Assembly: GCA_965645245.1 (NCBI GenBank) | Contig: OZ287069.1 | Span: 1,984,001-2,048,000 of the forward strand | DNA length: 64,000 nt | From: Massalongia carnosa | Lineage: Eukaryota | Direction of reading: 5' to 3' | Part shown: in pieces, positions 1 to 64,000 of the stretch | Layout of the letters: every line of letters starts with the position of its first letter | Numbering within the stretch: the first letter of the stretch is position 1 | The notes under the pieces: model-generated | What the model saw: the letters and a program-made list of their open reading frames with translations, nothing else | Told to the model about the DNA's origin: nothing | Database searches by the model: none | Translations under genes and position numbers: made by a program

Positions 1-820
1 AGATTTCCCCTATTTTTAAACCTTTCAATAAAGGCACCAACTTGAAATCAACCCTAATGGCTGTGCCAAAAATGACACCTTTCGTTGGCGTACTGAGGGA
101 ATAGTTGAGTTTTCCCGCCCATACGTTCTCCACAGACTGTATTCATTGTCAAAAGACCATCCTCCCCCTCGACATTAGGACTCACCATTGCATGGGTGAG
201 CTCCAGCGCGCTTGGATCGAGGGTTCTAATAATCCGAACGTGTTTTCGAGCAATCGAGTTCTGTTGCAGTATACCCCTTTCGATTGTCGCCTTCATCCGA
301 TAAATAACCCAACTATCTGGGAGTCCTTCCACGCTCTCTGACCAGTTCCCAGGCAAGACGTGTTCAAAAGGCCATTCATAGTTGCCCTTCTGAAGAGTTT
401 CCCCAGATCTCTTGCTGGGTATCAAAAAGTCCCAGGTACGGCGAAAAAACTCCTCCTGGCTCTTGACATAGCTCCCTTGGCTGCTACCAGGCTCTGCCCA
501 GCTGGCGAAGTATTAGCCGCACCCTCAATCATACTTTCTCGCCACGCTTACGAAAGCCGTCTTTCGCCAGTAAACCGCATCCGCACACACTGGAGCCGGA
601 GGGAATCCGAAAGGCATAATACAAGAGAACCCTTGAGTATAGCGCTCGAGGCTTCATCTTCACCCCCTCTAAGGAAGATATTATTTTGATCCAGGCTTCA
701 AGCGAGACACATCGTTAGCATAATAGTTGCATTGATAGATTGAACTAAAAGAGTCTCGTACCGTATTTCAAAAAGGCTCACAGTGCCGACGTTACTGCCA
801 GAGAAAAGGCTCGGAGCCAT
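1..820 (-). CDS. creD: Alpha-arrestin, CreD/Rod1-like ubiquitin-ligase adaptor (5' part; runs off the window)
   Basis: ATG at 820 (MAPSLFSGSNVGTVSLFEIR), spliced to LDQNNIFLRGGEDEASSAILKGSLVLCLS, then GNYEWPFEHVLPGNWSESVEGLPDSWVIYRMKATIERG (arrestin N-domain). GT-AG introns with GCTAAC/GCTAAT branch sites. It sits next to creC, as in Aspergillus nidulans; the paralogue ApyA is not excluded. Confidence 0.8.
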
Positions 821-2134
821 GTGAAGAATAGAGACTTTTCTCTACGCCAAGAACCTAAAGCCAAAGAGCTGAAGTGAGTAATAACGACAGCAACTGGAGT
901 CCATCCATGCTGAATTGGCTTTGAGGTCATCGCGCTGAGAAGCCCACGAAACAGGTTAAAAGGGAGGGATAAAAAAAATCGAGCGGGTACCTATCAAGAA
1001 AGGGTAATGGATGACCCACAATCACGGAGTACGGTCCTAGGAATTATCCGGATCAATCCACGCGGCTGATATGCGGCAGTTCAATCCCTGCAGCGCCCTA
1101 GGGGGAGAAATGGATCTGCAGATCAGATTGCTAAAGCTAAAATTAGGCTGTAGACAGAAGTATGACATTAAGAAAGTTCTTCTCCTTTACCTGCAAAGGA
1201 TATAATGCTACTTTCATAACAAGCGTTGGCTGAACAGCGCCCAAGGCAGCCAAGGCAACTGAACGCTGTTGCATTCTCAAAGGAAGTCACGCCAGTTCCG
1301 GAATATTCACACCTTGTCCGCTTGCAGCAGGTTCTAGCTCCTAAACTATTTTTCATCTTGTCTCACATGTATGGATAGAGTAATTATCAGACACAAGCCT
1401 TCTACTCTCTCTACTTTTTATCTTACCTTTATCGAGCTTATGTTGTCTTTTCAATGTTCACTTCGTTTCTGTAACGTTGGCTAATCGCTCCTATGGTTAT
1501 GAGAGACTTTTGCCTTGAAAAGTTTGAAGAATTGTTTACTGACTTCGTGTGGGGGTTGAGAATTGCAAGCACAATTCATGGATTTTAACCATGGACCACC
1601 AACTCTCTACTTGCTCCGAGTCAACAGGGCCAGCAATGGAAACATTTGAAGATAGCGGTTTCTCCTTCGCCTACGAGGGACTCGCTGCCCTATCTCATTC
1701 GTGCACGGCAACAAGATAGACAAAGAACAGGCTTGCCTACGATTCACTATGACGGACGTTATACTGTGCATAAATACCATAAGACATGCACTTCACCTAT
1801 GAATTATGTAAGACTTTATTAGATATCATCCGATGGACTATCCGCAACTGTAGCTGAGTAACACGGTGTTCGATGACACAGTATCGTCCATTGATCAGTA
1901 TCTGAGAATATTATATATAACGAACAAAAAGTGAAAACGTATGAGTTGTATACGAGCAGAACTTGAGGAACTAAAAAGCCAAGGTACTTTTTAATGTGAT
2001 ACCGGACACTTGTTCACATCTCAGCGCCCACGCCCTGGGTATATCGCATTTGCTAAGTGCCACTGACACTTTAGCTGTCTAGTTTCTTGAACCTCGGTTC
2101 TCATAGCACTTCATGTGAAACTGTGCGTCACTTC

Positions 2135-4382
2135 TTAAGGATTAGCTCCATAGCCAAACTGCAGGCTGCTGACTCCTTCCCGAGGTCGATCCCAAATCCG
2201 GATGTGGCCTTCTGCGCAAGCAGTCACTATACAATCTTCTTCAAACCCAAGCCAACTCATCGGATCATTGTCAGCGATTTTAGACTATAAATTTCATGAT
2301 TAGAATGAGGTATTTGGTAAACGTAGTTTGGCCCTACCATAACTGGAGGTAATTCCGCTGTCCTGGTTCTCGATTCGACTGGATGCTCAACCAGATCTTC
2401 ATTGTCGACGCTGTTCGACGTCAAGCTAGAGTTAGATCGCATTCTTATAGTAGCTTGGCTCCCGGTACGATTGCGAGAATTTGGTAAATGAGACGAAATA
2501 CTTTCTCTTTGGCGAACGGATGACTATTGAGAAAATGCCTCGTCAGGTGACAAGAAAACCAGCAAAATATCTTAGCGACTTACAGCTTTAGGTCGATGTA
2601 GCATCCCAACATTGAAGTCCCACAATAGTAATCGTCGATCCTCACCAACACTGCCGAATCGATAGTTTCGATCATCGCATCGCCAGGGGTCGAAGGCAAC
2701 TGCTGTGACCCATGACTGGTGTCCCGGGCAACGAGCTACAATCCGTCGCTCCCTTAAAGACCATATTGACACTAGATCATCTTGCCCACCGGTTAATACA
2801 TATTCCCCATCAGGGGACCAGCAGATGCACGTAAATCCACCATAATAGCTCATGTATATATCGGTAAGTCTAAGCCCAGTAAGCTCAGCGAGGTCCTGTC
2901 AATCCAGGATTGTGCCACTGACTGCTCTTTAAGATAATTGATGATTTGCAGAGAGCCATCCTCGGAGACTACCGCAAGGTGTCGACTATCGGGCGAGAAA
3001 GCGAATCCATTGATTCGATGGTTTGAGATCTTCCAGGAAGCAACTGGATTGGCCTTTTGGTTTTTGGATTTGACAGACTTGTTGATAAGTAGAGGCGCAT
3101 GGTCACTTTCCGGACCATCAAGTTCATTCCCCCGAGCAGCGTTATCTTCTGGGATAAATGCTGCATCATCTCGTTCTTTATCATAAACGATGAGCGTACC
3201 GTCCATATGGGCTGCCAAAAACAGATTCTCTGATCCAGGCAGCCAATGGATATCTGATATCGGTGAAGCATTGATAATTCCCTGAACTTGATCAATCTCC
3301 AAGCGAGAGTGTTTCATGCACAATGACCCACGTTCTTGTTTATTCGATTATACTTTTGGCAAAAAGCTTCGAACCACATGATATCCGCAGACGAAGCTCC
3401 CATGATAATGTCTAGGTGATTAGGACTTTTTGTAAATGTATTGATATCATGGCATAATATGTGTGCTTTGCTGAACAATATTTTGGTTAGTTGATCGGCC
3501 TATGATAAATCTTCAGCATTGATAGCGTACAGCAATTCAATCAAAATACCTTGGAGAATGTCGTAGAGGATAGATCTAGCCATTGGAAAGCCCTGTTAAT
3601 ATTTGCAAACACAAACAAGCCATCAGAATCGTGCTCCTGTATACGCTTGCTTATTGAATCATGTAGAATCGCCCTTGAGATAAATGAGGAGCTGCTCTTC
3701 ACAATGTTGGTCTTGGGCTTTCGCCGTTTCAGTCCCTCCTTTCCACTAGTGGGGCTCAAGAACGAATTATCCTCGCCGAATGTTGGAGCTTTTCCCGCCA
3801 TATCAGCCGTTAGCTGTCGAGGGGCCCCATCGCTGCCCGTATCATAGGAGGTACGCGACTCCTTCTCACTCTCTTTTATACTAAAAGTGGCATGATGCGA
3901 GCTAGTGCTGCCCAGGGTATTGAGCGTAAATAGCTGTGGTGGTAGCTTATGTGGGCTCATAATAGAGAGAGAGAGTTTTACCCCTGCTGTCGGAGGAACC
4001 GGTGTTGTCGCTAGCAGATTGGGGTTGATTATGGGCGTATCTGAAGGATGCGGCGGTGGTGTTGCAAGGTGTATATCATCTCGGAGGGTGTATGTGCCTG
4101 TGATCCAGCACGAGTGTTTCAGCAGCTGACCTACAGGTTGCTGTGAGATAACGTACCTTCGCCTACAACCAGCTGATATTCAAGGCCGACGGGATGACTG
4201 AGTACGTTATGCGTCTCCATAGCGGGAGCTGCCATGCCTGCAGCAGAACTGTTATATGCATTGTTTTGGAGTGGATACCGTGGTGGTGGAGGAGGCACAC
4301 TATGGTTGAGGTGGTGAGCCCTGGATCGCTGAATCGGAAGTCTTGGCCATCCTCGATCCTCGAGATTCGAAACTCACAACAT
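2135..4382 (-). CDS. creC: Catabolite repression WD40 protein CreC (WDR20-like), multi-exon
   Basis: 5-nt first coding exon ATGTT (4382-4378), intron 4377-4300, then VPPPPPRYP...EYQLVVGEG. Later exons give [86 protein letters not shown]. Last exon is GHIRIWDRP...ANP*. Confidence 0.9.
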
Positions 4383-5737
4383 GATTGACTACCTGTTACT
4401 AACTACCAATAGGTATGCAAAGGCAGACCCTGCAGATGCAGGTACTGCATCAAATAATACAGAGTCCAGTGCAGCACAAACCTATTTTCCTTTCGGAGCA
4501 GCAGATGGATGTATTTGGCCAAGTAAAAGTTACGATGATTGAAGAAGCGGTTCTGAGTTAATTAGTTTAAGCCCGTGGCTTATTCTTGACGTTGGTCTCA
4601 TGAAGATCTGAGGTCTGCCTGGCCTCCTTCCTGGCGTCCAGATTGACGTATTACATAAGGCGACTATACTCTGTATCTCGCCCGTAGCTAGGTAAATACT
4701 TTCCTACATATAGGGAAAGGTGACTAGTGTGTTCTTTCAGACTCTTAAGCACCGGAGGGAATTGGTCTCTACACGAATTTGCATCTTGCTTCTCAGGCCT
4801 CCTAGTTGCAAGATCCATCTGCCCTTATAATTTTGTTTTCTGCGTTCCCTTGAGTTTTTGGTGTCTTTTAAACATAACGCTAAAGCGAGAACACGCGCCC
4901 AGCAAAATATTTAGCCCGGAATAGTTGCATGTCTTTTGCTCTAGGCTCTCTACAGTTTCGTTTCCCTGCCTACTGGTTAACTTATCGCATGTAGCCGGCG
5001 GAACTGTTGGCATGCTGCGCGCTTCTTCCAATTCCAATTTCCATTTGATAGAACAAGATACTGTTCTGCTGTGATTCATTCGTGGCAGCATGGAGATTCC
5101 ATATCTTAATATATATATCTACAGCTGTCCATCTGGTTGCATAAAGCTGGAAAGTATAAGTTTGCTGATACTCACCGAGGTAACACCATCAGGATCCGGA
5201 CCTACATGGTAAGCGCCGCCATACATGAATCATTGCACAAACATCTTCTGCATCAAGTGTAAGATCGTGTCCTCTTAAGGTCCTAGATGGGTAATTCTAG
5301 TGCTATATCTCATTTGTATTTCTGTTGTAAATTATCTTCACGGATTGTTCAGAGCATCACAGAGTTATTTGGTTGGAAGCCCTGCCGCAACAGCACTCAC
5401 TTAATATCTAGAGACCAAGTATTCGATCACAAGCCAAAGATTTTGCTTGCAGCTATGAAATTAAAGTACGGGATTTGTGCAGCGTCTTCCCCTTGACACC
5501 TAAGATAAGATACAGCTTTTGAGGCTCAAGAGTGCTGTCGTGAAGCAAAATGCTACACCCAGCGCCGCGGGGAGTAACCTCCTAAATCTCGGAAAGGCCA
5601 CGACGCTATCAACCTAAGCAACAAGATAGTCAACCTGTAGGAGCTTGGATACAGATTGTAAGCTTTCTTGCTTCTCACGGAGTTACAGAGTACATCGAGC
5701 CTTAATTCCCTCAGTGTTTCGCCAAGCCGTCTTCAGG

Positions 5738-6009
5738 TGTTGAATATCCAATTCCTACCAGCACAATGAACACCTATCAGTTCAATGAACATAGCACCTA
5801 CGGCTGCCCTAGATGGACAGATGATCTACGGAAACCGTAGATGCCGCATTAGGCTTAGTCCCAAGATAAGATAAGATCACCTCGCTTAGAGGGGTGACCA
5901 GTAATAGGAAAAGATTGCTGCATAGCAACTCTTCATCCTTAACATCACGGTCATACATACCTTTATTATTACATAGCCATATAGCCATAGTCATATACCT
6001 ATTTCAACG
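5738..6009 (+). repeat. 5' LTR (272 bp)
   Basis: TGTTGAA...TTCAACG. It differs from the 3' LTR at 4 positions by my manual alignment and contains the hairpin ATCTACGG-AAA-CCGTAGAT (5824-5842). Confidence 0.97.
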
Positions 6010-6023
6010 GGTTATGAGCCCGG
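6010..6023 (+). promoter_or_regulatory. Primer-binding site complementary to the anticodon stem-loop of initiator tRNA-Met (half-tRNA priming)
   Basis: GGTTATGAGCCCGG directly after the LTR. Its reverse complement CCGGGCTCATAACC is a CAT anticodon loop with its stem, the same PBS type as yeast Ty5 and Drosophila copia. Confidence 0.9.
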
Positions 6024-6260
6024 AAGGGTGCTATCGATTTAAAACGAATCGAAGCTTTTAATCCGCAGCATCGCAGTGCAATCAGCTAAGCATCGTTCCT
6101 ATTCAATGAATCGTAGACACATGACTAAAATCTTTCTGTGTCTTTAGAAACGATCCCTCAAAACACATCAATCAGTTCTCTCTTCTGTACACAGCGATTT
6201 CTTGTCAGAAGCACAAAAATTGCGTGTTAGAAAGAGCATGAACACATTGATCGTACTACA

Positions 6261-6711
6261 CCGAAGCCCTCGGACACCAAAGAGCTTGCTAAGCTCGATG
6301 GTCGAAGGCACCCAAGTCCTCGGACACCAAAGACCTTGCTAAGCTCGATGGTCGAAGGCAATCAAGTCCTCGGACACCAAAGACCTTGCTAAGCTCGATG
6401 GTCGAAGGCAACCAAGTCCTCGGACACCAAAGACCTTGCTAAGCTCGATGGTCGAAGGCAACCAAGTCCTCGGACACCAAAGACCTTGCTAAGCTCGATG
6501 GTCGAAGGCAACCAAGTCCTCGGACACCAAAGAGCTTGCTAAGCTCGATGGTCGAAGGCAACCAAGTCCTCGGACACCAAAGAGCTTGCTAAGCTCGATG
6601 GTCGAAGGCAATCAAGTCCTCGGACACCAAAGAGCTTGCTAAGCTCGATGGTCGAAGGCACCCAAGTCCTCGGACACCAAAAGAGCTCGCTAAGCTCGAT
6701 GGTCGATGGCA
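6261..6711 (+). repeat. Tandem array of nine 50-bp units in the retrotransposon 5' leader, plus a degenerate tenth copy at about 6806-6856
   Basis: Consensus ACCAAGTCCTCGGACACCAAAGA(G/C)CTTGCTAAGCTCGATGGTCGAAGGCA. Units start at 6261, 6311, 6361, 6411, 6461, 6511, 6561, 6611 and 6661; the last has a 1-bp insertion. Confidence 0.97.
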
Positions 6712-7206
6712 AAAAAGTATATTGCTGGGCCTGAGCGCCCCATTGGTACAAATATCATCAAAGCGTCAGTTTCAACCGCGATTGAATTCTGGACACGCAA
6801 AAATACAAAATCCATCGGACATCAAAGAGCTTAGTAAACTCATTGATCGAAGGCACAAAGACCTTTCTTTTTGGCAATTATGCCTCATTAAGGCACTGGG
6901 TGAGATTGTGCGGCAGTTGCCACTTATTATTTAATCGGCCCAAGGCCGGTTAAATCAAATTGGAAGAACCCTGCGCTCAATTTCCTTTTGGTCAATTGGA
7001 CCCTTGAAAAAGCCTAAGTTGAAATTCTCATCATGGCAAACAAGCATGTTAAGCAAACAGGTTTCTCTGTTGAGACATCAGAGTGGACACTGGCTAAGGA
7101 GGGACAGTCTTTTCCTTGTCTATAAGAAAGGTCACAGATCCACATTCTTTCAGTCACTACTTATACAAGTTTCTCGCCTTGTTCAATTGCTCCCCATTCT
7201 CCCATT

Positions 7207-8124
7207 ATGTCTATCATAGATACGTCACATCTTTTGGAGAAGGCCGAAAGATATTCGGCATGGGCAAGCTATACGAAGGGCATTCTGCTCAAGAATAACT
7301 GCGAAGGAGCCATTCTAGAGAATCAATCAGAAATCACCGCTGAAACCATCAAGGAAGGTTTAATATAAGCAGGCTTCGACGCCAAAGGTCTTTCTGTCAG
7401 CATCTTGGTAAAAGAGCTGCGTGACGAGAAGAATAGACAGAAGGCCGAGATGACCAAGGCTATAGGAATCATTCACGGATTAGTTGCGGAGTGCCATTAC
7501 AGCCTCATCGACAACAAGAATGCGGCAGAAATGTGGAAAATCCTGAAGGATAGATTCCAAGATATAGCACCAATGAGCATCAGCGACATCATTCTGAAGG
7601 TTAGTTCTAAGAAGATGACTGACTTCGAGACCACCAGCCTATACTGTGCAGAGTACGAGAGCGCTTTAAACAAAATTAAAGGAATGCTGGACGACAAGGC
7701 CAAAGTGGATGTGCATACCGTGGAGTTCATGCTTCAGGGAATGATGCTGGGTAACACCACAGACGTCTATTCCCCATTGATAGCCCAACTTCGACGAGAT
7801 TGGACACACGAAACCACAAACCTGTCGGAAGCAATGAAGACCATTGTTGCTTATTCTGTCAACATGAAAAACACCAAGGCACTTCATATCAGCACACCTG
7901 ACTCGAGAGGTCGAGCCCCATTTGGGACCTGCACCTTCTCTGAATGTGTCGAGAGAAAGAACACTCGTCATTGGCCAGATAACTGTTGGCAGAAGTTTCC
8001 ACAGCTAAAAAGACATAGAAGTTCGCTCGAATCCGGAAGAGCAAAGAAACAAAAGACTACCTCGTCAGAAACGAAGGCGGACTTACCTCATACATCACCC
8101 AACATTCCAACGGTGAGTAGTTGA
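7207..8124 (+). pseudogene. gag: Copia gag, interrupted by one in-frame TAA at 7366-7368
   Basis: ATG 7207 MSIIDTSHLLEKAERYSAWASYTKGILLKNNC resembles the copia Gag N-terminus (Y..W...IL). The frame continues past the TAA into AAEMWKILKDRF (UBN2/gag-like) and a CX4CX7HX4C knuckle, ending at TGA 8122-8124. Confidence 0.85.
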
Positions 8125-11100
8125 GTCACACAGGTCATGGCCACAAGACTGCAAAAAGTCATGACCATGACGAATCTGAACAAGAACTCGTGGTTATTGG
8201 ACAGCGCTGCAGATATGCACGTATGCAACCACAGATACTCGTTCACTGACTATACGAGTTACTCCACTGATCTAGCAGGGTCAACGTCCACAGGAACGTC
8301 GCCAGGAAGAGGAACCATTCATAAGACATTGATCTTGGAGGACGGCTTACCCTCGTCGATACTGATTCTTAACAATGTTCTCTACATTCCTCAATGTCCG
8401 GTGAACCTTGTGAGTTTGGGAATGCTGAATCAACACGATATCTTCTATGACAATTCAAACTGGAGACTGTTCATGGGATCCACTGCAAAAGTCATAGGGC
8501 ACGTACCGAGAGTTGACAACAACTTCATGCTACAGACCGTTGACACCCCAGATATGAGGATGCATTTGAGCAAAGTGGACGAGGACACCTATCAAGGACT
8601 GGACGTCACTATCTGTCAAATATCTGTCAAATCAAAACTCACTACATGGCATGCAAGGCTTGGTCATCTCAACATTCCGACGTGTCGAAAATATTTGAAA
8701 ACGCTAGACATAACGTACGATGACGATATCAACCAAGGTTGGTTTTGCCATGCATGCGAAATGGGAAAAGCCAAAAAGATATACAACCGAACACAGCAAG
8801 AGAGGGCCACAGAGCTCTTTCAAAAGATAAACTCTGACCTAGTGGGACCAATCAAGCCAGCAGGACTTCTTGAAGAACTTTACTTCTTCACTTTCACCTG
8901 TGATGCTAGCAGATACACTCATGTCTATACCGGACACAAGAAGAGTGAATGGTTTGATCACTTGTTGACGTACTACAGCATGGCCCAAAACAAATCTGGA
9001 AAGGCTAAACCCATAAGTAGTTTTCGCACTGACTTCGGTACGGAGCTTCGCAGTCACAAGTCAGACGTTTGGTTCCTGGAACAAGGCATAACGTTTGAAC
9101 CAGCTGCTCCATACTCTCAAGAGGAAAACGGAGTCGCGGAACGAATGGGCAGAACCATCATGGACATGACAAGATGCAGTGTCATTGCCGGAGACATTCC
9201 CGACTACTTGTGGGCAGAAGTAGTTCTAGCCATGGTTCACACCAAGAACGTCAGACCAACCAACGCCTTGGCAGGTAAAACCCCGTATGAGATCTTCGAG
9301 AAGAAGTCACCTAAGCTGGATCACCTGAGAATTCTCGGATCCACAGTCTATGCGTTGATTCACGAAGAAGAGCGAAAAGGACTAAACAGCAAGGCTGCTA
9401 AATTTTCTCCGAGGGCTCAGAAAGGAATCCTGTGTGGATATAACGGAAGCACCATCTATCGCGTCTTTATGGAAAAAGACTACAAGGTCATCAGGGTCAA
9501 GGACTTACGGATTCATGAAGACGCCACATTCAAAGATGGGACCGATCTACCCACGTACGATTCCATAATGATTCAAAACGAGAAAGATAACACACTCGAA
9601 ATCAGTCCCACTCCTTCAAAAGACCAACCAGAGTTGAATTCCAAGATAAGTGAAATCCCCAAACGTAGACGAGGTAGACCCAGAAAACACGCCCATGTCG
9701 CACAAGTGCTGAGTCTCCTGTCAAATAAGGCATTAAGTGAACCAGAACACATCCCCACACTGGCAGATAGAGACGAAGAAGACCCACTCATACTTCTGGC
9801 CAAAGAACTGGAAATAGAGGGAGCAGCATACCTGAACGACTACGATGCGTTCATTCAGTCAGACACAGCTGAGCCACAAACATATCATCAAGCAATGAAC
9901 TCCAAATACGCAAACGAATGGAGTCTGGCAATGGATGAGAAGATCAAAAGTCTGCTGGAGAAAAACACCTGGGATACATTATCCACCGAGTCCATGGAAC
10001 CCGGACATATAGTCTTGAGTGGCAAATGGGTATTCAAGCTGAAACGGGACGTAAATGGAAAGATCGTTCGCTTTAAAGCCAGATGGGTTGTCAAAGGATA
10101 TCTACAACAATACGGAGTAGATTTCGATCAAACCTTTGCATCTGTGGTCAAACCAATGGCTTTTCGCTTGCTATTCGCGTTAGCTGCCCATCATGATCTG
10201 GACATCGAGCAACTGGATATAGTGACAGCTTTTCTGAACGGTTTCATCGATCAACTCATCTATGTCCACATGCCGAAAGGATATGACACAGCTGGCATGG
10301 TGTGCAGGCTGAATAAAGCTCTGTACGGTTTGAAACAGTCTCCGCGTCTCTGGTATGAACGACTATCAGCTTTTCTATTGAGCAAATTAGGACTGGAGAA
10401 ACACCACGCAGATCATAGCATCTTCGTCACATCTCAAGGGATAAAAGGACCCATTGTTACCTCTTTCGTTGACGATTTGAACATCATAGGCCCAAAGGGT
10501 TCCCCGATGATCACCGAAGTCAAGAAACAGCTCAAGCTAGCTTTCAAGATGGTAGACATGGGACCAATCAGCTACTATTTAGGCCTCAAAGTCGAACGAG
10601 ATCGAGTCAACAAAACCATAAAGCTATCTCAACCAGCCTATATCGAGAAGGTATTGGAAAGATTCCATATGCAAACCGCAAAGACAACAAACACTCCCAT
10701 GCGAGAAGGCTGTCTCTTCATCAATGAATCTCAGGCCTCCGACAAGGACATAAAGCAATATCAAACCATGGTTGGATCCATCATGTTCGCAATGATAGAA
10801 ACCAGGCCAGACATAGCTTTCGCAACGTCCGTAGTCAGTCGCCATGCAAAGAATCCAGGCAAAACACATATGGAAGCGGCCAAACACATTCTCAGATACC
10901 TTAGCGGTACCAAGAATAGAGGCATCACCTTCGGTGGGGGAGATTTATGTATACAAGGATATTCTGACTCTGACTGGGCCGGAGACAAAGAGCAGCGAAA
11001 ATCCACCTCGGGTTATGTGTTCATGCTGAACAATGGACCAATAAGCTGGTGTTCCAAAAGACAAACGACCGTCGCATTGTCATCAACCGAAGCAGAGTAT

Positions 11101-11460
11101 ATGGCACTCGCCTTAGCAGCAAAGGAGGCTACATGGCTACGTTTACTGATGACTAAACTTGGATTGATGACTTCTGATGACGGATCCCCGACAATAAACG
11201 TGTTAAGAGGAGAAGGCACAATTGCATTGAAAGGCGACAACCAAAGCGCCATAGCACTGGCCAATAATCCCGTATTACACTCCAGGACCAAGCATATCGA
11301 CATTCAGCACCACTTTATACGAAACGAGGTGCTAGAAGGAAGAATCGACCTCACCTATGTTCCGACCGAAGACATGTTTGCAGATGGACTGACAAAACCC
11401 CTTACGCACGTCAAGTTCTTCTCCTTTATCAGACAGCTCAACATGGACAAACAGACATGA
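8125..11460 (+). CDS. pol: Copia pol polyprotein (protease, integrase, reverse transcriptase, RNase H), uninterrupted and in frame with gag
   Basis: PR WLLDSAADMH; integrase zinc finger WHARLGH...CHAC; DDE residues in SDLVGP / RTDFGTE / NGVAER; RT KARWVVKG, LYGLKQSPRLW, FVDDL; RNase H YSDSDWAG, STEAEY, GDNQSA, ADGLTK. First ATG at 8137. Confidence 0.97.
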   Translation, partial: VTQVMATRLQKVMTMTNLNKNSWLLDSAADMHVCNHRYSFTDYTSYSTDLAGSTSTGTSPGRGTIHKTLILEDGLPSSILILNNVLYIPQCPVNLVSLGMLNQHDIFYDNSNWRLFMGSTAKVIGHVPRVDNNFMLQTVDTPDMRMHLSKVDEDTYQGLDVTICQISVKSKLTTWHARLGHLNIPTCRKYLKTLDITYDDDINQGWFCHACEMGKAKKIYNRTQQERATELFQKINSDLVGPIKPAGLLEELYFFTFTCDASRYTHVYTGHKKSEWFDHLLTYYSMAQNKSGKAKPISSFRTDFGTELRSHKSDVWFLEQGITFEPAAPYSQEENGVAERMGRTIMDMTRCSVIAGDIPDYLWAEVVLAMVHTKNVRPTNALAGKTPYEIFEKKSPKLDHLRILGSTVYALIHEEERKGLNSKAAKFSPRAQKGILCGYNGSTIYRVFMEKDYKVIRVKDLRIHEDATFKDGTDLPTYDSIMIQNEKDNTLEISPTPSKDQPELNSKISEIPKRRRGRPRKHAHVAQVLSLLSNKALSEPEHIPTLADRDEEDPLILLAKELEIEGAAYLNDYDAFIQSDTAEPQTYHQAMNSKYANEWSLAMDEKIKSLLEKNTWDTLSTESMEPGHIVLSGKWVFKLKRDVNGKIVRFKARWVVKGYLQQYGVDFDQTFASVVKPMAFRLLFALAAHHDLDIEQLDIVTAFLNGFIDQLIYVHMPKGYDTAGMVCRLNKALYGLKQSPRLWYERLSAFLLSKLGLEKHHADHSIFVTSQGIKGPIVTSFVDDLNIIGPKGSPMITEVKKQLKLAFKMVDMGPISYYLGLKVERDRVNKTIKLSQPAYIEKVLERFHMQTAKTTNTPMREGCLFINESQASDKDIKQYQTMVGSIMFAMIETRPDIAFATSVVSRHAKNPGKTHMEAAKHILRYLSGTKNRGITFGGGDLCIQGYSDSDWAGDKEQRKSTSGYVFMLNNGPISWCSKRQTTVALSSTEAEYMALALAAKEATWLRLLMTKLGLMTSDDGSPTINVLRGEGTIALKGDNQSAIALANNPVLHSRTKHIDIQHHFIRNEVLEGRIDLTYVPTEDMFADGLTKPLTHVKFFSFIRQLNMDKQT

Positions 11461-11519
11461 GAGGTTAAGAAGTTCAATCACGGTTGAATCTACGATGGAA
11501 ACAAGTACTGGTAGGACTT

Positions 11520-11528
11520 GAGGGGGGG
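11520..11528 (+). promoter_or_regulatory. Polypurine tract (plus-strand primer)
   Basis: (TT)GAGGGGGGG immediately before the TGTTG of the 3' LTR. Confidence 0.9.
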
Positions 11529-11800
11529 TGTTGAATATCCAATTCCTACCAGCACAATGAACACCTATCAGTTCAATGAACATAGCACCTACGGCTGCCC
11601 TAGATTGACAGATGATCTACGGAAACCGTAGATGCCGCATTAGGCTTAGTCCCAAGATAAGATAAGATCACATCGCTTAGAAGGGTGACCAGTAATAGGA
11701 AAAGATTGCTGCATAGCAACTCTTCATCCTTAACATCACGGTCATACATACCTTTATTATTACATAGCCATATAGCCATAGTCATATACCTATTTCAACA
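11529..11800 (+). repeat. 3' LTR (272 bp)
   Basis: TGTTGAA...TTCAACA with 7-bp terminal inverted repeats, followed by the TSD TCAGG. Confidence 0.97.
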
Positions 11801-12752
11801 TCAGGACGTATCTCGAACGCCAGCTCTCAACCTAATGTTAATACTTCACAGTCAAAGCGTAGATCAATGGTTTGTCATGAAGGGAAAACTCATCCGAAAA
11901 TTGAAATCCTAACGCATATTCGTAACTAGCGAAACGCGTCGATTCTATCTACCTAGATTGCAGGATTGAATCCTGGGTAGCTTAATGCTAAAATCCGGGT
12001 TGAAGGGTCCAAGCTTCAATTCGATCGACCGCACAGTCAACCCTTAGCATTGGTCGTTATTTGGGCCGCCAGATATTTGTCCAAGTCATGAAGCTGATCA
12101 TCGGAACAATTTTGTAGTCAAGCCAGGGTATGGATCAATTAGTTGTATGCCTTAGATGCTATTGGAGCAATCGTTAATCATATATAGCTGCTTCGTCAGA
12201 GGTGGTCAGAAATTATATATTTGGTTAGCTTGCCACTGTGAGCACTTTATAATAAATATCTGAATGGCAAAAACCAGATGGATCCAAAGCCGCCACCATA
12301 GCAATAACAACAGTGAATACGCTTTTAAAGGGTGTCCATCAGATGTGCCGATATTTTCTCCCATAGTCTTGTAAAAGAGAAGCCAATGAAAAAGGCGCCA
12401 TTTTATTCAGCTAAAGGCCGGTCTGACTCTGAGAGGCGAAGGTCAGATGATCCCAATACCGAGGGCGCAAACGGATAATGAAGGAAGGCAATTGAGGGCC
12501 CAGACTGAGCGCAGATAGGATCGTCGTGGTCGCTTTGCAGACCATTGCAGCCAGCTGCAGAATAACGTGGTGTGTACCTACAAACATATTAAGAGCCCAT
12601 CGGACATGAAGCTAGGAACTCCAATGTCCACATCACAGACTTAGAATAATGTTTAAAGCCGCAAGTTGATCAACGTCTACAGGCGTGTTTTTGGAGATCG
12701 AAGAACCATGTCGGAGGAAAGAGACGGGACTAAGCACGAAAGCGATTAGTTA

Positions 12753-13006
12753 CTCCGCATTGGGGCTTGAGCCTGTCAGCGCACTAAGGTAGCCTCGTGA
12801 CGCAAAATTTGGGGCAGATTTAGGAGAGCAACGGGTAAGTCCCGTGTGATTGGTGTTGAGGCTTCCGCGCTAAGATATCCTGTACTAGGTATGTATGAAT
12901 TCAGCACAATGATCGGCCGCACCGAATTGTGGGGTTAGTTTAGACTAGCCAGGTATTTACTCCGTACGGTGTCGTTTCTAATCACTTCGTACACATCTGA
13001 CCCCGC
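12753..13006. promoter_or_regulatory. Candidate CreA/Mig1 sites (SYGGRG) upstream of the hexose transporter
   Basis: CTCCGC 12753-12758 (GCGGAG on minus), GTGGGG 12929-12934 and CCCCGC 13001-13006 (GCGGGG on minus), within about 460 bp of the ATG. The motif is short, so chance matches are possible. Confidence 0.4.
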
Positions 13007-13213
13007 CCTCGGGTTTGTTTGGCTCAAGCTTTTATAATGCCCGAGCCATCTGCTTTTTTCTGTTTCTTCCTCCTTCCTTCCTATCGCATTTCACGTATAA
13101 GCCCAAGCTCAGGCTTAAGCTCGAGCATTCCGCAGGTCTACTCGTGCTATTTCACCTGACCTTCAATCCATCCCATCCATCTCCCTAAACCACTCCTCTG
13201 TTGACTTCCCATC

Positions 13214-14905
13214 ATGCCTGGGGCAATATCGGCTACGGCCGACATGGGCCGTATTGAGGCCCCCGTCACAATGAAGGCCTACTTGATGTGTGCCTTCGCT
13301 GCTTTCGGTGGCATTTTCTTTGGGTACGACTCTGGATACATCAACGGTGTCATGGGCATGAAATACATCATCGAGCATTATGAACACCTGAGTCCAACTT
13401 TGCTGAACGACCCTAAACTTAAAGATAGCTTTGTTCTTGTCGCTTGGAAAAAATCTTTGATCACCTCGATTCTGTCTGCCGGGACCTTCTTTGGCGCAAT
13501 CATCGCTGGAGATCTTGCCGACTTCATTGGCCGGCGGAGCACAATCATCGGGGGATGCTTTGTCTACATGATTGGTGTCATTCTTCAGACTGCTTCCACT
13601 GGACTCGGGCTCTTTGTCGCAGGGCGTCTTATAGCGGGCTTCGGTGTCGGATTCGTGTCCGCTATCATTATTCTGTACATGTCAGAGGTTGCCCCTAAGA
13701 AGGTTCGTGGCGCCATCGTTTCGGCATACCAGTTTTGTATAACAATCGGTATCCTATTGGCCTCGTGTGTCGACTACGCTACGCAAAACCGAAACGACAC
13801 TGGCTCCTATCGTATCCCCATTGCCATCCAAATGACTTGGGCTATAATCCTTGCGACGGGGCTCTTTTTCCTCCCCGATTCTCCGCGTTACTTTATCAAG
13901 AGAGGTAAGCTCGATCAAGCTACCCGCGCATTGAGCAAGCTCCGCGGAGAGCCTGAAGGCTCGGAGTACATCCAACAAGAGCTGGCTGAAATCATCGCCA
14001 ACCATGAATACGAGTTGAAAGTCATTCCTCAAGGAAGCTACTTCAACAGCTGGATGAATTGCTTTTCAGGTTCCTTGTGGAATCCTAGCAGCAACTTACG
14101 CCGCACAATCCTCGGTACATCCTTGCAGATGATGCAACAGTGGACTGGTGTCAACTTCGTTTTTTACTTTGGGACAACCTTTTTCCAAGATCTCCACACT
14201 ATTAGCAATCCCTTCCTCATTGGCTTGATTACTACCCTTGTTAACGTTTGCTCTACCCCAATCTCGTTCTGGACGATTGAGAAGTTAGGTCGTCGCCCGC
14301 TTCTCATATGGGGCGCCTTAGGTATGGTGGTGTGCCAGTTCATTGTGGCAATCGTTGGTGTTAGCTCTGTTGGAAAAGAACCTTCTGCAGTTAAGGCTGA
14401 GATTGCGTTTATTTGCATCTATATTTTCTTCTTCGCATCAACCTGGGGTCCGGGAGCTTGGGTCGTCATTGGGGAGATCTTCCCTCTTCCAATCCGCTCC
14501 CGTGGTGTTGGCCTTTCGACCGCCTCCAACTGGCTATGGAACTGCGTACGCTAATAAACCACAATGTCGCATTATTATTGTTTTTAACGCTAACATATGT
14601 CTCAGATCATTGCCGTCATCACCCCTTACATGGTCGGTAAAGATAAGGGCAACCTGGGAACTAATGTGTTTTGGGTCTGGGGCTCCCTATGCGTTTGTTG
14701 TTTCGTCTATGCATACTTCTTGATCCCTGAAACCAAAGGTCTTTCGCTAGAACAGGTTGATCGGATGATGGAGGAAACCACACCTCGTAACTCCTCTAAA
14801 TGGAGACCCACCACAACTTACGCCGCGGAGATGGGCCTCACGAAAGAGGGCACCCTTGCGCCAGAGATTGTAGATGATGTTTTACGGAAGGGTTCTGCTG
14901 TTTGA
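13214..14905 (+). CDS. MFS sugar porter, MstA-like high-affinity monosaccharide transporter (intron 14546-14605)
   Basis: EAPVTMKAYLMCAFAAFGGIFFGYDSG, DFIGRR, PDSPRY, QQWTGVNFVFYFG, PETKGLSLEQVD; GT...GCTAAC...CAG intron. Confidence 0.95.
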
Positions 14906-17900
14906 AACATCAGCACTGGGATGAAGGCACTTGGCGGTAAATGCTTTTGGGAAGGTCGTGATACCTGGTTAGTTTAGTTCAATATTCGCAAAGCATAATT
15001 GCCCCTTGCGTTTAGCTTTCTAGTGTTGCCATGGTTATACCCCTTGGATTATGTTCCAGGGCCATGTGGCTGGCCAAATATACTGGGAACGTTCGTTTGC
15101 TGCCGTTGCATGCAGAGTACGGTAATATAGTACATGACCTACTCACTAGGCGTTCGGGTTCCCAAAGGCCAGCCATCATGCCATGCGTAATACGACAGGG
15201 TGCTGGTGTACCGATAAACCGCGCACAAAGTTCGTAGGTACGACATGAGGCATGAGGGTAACTCGTTTGGTATGGAGGTAGCACCGTCACATCGTATGGG
15301 CTTTGGTAGTGAATTCTGATGGGAGGACGTTGGAAGAAGAAAGCGGAGACCAACAGGGATGGATAGGCGGGTTACGAGACGATTACCTAAGTGGATTAGA
15401 AGGTGCAAGCAGAAAACAAACAAAACTACACCCCTTAGGCCAGCGCTAATAGGAATCGAACCCTATTATAATAATAAATTGAATTTTCAGGCAACTCAAG
15501 CAGCTGTGGAACATGACGCTTACGGGTTTTATTGCGCAATGCGGGCTCGTACAAGGATGATCATAACCAACACATGGTTTGAGTTGCAACACGACGATGA
15601 GCGGGTAACTCTGTCCATACAGCGTACATAGAGGATACTGCACAATCACGGAAGCGCTGTTAATTTGATTCTTGGCTTTTGCTGACAGTAATACTGACTC
15701 TCTTGCTTTGCCATTTTCATCGTGGCTGACAGACTTGACATCCCGCCGTAATCGTGCTGCTCACTTTCGGAATGGAAGGGGCATTCCTTAGTGCTTACCA
15801 GGTCAATGACGTTATGGGCTCAACGTCGTACTGCATATATGCGCAGGAACGATCGCATCAAACATGTTCATGAATTTTATTTGAAGGCTGACGACAATGA
15901 AAATGACAATAAAAAAAACAGTTCCAAAGAATCATAAAGATTTAACCAATTTATTCTGTAAAAACGAAAGAACACGGTTATTTTCAAAGAAAATCCATGA
16001 CCAATCATTATCTGTTTTATATTTTTGACGAAAGACACGTTGAGCTCATAACGTACTAGTAAGCTGCACGATTATCCTTGTTCCACGGAGCAGGATTCTA
16101 GGCCGCTTGATGCAGTGCAAATTGCCTGAATTCATTTGCGCACAGTAGGTTCGATTCCCGCTAGCGTTGGCCCAATGGTAGGGTGGTAGTTTTGTTTTCT
16201 GTGCATGGTATATGCGCGGGATGTGCACCGAAAGTTCTATGTTGAACTGAACCCCTGTCCAGTATCCCGAAGCTTATGTTGTACCATTCTATTGGGGCCG
16301 CTGCTACTGCCCTTTTCCCAAAAGCTACCAAGGGTTCGTACTGAAGGGCTCCAAAAAACCTCTGCAATCAACCGCAATCACAATATCCCTTAAAGAAGCT
16401 ATTATGGCCCCCATGGCTGTGTGATGAATCTGTTTATCTACAAAACAGCTTTGTCCTGCTAACGGTGCATTCTTTCCGGCACCACTAGAAGGCCAAGATC
16501 CTACCAAGGCTGAATCCATCTCTATTTCTTCGCTTCTTCACTGCAGCTGCAGCCGCGTCAAGTGTCTGTACCTTCTGTACAGAGTACTGCTCTCGCGAAT
16601 GGCAGAAGCCGTGGGAAAGTATCTAAAGCTTCCAGTCATACTAATGTGTTCGGCTTCGAGTCCAATCAACAAGCACATAACGCTACCAGGGAACCCCATG
16701 TATTAGTCAGTCGATATTTGACGCGAGAAGATTTCTACTTCAAAGTCGATAAGGAGAATAAATTATTTTTGGCTGCGCTCTCTGGCGTGCCCTCCCTCCT
16801 TGAGAGCATGACTTCAAAAGATGCACTTGCTTGCATCATCTGCTTCTACAACCCATAGAGAGCAAGCGTCTTACGCCACCTCGGTAAAGCTGAGAGGGAC
16901 GATCCGAGTGCAAGAGAATTGCTAGCGTGGAGGAGTGACGCTACATGGCATGGCCTACTGGAGAGAATGGTTTTATGCCGATGTGGCTGAAAAAGCTTGT
17001 AGAGTAGTTAGTAGGGTATAACTTCATGGACACCAGTGTCGGTCTGGTTCGCCGCTCTTGATGCGATGATGTCCATAGGGGTACGGCCGGCAGTACCATT
17101 CTATTGGAGAAAACAATCCATTTCACGGAAGGAATCGCTCCCTCTTCGAGCTATCCGAGGGCAATACGACGGCTATCAGAAAACCTTGGGGGCAAGATGA
17201 AGGTACATTTCCCTTTCTATATCGGCGCAGCTTCAGGATCCTTGTGACATAGGATAGCTTGAGAAATATTCTGATACGAATAAACCGTTTGTTGGAAGGT
17301 TGTGGTTCTCAAGTGTCTTATCTTTGACTTCTATCTACTCTTACAAGTAGCTATTTCCCTCCTGAGCGGAAAAAAATACATAAAGCTTAGGTAATTGCTA
17401 TTCGCATCTCAATCCGGTACGAGAAATCTCTTCCGTAAACTTTGATATCCGATGGCAAAGACCTGAGCCTGGCCTGGTCGTTTAAAGTTTCATTAGAAAG
17501 AGCTTAGAGAATCCATGCCTAGGAAAACATCCGATTGTGATATATAACGCGCTAAGAGAACACAATGAATAGCCGTTTCTCAGGGCCTCTTGAGAGAAAG
17601 CGCTTTGCCTGAACCGTCGCTACAAACGGGGGATTTTTGGGGAAGTAAAATACCATTGAAAAAGTGACTCGTTGTCCCGATACCCGCTCCTTCGATAAAG
17701 TCCACGAGATTCCTTCTTGGGGAGAGATTATGAAGCGATGAATACTCTATATAGGGACGTTGGATTATTGAAACCTATCTATTATGATATGAGATACTCT
17801 CGAGACAGGATGAGATGAGCAGGCCTATTCCGATAAAATATTTAGGAAATCACGTAGTTTCGAGTGCGGATTGTGCACTCAGATAGTTGTTAAAGACACG

Positions 17901-19701
17901 ACAAGTATCGGGTAGGTTCCTTCGATTCTTTCCAGCCCTTTAGCTGAGCTTGTTTGCGCCCACCATGTCATCAGTCACTTCCTCCTCGCGCTGGTAGGTT
18001 TACAGCCCGTTTCTCTCATCATCCTGCCAGCCTTCATACAACGATCCTTCCTAGGATCAGGCCATAACTCTCCGAGATTTCTCCAGTAATGCTTGTTCTT
18101 GAAGCCCCTTTTCTACTCCGGATAACCATATGCTAGGAACCTACCCTTACTTCCAAAAACGAATCTACAACGTTTTCAACCTCGCGAAGATGCTTATAGT
18201 TTATGTCTGTTACGTTGGTTACCGGTTTCTTCCATGGTCTTGACTTAAAGATGTTTGATAACATTCTTTCGGGATCGAATGCACCTTATAATAAAAGGGA
18301 TATGATGTCTTTAAAAATGCAGCAATAGACTGCTTGTAATATGTAGTAATATTTCCGTAGGTCATTCCCTGCGCAGTAGATATCAGCTTCAGACGCCCAA
18401 GAAATGTTTAGAACAAGACACCGACAAGGCCTTCCTCCAGCCACGCCTTGATTCTCAAATTTACCCTTGGACAGCCAGTAATTTAGGCTGCCACGAAGGA
18501 CAGCGTCCTTATCGACCTCACAATCCGACATAATGGGGAGCATAGGGTTAAAGGGCGCCTTGGATGTGACTAGGTGGAGTTTTGTAAGCAGTTCAGAGCC
18601 TTTTCAGTACGCTAGCGCGTTGCTTGTGAAGCTTACTGTATCGTCTGACATGTAGACGATTGGCTTCCCAATCAATAAAGGATGAGCGAGCGTTACAAGA
18701 AACATCAATAAGAGGAAGGGGGTCGTTCGAGTTATGAAAGTAAAATGCGTAATGAATACAGGCCTTATAGAAACATGAAGAACTCGGAGAACGAATACTT
18801 TTGAGATCATTGGTGCACTAATACTAATATAGTGTTGACGATTTTATGTGGGAAACCCCAATTTATGGCATACAGGACGAGCGTTCTGATCGATAACCTT
18901 AATATAAGCATCATAGTGAAAGCCAGGCCATTGAAAAGCCTGTCCGCTGCCGGCAACGCCTTATATTGGTTGAGATGGATGGAAAAGCTAGGTAGGTAGC
19001 TCGTCGAGTTTCAACGACAGGTGGACATACTTTATGTGCAGCTTTGAAAAGCTATTATCATAATGCATGATAATATACAAAGCGCAAGACCGTTCAATAC
19101 TTCCAAACTTTTAGGAGAACGAGAAGGAGAAACAGTACAGCTGGAAAATAACAGAAAAAGAAGTCGGATTGAATCTAGTTGCGAAGCTAGGCCAGCACGC
19201 TGAGGATGGGGAACAGGTTTTTCACAAGAGAATTTAGTAATAATTTTTGACGAAAGACTTGATGCAGCAGGCCTTCCTGTCATTGCAGAGATTGCTCAAA
19301 GTCTCCCTGCGATTGGTAAGGTACGGAAGGGTTAGAAATGCCTTCAGAACTGATTTTACGCTCCTTCATCTGAGTAATATTTGCGCAGTGATTGTGATCA
19401 ATGTCTAAAGCTGAGCTACTTTTTTGGTATGTTCGACCTCAGACATCCTCCGGGGTATGGATTAAGAGCTTCCTAGCTGTTGATAGGACGAGGATAATGA
19501 GACGCTAGCGATAGGGTCAAGGAGGCCTTTGCCCTAAAATGTCTCGATTTAGCCTAACCAGCAGTCGCTGACTAACTAAGCTAGTTGACGTGGGGATATC
19601 AAACCGGATTTTTTTCGGTGATCAAATGTGTTCATCGAAAATGATATGATGTATGTAACCACAACCCAAAGGAGTGCCTTCGGGTTCGATCAGAATATAT
19701 C

Positions 19702-21658
19702 ATGGCCACAGGTAAGGTACAAACTAGGGCCCAGCGCGGTACCTGCGACTTAGAGGCTTGTGCTAAAATCTGGTTCAGTACGAATATGCGTGTGTGGAGA
19801 CGAGGGGGTGGGAAAGAGTTCTCTTATCACGTCGCTCGTGAAGGATGTATTTGTTACAACTAAGATCCAGCCCGTCCTCCCTCAAATTACCCTGCCACCA
19901 AGCATTGGGACGTCAGAGAACCTCACCACAACAATCATCGATACTTCCGCGTTGCCGCAAGAGCGCCCTATTCTTAATAAGGAAATCCGCAAATCCAATG
20001 TCATTCTGCTGGTATACTCGGATCATTATAGCTATGAGCGAGTTGCGCTTTTTTGGATGCCGCATTTCAGATCCCTGGGCGTCAATGTCCCGGTCGTGCT
20101 GTGCGCAAATAAATCCGACCTAGCGGCAAATGTAAACACAGACCAGGTGGTGGAGGATGAGATGCTGCCCGTCATGGCTGAGTTCAAGGAGCTCGATTCC
20201 TGCATTCGAACTAGCGCTAAAGAGCACCACAACGTCAACGAGGTGTTTTTCTTATGTCAGAAAGCGGTCACGAATCCAATAGCTCCTCTTTTCGATCCCA
20301 AAGAATCAAAGTTGAAGCCAGCCTGTGTCGCCGCGTTGCAGCGAGTTTTCTACCTTTGTGACCAAGACCAAGATGGCTACCTCAGTGATAAGGAAATACA
20401 TGACTTTCAAACCAAATGCTTTGGCAAACCTTTGAGTGATGACGACCTCAAAAATATAAAGCACGCTATTCAAAAGTATTCTGCGGATTCTGTCGGTGAA
20501 AAGGGTATCAATCAAGACGGTTTCGTCCTCCTTAATAAGATATTTGCCGAGAAAGGCCGACACGAAACCATCTGGATCATTCTCCGCACGTTTCATTATA
20601 CTGATAGCCTGAGCCTACGAGACAGCTTCCTGCATCCAAAATTTGAAGTCCCTCCTTACACTTCTGCCGAGCTCTCTCCTGCAGGCTACCGCTTCTTCGT
20701 GGACCTATTCCTCTTATTCGACAAGGACAACGACGGTGGCCTCAACTCATCCGAGCTCACTGCCCTCTTCGCACCAACCCCGGGCCTCCCACCTTCCTGG
20801 CTTGACTCCGCCTTCCCCTCCTCCACTGTGCGCAATGAAGCCGGCCACATCACCCTTCAAGGCTGGCTCGCCCAATGGAGCATGACAACCTTTTTTTCTC
20901 CCTCTACCACCCTCGCCTACCTTGCCTATCTCGGATTCACCCCCCCTGACCCCCGCGCTACCACAACGGCAGCCTTGCACCTGACCAAGTCCCGCAAGCG
21001 TCGAAAACGCCCTACTCGCGTTGAGCGTAATGTGTTCCTGGCTTACATCCTCGGCGCCCCGGGCGCTGGGAAATCCGCCCTCCTCGACGCTTTTCTCTCT
21101 CGGCCCTTCTCGGCCACCTACCATCCGACAATCAAGCCACGCACGGCCGTCAACAGCGTCGAGCTCCCGGGCGGCAGAGAGTGCACGTTAATCCTCGAGG
21201 AGCTCGGCGAGCTGGAGCCGGCCATCTTGGACAATGCCGCCAAGTTGGCCGCGTGCGACATCCTGGTCTACTGCTACGACTCTTCGAACCCCGACTCATT
21301 CGCGCACCTCCCCGCCCTGCGCGCCTCCCATAAACCGGCCCTCGACGACCTGCCGGCGCTGTACGTGGCGCTTAAGGCCGACCGCGACAAAGCGACGCAG
21401 CGCGCCGAAATACAGCCCGAGGAGTACGCCGCAGCGCTGGGCATGAGCAAGCCCCTGCACGTCAGCGTCACGTGGGGAAGCGTGTCGGAGCTATTCGTGC
21501 GCGTTGCCGAGGCAGGCATGTGGCCCGCGACGGCGTTTCCGAAGAGTGAGGACGGTGACGGTGGCCTGGGTCGCACGAGCCTCTACATTACGCTCGGCGC
21601 GGTGGTGTGCGCGGGAGCGGCGGCGCTTGCGATTTGGAGGCGCGTGAGCAAGGATTGA
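19702..21658 (+). CDS. GEM1: Mitochondrial Rho GTPase Miro/Gem1 (intron 19712-19778)
   Basis: [21 protein letters not shown]-loop, EF hands ([24 protein letters not shown]), second GTPase GAPGAGKS, C-terminal transmembrane anchor. Confidence 0.97.
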
Positions 21659-22043
21659 AAGGTGGCTTGGGGTTGTTGTTGGTATATATATATTTTTTTG
21701 GGCGGGGCTTTCTGAACAAACACATAGATCTAAACGCGGGGTTAGGCGTTTACTTTCCCCTTTGGCATGATTGCTATTCTGCATGGGACGGTGGGGATGG
21801 ATATGATACCCAAGGGTTTTTGTACGAGAGCCTACTGCTAGTCGGGGGATAGCTTGTTTGAGCGGAGCGAGAAGTTTCGACTGTGAGGTGTGGAAAGGTG
21901 GCTTTTTTGTGTATGTACCGCTTATGCGCTGGCTGGCGGGAACTCGCCGTGCCTTTGACGGAGGGTATCGCACATTTCCTGATTAAAATTTTAGAGCCCG
22001 CGTGCAGCAGCAGCAGCAGCATTAACATAATAGAACGAGACCA

Positions 22044-22111
22044 AGAACGAGAATGAGAACGAGAATGAGAACGAGAATGAGAACGAGAATGAGAACGAGA
22101 ATGAGAACGAG
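22044..22111. repeat. 12-bp minisatellite (AGAACGAGAATG) x about 5.7 between the convergent GEM1 and APC2 ends
   Basis: Perfect tandem copies read directly from the sequence. Confidence 0.95.
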
Positions 22112-22276
22112 CTTTAAACCGGAATTCGGCTTTCCAGAAAGCAGTTCAGGGATAAGTACACGTCCTAACACGTGCGTAAGAGCAAAGCACACCACCCATC
22201 TCCCTGCAATCGCAATATCTCGTTCACGGACAAAACCCCGGGTATCTTGCAAAAAAGAAAACGTTCGAGAGCTACA

Positions 22277-24999
22277 TCAAAGCACAATCTTATAGACACC
22301 CCCCCCAACCTCCAGCTTCCCCTCCCTAACCATTCCATCTAGAAAATCTCTCATGGTCTCGCTCCCAAATGGGAAACCCCCAGGCACGAATACCCCCAAG
22401 AAAGTTACAATCTGCCCTAGTGGCATGGGTCCCTGGTTCGTCAACATGGCCACCACGTACTGCCAGTACATGGCCATGCTCCCCGTCGATATGGCACTAC
22501 TGCTGTCGGAGAACACTACGGGACCTCCCGTGGCTGTGCTGGCAACGTCGGCAGCGGCTGCTGCAGCGGCGATGGTGGATTGCGCGGTAGTGCCGTCGGC
22601 GCCGGTGCCCGCATCGGAGAGCGTTTCGAGGACGGCGAAAGTATTTGGGGAAGTCTCTTTAAGGACGAGCTTGCCAACCCAGAAGGTTAGGGCATTGCAG
22701 ACCAAGGATTCGCTCATCGTTAGTTCTTCCGCTAATACCTGCACTGTTTTTGTAATCGGGTTGGACGTATGGGTACCGAAGCTCTGAAAGGCGTGAATTA
22801 CGCTCGCCTGCCAGGTTTGGACTTCCTCCGTGATTTGGCGATCGTCGAGGTCAATATCGACGGTGACCTGGCCCAGAGCGTGAAGCCAAGTCAGCTTGCG
22901 CGATTGCTTCAGGTTTTCGAAGCCGCTAGAGTAACGAGATTGCAGGGATTCGATTTCAGGGGGGATGAGGAACGATTCTGAGCGTAAGGAGGGCCAGAAC
23001 AGGTGGGATAGGATTCTAGTATGGAGTTCTGGTAGAGATTGGGAGTTTTCGTCTTGGTTAAGCTTTTGGTCGTGACGAATCACGGTATCGACACGTCGGG
23101 AGTCGAGTATGTCTCTTAGCATGACTTCGCAGGCTTGGAGTGCTGCCTCGCCAAATCGCAGCTTCAATAGTTCAAGGACACGAATCTACGTAATTAGTTG
23201 AAAATTTTTAGTGGTGGTTGTTTTTAACTTGCCTCTTTGTCGAAGTCATATTCGTTTTTGAGTAGCCGCTCTCCTAGAATTCTTTGAAATTCTTTTACAA
23301 AAATGTCTTTCGAGTCAAACAAGCTAATGAGCGAGCCGATAACATCGGAATTTTTCGATTTTTTATACTCTGCTTATCGTTAGGAGGTACGCCCTGGACT
23401 ACACCGTGCTACCGCCTTACCTGGACCAGCATCAACGGGATCGGGCATCCAACACATATCGTCCCAATCCAGGTCTCCATCGTCCATTTCTTCCTCTGCT
23501 GTTAAGGATGCCGTCTGGTTCATCTCTACTGCAAGCTCAATGAGAACGTCAGTCCCGCATGACTCATCATCGGGATCAGCCAATAGACCACCAACAACAA
23601 TAGTGACGGTGTCATCTCTTTCACGAAGATAGCGTCGAATAGGTCGCGCAACACGATCCAGGAGGACTCCCTTGGGATCAAGTACTGTAAATGCTCGAAT
23701 GAGCGAAATGTACATTTGTAGGATCTCTGTTGTGGAAGCTCCCGGTTGAAGTAGCCGATGTGACAGAACGCGTGAAAATGAGATTGTAAGAAATGCTCTT
23801 GAGGATGTGTTTGTTACATAACGCTTTAAATCTTCAATAGCGCCTCTACTATCATTGTCCCAATCAACGATGATGTTGAATAGTTCACTCGTTCGCAGAG
23901 CTCCTAACTCGTTGATACCCATCTCCTGCCATCTTTCAACGTCAGCATGTGTTACCCTGGTTAATTGATCCGCCGAAAAGACGGTATCATCTTTTAAACA
24001 AGCAAGAATTTCTACGACTAGCCGTGCGAAGTGGTTCTCTATCCAGCCCCGCAACTGCTCGCCGATAGCTGAAGGCGAAGTCCATCTACCAGCATAGGCA
24101 GACTTAACGTGATCGGTTATGAGATTACTCATAACTTCCGCAAATACCCTTTGAGCATTAGCACCGCCCAAGCCAACGTCGTTTAGGCTTTTCATGAATT
24201 CAAGCATCAAAGAACGCTCATGCTGAGTGCTGATTAACTTGGTGATTCCTAAAATGATGATAGCTTGTCTCTTGAGAAAATTGCTAAGATGGTGGAGGAG
24301 CCCTTCCTGGACCAGAGAGTAAGAGAACAGCCCATGAAAGTTTGTTTTGATGCGAAGGAGTTTATCAACCCCCCCGTCAGGCAAAAACCTCGTAATATAG
24401 CTTCTCAACGGATGCAAGTAAATTTTCTGCGTGACTTCTAGAATCTGAACCACTTCAAATAGAGCATTTAAATTTTTCTCATCGTTTAGGGTCTGGCCTA
24501 ATCAGATATACGTTCCTTCCATTACATAATCTATGGAGAATACCTTTACCAAGCCAGGTCTCACGTATTCAAGGTAATGCTTTGTTCCCATTTCCTCATA
24601 GTACCATTGGAGAATGTCGTCTTTGTTGAGCTGCTTTCTTAATCGACGGCCATATGAGTTTTCTGATGCAACATATTCAACAGCTCTCGAAACTTCCGTT
24701 GTGAACGGCTTCAACCATTTTCCTTTCAATGTCTCTTCATTTTGAAGAGCACAGCTGGCAAAGGCAGCTGTGATTGGCACATTCGGCAGCGAAAGATATG
24801 CTGTTGCTGTATGCCAGGCACGATCCCATTTGATCTGCTCTGCTGCGCCCGTCACGGTAGCTGTTTCCGATGGGATTGAGGAGCTAAACGATTCCTCAAA
24901 GCCATCTGAACCAAAAATAGGCGTCGCAGAAGGCGTTGGGACATTAACATCACTTGGTGGTGGAAAGACTGCAGAAAAGACGCTATCATAACCAGTCAT
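22277..24999 (-). CDS. APC2: Anaphase-promoting complex subunit 2 (cullin-like), multi-exon
   Basis: RLLQPGASTTEILQMYISLIRAF, RYLRERDDTV, WMPDPVDAGP, LKLRFGEAALQACEVMLRD, SRKLTWLHALG, C-terminal MLTNQGPMPL winged-helix region. Start codon tentative. Confidence 0.93.
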
Positions 25000-25069
25000 G
25001 ATTAGGCAAGTTAAATAAAAGGCCAAGCAGTGCCCGTGCGGCTCTTGTACATACATACATAATGGCGAG

Positions 25070-25086
25070 ACGCGTAGCCTACGCGT
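25070..25086. promoter_or_regulatory. Paired MCB elements (ACGCGT x2) about 70-90 bp upstream of the APC2 ATG
   Basis: ACGCGT at 25070-25075 and 25081-25086, forming the inverted repeat ACGCGTAG-C-CTACGCGT. Confidence 0.5.
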
Positions 25087-25361
25087 AATCTATGCACCGA
25101 GACTCAATGCCACGTGATAGGTATGTAAAGGTAGGATTACCTAGTGCTAAGGAAAGATACTTGCTCAGCTACAAATTATATAGGTACCTGTAATTCTGCA
25201 TTGAATACTTCTCACCCGCCCTGAGCGAAGCATAGATTTCCAATCTCATTATTTAACCATGAGAGCTTAATCCACGGTCCACACAAAACAACACTTAAAT
25301 ACGATTTTGTCCGGCAACGAGCTAAGCTAGATGCTACGGAAGAGTGATAGTCGCGCGTCAA

Positions 25362-27127
25362 TCACTGCAGGAGAGGGTCTCGAAAATGTTTCTGGGCGTT
25401 TCCCCTCTTGTTTATTCCCCACTGATATTCCTGTTGGGCTCTGAGCTCACGCTTTCGTTCCCTTTTCTCCACGGCGCGGATCTCGCGCTTCTTTGCGTCC
25501 GTCACCCCAAGCATACCCATTCCGCCATTTGCCCTTGTCACCACTTGTCGTCCCCGTGGTTCTTCATGTCTCTGCAGTTCGTCATCAGAACGGGTATTTA
25601 TCTGTGCTTGTTCAATCATACGACGCTGTAGCAGTTCGGCCGCTGAGGGATAATTGTGTAGATTCTGGCGATAATAGCGAGAAAGGGCTCGATGACCGGC
25701 AGTTCGACCAGACGGTAAATGAAGCTCGTATTCTGAATGAAAGACTGCATAATGAGAATGGGCATGTGAATGGAAACCATCGGCCGTACGGTGAGGTCGA
25801 GGATCAGTGTGAGAATGGTGACGGTGCAGGGGGAGTCGTTCATAGGCGTGGGTATGATCTATGGGTACCGCTGTAAGATTTTCCGAGTCCAGTGATGATG
25901 CTGAGCTATCAGTCTCCCAGCCCCCAGCATTTTCATCTCCATCCAGCATCTCCTGGTCCCCATTCGAGCCACTTATAACGGTCTTGAGAGCCTTCAAACG
26001 TGTGGATCCGATCTTTGTGCCTTCAAAGGGATTCTCGTTGGCATCCTCAATGTCATTATCATCGTTGCTTGCATTTTCGTCGTCGGAATAGGTACTTGAA
26101 AAGTCATAGAATTGACCGACTTCGACCATCTCTTCTTCCGAACTGAACGCTATCATGCAATGCCCTTTGTCTCTCATATGAGTTTGTATGCCACTTGCAG
26201 AACCTTTGAGTTTGTGGCAATACAAACACTCATGAAGACTGATAATTTTCTCGTACAAGTAGCGTACGAGGCCCTCCAGGTCAACGAGGTATGACTGTTC
26301 AGGAATGAACATACCGTGAAACTTAGTCATGTGCATGACGTTAAGCTTGAATGAAGGAGAATCATAATTGCAGAACATGCATCGATTCATTGGCACTTCT
26401 TCTGGTTTTGCCACCGGCTTAGATTCTGTAAACTGGGGTTTTCTCGCTGATACTGTTGTTAATGTTTTAGACTCTAACCGATCCTGGTTTGCAGAATGAT
26501 GAGGTCTTGATGGACGGCGAGAGACTGGTTCGCTTTCATCTATCGAAGTTTTCTTGATACCATTGATTACTGCTGAGAACTCGGCCTCAGCATCGGGATC
26601 GAGTGTTTCCGTCGGGACTAGACTGATCGGTTCACCCAACGAGAATGTAGAGCTCATCACCGAACTGGTTTCGTCCCTTACAGCTGCGGTATCCCCGTTT
26701 TGCGATGCTGCTATTCTAAGCCTATGCTTCTGACTATTCATATGATTCTGATAGGTATTCTCGCTATAGTATGTCTTCTGACACGCCATGCACAGCCTCT
26801 CAAACGAAGCTTTTGCTGCGGCAGCAGATGTTGACGCCTGTGCTGTGAGAACCTTCTCTGCGAAGACTTCTGAGGATAATGGTGGAAGTGATGCCACCCG
26901 ACGTTTGAGGTTGTACCGGCTTTCAGTGTGTTAGCAGCCACTTGTGCACTTTCCATGGAATTCTTCACTTACTGCCAATCGCTACGCATATGACCCCTTT
27001 GGAGATCATTAGTTCTAAACGCCACTTGGCACGTATTGCATGTGTATGGATGCGTCTGAGCTGTGTTTACGATACTTGCAGGCTGGGAACCTAAGGGTGT
27101 TAGTCTACTGGTCATGATTGTCGCCAT
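25362..27127 (-). CDS. REI1: Pre-60S maturation factor Rei1/Reh1 (ZNF622 family), one intron near 26920-26970
   Basis: PYTCNTCQVAF...HMRSDW/RYNLKRRVASLPP, C2H2 fingers CMACQK...HMNSQKH, CMFC...H...HGMFIP, CLYC...HMRDKGHC, C-terminal HFRDPLLQ. Confidence 0.93.
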
Positions 27128-27890
27128 GATGAGATAGGAAGCTGATCGAAAAGCAAATGCAGTAATCGGACTTCGATTCAGGTAATATTTGCTCGATGTA
27201 AAGGACTAATAGGTAAGGAGGCAGAAAGAAAGTAGGAAAGCTATATTTTGTGAAGCCGCAAGATACAGTTGAAAACACTCGAACCCAATATTGCCGGAGA
27301 AATAGTCGTTGGTAGTAGAGGCGTAGGTTAAGTTTGTAGTTTGATAATCTGATTTAGTTTGCATAAGTTGAAGGTATGACGTAGACCAAGGGCCAGCCTT
27401 ATCGCTTCGAAGGACTAACAAAAGAATCTAGCAGGCCTTATTCATTCAGCTTCAAGACGTGCCTTCCTCCCAGAACATTTTATATGTATTAACTTACTGT
27501 CTCCGTGAGGTAAATTTCATTTCTACTTCGTTTTTAATCTTTAAATTCCATCCAGCAACGTATTCAGTAGCCATTTAACTTGTTGTTTTCGTATTCTCTA
27601 TCCTCCACTTATTCTTGACAACAAAATAACTACTGCAATGGTATGCTGCGTGGAATGATGATTGGCCCTAGATTATCTTTTAATTTGGAATTTTCAGAAA
27701 AGGGACACTGCTGTCTATCTGGTCGGTCGTTCAAAACGAGAACGGCTACCCTCTAAACCGAGGAGCTGATGCGAACGCAAGTCAACCACATTTTACACTT
27801 GGATCCTTCAAGGCATACTGTTAGCTCAGCCTGGAATTTACAATAAAAACCTGTGTATATACTACATTAGAATCTTCTGGGTGTCTTCAA

Positions 27891-30800
27891 ATGGAGAAAG
27901 TCACCGCCAGACCCTTCCGTGAAAACCGCCTACAGTTCGCAAAGCTTCATAGCACAGCAGCCCCTATTCTGGCCAAAGATACTATATACGTGAGTGATCC
28001 TGGAATATATTGGCCTTGCCACGCGCTTGAGCGTCGTCGAATCTTCAATGGCCTTCTTTGTAGGTAAGTATCCCAGATAGAGCAATGGCGTTACCCTTAT
28101 GACATCAACTAACCTAAACCACTCATTTAATTAGCTATTATCGTCAGATTATGCATGGTTGTGTAAGTCAAAACTGTAAGACAATCACATGCCTGAGCTA
28201 TCAGAAAAAAGCAACGAACAAGCCATTTAGGCGGTTCACAGTGTTAAGTGCCCGAACTTTGGCGGCTTTTCTTGCTGCACAAGATCATCCTGAGAAAGGG
28301 TTATGTCCAAATACAAATGTGGCTTTGCCAGAGGAGCCAGAGGTTGAACTATTTCGAAAGGAATGTCACACGGCCCAGGAGGAAATTAACAGCAGCATGA
28401 AGAGATCGGCAGCTAGCCGGCTAAAGTCACTAACGCTCGGCCATTCACCTAAAATAGGTAGCCCTGATACTGGAAATTGTAACAAAAATATGAAAGCAGA
28501 TTATAGTACGGGGAATCAAGAATTGGCAGGAACTCGAGGTGTATCTGTGGATACAGTTGCCAATCAAAATAACAAAATGCCAAGAGGAGAGCGAATGGAG
28601 AAGGATCCAAAATCTTTTACTCAAAACTTATTTGATACAATAGTTATGAAAAGGTTTCACTTAAGTGAAATGGAATGGTATAGGACACCGCCCGTAATAT
28701 CTCAAGACCTTGTTGGGTCCATTGCCAGAAATACCATTCCGGTCATGGAAACTAGGGAGAAATTACAACGTTCAAACATAGCACAATCTGCAGGATCTCT
28801 AAATATACCAAGAAAAGCACCAACCGAAACATTCAAAGAGCCAGCGCCGCTCTCAAGAAGATATTTAGAAGCGATCAATGATACTCACCCTACACGGCAG
28901 TTACTTACTCGAGACCACGCTACAGATTCAGAGAGCCTGGAATCTAGTCCCACAACTTTCCAGGGTTTAGGCACAATAAACACGGCCGATCGTTCATTGC
29001 ATCAGGATAAGGGTAATTACCATTATGAGGAAGACAGATCAGAAAGCACCGATAACTTATCAAAGAAGGCGGCTACTACACAAGAAAACCCGACATTCAA
29101 AAGTCAAGTTATCAACTTACCGTTTTCCAGGCTTGCTTTGGATTCAAATTGTATGATGAAGCCAGGTGATTTGGCCCCGGATCCAGTAGCTCAACCTCAA
29201 GCTTTAAAGAGGTTCACCCTAGAGAACATATTAGAGTTAGTTAAAGCAGTCAAAATGGCCGACCCTGGGTCTTATGACGAGCACAGCTTCTCACAATCAC
29301 TAGGCCGAACAAGATCATCGTTTTCTGTGACAGGATTTCTTAAAGGCCACGCCACCCAACAAGAAATGAGCGCTTTATTTGTCACCCAATCAATCATTTA
29401 TGTGCTGAGCACGGTTGATGCTTTGTTGGTGTCGTTCATAACTCCTGCGGACGCTGACTCGCTGGAATATAAACGACCAGCCACCTTGCTGGATATCACT
29501 CGAGCTTTTCGCTTGTTGATGGACATAGATTTTCATCCTCGAAGCATTGTGCCAAGTCTTTGGAATAGTGTTAATAAACTGCAACCTCCATCCAACCTTC
29601 GCTCAAAAACTGCGCTCTGTTTAGAACGTCGGTCGACCAACCCGCATCGCTCATCACTTTCCATTGGTTTGGATAGCGATCTTGTCAATAATCAGCTCAT
29701 GAGTGATTTCTCTGCTGTTCATATAGTGAAGATCGCTCTCGCTGCTTTAATAGCTTCAGTTCCGGAATGCAACGAGGAAACCTGGTCAGCGGTTCGAAAA
29801 CTTCGTGCATCCGGCAAAATCGCACCTGATCCCCAAAACCTGCGGCTTGGAAGAGTGTCGATGGATGCTACGCTTGAAGTAATGGATTCATATGGTGATG
29901 AGATGGCCCTGAGCCTCATGAAGAGGGTTGTCCGAGCAATTGCAGCACGCCAATGCATGTCGGAGATTTCCAGGTATCCTGGGCTGGGCACGGACAAGGA
30001 TAAGACTTCTACTGACAACGGTGAAGCCTTTATGAATATTCTTCTTCGTGAAGTTACGGACTCTGATGCTACAGATATAAACTTAGCTCAGCATAGTGTT
30101 GTGGAAGGAGGGTTTAGTGCGACGCAGGGCCCTACATCCGAGAATCCTATGGAGGAATCTTCAAAATCTCTCATTTCTCGGCGTCTTCATATTTATGCCA
30201 TTATAGAGTGGCTTCGGAGCGTGATTCTAAGCGAATGGGATGGGAAACCAGAGGTTCCGAGGTGGGGACCTATGGGTGGCGCTCTGGAATTTTTGGTATA
30301 CCTCTGTAAGTTGAACTTTCCATAAGGACTTAAGTTTTGGTTTGTAACGATAGTAACAATCTAATAGCTCGACTACCGGCTCCACTAGGTTTAGCCCCAG
30401 AAACATATCATACCCCTTTTCTATCCGAGCGGCTTAACATTACGGATATGCTTACGGACTGGTTGTCCTCACAACAGGATAGCAACACTGTACATTTGTT
30501 ATCTTATCCGTTCCTCTTTTTACCGTCTACTCTCGTATCTTATTTTCGGGCTATCAATCACACGGCAATGTTTAGGGCATTTGAGAGCTCGTTAGTGGCC
30601 GCTAAATTTGAAAAACAGATGACATTCACTGACCTGGAATCTGGTCGAGGTAAGCTTCGGCTTCATGATAGACTCCGGACTGCCATGTGTAATCACTTCG
30701 TCCTGGAAATCCGACGTGGAGATGTTTTGACTGATGCCCTAAATCAGCTATGGAGGCGAGAAAGGCGGGAATTAATGCGGCCACTCAAGGTCCGCATGGG

Positions 30801-32100
30801 AATGGATGAGGGCGAGGAAGGTCAAGATCACGGTGGGGTCCAGCAGGAATTTTTTCGTGTTGCTTTGAGCGAAGCTCTGAGACCGGACTATGGTAAGCAA
30901 ATCTTGCTCTTTCCTTTTACTTGATTTCTCTAAGTTATCCGTAGGTCTTTTCTCTACAGATACGGAAAGCCGGATGTCATGGTTTCAGCCATGTTCCTTC
31001 GAGCCTCTGTACAAATTCGAACTACTTGGACTGTTAACTTCACTTGCAGTTTACAACGGCCTTACGTTGCCTGTCACTTTTCCTCTCGCATTATATCGGA
31101 AACTACTGAATTTTCCTGTCACACAACTTGCGCACATTCAAGATGGCTGGCCAATACTAGCAAATAGTTTTAAAAGCTTGCTGGCCTGGAGCACTGACAA
31201 TGTCGAAAGTGTCTACGGCATAGACTACGTATTTAGCGTGGAAGGTCCAGGTAAAATCATCTCTGTTGATATGGAAAGGACCCGAAGAGAGGACGAGTGG
31301 CCTCCTTTTACCAAAGGCGATGTAAGGAGTGGAGAAACAAGCTCCCCAATCGAATTGACTAGGTTCCCGACGGAAGTCTTCGGAACGTCATCACATCCTT
31401 TCAAACCGTCACTTGGCGACCAAGATAGATGGTCTGAGCCACCTGTTGACCTGCGATCGCTCGTGCAATCGCGGTCTTCTTCTCGAGCACAATCCGGCTC
31501 CATTCTGCCGTCACCGAGCATGGTCACCAACAAGAATCGCGATCAGTACGTTAATGACTATATCTTTTGGTTGACCGACAAGTCAATTCGCCCGCAATAC
31601 GAGGCATTCGCTCAGGGGTTTTACACATGTCTAGATCGAAAAGCGGCCACACTCTTTACCCCGGAAGCTCTGAAGCTTGTGGTGGAAGGCATCCAGGAGA
31701 TTAATTTGGATGCTTTGCAACAGGTGGCTACATACGAAGGAGGGTATTGGGCGGGCCATCGTGTAATCAAGGATTTTTGGGATGTTGTGCGTCAATTCCC
31801 GCCCACCCAACTGCGGCAGCTCCTCGAGTTCGTGACTGCCAGCGATAGGATCCCAGTCAATGGCATTAGTAGTATTTCTTTCACGATTTTGAAAAGTGGT
31901 GTGGAGGATGAAGTGAGTAAAAAGACAGCCGCCCGCTGGCGATGTTCCCTTCCAAGATCTCTACTAACTTCTTCAAGCGATTACCCACAAGCCTAACCTG
32001 CTTCGGTCGGCTGTTACTTCCCGAGTACTCAAGCCGAGAGAAACTGAACTTCAAATTATGCACTGCAATCGCTAATTGCAAGGGCTTTGGAGTCGCGTAA
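27891..32100 (+). CDS. HECT E3 ubiquitin ligase with an N-terminal AZUL-like zinc finger (UBE3A/Hul4-like), multi-exon
   Basis: [21 protein letters not shown] (AZUL-like); [36 protein letters not shown]; last exon [17 protein letters not shown] with the catalytic Cys, ending GFGVA*. Start codon tentative. Confidence 0.9.
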
Positions 32101-33466
32101 TACTGAGGTGATATGCTCAGTCTACAGAATATCCGGAGACTCTGAGGTATCGAGGCAGTGGTATAGAGTAAGCATGACGACAAGGCCACAGGTAAGCAGT
32201 TGTAAGTAGCAAAGGGTATAGGAACTGGAGCAGGTTACAAATCATTTCCACAATACCCTAAGGCTGAGCCTATGGTATTATTGGTATTATAAGATGGCCT
32301 TCATAATGTCTTTGGGTGTAGGCTTGCGAATTAGGGTTCGCACAAATATATAAACTCAGGGCTTTACGGGTGTTCTATTGTTGGGAGGGTTGGATTAGGG
32401 CAAGTTCTACGATGGAAGTGACCTTGTTCCGAGTCCGACGATTGGCACCTCGATCAAAAGTCGGTTGAAAAATGTCGCGCATACTCTGGACGGAGTACTA
32501 GTAGGGTATGGAACTTCGGAATTATTTGAAGAAAACGCACCCAACCCGTGCCTCAAGGAGTGGTTCCTGAGTTCTTACAGAGTAATGTATTGTACTCTGT
32601 GCAGAGCAACGTATGAGGACCATTCTCTCCTTCCCGTATGTCCGCCGCATCGGCTTCCCCCACACCGCCTTGCCGATAAGGATCCTAAAGCAGGACAAAC
32701 GCAGAACAGGAATGCAGAATGCAGGTAGGTACTGAACAGATACAGAGTACTCTGTACTCCGTCGCATTCCATCCTGACCGTCAAACAGCCTTTCTGTTGT
32801 TACCCATCCAATGGAATCGGTACAGAGTAGCCGCAGTTTCTCATCCGCCCTAGCTCGACTGAAACTCGATTCTCGTTCAATCTCACCGATCGATGACATC
32901 TTTCACTGCATGAACTAGGTCTAGCGCGGCTTGGTGCAACGGCGGACCGGCTGATTTGTTGGCCGATGGGTGATGGCGCGGTTTTCTCGCTCGCACATGA
33001 GTGAATCTACTCCACCAACACATCAGATACTTTGCGCTTGATGCTCGATTATGAAAGGACTCGATGTCAATACTCTGTACACTACAAGATGGCGTGCGAG
33101 ACACGCAAACGGATCCTTCTAGCCTCGATCGGTATCACTCAAGAATACCCCCGGTCGCTTGGGCCCTGCATACACACATAAACTCCCGCTGCCTACAAAC
33201 TTACAGAGTAAATTTTAATATAATATGCACCAGTACCTTTGCTTAGATATCAAGCCGGTGCTACCAATTTGGATCTTTCATATCTGAAGAGCTTGGCCTC
33301 CTCGGTCGAAGCAAGCAAGGGGATTCTATCATTTCGGATGGCTCTCCAGCCTGGAGCCCCCGAGCTCTGAACAGTTGGCTAGGCGTTTCGCATCGAAGCC
33401 GTGGCAAATCACCAGACGCCTTCCCCGGTTCCTTCGCTAGGATAAACGGCTCTTTTCTTCTCGATA

Positions 33467-34829
33467 ATGATGTCGAAAAACATGGCCTCAGGATTCCATC
33501 AAACCGAGCCTCATTTCATGGAGAATCGTCCTGCAATGTCGGCCTTTCTCCAAAAACGCCAGCCTCTGACACCATTGTCGCCATCTCTCCCTACTTCCTT
33601 GCCACACGTCTGTGAGACAATCCCGCAGTTGCCTTTGACCCCGCCTGATGGAGGAGAATACATCGACATCGCGGCCAATGAGGAAGCGATCCGAACCGCT
33701 TTACATGTACTCGCCACCGAAAGAGATGCTTTGACGCATCTTAGAAGTCTATACGAGTCGGATCCGACGGCACAAAAGGGCTTCATAAATGCGGTGAACG
33801 TGATACTAAAGACCACAAAACGCTGCGGGAAGCTCGTGGTTTGTGGAGTGGGTAAGAGCGGAAAGATCGGGGAGAAAGTAGTGGCCACGATGAATAGCTT
33901 TGGCGTCCGGAGCACGTTTCTTCATCCTACCGAGGCGTTACATGGTGATCTTGGCTTGATCGGAGCCGTAAGTCTTATCCGCTCTAAATCGTTTGGTTGC
34001 ACTGGTTAACGAGAGCTTTTAGAATGACACAATACTCCTGATTACCTTCTCCGGCCGTACACCGGAAATTTTGCAACTTGTTCCCCATCTATCCCCATCG
34101 CTTCCACTGATTGCAATAACATCGCACTCCCATCCTTCAACCTGCCCACTATTTATCTCGCGGCCATCACATCTCTCCATACTCCTTCCTGCTCCGATCC
34201 CCACCTCTGAAATTCAATCTTTTGGGCTTCCCGCGCCTACTACTTCTACCACCACGGCCCTAGCACTAACCGACGCTCTTGCCCTTGCCCTTGTGCGGCG
34301 TCTCCATCCCGATCCTTGCGCCATCTTCCATACCCATCATCCGGGAGGTGCAATAGGAGCCAGCGTTTCAACCCATGGCGCGCAAACAATCGGCGCAATT
34401 GCAACCACCGTCAATTCAATACCTGTCGCAAAAGCTCGACTTGGTCGTTCGTTCATTTCAGCACGTGACATCCTCCTTGCTGCCGCTAAGTCTGCCTCCG
34501 GCTGGGTGCGCATATCCCATTGTTCAATCATTGCCCCACGGCAGGTGCAGCAGCTAGGGGAGACGGCTGATCTGGACTGCTCTACATCTTTCTTGAAGGA
34601 CATACTTGTGGTTGAGAAAGCCGACTGGATATCAATACCTGCTAGTAATTCCGTGTCGGAGGCAAAGGAATGGATCCTTGGTATGCGTGATGGAGAAAGG
34701 GGGAAGGACTTCCTGAAGGTAGGGACAGTGTTAGGGATTGTGGACATCAAGGGAGACGTAAGCGGCGTAGTCGAGATTGAGGATGTGGTTGGGGAGGAAG
34801 AGGTCCAGAAATGGGGCGATTGTGGCTAA
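33467..34829 (+). CDS. SIS-domain sugar-phosphate isomerase, KpsF/GutQ-like (intron about 33968-34022)
   Basis: LVVCGVGKSGKIGEKVVATMNSFG, FLHPTEALHGDLG, ITFSGRTPE, APTTSTTTALALTDALA, HHPGGAIG. Confidence 0.9.
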
Positions 34830-36004
34830 TTGGTAGGAATCGGAAAGTTCTTGCCGCAAGGGAAGTTCTCCAGCTTCGGAATGATGGCTTTAGGCTTGTA
34901 GAGAGTACAGAATAGAGAGCAATAGATTCGCCACCCGGCGAAATGATTGATGATATAGATTGACGATACAGACTTATTCATCCATCTTACTTGCCATGTT
35001 GTGATCGCTGGGATACTTTTTTCTATTGCTCCGACGTCTTTTGGAATAGGCATCACGCAATGAAGCACGCATTCGAACTGGCAGCTAACACCATACCGAT
35101 CTTCCTGCCGAAGTCGAGGGACTAGCTACCTACCTACCTTACCGTGTTCTAGAGTAAAAGTGATACGTCAGGAGTTCGTCGTAGATAAGCTCAAGATAGG
35201 GCTGGACTGGACGACAAATGGGCTCGTGATCGACCACGCTAAAGCCCGTTCCGGTAAATTATCCGTAACCGATCTTTCGAGAGGTTCTCAACGGAGCTTA
35301 GACCTCGTCCCCGAGATTTTGATCACATTCACCTGCTACTACTGACATACAGAGTACGGTTCCCACGGTCTTTCACCTAGGTACCATATCATCAAGCTGA
35401 GGTTTTTGTCTATCTGTTAGCTTGGGCGAACTCGCTTGGATGCGATTGTATCTCGACTTGTTTTTAAAAATAAAATAAACCTACCGGAAAAAATAATTCA
35501 CTTTAGCCATGGATCTGTGACTTTGGGAGTTGAGTCATCCACCAACCCAAATAAGCGCTCGATACCAACGCCATGAGTGCTCCACCCGTGAGAATACTGT
35601 GAGGATACTGTGTAGCCTAGACTTCCCGGAAAAGCTGCCTTTTTTGCTGACAGCCTTCTCCATCGGCAGGCACCCGCACTAGCAGCTCGTCGATCTCGAA
35701 TTCGGTTTGGCGTACACCTTGAGCTTCCATCATGTATGATAGCTAGGGCGAACTCGAACAACGCTCTTGACACCCATTGATGCATCATCGGCCTTCAATT
35801 ACAAACGTGTTGCAAGTCCCAGCTCCACATCCACGCGGAACCCCTTGAATACCAGTCATTGTTATGTGATGGCTATCACCAGCAGAGACATTCTTCTTGT
35901 GTTACATGGTGGAATTGAACATCTCAGAGACAGCAGATTTTTCTCTTGAAGGCTACAAATAGGAAAGCGTTTCGACTGTGCCTCGTTCCGTCGTTGAAAG
36001 GACC

Positions 36005-39000
36005 ATGCATCAACATCCTCGACCGCCGCCTGTCACCGCATCGCCGGCGAACTCGCCAAGAACAAACCCAGCAAGAACCAACAATCCTAGAGAACAGGAA
36101 TCTAGCAGATCGAGAGGAAGCTTCGAGCGACGTACACCAAGCGATCAAGGGATCGGAATGGGGGAAGGCTCGGATGCGTTGATACGAGGTCAGGAAGTTG
36201 GCGGTCAAGGAAGAGACTCGCTGGCGAAGCTAAGTCAGATCATACAGGTATGGTGCTCAAATCCAGAATACTATTGTGTTTTGGCTCGAAATAACTTCAA
36301 TGCACTGCTAAAACGTCGAGTTTCTTTCAGAACTATTTTTCCAAGGCTGCTCTAATCATTCTTCATGCTCGATTCTCGTTACCACCAGCGTACGCCAAAG
36401 GTTCGGACACAAAGAGGGTCAACAAATGGGTAAGTCGGATCACAACTCTCATCATTTTAGACCAACGCAGCGAGGCCTTTCTGAGGGCTTGTGATCAAAG
36501 CTATTGCTAAGCTTAGTTTAGTTTAACGTTGAGCTCGACGAGACGGACGTCATACGAGATGACCTGCGTATCTGGAAGAGTTGCGATGCTATTGATCATC
36601 GGCCGTCGGTGATGGTTATTGAGACATACATTGATACGGAGGAGTTGACAAATAATCAAAGTCTGGTTATCGTTGATGAACAAGGGCGGCGCTGGGACGT
36701 CGAGGACGCGTTGAACGCGTCTCCGTCATCTTCTGCCGGAGGCAACAGTCCGCTAAGAAACTCGGAGATAATATTAGAGCGATGGCAAATCCAGCTGGAC
36801 GAGCCTTCTGCGGAGATCCCCAAAGATCTTGGCCAAATTCTCCCGCGAGCCTACAAGAATAGTATTGTGCTTTTTCGATCGTTGTTTACGTACGCGAAGC
36901 TTCTCCCTGCTTGGAAACTTAGCAAGAAGCTATCCAAACCCAGATCAACTCACAGTCCACCCAAATTAAAGTATCGTATCAAGGAAGAGTCGCCCATCAG
37001 CAGATCATCCAAGGGAGATCCCCTAACTTTGCCCCTTTATGAGACTACAAGCCGTGTTGTTGAAGATTTCGATTTCGATCCCATAGATTCTCCAGCAGGG
37101 GCACTCTCCATCCATGTGTCGTATCGTTCAAATTGCGAATTCAAGATCGCGGATTCTGAGGCGCTTTTGAGCTCGCACTTCATGGGTATGGATGAGCAAT
37201 TTTTTGAACCATCATTGGGCAAAAATTACACTGGGAAACAAGCAGAGAGAGGTTCTAGTGCTCGTGGGATTGAAGCTGGGTCCTTACCCCCCAAGAGAAC
37301 AGATACTGTGGGACGGCCTGATCGAGGCCAGGCATACGGAAGCTTGTCTACATTTCACCAAGTTGGGCCACCTGCAAGTTCAAGCCCCCTTTCAGCACTT
37401 CGGGCTGCACGAGACATGGGATCCCAATCCCCTACAGACCGCCAACCTCAAAAAGGGCCTTCTAGCAACCGATCGGTGCAGGGCTCAAGGTCATCTCTTC
37501 GTTCTACAGATGGTGCTCCCATCGTTGGACGCAGACCTTCAGTATCTTTTATGCCCTTCAAGACGCCTTCACTATCTGCATCACCCTTGCAGACCGAGCA
37601 GATGCCGCCTCCATTATCGCGAGGCTCGCTGGGAAGGACTTCAGCCCTAGGCGCGTTGACTGAAGTGAGAAACCCGTCTAATTTGGGACCCCGTGGTCCA
37701 GTTCCTTCCCGCGGCTCGCCCATCGCACAAGAACAGGTTATCACATCTTCGATATCAAGTTCACCGAAGCCTGGCCATATTACAAGGTATAGCAGCAGCT
37801 TCGGGCACAGGAAAGCCAAATTATCCTCCGGTGGCGGAAGCAGAACAGAGGATGACAACAACAGCAGCGGGAAAGCCAGCATCGCTTCATCTGCTGCGCA
37901 GCCAGGATCTGAAATTCTGGCAGAAGGTGGGGGTGCAAGTTCAGGGTCTATTGCTACGGATGATGATAACATATCGGACTTCTTGAAGATGCTCGATCAG
38001 AAAAAAGACCTAAAAAGTTTTAGAGTTCCTGGTGACAAGATGGCGGCAGATGCATCTACCAGGCGCACGACCGCTGCGCTGACCAAGTTTCAACGAATGA
38101 GGGATTCGAACGCTGCTTTATCTGACTCCATGTCATCATCACTGCTATTACATCGTTCATCGAGCTCATCAAGTCGGCAGCTCTCAAGTGTACCCCCTAT
38201 GGTCGCTGGAACGTCCATATCAACATCATCATCTCCTGGAAAGCCAATCTCACCGCATACCCCCCATACACCGGCCATCCCCTCCCGGTTGAGTGCAAAT
38301 AGCATCATAGAGTATCCTCATCGTGCTGCAGGTATTAGCGAAGACCGATTATTAGGTGGGGAGGAACCGCGCCGTGAGGAACGCTTGCGGACCAATACGT
38401 CGCGTGATCCTAACACTGGAGCGATTGACATACCAACATCCCCCCGACCATTTCATCCTAATTACCGGAGGTCAAGCTCTGTCGCCCAGCAACCTAGGAC
38501 TCTTGCTATAGAGGATGATCTTGATCTCTTTCCCTTTGGATTACGTAGCGCCAGCCTAGGTGCTGACGAACGACCGCAGCTAAGCCTAAGCGCTTTAGCC
38601 GCTCTACAAGAAAATTCCTCAGAGGCTCTTTCTAACGTTGAGAATCCAGGGCCACCCTTTGGGCCGGTTCCCAACCCAGAGGAATGCAACAGCCCCCCCA
38701 TGACTCGTCAGCAATCCTCCTCGCTGGAAGGACGTGAGGAAACTAGCTCTCAACCACAGCGCGGCTTCACTTATCGACCTCGCCTTGGCCGGGGCAGCGG
38801 CAGGGGCCAGACGTCGCCTCACGGCTCCCTATCCAGTCTAGCAGATCGTGGCAGCGGCAGCGAAAGCTCTAATCACCGGGGTGGTCGTTACAGCTACCCC
38901 CGCCCAGCGAGTACGTTTGAAGAAGACGAGCCGTTGCTTTTCGCCATGACTGATTTCGGCACGATTCACCAGCCACGACGAAGTTTAGAAGATCCGAGAG

Positions 39001-39107
39001 GCGGCTCTAGCATGGGAGCAAGTGATAGAGGAGGTGGGGACTCAAGACAGCCTTCCACAAGGAGTCGACGGGCCCCGCATCCGGAAAATCCTGGACGCGC
39101 CTGGTGA
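36005..39107 (+). CDS. ATG13: Autophagy-related protein 13 (HORMA domain plus disordered tail), multi-exon
   Basis: MHQHPR start; QIIQ|NYFSKAALIILHAR; NKW|FNVELDETD; IILERW; YKNSIVLFRSLFTYAKLLPAW; DDDNISDFLKMLD; DEPLLFAM. Confidence 0.93.
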
Positions 39108-40389
39108 TAGTGCTAGTCAGGTGACGGTTTTCCCTCGGGAGGATGACCTTGCTTAATGGGCGTATAGGAGCACCCGAGAATGGCGTTATGGTTTTTGACA
39201 TTGTTCGCTGGCTCGCCGTCGTTCCTTTGCAGCTTTTTGGATGGATGTCTGAATTTGGTTGTTTCACGTGTTGATCTTTGTCTTCCCATACGTTTGATCA
39301 TATCTACATATGTATTCCTGCCAGCTTGCGCTCCAGCGGGCCGAGAAAGATTGGAATGAACGGCTGACTGGCTAGTTAGCTAGACAGGGAGTATTCTATT
39401 TGGCAGAGCAGAGGGGACCTCAAGTGGTTGGGGGTCCTGAATTTGGACAGTTGATTAAGAGTCCTAGTAGAAAAATGGAGAGCGGAATGCAGCATGCACG
39501 GTGGTGATGTAGCGATTATTATTCACCAGTTTTAAATGAACCCGAGATAACTTATCATCCACCACATGAGGGGGGCCTTCAGCGTAGCTAAAGTTCGTTG
39601 TTGGTCTCTTTGTTGGGCATACGTCTCAACTGATTCTAGGATCAACCCGGCCCCAGCATCGACAATACCCGCCAAGTAAGGGCGTGTTGGTAAACGACGA
39701 GCTGATTGGATTGGCTGGAACGTAGAGGACTAAGATGGGAATATTGGGTAGGTACCTATTGACATCCGTGTACTCGTATTTAGGCGCTTAGAGGCATGTA
39801 AGGTAGGCAGTACGGAGTACTCGTTCAGCATCGAGTACCTTGATGCTGTACGAGTACAGAGTACCTACCCGACCTTTGCAAGAGGCATGATTACGTCATT
39901 CGGATCTAGGAGCATGGACCAACTCTAGCCTGAAACGTGAAGTGACTCGAATAAGATCCCAAAACACATTGTAACTCTTCCCCCATCGTTGCAAACCATT
40001 GCGCTACCTCAGACAATTTGCCCCTCCATCAAGCTCACGGTAAGACACCAGATTGAAGTGACGTGTTGGAAAACCATTTCGAGTTCCTCGCAACTTCCTC
40101 GGCCAAAGATCAACTCACAGCTCCCCAAAAGACATGTAACCTTTACCCGCATGCGAAACCTCGGTCTCTTTGGATGAATCCGCTATCATAAGCCTTTTCC
40201 AAGATCAAGAGTAGAACTTCTTGCTAGGCCGGGAAGCAACAGCATCGTTTATCTTACCGTCTTACCTACCCTTGGAGCCTTCCATCCTCCACTGCGCACC
40301 TTTAAAAACGCCGTGACCCTTTGAGGTTATAGCGAGGTGCCAATCTGGGAGTGATTGGAAGGCTTTTGGGAGGATCTCACCGTTGTCAT

Positions 40390-43300
40390 ATGATTGCCGA
40401 TTTGTGGAGGTACTTTTTCGAGAACGATGTCGAGTCTTTCCGGCAATCGCTGGCCATTGCCACTCTCAGTGTATCGACCTCCTTAAAAGGCAGCCACAGC
40501 GCAAGGGGAGTTCATGCAGGTAATGTAGGAAGTCCGTCAGCAGTTCTGGCGACTTCTCCAAACCCGGGGAGCAGGGGCAAAAGGCCTTTTAATGGAAATT
40601 CGTCAGGATTCTCAGGTCCAAGCTCCAGCTCAAAGTTGACCGTGAGCCCAAATTTAACGCGAGCCGACATCAATGGAAAAGATCCACATGGCGTTACTTT
40701 ATTACACAACATCGCATCTTCTACCGCAGAGACCGCTTCCCAATTCGCTGCTGCTCTCCTGCAATTTCCATTGCTAGATCTCTATATTCAGGATAAGGAA
40801 AGCGGATGGACAGCTCTGCACCGAGCCTTGTATTCGGGAAATATCACCATTGCACGCGCATTGATATGTAAGGATACACAAGACGCTCTGGATCACGTCA
40901 ACACGGGGCCAGCTTATATAGTCGGTGGCCTTATCAAGATCAAAGATCATGAAGGCAATAGCCCATTTGATGTCTACGGCGCCTCAACGGCAAAAAGAAG
41001 CATCCGAGAAGGTTTGGCCATCCCGCTTCTTGACGCCGATAGGGACGATGAAGAAACCAACGCCCTTCCTGGAGCAAGCTGTGAGGACAACAACGGTAGC
41101 ACACGGAGTCAGGTGGTCAACCCAAGTACTTGCATCAACGGTGACGAGGTATTCACCTTTGGGAGCAACAAAAACTTTACTCTAGGCTTTGGCGACGAGG
41201 ACGATCGTCAATATCCCGAGCGAGTGTTTCTGAAACGTCCAGATCATTTATTACAACGTTTCCATCACCAATATCAATCTCGAAACCCCGAAAACCAAAA
41301 TCTTGATTCTGTACTACCTACCAAGTCACCGCCTGCGCTGATTCAGTATCGGCCCATAACCATTCAAGATGTTCAGCTTTCGAAGCTTCACTCTGCGATT
41401 CTGACATCTGATCCTGAAGCCAACCTCTATATTTGCGGGTTTGGGCCTGGGGGTCGCATTGGAACCGGCGACGAGGCAACAAGATTCCATTTCGTTTGCA
41501 TTCATGGGGGAGGCTTGGCTGATAAAAAGGTTATACATGTTGGTCTCGGACAAAACCATACCATCGCCATCTCGAGTCAAGGTGAACCCTTTACGTGGGG
41601 CAGTAATTCCTTCGGGCAGCTCGGCTATGCTTCACCTAGTTTAAGTCTCCAAGACAAGGAGCCTATTCAATTGTTGCCACGTCAGATTTTTGGGTCTGTG
41701 AAACGCGAGTTTGTTATCGGAGCTGCCGCGTCTCGAGTGCATAGCGTGATACATACTGCGAGCTCTTTGTTCACATTCGGAAAAAACGAGGGTCAACTTG
41801 GCCTCGTTGATTNNNNNNNNNNNNNNNNNNNNNNNNNNNNNNNNNNNNNNNNNNNNNNNNNNNNNNNNNNNNNNNNNNNNNNNNNNNNNNNNNNNNNNNN
41901 NNNNNNNNNNNNNNNNNNNNNNNNNNNNNNNNNNNNNNNNNNNNNNNNNNNNNNNNNNNNNNNNNNNNNNNNNNNNNNNNNNNNNNNNNNNNNNNNNNNN
42001 NNNNNNNNNNNNCTCCCACTCTTTGCTTAAAAACAGCCATTCATCTACCCGATACAAAGACGCTGATAACCACGTCTGTAAAGTCACGTCTGGGGGGGAC
42101 ACGCTATGTGCCATGTCGAGCATGGGCGATGTGTTTACTGTTAATGTAAGCCAAAAAGCGCGCCCAAGTTCAGTTTCGTCTTCAACAACGAACCCCTCTA
42201 AAATTCGCGGGGCTTTATCCAATCCACAACGAGTCTGGTCTTTGAGAAAAGGCCATATGGCAGTTCGAGATGTTGCCGTTGGCCAAGATGGGTCCATCAT
42301 CATATGTACAGATTCTGGATCTGTGTGGAGGCGCGTTAAGCGGACAACTGTTAAAGATGCAAACGCGCCGGCCGCAGCCGAATACAAAGCGAAAGACTTC
42401 AAGTTTTCTAGGGTTGGTGGGTTGACGAGAGTTACAGCTGTTAGAAGTAGTGCTTTCGGTACGTTTGCTGCCGTGCGGCGAGACTGTGACGTATTGCAGA
42501 CCCAGCTCTTTGTGGATAGTAAAAGTCTATGGAAGGATTTTTACAATCTGCTGCCATTCCAAGCGCTTGGTGCGGAAGACGAGGACTCTGATACCGAGGA
42601 GCCTGCGTTGCGCTTTTGGATACCCAGAAAGCCAGTCAACGACCCTGCTACCATCCGCCATGCCGTCTTAACAATCTCGAACCTTGAAAAAAAGGTTATG
42701 ACGCTGTTAGAGGATACCAAAGGGTTCCAGCAATCAACGTGTGATCTCAAATTCAAGACTACAGCATCTGATGTCGTTCTCCCTGTACATGAGTTTGTTT
42801 TATCAGGGCGCAGCGAGGTCATGAGGGGTGCCTTGAGTACATTCCGTCAGAGTTATTACTTTAGCCTATCAGATGTCATGACAATTGAGTATGATAGCGA
42901 TGGTAAGGTGTTAATCTCATTTCCAGGGGCTGACTTCATCACGGTTCTCAACATCGTTTTGTACATTTATACCGACACCGTGGTTGACGTTTGGCGTCAC
43001 ACCAGGAATTCGCCGGGTTTAGCGTCGAGATATCGCCAGATACGATTGGAACTCATGAATATTGCAAACCATCTTGAGATTACAGGGCTTGAACAGGCCG
43101 CAAGAGTCATGATTGAGCCATCGAAAACATTGCATCAAGACATGGAACGTGCAATTCGTCAGCCAGAATATTTCCAGACAGGAGACGTGGAGATTGAATT
43201 GGATGGAAAAAACATGAGGGTACACAGCGCTCTGATGTGTCAACGATGCCCTTTCTTTGAAGGACTCTTCCACGGCCGTGCAGGCGGCAGTTGGCTTTCT

Positions 43301-44582
43301 TCACGCCGGGCTCAGGTTCAGGAAGCTCAAGAACCCATCAAAGTGGATTTGAAACATGTTGACCCTAGTGTCTTCGAGTATATCTTACGATATCTTTATG
43401 CTGATGCCGACGAGGACCTCTTTCAAGACGTGGTGGTTACAAAATTTGATGCTTTCATTGATCTGGTTATGGATGTCATGTTTTTAGCCAACGAGTTAAT
43501 GCTTGATCGCCTCCAACAGTCGTGTCAAAAGATACTCGGGCGTTTTGGTTGGTCTTCTGAAGGATTTGACCTCTACAGATGCTGATGGATTTAGTCAACA
43601 CCCGTAATGTCTGCCAATTACTCACCGCGATCTCTCCATGTTCTGTCACAGAATTCAAAGATGCCGCGCTGGAATATATCTGTATGAACCTTGAAGGCAT
43701 GTTGGAAAATCAGTAAGTATTCATGGGCTTGTTCTTGGCCATTCTAAAACTTACATGAACTCAGCCTTCTCAATGAGCTCGATGACGATCTGATGCTGGA
43801 GTTGGATGAAGCCGTCAGACAAAACCAACTTGCATGTTTACCGGTTTCGAAGAGCGGTAACGCTGAGGCAGAGTTGTTCGAAACATATCCGGAGCTTCCT
43901 GGCATAATTGAGCGTGGCCGACAGGCCAAAGTTGAGCTACTGGGTCACCATTCTAAATCCCGTGAAGAGGACGCTCGGTATGGCTTTTCAAGAGGAAAGC
44001 TTGTCCTCGTCGTTGATGCAGGTGTGCCATCGTCAGCGCAGCAAGATCGAGAGAGGTCATTCAGGGGTCAAACTAGCGCTTCGAAGAGCCCGTCCCTCAA
44101 GGCACGATCTTCTGCTGCGGATCTTATGTTTGAGATGGATGATGGAGGCGGTTCTGATACAAATCCATTCCCAAATACACCTGCTCAAGAGATTCGTCCA
44201 CGCCGTAGCGGCGAAGAATATCATACGCCCTCTTCGGGTCTAGTTGGAAATCGGTCATGGGCTGATTTGAACGTAGACTCGATAATTGATAATGATGGCA
44301 CTTTAGCAACGTCGCGCAGTCCATCGCGATTCCCCGATCATGTTCGAAGTGAACATGTTTATCAAAATCAAGCAGAAAACGCGAAAGGTACGAAGCCTTG
44401 GGGTACTACTCCTTTAGGGTCTCACAAACTGGACATGAAAGATATCATGGCTCAGGCATCTTTTCACAGAGTCTCAGACATATCCTCGGGTCTATCACAT
44501 CAAATACTAAAAGCAGATATTTCTATGAGCAGTTTCCCCAAGATGTCCCAACGAGCACGCAAGAAGCAGCAGCAGCAGCAGC

Positions 44583-44620
<38 letters not shown>

Positions 44621-45397
44621 AAACCATTTGCTTTAAGCAATATGCCTAAGCTCAATAGTCCACCGGATTACAAAAGCAGTCGTCAAGAAGAGGAGAAACC
44701 AAAATCTCCCTGGCAGATAGCTTTGAAAGGGCCAAAAATTTCGTTGAAAGAAGTCCTCGAAGTAAAAACGCCCAGTTCTCCAACCGCCAGCCCAGGTGCC
44801 ACCCGCACCAAAAGTCCTCTAACGCTTCGTCAAACCATGTCTGGAAATACGACAACGTCAAGACCCACTCCGGGTGGAAGGCAACAAGAATCCATTTCCA
44901 ATCGGAGTGTCTCATCCCCTAATACCTCCCGATCAGAAGCGCCAATACCAGCCCCCTCACGCTCATCGGTCACCATCCACCCACAGCCTCTCTTCAACTC
45001 GTCGAAGCCTAGAACCGTCCAATCTATCTGCCACAACCTTCCAACCCCTGCCGCTGAGCCCTCGCTGCAGCTCTCTATGGCGGATATACTTTCGCAGCAG
45101 CAGACGGAAAAGGACATATACAAGGAAGCAAGGGCAAAGCGGAGTTTACAGGAGATTCAGGAGGAGCAAGCGTTTCAAGAGTGGTGGGATGAGGAGAGCC
45201 GAAAAGTTAGGAGGGAAGAGGAGGAGGCCCTGAAGGTAAAGGGTGGTGAAAGGGGACGAGGAGGGGGCAATGGGAGGGGGAGAGGACGACGAAGGGGTGG
45301 AGAGGGGAGAGGGGGGAGGAAGTGGACCAGGGAAAGGAAGAGGCGGGAGGGGGAGGGAGAAGGGGAGGAGAGGGGAGACGGAGGGGTGAGTGGGTAG
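40390..45397 (+). CDS. Ankyrin repeat / RCC1 / BTB domain protein (S. pombe Btb1 / IBTK-like), multi-exon, spanning an assembly gap
   Basis: QDKESGWTALHRALYSGN (ankyrin); FTFGSNKNFTLG, GFGPGGRIGTG, TWGSNSFGQLG (RCC1); two BTB-like segments (PVHEFVLSGRS, RVHSALMCQRCPFF); KRSLQEIQEEQAFQEWW; RGG-rich tail. Confidence 0.9.
41813..42012. other. Assembly gap (200 N) inside the BTB gene
   Basis: Run of N. The reading frame differs on either side, so 200 is probably a placeholder length. Confidence 0.99.
44567..44620 (+). repeat. (CAG)5(CAA)13 coding microsatellite encoding Q18
   Basis: Read directly; in frame in the last exon of the BTB gene. Confidence 0.97.
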
Positions 45398-45906
45398 TTG
45401 GGGCGTATTCGTAACCATAGCAGTAATTATATAAACAGGAGTCAGAAACATGACTTGATCCTTATGTAATGATAAATGAGTGTTCTGAGCAATTCTGTTT
45501 TGGTAGGACTCAACCCTGCCAATGCTTGAGATGACTAATGCAGTTGATGTTGCGGTTGGAGATTCGATCCTATTTGTTAAGATTCGAGGTTAGGGGAAGC
45601 AAAAAGGAGAGAAATGAAATGCTTGATGAAGATTTAATTATTATATATAAAACCAAACAAAACGATAAATTCTCTCAGAACAGAATGAAGATGAGAAACA
45701 ACTCACCCTCTTGTCCAATTCTCTTATTCCATTAACTTCTCATTTTTTCTCTCTCATCGACTTCCCCCACCTATAGCGCACCAATACATCCATCATCCCA
45801 CTTCCTTTCCCTCTTTTCGTCCGTTTTGTCTTATTATTCCCCCCCTCTACGCAAGCGTTTCCGGGAAGATTGAAAGACTGGCTGGGGGGTAGGGGTGAGA
45901 CTGTTC

Positions 45907-45965
45907 GTGGTGGTGATGATGATGATGATGATGATGATAGTGAGTGAGTGATTGATTGATTGATT
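45907..45965. repeat. Compound microsatellite (GGT)n(GAT)n(GAGT)n(GATT)n in a low-complexity intergenic region
   Basis: Read directly from the sequence. Confidence 0.85.
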
Positions 45966-46708
45966 AGCTGGTAGGGAACGGGAAGAGAGGAAGCCATTTC
46001 TATGATTTTGTGTTGACTCTTCGCCGTCTCCACAGAAGAGAGAACTTAGGGGGTGGCTTGTTGCTTCTGTCTTCTTCGCTTTTCTCTTCCCTCGCAACTG
46101 CGTTCCAACAATCCCAAGAACCATAAACTTTTTCCAAGCTTTATCTTTTCCAGCATATGAAGTCTCACCCCCCCCCCCTTCCTCCTCCTTCGCGCCATGT
46201 CCCCGAACACAGAACCAGCAAAGAACAACGGAACAACAATCGCTTTGTCAAACCCTTTTGTTCATTCGTTTACTTTGTGTGTGTTGGGAAGGAGAAAGAC
46301 AAGAAAAAAAAAGGGGAGGTTGAGGGAAACACAAAGCGAGATCTCTCTCTCTTTTTTTCTTTGATCTGGTTCGCAGGTGGTGGAAAGGGGGGTTTAAATA
46401 AAGTAAGAGCATCATAAAAACGTAGAAAATTCCCGTCGTCTTCTACCTTCCCTCATCCATTCAGTCCAACCCCGCCAACCAATCAGCTAATTTCGCCTCA
46501 CCAACCCACAAAATTTCAGCTCACTAACTAACAGGCACATACGTAATCCTCCCTCCCTCCCTTCCCGAATAAAATGCTATAGAAAAGAAACACCCCCCCC
46601 CCAAAAAACCTATTTTTACTACCCAAAACCAACCAACTAACCCCCAAACAGATCCCCCCCCCCAAACGTCCAGTTCCGTCACCCCACCCAGTTCATTGTA
46701 CCACCGCA

Positions 46709-46855
46709 ATGCCCTCCGACTCCTCCTCCTGGTCCGCCGCAGCCCAGCAGATCATCTGCTGCCGCTGCAGGCGCCTGCTCAATAGCAGCAGCGCGCTCTA
46801 CACGGTGCAGTGCGTGTGCGGACACTGTCGGTGCGGGAGGTGTGAGGTGAGATGA
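46709..46855 (+). CDS. Putative 48-aa Cys/His-rich microprotein (CCxC-x14-CxCGHCxCxxC)
   Basis: MPSDSSSWSAAAQQIICCRCRRLLNSSSALYTVQCVCGHCRCGRCEVR*. Good start context (CCGCAATG) and GC3-rich codons amid low-complexity DNA. It falls below the ORF-track size cut-off. Confidence 0.6.
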   Translation: MPSDSSSWSAAAQQIICCRCRRLLNSSSALYTVQCVCGHCRCGRCEVR

Positions 46856-48069
46856 GGGTAGATGGGGAGGGAATTGGATGGGCTAATGAATGGATGGAAG
46901 AAAGGGGAAACCCCCCCCCCCTAAACGAGAAATTTTAGCCAGGGGCCGGAGGACTGGGAAACGGAAAGGAAGAAGCGGAGGTTAGGGCTCCCTATCTAAG
47001 CTATTGATCGATGGATCGATGGACTGGTTTAGAGAGAAAAGAAAAGGATAAAGATAAAGTGGAGGGAAGGAATTTCCCGGATTCAGTCAAAATTAAGTCA
47101 ATCAATCAATCAAGAAAAGAAAGTGTCAATACAAAGAAGATGCTATACATACCGCTACCTAGGTATTCTATACGAGTGAGTAAGCGAGTACATAATGGAC
47201 CGGAAACGAGCACGAAACGGACAGGAATATGTAAATACCTACATATGTTAACCTACTTGTTTAGCAGAAGAGAGGAGGTTTTGACGATGGAGATCGATCG
47301 ATACTAAAGGGGAATAAAAAACCAAAGTGCGCTGTTAATCAATGAATCTCCTAAATTTAGAAATCTATCGGGTTTTCTCTCTCGCTCTTCTCGGCGTAGG
47401 TGGTTCTCGCTATGTATGTATTCCCGAATCCGGCCCAGCGTCCGGGAATATGTATGTACCTACCTACAGCTAGCCAGTCAGCCAGCCAGGACCGCTGCTT
47501 CCTTTTCCTACCTACTCCTATTTCCACCAGCTTTTTTTTGCTTCCTTTCCGCTGGTTGGGCGGAAGAAGGCGGGGGGGGGGGGTTGGAGCGGAGGGCTGG
47601 AGTGGAGGGCTGGAGAGGAGGAACGAAAGGGGAAGAAAGAAAGAAAGAGAGGGGGGAAGAGGGGGGTGAAGGGGTTTGTGTAACGCTGGCAACAGCAGGG
47701 AGGGGGGATGGGGAGAATGGGGAGGTTTTGGATGAATTGGAAATGGTGCGTGGAGACGAGATCTTGCGGTAACGCGAATTGGAGGTCGCAAAGTGGTTGA
47801 TTTCCTCGAGCCCTGAAGGTTACAAACGGGTAGAATTGTCAGTCTCCAAACGGACATATTGCCGTTACCGTTCACTTCTAAATCACCGCGAGCTCGACTC
47901 ATACGGAGATGGCACGCGTGCTCAGATCCTGTTCTAAATCGTCGTAAGGTCCGCCTCCAGATGCGAGCCCCTGTCATCCACTCCCTTTAGCTAGCGTTTT
48001 GATCGTTGCTGCAGATCATACTCTTTAACCCTCCCCCGGCAGGAAAGCTCCAGCTTTCTCTATTACTCT

Positions 48070-50306
48070 TTAAGCCGCAGGGTCCGTGATGAGCTTCGTT
48101 ATCTTCCCAATCGCAATTGTCTGGCCCTATTTTACCCTTTAGCAACCTCGATCCTCTATAGTGAACCCTTCTACTCGGAAGAGCAGCCGCTGATGGACGA
48201 ATGTCCTCTTACCTGATCCCTCAACGTAAATCGCCCCATTTGCGCGTAATCCTCATACCTCTCCACGCACACCGAACCCGCCCCTCCGATAACCTCTAGC
48301 CGCGCAATGATACTCTGCCCCTGCTTGCCAAATGGCGGCGGCTTCTTGCTCTTCCTGCCCGTGCCCTTCTCCAAACGGTGCAGCAGCGCCCCGAACGTCA
48401 CCTCTTCAATCGCCGAATGCACGTGCAGCACGCAGTTGAAGCCCGCACTCAGGATACTCTTCAGCTCCAGCAACATAATCTGCGCTTCGAACGCCGAAAC
48501 GCAGTGCACAGGCCGCTTGGGCGAGCACAGCACGAAGCCGGGAATGACATCTTCTTCCTCGACGCCGCGGACGCGGATGCGGACCTGATCACCACACATG
48601 GCTTGCGGGATTTCTTCCTCGGTCTCGCCGTACAGAGCCGCGACGGAAACTTCGTCGCGATTGGGCATCATGATGTATGTATTTCCTTTTTTGATGGCGC
48701 CGGCCTCGATCTTGCCTTCGATGATGGTGCCCATGTCTCTGTATTTGGCGTTGATAGGCATCATAAAGGGGGCACTGACCTTGCGTTCCAGCGATTTGAG
48801 GTTGTCAAGGTACTCGAGGAGGGAAGGGCCAGAGTACCAAGGGGCAAGATGTTTGGGGACCCGGTCCTTAATGCCAACAGTGGTTTGGGCCGAAATCGGC
48901 ATGAACGTGACGTCGTTCTTGCTATATTGGATTCCTTTGAGAAAGTTCATCAACTTCTCGGAACATTCCTTGTAGCGGTCATGACTCCATTCGACAGTCG
49001 GGTCGTCCATTTTGTTGATGACAACCACCAATTTGTTGACTCCTTGCGTTTTGGCTAGGATGGCATGTTCCCGGGTTTGGCCGCCCTTTTCAAATCCCGT
49101 TTCGTATTCACCCTTTCTTGCAGAGATGACGAGAATGCCAACATCCGCTTGCGATGCTCCGCCAATCATATTCGGGACAAAGGTTTTATGTCCAGGAGCA
49201 TCTAAAATAGTGTATCGCCTTTTCTCCGTTTCGAAGTAGCCTCGACCCACCTCGACGGTTTTGCCTTTTGACCGTTCCTCCTTAGTCAGATCGAGCGCCC
49301 ACGACAGATACCACGTTTCTCGCCCTGCTTCTTTCGCTTCCCGCTTGTACTTGTCCATGGTTCTTTCGTCGATCATCCCCGTGGCGTACAGGATACTCCC
49401 TCCGAGCGTTGATTTTCCAGCGTCGACGTGTCCAATGAAAATCAAGTTAACATGTTCCTTTCCATACACTTCTTCCAAGATCTCGTCGTCAACAACCGCT
49501 GCTTGCTCCTTCGTGACAGCATCAACTTCCCTCGCAGTTGTTTTGGAATCACCTGGCGTTGGGCTCGAAGCCCCTGATGATGGTGATGAAGAAGCTTTGC
49601 CGTTGGTAGATATCGCGGACTTGTCTGATTTCTCTATTGCTTTTGTAGCTGCTAACTTCGCCCCATCTTCAGCTGATGGTACATCCTCCTTTGGTGCGGC
49701 TGTAGGTGCAGGCGTGGCAAGAGCGCTAATTGACAATACCTTAGGCTTTGTTGCTGGGGCGTCCCCACCTAACGTCTTAACCACCGGTGTGGTCGAGGTT
49801 TCGTTGCCATGGTCTGCTGGTTTTGATGCTAGCGCTGGAGTTGACGAAGCTGTTGAGCTTGCCGCCGTTGGTCTTTTTGCAATGAGAGGAGGATTTCGAA
49901 ACGCCTGAGACGGTTGTGGCTGATGTTGTTGCTGGTACCCTTGTTGCTGGTTATACCCTTGCTGCTGCATCCCATACGTTTGATTGTAATTGCTAGGCTG
50001 CTGCCCGTGACCCTGGTTGTGTTGGCCATATGACTGTTGCCCATATTGGGGGTATGCCCCCCCGTACTGCTGCTGTGGATTGAATTGCTGGCCGTATTGC
50101 TGTGCCTGATCGTATCCCCCATATTGCTGGTATTGCTGTCCTGGTTGAAAGGATTGAGCACCCGGCTGAAAGGAGTTGGCGCCTGGGGTGAATCTGCTTG
50201 CTTGTGGGTTTGGAGGTGCGCTAATATTCAAATTTTGTTGAGTCTGACGTGCGAGGTCGTCTTCCTGAACTGTCGGGTCATCCTCCCACGATTCTAGACC
50301 GGACAT
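48070..50306 (-). CDS. SUP35: Translation release factor eRF3 with a Q/G/Y-rich N-terminal domain (intron 48212-48127)
   Basis: GHVDAGKS, DAPGHK and NKMD GTPase motifs; EKGGQTREHA; GRFTLRDQ|GQTIAIGKITKLITDPAA*. Confidence 0.98.
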
Positions 50307-50930
50307 TGTGGAAAAAGGTGAAAAGGCTCAGCCAGGGCAAGGTTGAGGCAACAAAGTCTTTGCCTTTGCCTTTGCTGAGGGTCCAATAGAACGAAAATAT
50401 TCTTTGGCCAAGTGAATAAAAGAGTGCTTGCTGGCGGCGTTCATGATCGTCTCTTCGGTCTGCTATTCGACTTCGTCAGCCCTACCGGTTAGCTCCGCCT
50501 TTCTCGAAAACGCTAGTCAAGTTAAGGTAGCTGGTTGTTGACAAAAGAGGTTTAGTGCGATTAACCATCGTCCGAAAAGCTTCAGAGCAGACGCAAAGGT
50601 CCCTGACATACGGGAGTAGGTACTCTATAGCTAAGGTACGTACCTATAGAAGTACCTACATATCTGCTACATCTATTGATACTTGTCCTTCGGCGCAAGC
50701 GTTGGGTATTTTGACAAATGTTCGTCGGACATGTTTGAGACCAAGCTCCGAACAGTGGTTTCCACTATGAGCTAATGCATGAACGGGAAACAAGCTCTTC
50801 AAGACTGGTATTGGGCATCATCTGACCCCAGGAAATATTTCCCATGTTGTATAGATACATGTGCAAAAATGGCAGGCTGATTTCAGGTATTTTTGTTTTC
50901 TTGCATCGTCTTCTCGGATCCATTTCGATC

Positions 50931-51523
50931 ATGTTTTTTCTCGTGCCTCTTCTCCTTTTCCTCTTCGAGACAATCGCCATGCCTCAACTTTACGGTCTAC
51001 CTGTTGAAGCATTGGATCCCTGGGATGGCTTCAACGAGGCCGTTATCAGCTCTCAATCGGACCAATGGCTAAGCCTGGAACTCGGCCCTGAACTCACGGA
51101 CGATGATTACCCACCTCTCTGCCACAAAAACGAACACCCCTACTGCTGCATGCCTGATATCGTCAGCACACGACGAGAATGGACGGGTGGCTGCAAGCAT
51201 TGTACTTTTCCCCTCTTTTCATTGGCATCAGTTGGGTGGCTGACCTGCTTGTTCTCTTTTCCGCGTTTGTAGGGGGAGCTGAGGAGTCGGCATGCAAAGT
51301 ATCGCAAAATATCAAGTGCTGCAAGAACTACGATGTAGGTTTATCTGGTTCATCGCCTTTTTTTTTTTGAAGTGGGCTGTAAGGGCTTGTAGATACTGCC
51401 AAAGATTCGGATTGTTAAATACTAAGGCCTGTCACTGACATGCAACGTCAACAGGTCGATAAGAAAGAATCGTTTCAGTGTAACATATACTATCCAGCGA
51501 TTTTCGACATAGACAACACATAG
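50931..51523 (+). CDS. Small secreted 8-cysteine protein with hydrophobin-type C-CC-C-C-CC-C order (about 133 aa; exons 50931-51201, 51273-51334, 51455-51523)
   Basis: Signal peptide MFFLVPLLLFLFETIA. Two GT-AG introns with GCTGAC/ACTGAC branch sites join into one frame with C-X7-CC-X14-C-X9-C-X7-CC-X12-C. Confidence 0.75.
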
Positions 51524-51711
51524 AGCACAGAGGAGGAAATGCGGGTTGAGCTAATATTTGGCCCATTTGAGAGACCGAAAATCTCTTTTCCATCATCAAA
51601 TCTACTGTTCGTCGAAAGCAAATCGTTCGCTGTCATCTTTTGAAAGTGTCCACATAGCAGTTTATGTATTTAGAGATATCAACCAATACCCCATCAAATC
51701 CTTCTCAATAG

Positions 51712-53250
51712 CTAGCTAGCTCGCCATTGGGCAAATCGGTTGAAAGTTTTGTCCTCCCGCAGGCGCTGTAGATGCTCGCGCTCTAGCCCAAGAACTACCT
51801 CCAACCCACCGCCGCTATCATCCCCGGAGGCACGAATGCTGGGGATGCGCGGAAGTATGAAATAAAAACCATCTGCTCTGACGCTTCGACAGCGAATCCG
51901 CTCACACGTCCCACCCACCTCATCTCCCCAACCTAATTGGTAGTAGGATTGACTAGCCCAAGAGGATCCCGCAACTATATGCTTGGCAGATGAGAAAGGA
52001 GGAGGAGCGAGCGTGTCCAGATCAGGGGTATTGTGAACCATCTTGATGACATCCCTAATGTAAGCGTCGTCAATTACGAGGTTTGATTTCCGGATTAGGG
52101 CAGCGCTGACAGGGAGACGGTCCGGATTGGAGGCGAGCAAAACGTGAGGTGAAGTATAAGCTTTGGAGATGAAGACTACGTTGCCGCCATAATCAGCTGG
52201 TACAGGTGGCGAGAGACGATTTCGCCCATTGACCGCCATGCAGAACACAGCAGGCATATTGCTTGCGAGGCTGGTACTCTCCCTCTGCCGCGCAGACGTT
52301 ATGCCGCACCACAAAAGCGCGCAGAGAGCGTCGTTCGTAGAGATGCTAGCCGTAGCTTCTTGAGTGTTCTCGATTACGTTAACACGGCGGTGGCTTGCGG
52401 CGCTTTTCAAAAGCCTTAATGACGCATCGGAGAAGAAGAAGATTGCCGTCTCCACGGTGGGGGAGTCGGAAATATACTCCGCGGCTGCCTCTGGACGAAC
52501 AGCCACCTCCAAATTCGGCGCGAGTCTGTATTCTGGATAGTCTTGTACATCACCGGCTCCAGCTCCTTGCTGCATCAGCGGGCACTGGTCCATCCATTCC
52601 GGCTGGACCAGCTTCGAGCCATCTTCACCCCGACAATAACTCGACCATACCTTCAACAGGTTGGACGAACCCACTCCGTCCATCACGCAATGATTAGTTC
52701 GCACGTAAAGCAATAAGCCACCACGAAGCAGATTCACCTGCGCCAGCATTACATGTGCATTTTTACCGGCCAGTGGGGGTGAGATGAGATCTGTAGGGAT
52801 TGCATCGGTAGGGAATTGCTTTGAGCGGAGCTCATCATAGGCATATTCATCGCGAAGGTCCTTTACCGAGAACAAGTCGTCTACGGAATGGTAAGGCTTC
52901 TGGACACTTAAAGCTCCCTTTTGACCTTTTTGAGGGATTGGCGCAACCGAACCAGCAAGCACAGGAATAGCAGCAATCGTACGTCCAAGCGCGGATCGTA
53001 AAGTAGCCACGGTAGCGGCAGGGTCTGAGTTGGAAGCGAAGTATAAAAGTTTTGATATGTACCGACGGCCCATCAGATGGTCGAGCGGAGAAAGTGGATG
53101 AATGGCAGCTATTTGGTCTGCGACAGGAGACTTGAAAGCGCTAACGTGTTGCGCGCGGAGAAATTTGAGGGAAGTGTTTGAGCAACGAGGCAGGGATGCC
53201 CTGGGGGTTTGAAATACCAGTTTCTGCCATGTTCGGGGAAGCATGTTCAT
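51712..53250 (-). CDS. CoA-dependent acyltransferase, Tri101/BAHD-like (transferase family), intronless
   Basis: LSPLD N-terminal motif, catalytic HXXXD (HCVMDG), STNDALCALLW, AVNGRNRL, YGGN, and DFGWG-like QLGWG. Confidence 0.9.
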   Translation of the reverse strand: MNMLPRTWQKLVFQTPRASLPRCSNTSLKFLRAQHVSAFKSPVADQIAAIHPLSPLDHLMGRRYISKLLYFASNSDPAATVATLRSALGRTIAAIPVLAGSVAPIPQKGQKGALSVQKPYHSVDDLFSVKDLRDEYAYDELRSKQFPTDAIPTDLISPPLAGKNAHVMLAQVNLLRGGLLLYVRTNHCVMDGVGSSNLLKVWSSYCRGEDGSKLVQPEWMDQCPLMQQGAGAGDVQDYPEYRLAPNLEVAVRPEAAAEYISDSPTVETAIFFFSDASLRLLKSAASHRRVNVIENTQEATASISTNDALCALLWCGITSARQRESTSLASNMPAVFCMAVNGRNRLSPPVPADYGGNVVFISKAYTSPHVLLASNPDRLPVSAALIRKSNLVIDDAYIRDVIKMVHNTPDLDTLAPPPFSSAKHIVAGSSWASQSYYQLGWGDEVGGTCERIRCRSVRADGFYFILPRIPSIRASGDDSGGGLEVVLGLEREHLQRLREDKTFNRFAQWRAS

Positions 53251-55225
53251 GATGTATGGAGTTTGTGTACATGTGAAACTCTAATCATTGCCCGCAGGTC
53301 TCAAACCGTATGATGCTCGGGACGCGTATGGTTTGAGAACGACTTTCGAGACCTGATTTAGACCAGATATAAAAGAGAGATGGATCATGTATTGACTGGA
53401 GCATAGTCAGCTCAAACAGGTACCTACATGTATGATTACTCCGCTCAGCATAGTAAGCCACCATAGAATCTACATGAATGCTAAAATCAGCGACGGCCCC
53501 CACTAATCCTAGGTCATACCCCTAAACCCTGACTTCTTGCTCCTCCAATCACATTCGACATACTTTTATACATACCTCGTGTTATCAATGTTTCAATAAT
53601 TATCGATTCTCATTAATATATCTCAATTATCTTCTTATCCACTTTTTCAATCCCACTTCTCACTTCTCTTGAATTTCGTGTTACCAAAGTCCGACCGAAA
53701 AAGAGAAAGATAAGAGCATTAAACAGCAGATAAGGAGTTAGGAAGGTAGAGTTGAACAAAAAAGAAAATAAGTAGGTTAGTAAGCTTGTATGTAGAGGGG
53801 GAGGTATGTAGTTATGGAATTAGGTATGAAGATGAAAAGTCAGAGAGAGCGGAAGAGGCAAGAAGAGTTATAGAAGGCCTTTAAGTTTGATTTTAAAGAG
53901 AAACTGAGCAGATTTCCCGCATCAAATAACAAAACGGGGAGCCTGAGCATATTAGGGGAATAAAATAGGTAAGAAATCGGAATTGAAGGGATATAAATGT
54001 GGATTCTCGAAAAAGCAAAGCAAATCAAGCTTTTTATGTGTACTCTGGTACAGCCTTGATAAATGGAAAAATCATTACACGTAGCAAACTGATATCACAT
54101 GGCATCAGGTCATCGGGGTACTAGCCTTGTTGGTTTTCGAAATGATTAGAAAGCATAAGGTCTAGTTGGCTTTCCGATTTCATACCTTGATAAGCTCGGT
54201 CCTACTGGAACTTGAGCGATATGAAAGCAGCGGGAGACCTCATTTTCCAGTTATAGGGAGACATTGTCCTTCATATAAAGAGGATACAAAATGTCCAAGA
54301 ACAAGCAAACCCTGCCTGGCCCGTTGCTGTGATGATGTAAAGATTCAGTAGAAGAAACAGAATTGAAAATTGCAGGCCTTAGACAAATGTCCCTGATGGT
54401 GCAATCCTCATTCGGAAGTTTTGTTACAGCCGCATGGCCGCATGGCCGCATGGAGCGGCGGATGCAGGGAATTAAAGCGCAGAGGCTGTTGCTGGCATTG
54501 GAACCAATCTAATGGCGCGCCGGAAGGTATTAAACCCTCACATCTTGATTAGTTGACGAACTTGCTCGCACAGAGACCTGAGGATACTATATTAGTACCA
54601 TTCGCTGAAGTTATCGAGGAACTGGACTGTAAGCCAACCCAAAGGGCTACATTGATTACATTTCCAAATTGAAAGACTGGAAATTGGTATCGACTATAGG
54701 TTAGGCCACACTCATACTCCATCAAAATGCAATCAAGGCAAGCGGGAGCCGGTTTCCGTACCATAAAACTTTATCTTCTGAAAGCCCGATCAAAACATGG
54801 GTGCCGTAAAGTTTCTTGACATGCGAAGCAGTCAGCTCAGAAATGCTGTGGCCAGTCCTTTCTTGCCACTCCCCAATAGCAGTAGCAGTAGCCATCGCCT
54901 GCAACTGAGTCAAAGCAGCTGCTATATAGCGCGGGCTAGCTAACCCCATGACTAGAGTAGGAAACCATAAAGGTCATCTTAAGTAACACTAGTAAGAAAA
55001 TCTCTCTGTAGAGAGCGAGATCCCAACTAGATATTTCCTGGACTGAATTAGGTAAAAGTTAGAATTTGATGATGCACAATCAATCTGGTCCTGAAAACCG
55101 ACAACAGAATCCCAACGAGCTTTACACGAAGTGGCTCAGTCGATACGAGACCATTCATGAGTCGTTAGGTTCTTATTTGTCACACCTTCGTATTTACTCG
55201 GCGATTAGAAATAGATATCGCCGTC

Positions 55226-55711
55226 ATGACAGAGGCTTCAGCCACAGCTCCAGGAGAGACTAGACTCACAACTCTGTTAACGACTCTCCAACCATACCTC
55301 CATCCCGAGACTTTTGTATTTATGGCTTTGCCATCGTCATATCAGGCCCCACCGCCATCGCTTCAGATTCAGATGTGGTTTCGCGAAGCCGAAGGGTTGA
55401 CAGTCATCACCACGCTGGCTTCAGCGGTATCACACCCTCTTGAGTTCACATTCCCTTGCAGGATGATCACACTCAACGTTCGTTCTAGTCTTGAGGCCGT
55501 GGGCTTTATAGAAATCATCGCGACAAAATTGAAGGAGAGACGGATGGGTGTTAATCCAGTGAGCGGTTACTTCCACGACCATCTGTTTGTGCCGGTGGGA
55601 AGGGAGGATGAGGCCTTGGAGGTGCTGCATGACATTGCCATCAACGCGAAAACAACACTCGAAGGAGGATCGAACGAGGAAAGGAAGTTTAAGTGGAAAT
55701 GTGTTTCATGA
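55226..55711 (+). CDS. ACT-domain protein (DUF2241-like)
   Basis: GETRLTTLL..LQPYL, MWFREAEGLTVI, CRMITLNVRSSLEAVGF, NPVSGYFHDHLFVP. Confidence 0.85.
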   Translation: MTEASATAPGETRLTTLLTTLQPYLHPETFVFMALPSSYQAPPPSLQIQMWFREAEGLTVITTLASAVSHPLEFTFPCRMITLNVRSSLEAVGFIEIIATKLKERRMGVNPVSGYFHDHLFVPVGREDEALEVLHDIAINAKTTLEGGSNEERKFKWKCVS

Positions 55712-55931
55712 CTGATGTCACGTGTACCAGCGTCTAATCACGTGGTACACGATGGTTTCCTCCGCGTCACGAAAGTTCATCAACATTTCCAGCACATATT
55801 AGTCTAACGTTAGTAATGTATCACGAGAGTTGGGCTTGCTCATGTGCAATTCATGAGTTGTATCCTGTCAGTGATGTTCTTAAGTTCTCTAGTGTAGATT
55901 AACCATCAGTCCATAGCAAAGTCCACCAACA

Positions 55932-58528
55932 ATGGATATATTCTTAGGAAAGGTAAATCTAAAGTTCCCTGACCTGCAAGAAATTATCTAATGAATATAT
56001 CAGGTCACTCAGCAGGCTATGAACTATGCCATCAGGTATGATCAACGCTGGCCTGTATTCAACTTGCTTGCTAATAATCTCGACTAGGTCCGGCGTAACT
56101 ATTACTGCAGGCTATGCTATCAAACAGTCATCTAGGCTCTTGAAGGTAGTAGTTGCATCGTGTCAAGATATGCTTTAGCAAATACCAACTATACAATAGT
56201 CTGTCCAAGGCAACGAGAGAGAGGAGCTCCAGGAGTTACAAGAACGCCTTAACAGCAAGATTAGAGTCCGTCTGTCCTTCACCGAGCATTCTCCTTGTCT
56301 CTCGCTTTTTATCAGTCGTTTAGCTTTGTATCTAACCAGATCCGCTTGCATTTTTTCTTCTGTTAATTATTATTCGTTTGTTGCAACTATTATCTAATCA
56401 GGTTGCCATAGATTATTTCTCCTGCGATTGATATGATAGAATTGATGTATGTAATTCTATAGCAGTCTCCAATCGCGGGCCTCTGATATTTGGCATTAGC
56501 TCCGCTCGGGGAAACACTTCGTTAGAATCTGCCGTGTCGCTCACTAAATCACTGCGGTGGGAAATCCAAACGCTGGGCCAGCGTCTTGCATCCGCTGCAA
56601 ATGCCGAGGAAATGACGCGCAGAGGAAGCTCAAAGGCACAAAACAAGGCGCATAATGAGCAAGAATTGAAGTATATCATCCAAGCAATCCGGAAACTTCT
56701 GAATCGAATTGAGGATGCTGTTCCGCTCATCAATCTTGCAATCACTGCTTCTGGTGCGAGTCTGTCCTCAAGCCTGCCGTCAACAGTCTCTCCCTCTCGT
56801 CTGTTACAGGCAAGCACATTCTTGACCGCAGGAGATTCGCAATATTCGGCTTCACCCTCAACTTCAGTCCAGATTGGACCAACTTTTACACTTTCGATGT
56901 ATATGCTCTTTTTGGGCCATCTTCGACCGCAAAATGAAGAAGAAGTAAGAGAAAGCACCTGGAAGGAGGTCATCCATAAAGCAGTTGTCAAGCTGGTTCG
57001 GGTATCAATCGATAGCCTACATAGTATGCCTGGAATAGAACGGCCCACAAGTTTTCAGCATAGGAACGATATTGCTTATAGTAAGGAAGAAAGCAAAGCC
57101 GAGACCTACTTTCCTTATCACACTGAGGCTGGAAACAAAGCAGATGAGTATGCTTATCAGTTAGTTATCATTGAGGATCTTGAGGATGATCGGTTACATA
57201 CGTTTGAAGAGAATGAACCGCAACCAACTTCCTACGACAATATAGCAGTCGCGGGAATTCGCGAAGCTATTCCGATACATGAAATCTCCAAAATCTTCTA
57301 TGCAGATACAGGTAAAATCTTAAATATAGGAAATGAAGGGGAGGCGAACAGCCCTGTACTTTTGCTCAAGAGAGACGTCAACGCGGTTGCACCACGACGG
57401 ATGATGGAGCGTTATGGCGACGATGTTGTTCAAGAAGACGATAATATGAGTTCCAGCTCTAGGTGTCCATCAGCGGAGCCAAATGGACACGAGGAGAGCG
57501 GATCACAGAATGATGGAACTGAAGACCACAAAAATTCCTCCCTTGACTCATCACCAACGCTCTTACAGAAATCATGGGCCCCCTCAGAACCATGGCGTCT
57601 CCCGCTCGATCTCGATCCGGAATGGATAGCGTTTGAAGTTTACACGGAAAGTGTCGACTTGGATAGCGAATCCGAAACCGAATCTTCGTCTACCAGACCG
57701 ACTAAATCCCCCCGATCTCCTTCCCTAGCCCCTGAAATAACCTCCGCTCTTGCCCGCCTCCAACTCCAATCGCCAAACATAACCCCAAAACCCTCCTCTC
57801 CTCGCCCGGAGTCCACCCCCAACCACCACTCCGCCCCCCCCATGCCTCCAATCCGGACTTCCCTCTCCCTACTCGAAACCCTCCTCCGCCTGCTTTCCCT
57901 CCAGCAGTTTCAACAAACGCCCCACCTCTCCATCCCGGATGAACTCCTCACCTTCTTCCTCTCTGAATCCGCCTCCACCGGCGCCGCCACCTCTGACTCC
58001 CAAGAACGAAAGCGCCTCCGGATCGAAGCCCGCCGTCGCGTCGGCTTCGATCCCTACGATGAAAGTCCCGTCAAGCGTCGTGGCGAAGAATACCAATACC
58101 GTGGCTATGAGGACGAAAACTCATGGGAGGACGGTAGAAGATCTACCTATGACGGGTACGATGGATTCTCACCTCTAGACGACCGATACGTAACGCCGAT
58201 CCGATATGCAGTGAGCCCTAGGTATCCCGATGAAGGCTATGGCACCTATAACTGGAGTCCTTCCCTGCAAAGCCAGTCGCAGACCCCGGACCGTGGCACG
58301 CCTCCGCTGCAGACGCCGCCGACGCCGCCGTTGCGGTTGAAGAACCGATCGCAATCACCGAGGAGCGAGGCGCCGATGCGGTGGCGTGGTGGGAGACGCG
58401 ACCTTGTGGGCGCGGATGGGGAGACGAAAAGGGGTAGTCCGCTCGCGAGACCGGCGACTGGAGTTACCGACGAGGGATTGGGAACTAGTCCAGTGTCGGA
58501 ACGTCCACCTGGGGTTGAGAAAGATTGA
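55932..58528 (+). CDS. YRB30: RanGTP-binding protein Yrb30, multi-exon
   Basis: Short exons MDIFLGK|VTQQAMNYAIR|SGVTITAGYAIKQSSRLLK ... IISPAIDMIELI|SARGNTSLESAV; RIEDAVPLINLAITASG; IFYADTGKILNI; SLSLLETLLRL; IPDELL. Confidence 0.9.
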
Positions 58529-60013
58529 GTTGATGCGGATGGCCATAACGTGCTTTTTCGTCGACGAAAATTTGTCCGATAGGCCTTTTGCTCAGATGGC
58601 GTATTGGTTATAGCAGGAGCAGTAGATACCGCTCAGCGAAAACGATCAAGATGCATGGAGTGCATGAAACGAAAAAGATGGGCGTTTAGCAGAGTAGTCT
58701 ATCGAGGCGAGGGAGGCAGGGATGGAGCGACGGCTCCCTCTCTCCCTACCCTCAGGCAAAGTTTGACGGAGCAGATAAGTTAGAGAAGTCGGGCTGAACA
58801 AGCTAGATGGACATTCAAGAGCGGTCTAAAACAATAAACTAGCCAACCAGCCAATAAGCCATCGCCCCACTTCCCAAGGTCTTTTTGCACCCAGGCAAGC
58901 AAAGCAAGCAATAAATATCTATATAACTCCATCCATCATCATCAACCAGTCAATCAGCCAAGATAGAAACTTCCATCCTTGCCCCTTTCTCCACGTACCT
59001 ACATCCTTCTCTCCATACTCGACACCAAAGCAAGATAAAATCCATCTGATACTATATATAGTCAGGTTGGAACCCCGCCACCTAACTCCAACTCACCATC
59101 CCAAAAGCAACCCCAACTTCTTTCCCCCTCAGAATTTCCCATTCCTCCAACTCCCACCTGCCCATTTCCGTGACTCCAGCGAGAAAAAAAAGAAAAGAAA
59201 GATAGAAAGGCTAGGGGAAAGGAAAGGAACGGGAAGATGAGAATGGAGAAGGAAGTAGTCATCCCTACCTACCAACCAACCTCGAACAGAAAAGAAGAAA
59301 AGAAAAAAAAAGAACCCAGGCGCATAACTCACCAAAAGCCAGGAAAGCCAGAAAAGCGAAAATCGAAAAGCGGGGGGGGGGGGGGGACATAAAAGGCTAC
59401 GGAAGGAAATGGGTTGACAGCACGTTATATATATCAACTCGACTCGACCCGACTCCGCTCCCCATCAAAACAAACCACCCTTTAAGAAAAAGGAATTATA
59501 CCTAACGAAGTGAATTTCCTCTGCTCCTCCTCTTCCTCCTTTTGACACAATAGGCGCGAATGCAAACCCCCGCCTCCCCCTCGGGGTGCTCACATTCGTT
59601 TAACTCCCCCTTCCCTTTCTTGTACCATAAAGCGGGGCAAAGAATTTCTTTTATTTTATTTTCTGCAATGCTGACTTGCTGGCGCGCTGGGTGATAGAGA
59701 TATGGAAGAGGGAGGGAGGGGGAGAGGAAGGATGTGTGAGAGAGAGTGTGTGAGTGAGTGAGTGAGCTACTGAGCCCTGCCTCACCCGTCGCGAGGGAAA
59801 TGTTCCTTTGCAAACACAATAGCGATATCAACAACAAAGCTGCTAGCCACACCCTCCCTACCTACTCTTAACCCCCACCCCTCCCCCCTTAAAACAGGTG
59901 TTTGGATTAAATCAACCACAAGATCACACCTTCCGCCTTCTCCGCTAGCGCCACGCTCCCCGTTCCATACATACACACCCTTTTGCCAAAAACACCTCCG
60001 CGCTTCTAGCCCC

Positions 60014-61422
60014 TCATTCCCAATCGGGTTCCTCATCCTCATCTTCCTTCCCGATCTCTTTCGGCCCCTCCTTGCCCTCCCGCTCATCCTTCGGGCTTCC
60101 GGGAGCACGACTTACGGCCCCACTAACCAGATCATAGCTGGCGTCGCTGTCGGGCTGAGAGTACTGGTCTTGTGAGCGGCGGGGCTGGGCGTCGCTGGGT
60201 TTGAGGGTGGAATTGTTAACTTTGGAAAGATCTGAGGGGGTCGGGGTGTTGGCGTTTTCGGTAGGGGGGTTGGGGGTATCGGTGGTGTTGGAGGTGGTAG
60301 ACGGATGGAGGGTGATGGTTGAGGAGTGGGTCTGTTGAGTTAGATGGGGGGTGGAGGGTTGGGAATCGCTCTCGGAGTCGTCGTCCCAGGAAATAGTTTC
60401 TGTGGGATTGAGAGCGGCGCCTGGAAATAGGAGGTTAGCGGAAGATTTTTATCCAGTTGTGATTTTGGGGTAGGGGGAAGAGGTGTACCTTTCAACATGT
60501 CTCGGCGTCGCTGCTCCTCTGTCTCGATTACCATGCGAAGGAAGTAGTAGCGTGTCCAGAACTGAGCGTAGTCCACTTGTTCCGGCACCAACTTCTCCAT
60601 CGCCCTTCGCAACTCTTCGTACTTCTCCAAATCGGTCGCTATTGCCTCGGTCTTCTTGTCCACATCGAACGTTTCGTTCCTCCATTTCTCATACTCTGAG
60701 CTCACTGGATCCTTGATAAAGCTGTCCGTTGAGGAATGGATGGCGTGCAGCTGCGCATCAAATCGAGTGGTGTGAATGACGCGCTTGCCGTCTGGATCTT
60801 TGCTTTCAAACAGCAACTTTTGAGAACCATCTTTGTTGGTTGCGTCTGCGCTAGGAGGGGCAACGGTGACGGCATCACGTAGGAAATTGCGGATGTTGGT
60901 GCCGAACTTGACGAGCGCTTCGTCGGCTGCGTCCTCCGCCTTTTCGATTTCTTTCAGTCGCTTCGAAGCCTCGGTACGGAAGCGCGAGATAAGCCCTTCG
61001 GATTCTCGAAGGGCTTCGCTTTCCGAACGTTGCTTTTGCGTGGGGTCGGCGTTCTCGCTAGTAGGCGATTGGCCGGGAGTTGTGGTTGTTTGAGGGGTGG
61101 CAGAGGGGGGTTGGCTTTGCCCGGTAGACATCGATCGCGCTCGACTGACCAGTGTAGACCTCAGATCTGTGAAGCCCTTGAGAGCTTCGCCACTGGCAGC
61201 GGTAGCTTCCTGCCGTGCGCCTTCATAGTAGGTCTCGCCTTGCTTCTTGACATCGCTGAAGAATCCTCCAAGTCTGGCGCCCCAGGGACTGGCAGAAAAG
61301 GACTTGTAGGCCTCTTGGAACTCGGTGTTAAGCGTGCCTTTATCTTGGTTTTCGCCTCTCTTCGTCACGACGGCCTCAGGGGAGAGGACTTCCTCTTGAA
61401 TGTGGTCATAGGCGACGTCCAT
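60014..61422 (-). CDS. BSD-domain protein (Dos2-like), one intron near 60421-60488
   Basis: [54 protein letters not shown] (BSD); last exon ends [16 protein letters not shown]...EPDWE*. Confidence 0.9.
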
Positions 61423-61740
61423 TTTAGGGTCGGGAAGGACGTGTATTCATATAGTGATGGTGCCTAGGGGAGGACTGAAGTGAAAATGCTTGTGTCGTAT
61501 GGAGTAATGGTATTAGCTGGTGGTCTGCTCCAGCGATGTAGGATCTGGATATGTAGGTGCGAGTATGGTGGTTGGTGACCCGTATATACGGAGCTAACGT
61601 ATGTAGCTGCAAACAGACCGAAAGAAGTGAGGGGATTCGTCAAAACGCTCGGCTGATACCGCTCCTCCGTCTAGACGTCACTTGGGGAATTTAAAACCCG
61701 TGCTGCTTATTTACTCTATCATCATGAGTAACCTCATAGT

Positions 61741-62969
61741 ATGATCAAAAGATCTTTCTCCACGTTCCGGTCTCTACAGCATGAAAATCCTCTGGTACCA
61801 AACAAAAACATCTCCCATCTATAGCTTACTAACCTCTTTCCCAGGGATTGCCACGCACCAGCGCTCCTCCAACCATTCCCCGACGCCACCGCGGCTTGCC
61901 GGAAAAACGAAGCATAGGCGATGTGAGAAAAGTGATCGCGGTCTCGTCCGCCAAGGGCGGAGTGGGAAAGTCGACCATCGCTGGTAATTAAACCAGCCCT
62001 CATTTTTCCAAATAAAAAACCCCTTTTCCCCCTAAAACTCACTCCACACCCAGTAAACCTTGCCCTCGCATTTGCGCGCCAAGGTCACCGCAGCGGAATC
62101 CTCGATGCCGACATCTTCGGCCCCTCAATCCCCACCCTTCTGAACCTCTCGGGCGAACCGCGCCTCTCTGCCAGTACAAGCCCCCCATCCCCCTCTCCAC
62201 CAGCACCACCACCAAGAAGCTCCTGCAACCTTTGCTGATACGGTCCTAACTATCGTGGAACATCATTGGCAGACAACAAACTCCTCCCTCTGTCCAACTA
62301 CGGCATAAAGTCAATGTCGATGGGCTACCTCGTGGGCGAATCCGCGCCCGTGGTGTGGCGAGGCCTCATGGTGATGAAGGCGCTGCAGCAACTGCTGCAC
62401 GAAGTCGAATGGGGGGGGTTAGATGTTCTGGTGCTAGATCTACCGCCGGGAACGGGGGACACACAGTTGACTATCACGCAACAGGTTCAGTTGGACGGTA
62501 TGAACGACTGTTCCCTGTTTTTTCCCAGCCACGCTTACCCAAGAACGTACAGGCGCAGTGATAGTCTCAACCCCGCAAGACATTGCGCTAAAGGACACTA
62601 TAAAAGGCATCAGCATGTTCCGCACCGTCAATGTCCCCGTGCGTTGCCCTTCCATCCTTCTTTTACCCGTACCTTCGCCACCTAACTTCAACCCCCCCCC
62701 CCCCAAAAAAGATCCTCGGCCTCCTCCAAAACATGTCCATTTTCAGCTGCCCTCACTGCAGCTGTAGCACGCACATCTTCGGCCGCGATGGCGCCGGCCG
62801 CGCCTGCGTCGACCTCGGAATTCCCTTCTTGGGCGATATCCCGCTACACGCGCAAATCTGCCAGGACGCCGATGCGGGGAAACCGACGGTGGTTTCAGAG
62901 CCGGGGAGCGACCGTGGGGAAGCGTTTTTGGCGTTGGCGAGGAAGGTGGGGGACGTGCTGGGGTTGTAG
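61741..62969 (+). CDS. IND1: Mitochondrial Mrp/NBP35-family Fe-S carrier P-loop NTPase Ind1 (NUBPL), multi-exon
   Basis: Presequence-like [78 protein letters not shown]. Confidence 0.92.
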
Positions 62970-63641
62970 ATGCTACATGGCTTAGATGGGGGAGGCATGG
63001 TTTGGGGGTGGTTCGGATAGAGTTGGAGGTTTCATCTTTGAGAAAGGGGAAAAACTGATTGTTGGTTTCCCCATATTGAGATATCTCCTCATCTATCAAT
63101 CAATCACTGATTTATCCCTCCCGCCCACGACCCGCGGGTCACTTGCGGAGGACAGGAAATCCGGAAAGCATGCTCTTCGGTGAAAAGTCCCCTCCTTCAC
63201 AAGCCATCAAAATCTCCGCCCTCGGAACCATGGGAAAAGTGATTCTACACTTCATCCTCTCCCCCATATTTCTTTCCTCATCTCCTTAGAAGCGGCACAT
63301 GCCTATATTTCCACTCTTCGCCCGAGCGTACATACCAGGACTATTTACCCGTTGCGCCCTTTCCCCGAAATTTGAAGCCTTTTCCATAATTCATGCCCCT
63401 TGAGTTTTCCAGCATTCCATGTCTTCGTATCGTATCGCATCACATTGCTTGAGCCATCAACCCAATTCAATCACCTTGCCAGCCGTTAGGCCGAGTCTAA
63501 CGGAGCCGATTCTTACCGAAGAGCGCCACATAAGCCGTAATGTCATAAAATCCTTGAAGCTTGCCGGTCAATGTTGTGTATACCATTCCAACACTGTTCC
63601 TTTTCTTGTAAACCGGTACGCTCAACCATTTCCCCGAAAAC

Positions 63642-64000
63642 TTAAGCGCTTACCACCCCAGCCAGAGTCCCATATTTGCGCACTAGCGCCGGCTCTTTCC
63701 CGTGCACGAAGCGTACCAACTGCGCTAGTTGTGCGCGCGTGGTATCTTTCAGTTGCTCCGCTGGCGGCGCCATGACTTGGTCTAAGACGGGGAGAAGCTG
63801 TGGCGTGAGCGAGAGGATTGTTGGTTCACCCTTAGAGTCTGATAAAAGGTTAGCCTGGAATTCTCGTGACAGGTGGCTTAAGACTGTGTTATAGGTAAAG
63901 ATACAGAAATCAAAAACATACATAGATTCACGATCATGTTGTAAACCGGTTCGTTCTCCTCGAAATCTTCCTTCAATGGCAATAGTTTGACTAGAGCGGG
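63642..64000 (-). CDS. KAP123: Importin-4/Kap123, 3' end (gene starts outside the window)
   Basis: PALVKLLPLKEDFEENEPVYNMIVNL, an intron (GTATGT...GCTAAC...CAG), then YSKGEPTILSLTPQLLPVLDQVMAPPAEQLKDTTR. Confidence 0.75.
   Translation of the reverse strand, partial: RSSQTIAIEGRFRGERTGLQHDRESMYVFDFCIFTYNTVLSHLSREFQANLLSDSKGEPTILSLTPQLLPVLDQVMAPPAEQLKDTTRAQLAQLVRFVHGKEPALVRKYGTLAGVVSA

Follow-up and report, generated by a model that had tools for sequence, protein, structure and literature searches.

The separation of gag from pol by a UGA is not new to fungi, where it has been reported once or twice (Tca2 and VdLTRE5). The closest studied case is Tca2 (pCal), a Ty1/copia element of Candida albicans in which, as in the element described here, gag and pol occupy one frame with a UGA between them and a structure has been proposed 3' of the stop (PMC2194720). 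The gag-pol RNA is the message for Tca2 Pol, and the junction sequence alone gave no readthrough in S. cerevisiae (PMC2194720). Compared by description only, Tca2 differs from the present element in its yeast host and in that a pseudoknot was proposed rather than a simple hairpin. VdLTRE5 of Verticillium dahliae is a filamentous-ascomycete Ty1/copia element that likewise has UGA-separated GAG and POL; a leaky stop was proposed for its two copies, the CARYYA motif was not found, and the in-frame UGA arrangement was termed very rare (PMC3441728). This comparison is also one of descriptions, and conservation, context, and structure, which we give here, are absent from the available part of the VdLTRE5 description. 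The initial annotation of our locus treated readthrough of this kind as not known to be described in Pezizomycotina; VdLTRE5 is a precedent for the arrangement there. Besides the Verticillium paper, no other report of GAG-UGA-POL in filamentous fungi was found in a literature search that largely lay outside subscription journals, and the same literature yielded no measured readthrough signals of mobile elements in filamentous fungi.

Recoding sites in other systems provide further points of comparison. The gag-pol site of murine leukaemia virus shares with the present one an in-frame stop, an 8-nt spacer, and a compact RNA structure, but it combines UAG with an H-type pseudoknot, whereas here UGA is followed by a plain hairpin, and a second stem between the loop and the following 60 nt was not found in common between this family and its sister family. 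Type II readthrough sites consist of UGA-CUA or UGA-CGG and an extended stem-loop, and spacers at readthrough sites are typically 8 nt or longer (PMC13517186). Those of alphaviruses and Colorado tick fever virus resemble our junction in having a C after the UGA and a stem-loop that begins approximately 9 to 16 nt past the stop (PMC13517186); however, their stem-loops span 78 to 177 nt versus 34 nt here, and our junction has C instead of A at the third position past the stop. The short UGA-CU motif, known from cellular genes of fungi and animals, suffices by itself for efficient readthrough both in HeLa cells and in a fungus, Ustilago maydis (PMC4207609); most copies of our family carry it as TGA-CT, unlike the copy in the window, which reads TGA-GT. 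The fission-yeast elements Tj1, Tcry1, and Tosmo1-3 also have an in-frame gag/pol TGA with CT next, in a short context that is strictly conserved (bioRxiv 10.1101/2022.12.06.519325), but they belong to another superfamily (Ty3/gypsy), carry GAA before the stop, and come without a hairpin in the available part of their description. Finally, the introns of plant copia elements (EVD and BARE1) and of Drosophila copia resemble a GT..AG stretch found here in running from the end of gag to just after the protease (PMC5580714). In plant copia the Gag stop arises from a frame shift brought about by splicing, whereas here the Gag stop preexists and the loss would be in frame.

A Ty1/copia element with a TGA between gag and pol

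The window, a 64,000-nt stretch of Massalongia carnosa contig OZ287069.1, contains one complete Ty1/copia element at 5738-11800 with a 5-bp target duplication. Its two LTRs (TG..CA) show 3 differences in 273, TCAGG lies on both flanks, and the domain order is protease, integrase, and reverse transcriptase (RVT_2). No second copy was detected in the 64-kb window by blastn, and a tblastn search of 158 proteins against the window gave one marginal match outside the element and nothing else. The features of the locus are as follows.

5733-5737, + strand: left target-site duplication TCAGG; the identical 5 bases recur at 11801-11805
5738-6009, + strand: 5' LTR with TG start (273-nt repeat; differs from the 3' LTR at 3 sites)
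6209-6758, + strand: leader interval from LTR to gag, tandem array with a 50-nt unit (repeat search)
7207-8124, + strand: gag ORF of 305 codons with a CX4CX7HX5C knuckle and a PTVSS-TGA end (ORF list, PF14223 profile, relatives)
7366-7368, + strand: TAA inside gag; CAA (Gln) in other copies
8113-8118, + strand: GTGAGT, the Val-Ser codons of the conserved PTVSS and a possible splice donor (sequence, contig joint)
8113-8535, + strand: 423-nt GT..AG stretch, in frame, spanning the stop together with the entire protease domain; absent from some contigs (joints in contigs of other runs)
8122-8124, + strand: in-frame gag/pol TGA, proposed readthrough site (sequence, ORFs, Gag ends of relatives)
8125-8132, + strand: 8-nt spacer; G8125 only in the window copy, C in most copies (TGA-CT)
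8125-11460, + strand: pol, open throughout, with protease (DSA at 8200), integrase, reverse transcriptase, and RNase H (ORFs; PF22936, PF13976, PF25597, PF07727)
8133-8141, + strand: hairpin 5' arm (sequence, sister-family comparison, folding)
8142-8157, + strand: 16-nt hairpin loop; 9/16 bases common with the sister family
8158-8166, + strand: hairpin 3' arm (sequence, sister-family comparison, folding)
11514-11528, + strand: polypurine tract (sequence)
11529-11800, + strand: 3' LTR, TG..CA (repeat comparison with the 5' LTR)
11801-11805, + strand: right target-site duplication TCAGG (sequence)

Pol matches PF22936 at residues 23-104, PF13976 at 155-215, PF25597 at 393-469, and PF07727 at 627-860 (E = 7.6e-59). 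Gag scores 21.3 bits against PF14223, below the cut-off of 27, and its relatives carry PF14223 in precomputed annotation.

When checked on the sequence, the junction agreed with the initial annotation at every coordinate. Gag begins at ATG 7207 and is in the same frame as pol, which stays open to 11460; the TGA at 8122-8124 is the single stop between them, and the protease DSA begins at 8200, 25 codons past the stop. The TGA is followed by the spacer GTCACACA (8125-8132) and then by a stem in which GGTCATGGC (8133-8141) pairs with GTCATGACC (8158-8166), with a single G-U pair at 8140/8159 and a loop of 16 nt. Both ATGs, at 8137 and 8161, sit within the stem arms; the alternative 7-bp pairing of 8134-8140 with 8165-8171 exists in this copy, as does the other stop described inside gag (TAA, 7366-7368). 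The window copy is a recent yet defective insertion, with a TAA in gag and TGA-G where the family has TGA-C. Because of this poorer context (TGA-G versus the family TGA-CT) and its broken gag, it is no working example of a readthrough element.

Conservation of the stop and its context

Comparison with relatives, which the initial annotation had proposed and which came out mostly in its favour, shows that the TGA is conserved in this Ty1/copia family and also across a wider ascomycete copia clade. In the P0001 cluster, all 10 members reaching the Gag C terminus end in PTVSS (among 15 of the 16 members listed). The P0004 cluster, at 65% identity, has seven PTVSS ends and one PTVSG (among 15 of 37 listed), and a PTVSS end is found in 4/5 sequences of the P0007 cluster at 45% identity; the same five Gag-terminal residues recur in three sister families. 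Approximately 26 more distant Gag clusters stop at the homologous column: in an alignment of 44 sequences, hand-picked for coverage of the stop region, 26 Gag ORFs end exactly there, 4 end within a few residues, and 14 cross it. The codon at the site also solves to TGA in the sister family represented by P0184 and P0161.

In the protein collections searched, we found no fused Gag-Pol of >1000 aa with a related Gag, and 2750 candidates of 535-2000 aa gave no match to a fused form. A search of 1.84 billion representatives returned 175 matches, only 2 of which exceed 377 aa among the 150 listed; P0115 (536 aa) belongs to a distant type with a single ORF, and P0141 (2080 aa) matches solely downstream of the stop. 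A sense codon at the site had been named as a sign against readthrough, and a minority of copies do carry one, but every such copy is a short, broken ORF. The 16 broken ORFs that cross the site have Trp (11), Cys (2), Ser (2), or an unclear residue (1), and none has Arg; Trp, Cys, and Ser codons can each be reached from TGA in one step. Downstream of the site the residues change conservatively (QPKVLSVE, QPKILAIE, QPRVLSVE...), and the distance from stop to protease motif changes by whole codons (14 versus 22). With its conservative replacements, whole-codon length changes, and single-step sense codons, the stretch after the stop evolves as translated in the gag frame.

Contigs of other runs bear on the two private changes of the window copy. 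The gag-internal TAA, which the initial annotation had treated as a possible sign that the TGA is decay, is private: C replaces T7366 in X1 (depth 279806.5/281335.5), X4 (2/2), and X6 (96.5/96.5), restoring the CAA seen elsewhere, and P0001 has Q. G8125 is likewise private, with C in its place at depths of 8832.5/11165.8 in X1, 2.23/2.23 in X4, and 62.4/62.4 in X6; the window copy thus reads TGA-GT where most copies read TGA-CT. The leaky context of UGA followed by C or CU is therefore found in the family and not in the window copy. These comparisons draw on 40 of 101 other-letter rows, give no weight in either direction to the stretches uncovered in run X7, and a minority variant at 8122-8124 is possible among the remaining 61. 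Leu directly follows the site in P0002, P0032, P0184, and P0188, and distant families have Gln (CAR) next, so that C follows the stop there as well. At the DNA level, two metagenome scans, one of whose patterns contained Trp and was blind to TGA copies, and a viral scan gave no confirmed relative.

A candidate stimulatory hairpin

For the 50 nt at 8131-8180 the folding energy is -16.3 kcal/mol (z = -3.91), a stability equalled by 1/200 dinucleotide-preserving shuffles, and the 50 nt starting 9 nt past the TGA place 11th in stability out of the element's 1398 in-frame positions. The longer 79-nt stretch at 8122-8200 is not significant (z = -1.23; 23/200 shuffles equally good). No Rfam match was obtained for 7900-8700 at E values up to 10. 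The sister-family junction (P0184/P0161) was rebuilt from two overlapping frames, the N terminus of P0195 being its +2 frame, and solves to TGA CTC ACA followed by arms as in the window element, a reconstruction that draws on two separate copies. The sister family retains the 8-nt spacing and the 9-bp stem: eight of the nine pairs are unchanged, the G-U at 8140/8159 becomes A-U, two further outward pairs are gained, and both sequences fold into the 9-bp stem. As to the stem covariation sought by the initial annotation, pairing is retained through this single one-sided change, and no two-sided compensatory change occurs between the window element and the sister family, the two lineages compared. 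The sister family is probably a paralogous lineage rather than an independent host, since it probably shares its genome or genomes with the window family.

Conservation between the two families is concentrated in the arms (17/18 bases in common), compared with 9/16 in the loop and 20/33 in the next 33 nt. At unchanged residues, third-codon positions are kept at 4/4 sites in the spacer and arms, 0/4 in the loop, and 6/11 downstream (19 sites, approximately p = 0.05). Two other structures were rejected. The alternative 7-bp stem, 8134-8140/8165-8171, is the minimum-energy choice for the window sequence alone yet is mismatched at three of its seven pairs in the sister family, and a pseudoknot lacks a loop partner common to both families, with no loop-to-downstream helix of at least 4 bp at the same place in 8167-8226.

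The stop, the context, and the hairpin arms are conserved, gag and pol share a frame, and the stretch just after the stop is protein-like. With moderate confidence, we favour programmed UGA readthrough, conserved in the family and clade, in which the TGA-CT context and probably the hairpin would favour the leak. Most ribosomes would terminate at the TGA and release free Gag, while a small share would accept a near-cognate tRNA at the UGA (Trp being the likeliest) and continue in frame into protease, integrase, and reverse transcriptase, giving a high ratio of Gag to Gag-Pol. The leak would be favoured by the family TGA-CT context and probably also by the 9-bp hairpin starting 8 nt past the stop. 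Of the structure-stimulated readthrough first proposed for this site, the conserved stop, spacing, and stem stand; from these comparisons we infer readthrough itself, the inserted residue, and the stimulation by structure, for which the stem offers no two-sided change.

That the hairpin helps readthrough is plausible, although it is small (-16 kcal/mol) next to proven stimulators. A less probable but still appreciable alternative is that readthrough is driven by TGA-CT alone and the hairpin is incidental, arising either from a duplicated Val-Met-Thr motif through self-pairing of its palindrome GTCATGAC or from some other function, for example RNA dimerisation or the masking of both AUGs. In U. 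maydis UGA-CU suffices on its own (PMC4207609), and the arms repeat the palindrome in direct orientation, coding identical residues. Because the arms encode Val-Met-Thr/Ala twice, protein constraint or duplication could partly explain their conservation. Distant families, moreover, have a shorter, 14-codon stretch from stop to protease motif without Met, and the exact hairpin is therefore not clade-wide. An incidental hairpin is harder to reconcile with synonymous sites that are kept 4/4 in the spacer and arms and changed 4/4 in the loop, with a sole arm change that preserves pairing, and with a stem onset 8 nt past the stop, the distance of known stimulators (PMC13517186).

Possible other routes to Pol and implications

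Splicing could bypass the stop: a donor GTGAGT at 8113 and an acceptor CAG at 8533-8535 would allow an in-frame removal of 423 nt that fuses Gag to integrase-reverse transcriptase without the protease. The expected signals are present, with GTGAGT at the end of gag and, after the protease, a CAG preceded by TTGAC 19 nt upstream; none of the other in-frame candidates has a branch-like site with the usual spacing to the acceptor. An X1 contig (depth 1018.3) joins 8112 to 8540 via 4 letters, a net loss of 423, and an X1 loose end at 8112 runs on as post-8535 sequence with one mismatch; an X6 joint (depth 102.3) also skips 423 nt with GT..AG ends. The joint is clean in the X1 contigs, but the X6 row reads 'between: not known', and none of the listed runs is recorded as RNA; the joint may be a feature of RNA or of DNA. 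PTVSS is conserved though the remaining Gag tail is not, and the intron position would match that of plant and Drosophila copia, the plant introns covering exactly the protease (PMC5580714). The frame shift that creates the Gag stop in plants has no parallel here, where 423 nt equal 141 codons and the Gag stop lies inside the stretch. A 72-nt in-frame mini-intron at 8113-8184 was rejected, having no branch-like site and no such joint among the joints listed.

Against splicing as the way past the stop, the spliced product would lack the protease, and splicing therefore cannot be the sole route to Pol. The wider clade keeps the stop without the donor (Gag endings IDS, ITS, and IES), translation of the stretch is indicated by the Trp, Cys, and Ser neighbours and by its protein-like conservation past the stop, and no fused protease-less ORF occurs in the protein collections searched. 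A length of 423 nt is also long for an ascomycete intron. We consider it unlikely that splicing accounts for the arrangement, and only slightly less unlikely that GTGAGT is a working donor of an alternatively spliced, in-frame 423-nt intron over the stop and protease. Were the latter true, there would be two parallel routes, readthrough yielding Gag-protease-integrase-reverse transcriptase and splicing yielding Gag-integrase-reverse transcriptase without protease. Fungi would then have their own version of the protease intron known from plant and Drosophila copia, but with inverted logic, Gag coming from the unspliced RNA.

It is similarly improbable that Pol is made separately, by termination-reinitiation or internal initiation at the AUGs at 8137 or 8161, or from an internal-promoter transcript. 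An AUG does lie 12 nt past the stop, the pol ORFs of three families begin at the same Met (MATRLQK, MTTTLQK, and MTVRLQK), and the Tca2 junction contains a minor promoter (PMC2194720). However, distant families without a Met between stop and protease motif still keep the stop and frame, the shared frame and the Trp at the site would be left without a reason, and the hairpin would bury both AUGs. That the TGA is a private decay mutation is very improbable: the window copy does have a private stop (TAA 7366) and a private G8125 beside the TGA, but 10/10 family copies reaching the site end there, as do sister and distant families, the sister-family codon solves to TGA, and a RIP origin is rejected in that the element has no RIP signature (TA/AT 0.66; (CA+TG)/(AC+GT) 1.30) and TGG to TGA is not a favoured RIP change.

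Programmed readthrough at a conserved TGA thus remains our preferred reading. The approximately 26 Gag clusters stopping at one homologous column suggest that an in-frame UGA is the rule for a sizeable ascomycete copia clade. For annotation, copies with a stop between gag and pol should not be counted as decayed on that ground. Dating of fungal transposons and calls of their activity are also concerned. For recoding research, the family offers a compact and comparatively supported candidate signal (TGA-CT, an 8-nt spacer, and a 9-bp hairpin) that is testable in a filamentous fungus.

The gag-pol junction of the element

The interval 5738-11800 holds one complete Ty1/copia LTR retrotransposon, in which gag and pol share a frame and are split by a TGA. 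All junction coordinates in the initial annotation (TGA, spacer, arms, loop, ATGs, and DSA) were correct when the sequence was read again.

Features of the element (window coordinates, forward strand)
Both flanks of the element: target-site duplication, TCAGG
Element ends: two LTRs, 272 nt each, TG..CA, with 3 differing positions in a 273-nt repeat
6209-6758: 50-nt tandem repeat array in the leader between the 5' LTR and gag
7207: start ATG of gag
8122-8124: TGA
8125-8132: 8-nt spacer
8133-8141: hairpin 5' arm
8142-8157: 16-nt loop
8158-8166: hairpin 3' arm, with one G-U pair
8137 and 8161: ATGs within the arms
8200: DSA protease motif, 25 codons past the stop
11460: end of the open pol, in the gag frame

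Pfam domains follow the copia order (protease barrel, pre-integrase domain, SH3-like domain, and RVT_2), and Gag scores 21.3 bits against PF14223, under the cut-off of 27. No RIP signature was found in the element, and no second copy was found within the window. The window copy itself is defective. The gag-internal TAA at 7366 is private to it: this position is C in contigs of three other sequencing runs at nearly all depth, and Gag cluster P0001 has Gln at this codon.

In the leader, overlapping 200-nt copies of the array are 64-100% alike, and upstream of gag a 79-nt stretch with GT..AG ends (7048-7126), of ordinary fungal intron size, is skipped in one contig of run X1 (depth 1581.5; flagged "between: not known"). 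Outside the element, 19627-19803 has a marginal tblastn match to a distant Gag fragment, P0067 (E = 4.6e-4, 29%, 63 residues), and 41813-42012 consists of 200 N.

Conservation of the stop codon and its context

Decay of an originally open frame, raised as a caveat in the initial annotation, is contradicted by conserved Gag endings: Gag ends at this point in the family, in sister families, and in distant clusters. Judged from these comparisons, the TGA is not decay. A Gag search among proteins of similar length gave 12 matches from 703 candidates, among them a 305-aa protein with 99% identity to the window Gag, in a cluster of 16. Among the 15 members listed, 10 reach the C-terminus and all 10 end in PTVSS as in the window; the remaining 5 are cut off before it. 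Sister families keep the same last five residues despite differing in the preceding 25. PTVSS also ends at least seven members of Gag cluster P0004 (65% identity; 15 of 37 members listed), in which at least one ends in PTVSG, and four of five in Gag cluster P0007 (45% identity).

Longer fused Gag-Pol forms were absent among 2750 candidates. An exhaustive profile-free search of 1.84 billion representatives, with a query of Gag extended by 69 residues beyond the stop, yielded 175 matches, with only 2 of the 150 listed exceeding 377 aa. Of these two, P0115 (536 aa) is a fragment of a distant copia type with a single ORF, and the match to P0141 (2080 aa) is confined to sequence downstream of the stop.

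We aligned 44 sequences chosen for coverage from the zinc knuckle onward or for a known junction crossing, leaving out truncations before the junction. In 26 of them the Gag ORF stops precisely at the homologous column and in 4 within a few residues of it; the other 14 span it. With two found later, spanning ORFs number 16, all short or truncated and from broken copies, and their residue at the stop site is Trp (11), Cys (2), Ser (2), or unclear (1). Trp, Cys, and Ser (TCA) are each one step from TGA, Cys being a neighbor of TGA only, and Arg (CGA) is as reachable as Trp. Because Arg, equally easy to reach, occurs in none of the 16, the pattern hints at Trp as the residue tolerated there, in keeping with decoding of UGA by tRNA-Trp.

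Position 8125 is G in the window copy and C in contigs of three runs, which represent three coded organisms (C share of 8832.5/11165.8 in X1, 2.23/2.23 in X4, and 62.4/62.4 in X6; 40 of 101 rows of other letters listed). One X6 record (record 14) spans 8036-8214, retains the TGA, and differs solely by C8125. The family context is therefore TGA-CT. Among spanning ORFs of distant families, nine have Gln and one has Leu directly past the site, so the stop is likewise followed by C. UGA-CU alone is described as sufficient for efficient readthrough in Ustilago maydis and HeLa cells (PMC4207609). With G8125, the window copy has TGA-G in place of the leaky TGA-C, and its first codon past the stop encodes Val rather than Leu.

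A hairpin downstream of the stop

The 50 nt at 8131-8180 fold at -16.3 kcal/mol (z = -3.91), with 1 of 200 dinucleotide shuffles equally stable, and the equivalent 50 nt rank 11th in stability among 1398 in-frame element positions. A longer 79-nt stretch does not fold significantly (z = -1.23; 23/200 shuffles as good), and the junction region has no Rfam match. The minimum-energy fold of the window sequence alone prefers the alternative 7-bp stem (8134-8140 with 8165-8171).

Comparison with a sister family favors the 9-bp stem. The first 35 residues of P0195, a member of pol cluster P0161, are the junction read in the +2 frame, and P0184, of the same family, gives frame 0; solving both frames jointly fixed nearly every base, drawn from two copies. 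At the site the solved sequence reads TGA CTC ACA, matching most copies of the window family, and the arms lie at the same codon spacing after the stop. The proposed 8-nt spacing and 9-bp stem are kept, with eight pairs unchanged, 8140/8159 changed from G-U to A-U, and two additional outward pairs. The minimum-energy fold there is exactly the 9-bp stem; the alternative pairing is not kept, being mismatched at three of seven pairs. Bases common to both families amount to 17/18 in the arms, 9/16 in the loop, and 20/33 in the next 33 nt. At unchanged residues, third-codon positions are kept in 4/4 cases in the spacer and arms, 0/4 in the loop, and 6/11 further on (4/4 versus 6/15, about p = 0.05). 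Both hairpin arms code for the same residues. The two lineages, which probably come from the same genome or genomes, show no two-sided stem change, and no pseudoknot partner common to the window and its relative was found.

P0002, a single broken copy related to 7207-8250, carries TGG in place of the stop and GCG in place of the preceding Val codon, lacks the stretch bearing the hairpin 3' arm, and continues in the +2 frame after this loss.

Routes from gag to pol

In X1, contigs connect 8112 with what follows 8535; one of them, at depth 1018.3, has 4 letters between the sides, for 423 nt lost overall. An X1 loose end at 8112 makes the same connection, and X6 has a 423-nt GT..AG skip (depth 102.3; flagged "between: not known"). 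This joint could be alternative splicing: the stretch begins with GTGAGT, encoding Val-Ser of PTVSS, and ends in CAG with TTGAC 19 nt before, and plant copia elements are described as splicing an intron at the matching position (PMC5580714). Splicing in those elements shifts the frame to a Gag stop (PMC5580714), whereas the loss here is in frame and deletes the stop and the entire protease domain. The joint could instead mark a protease-less deletion subfamily. As a bypass of the stop, splicing is countered by the wider clade, where the donor is missing but the stop is still kept, and the joint cannot alone account for Pol production, since it would leave the element with no protease.

Programmed UGA readthrough is the best reading of these sequences. 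The stop, frame, context, and arms are conserved and evolution past the stop is protein-like. The junction is judged a real, conserved recoding site with a proposed mechanism. The 8-nt stop-to-structure spacing is that reported for known stimulators (PMC13517186). The closest studied case, the copia element Tca2, has an in-frame UGA between gag and pol, and its junction alone is reported to have given no readthrough in a yeast reporter (PMC2194720). The initial annotation knew of no precedent in Pezizomycotina; VdLTRE5, a copia element from a filamentous ascomycete, had already been reported with an in-frame UGA between gag and pol, there termed very rare (PMC3441728). Fission-yeast gypsy elements have comparable TGA-CT sites (bioRxiv 10.1101/2022.12.06.519325).

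A literature search covering mostly nonsubscription journals found no prior report of broad stop conservation, Trp/TGA neighbors, or the sister hairpin. What is added here is retention of the stop in a wide range of ascomycete copia Gag clusters (Ascomycota being the source of the closest Atlas clusters), sense-codon neighbors that indicate TGA plus Trp, and a small hairpin kept in one sister family. Programmed readthrough of the UGA, favored by the TGA-CT context and probably also by the hairpin 8 nt downstream, would set the ratio of Gag to Gag-Pol.
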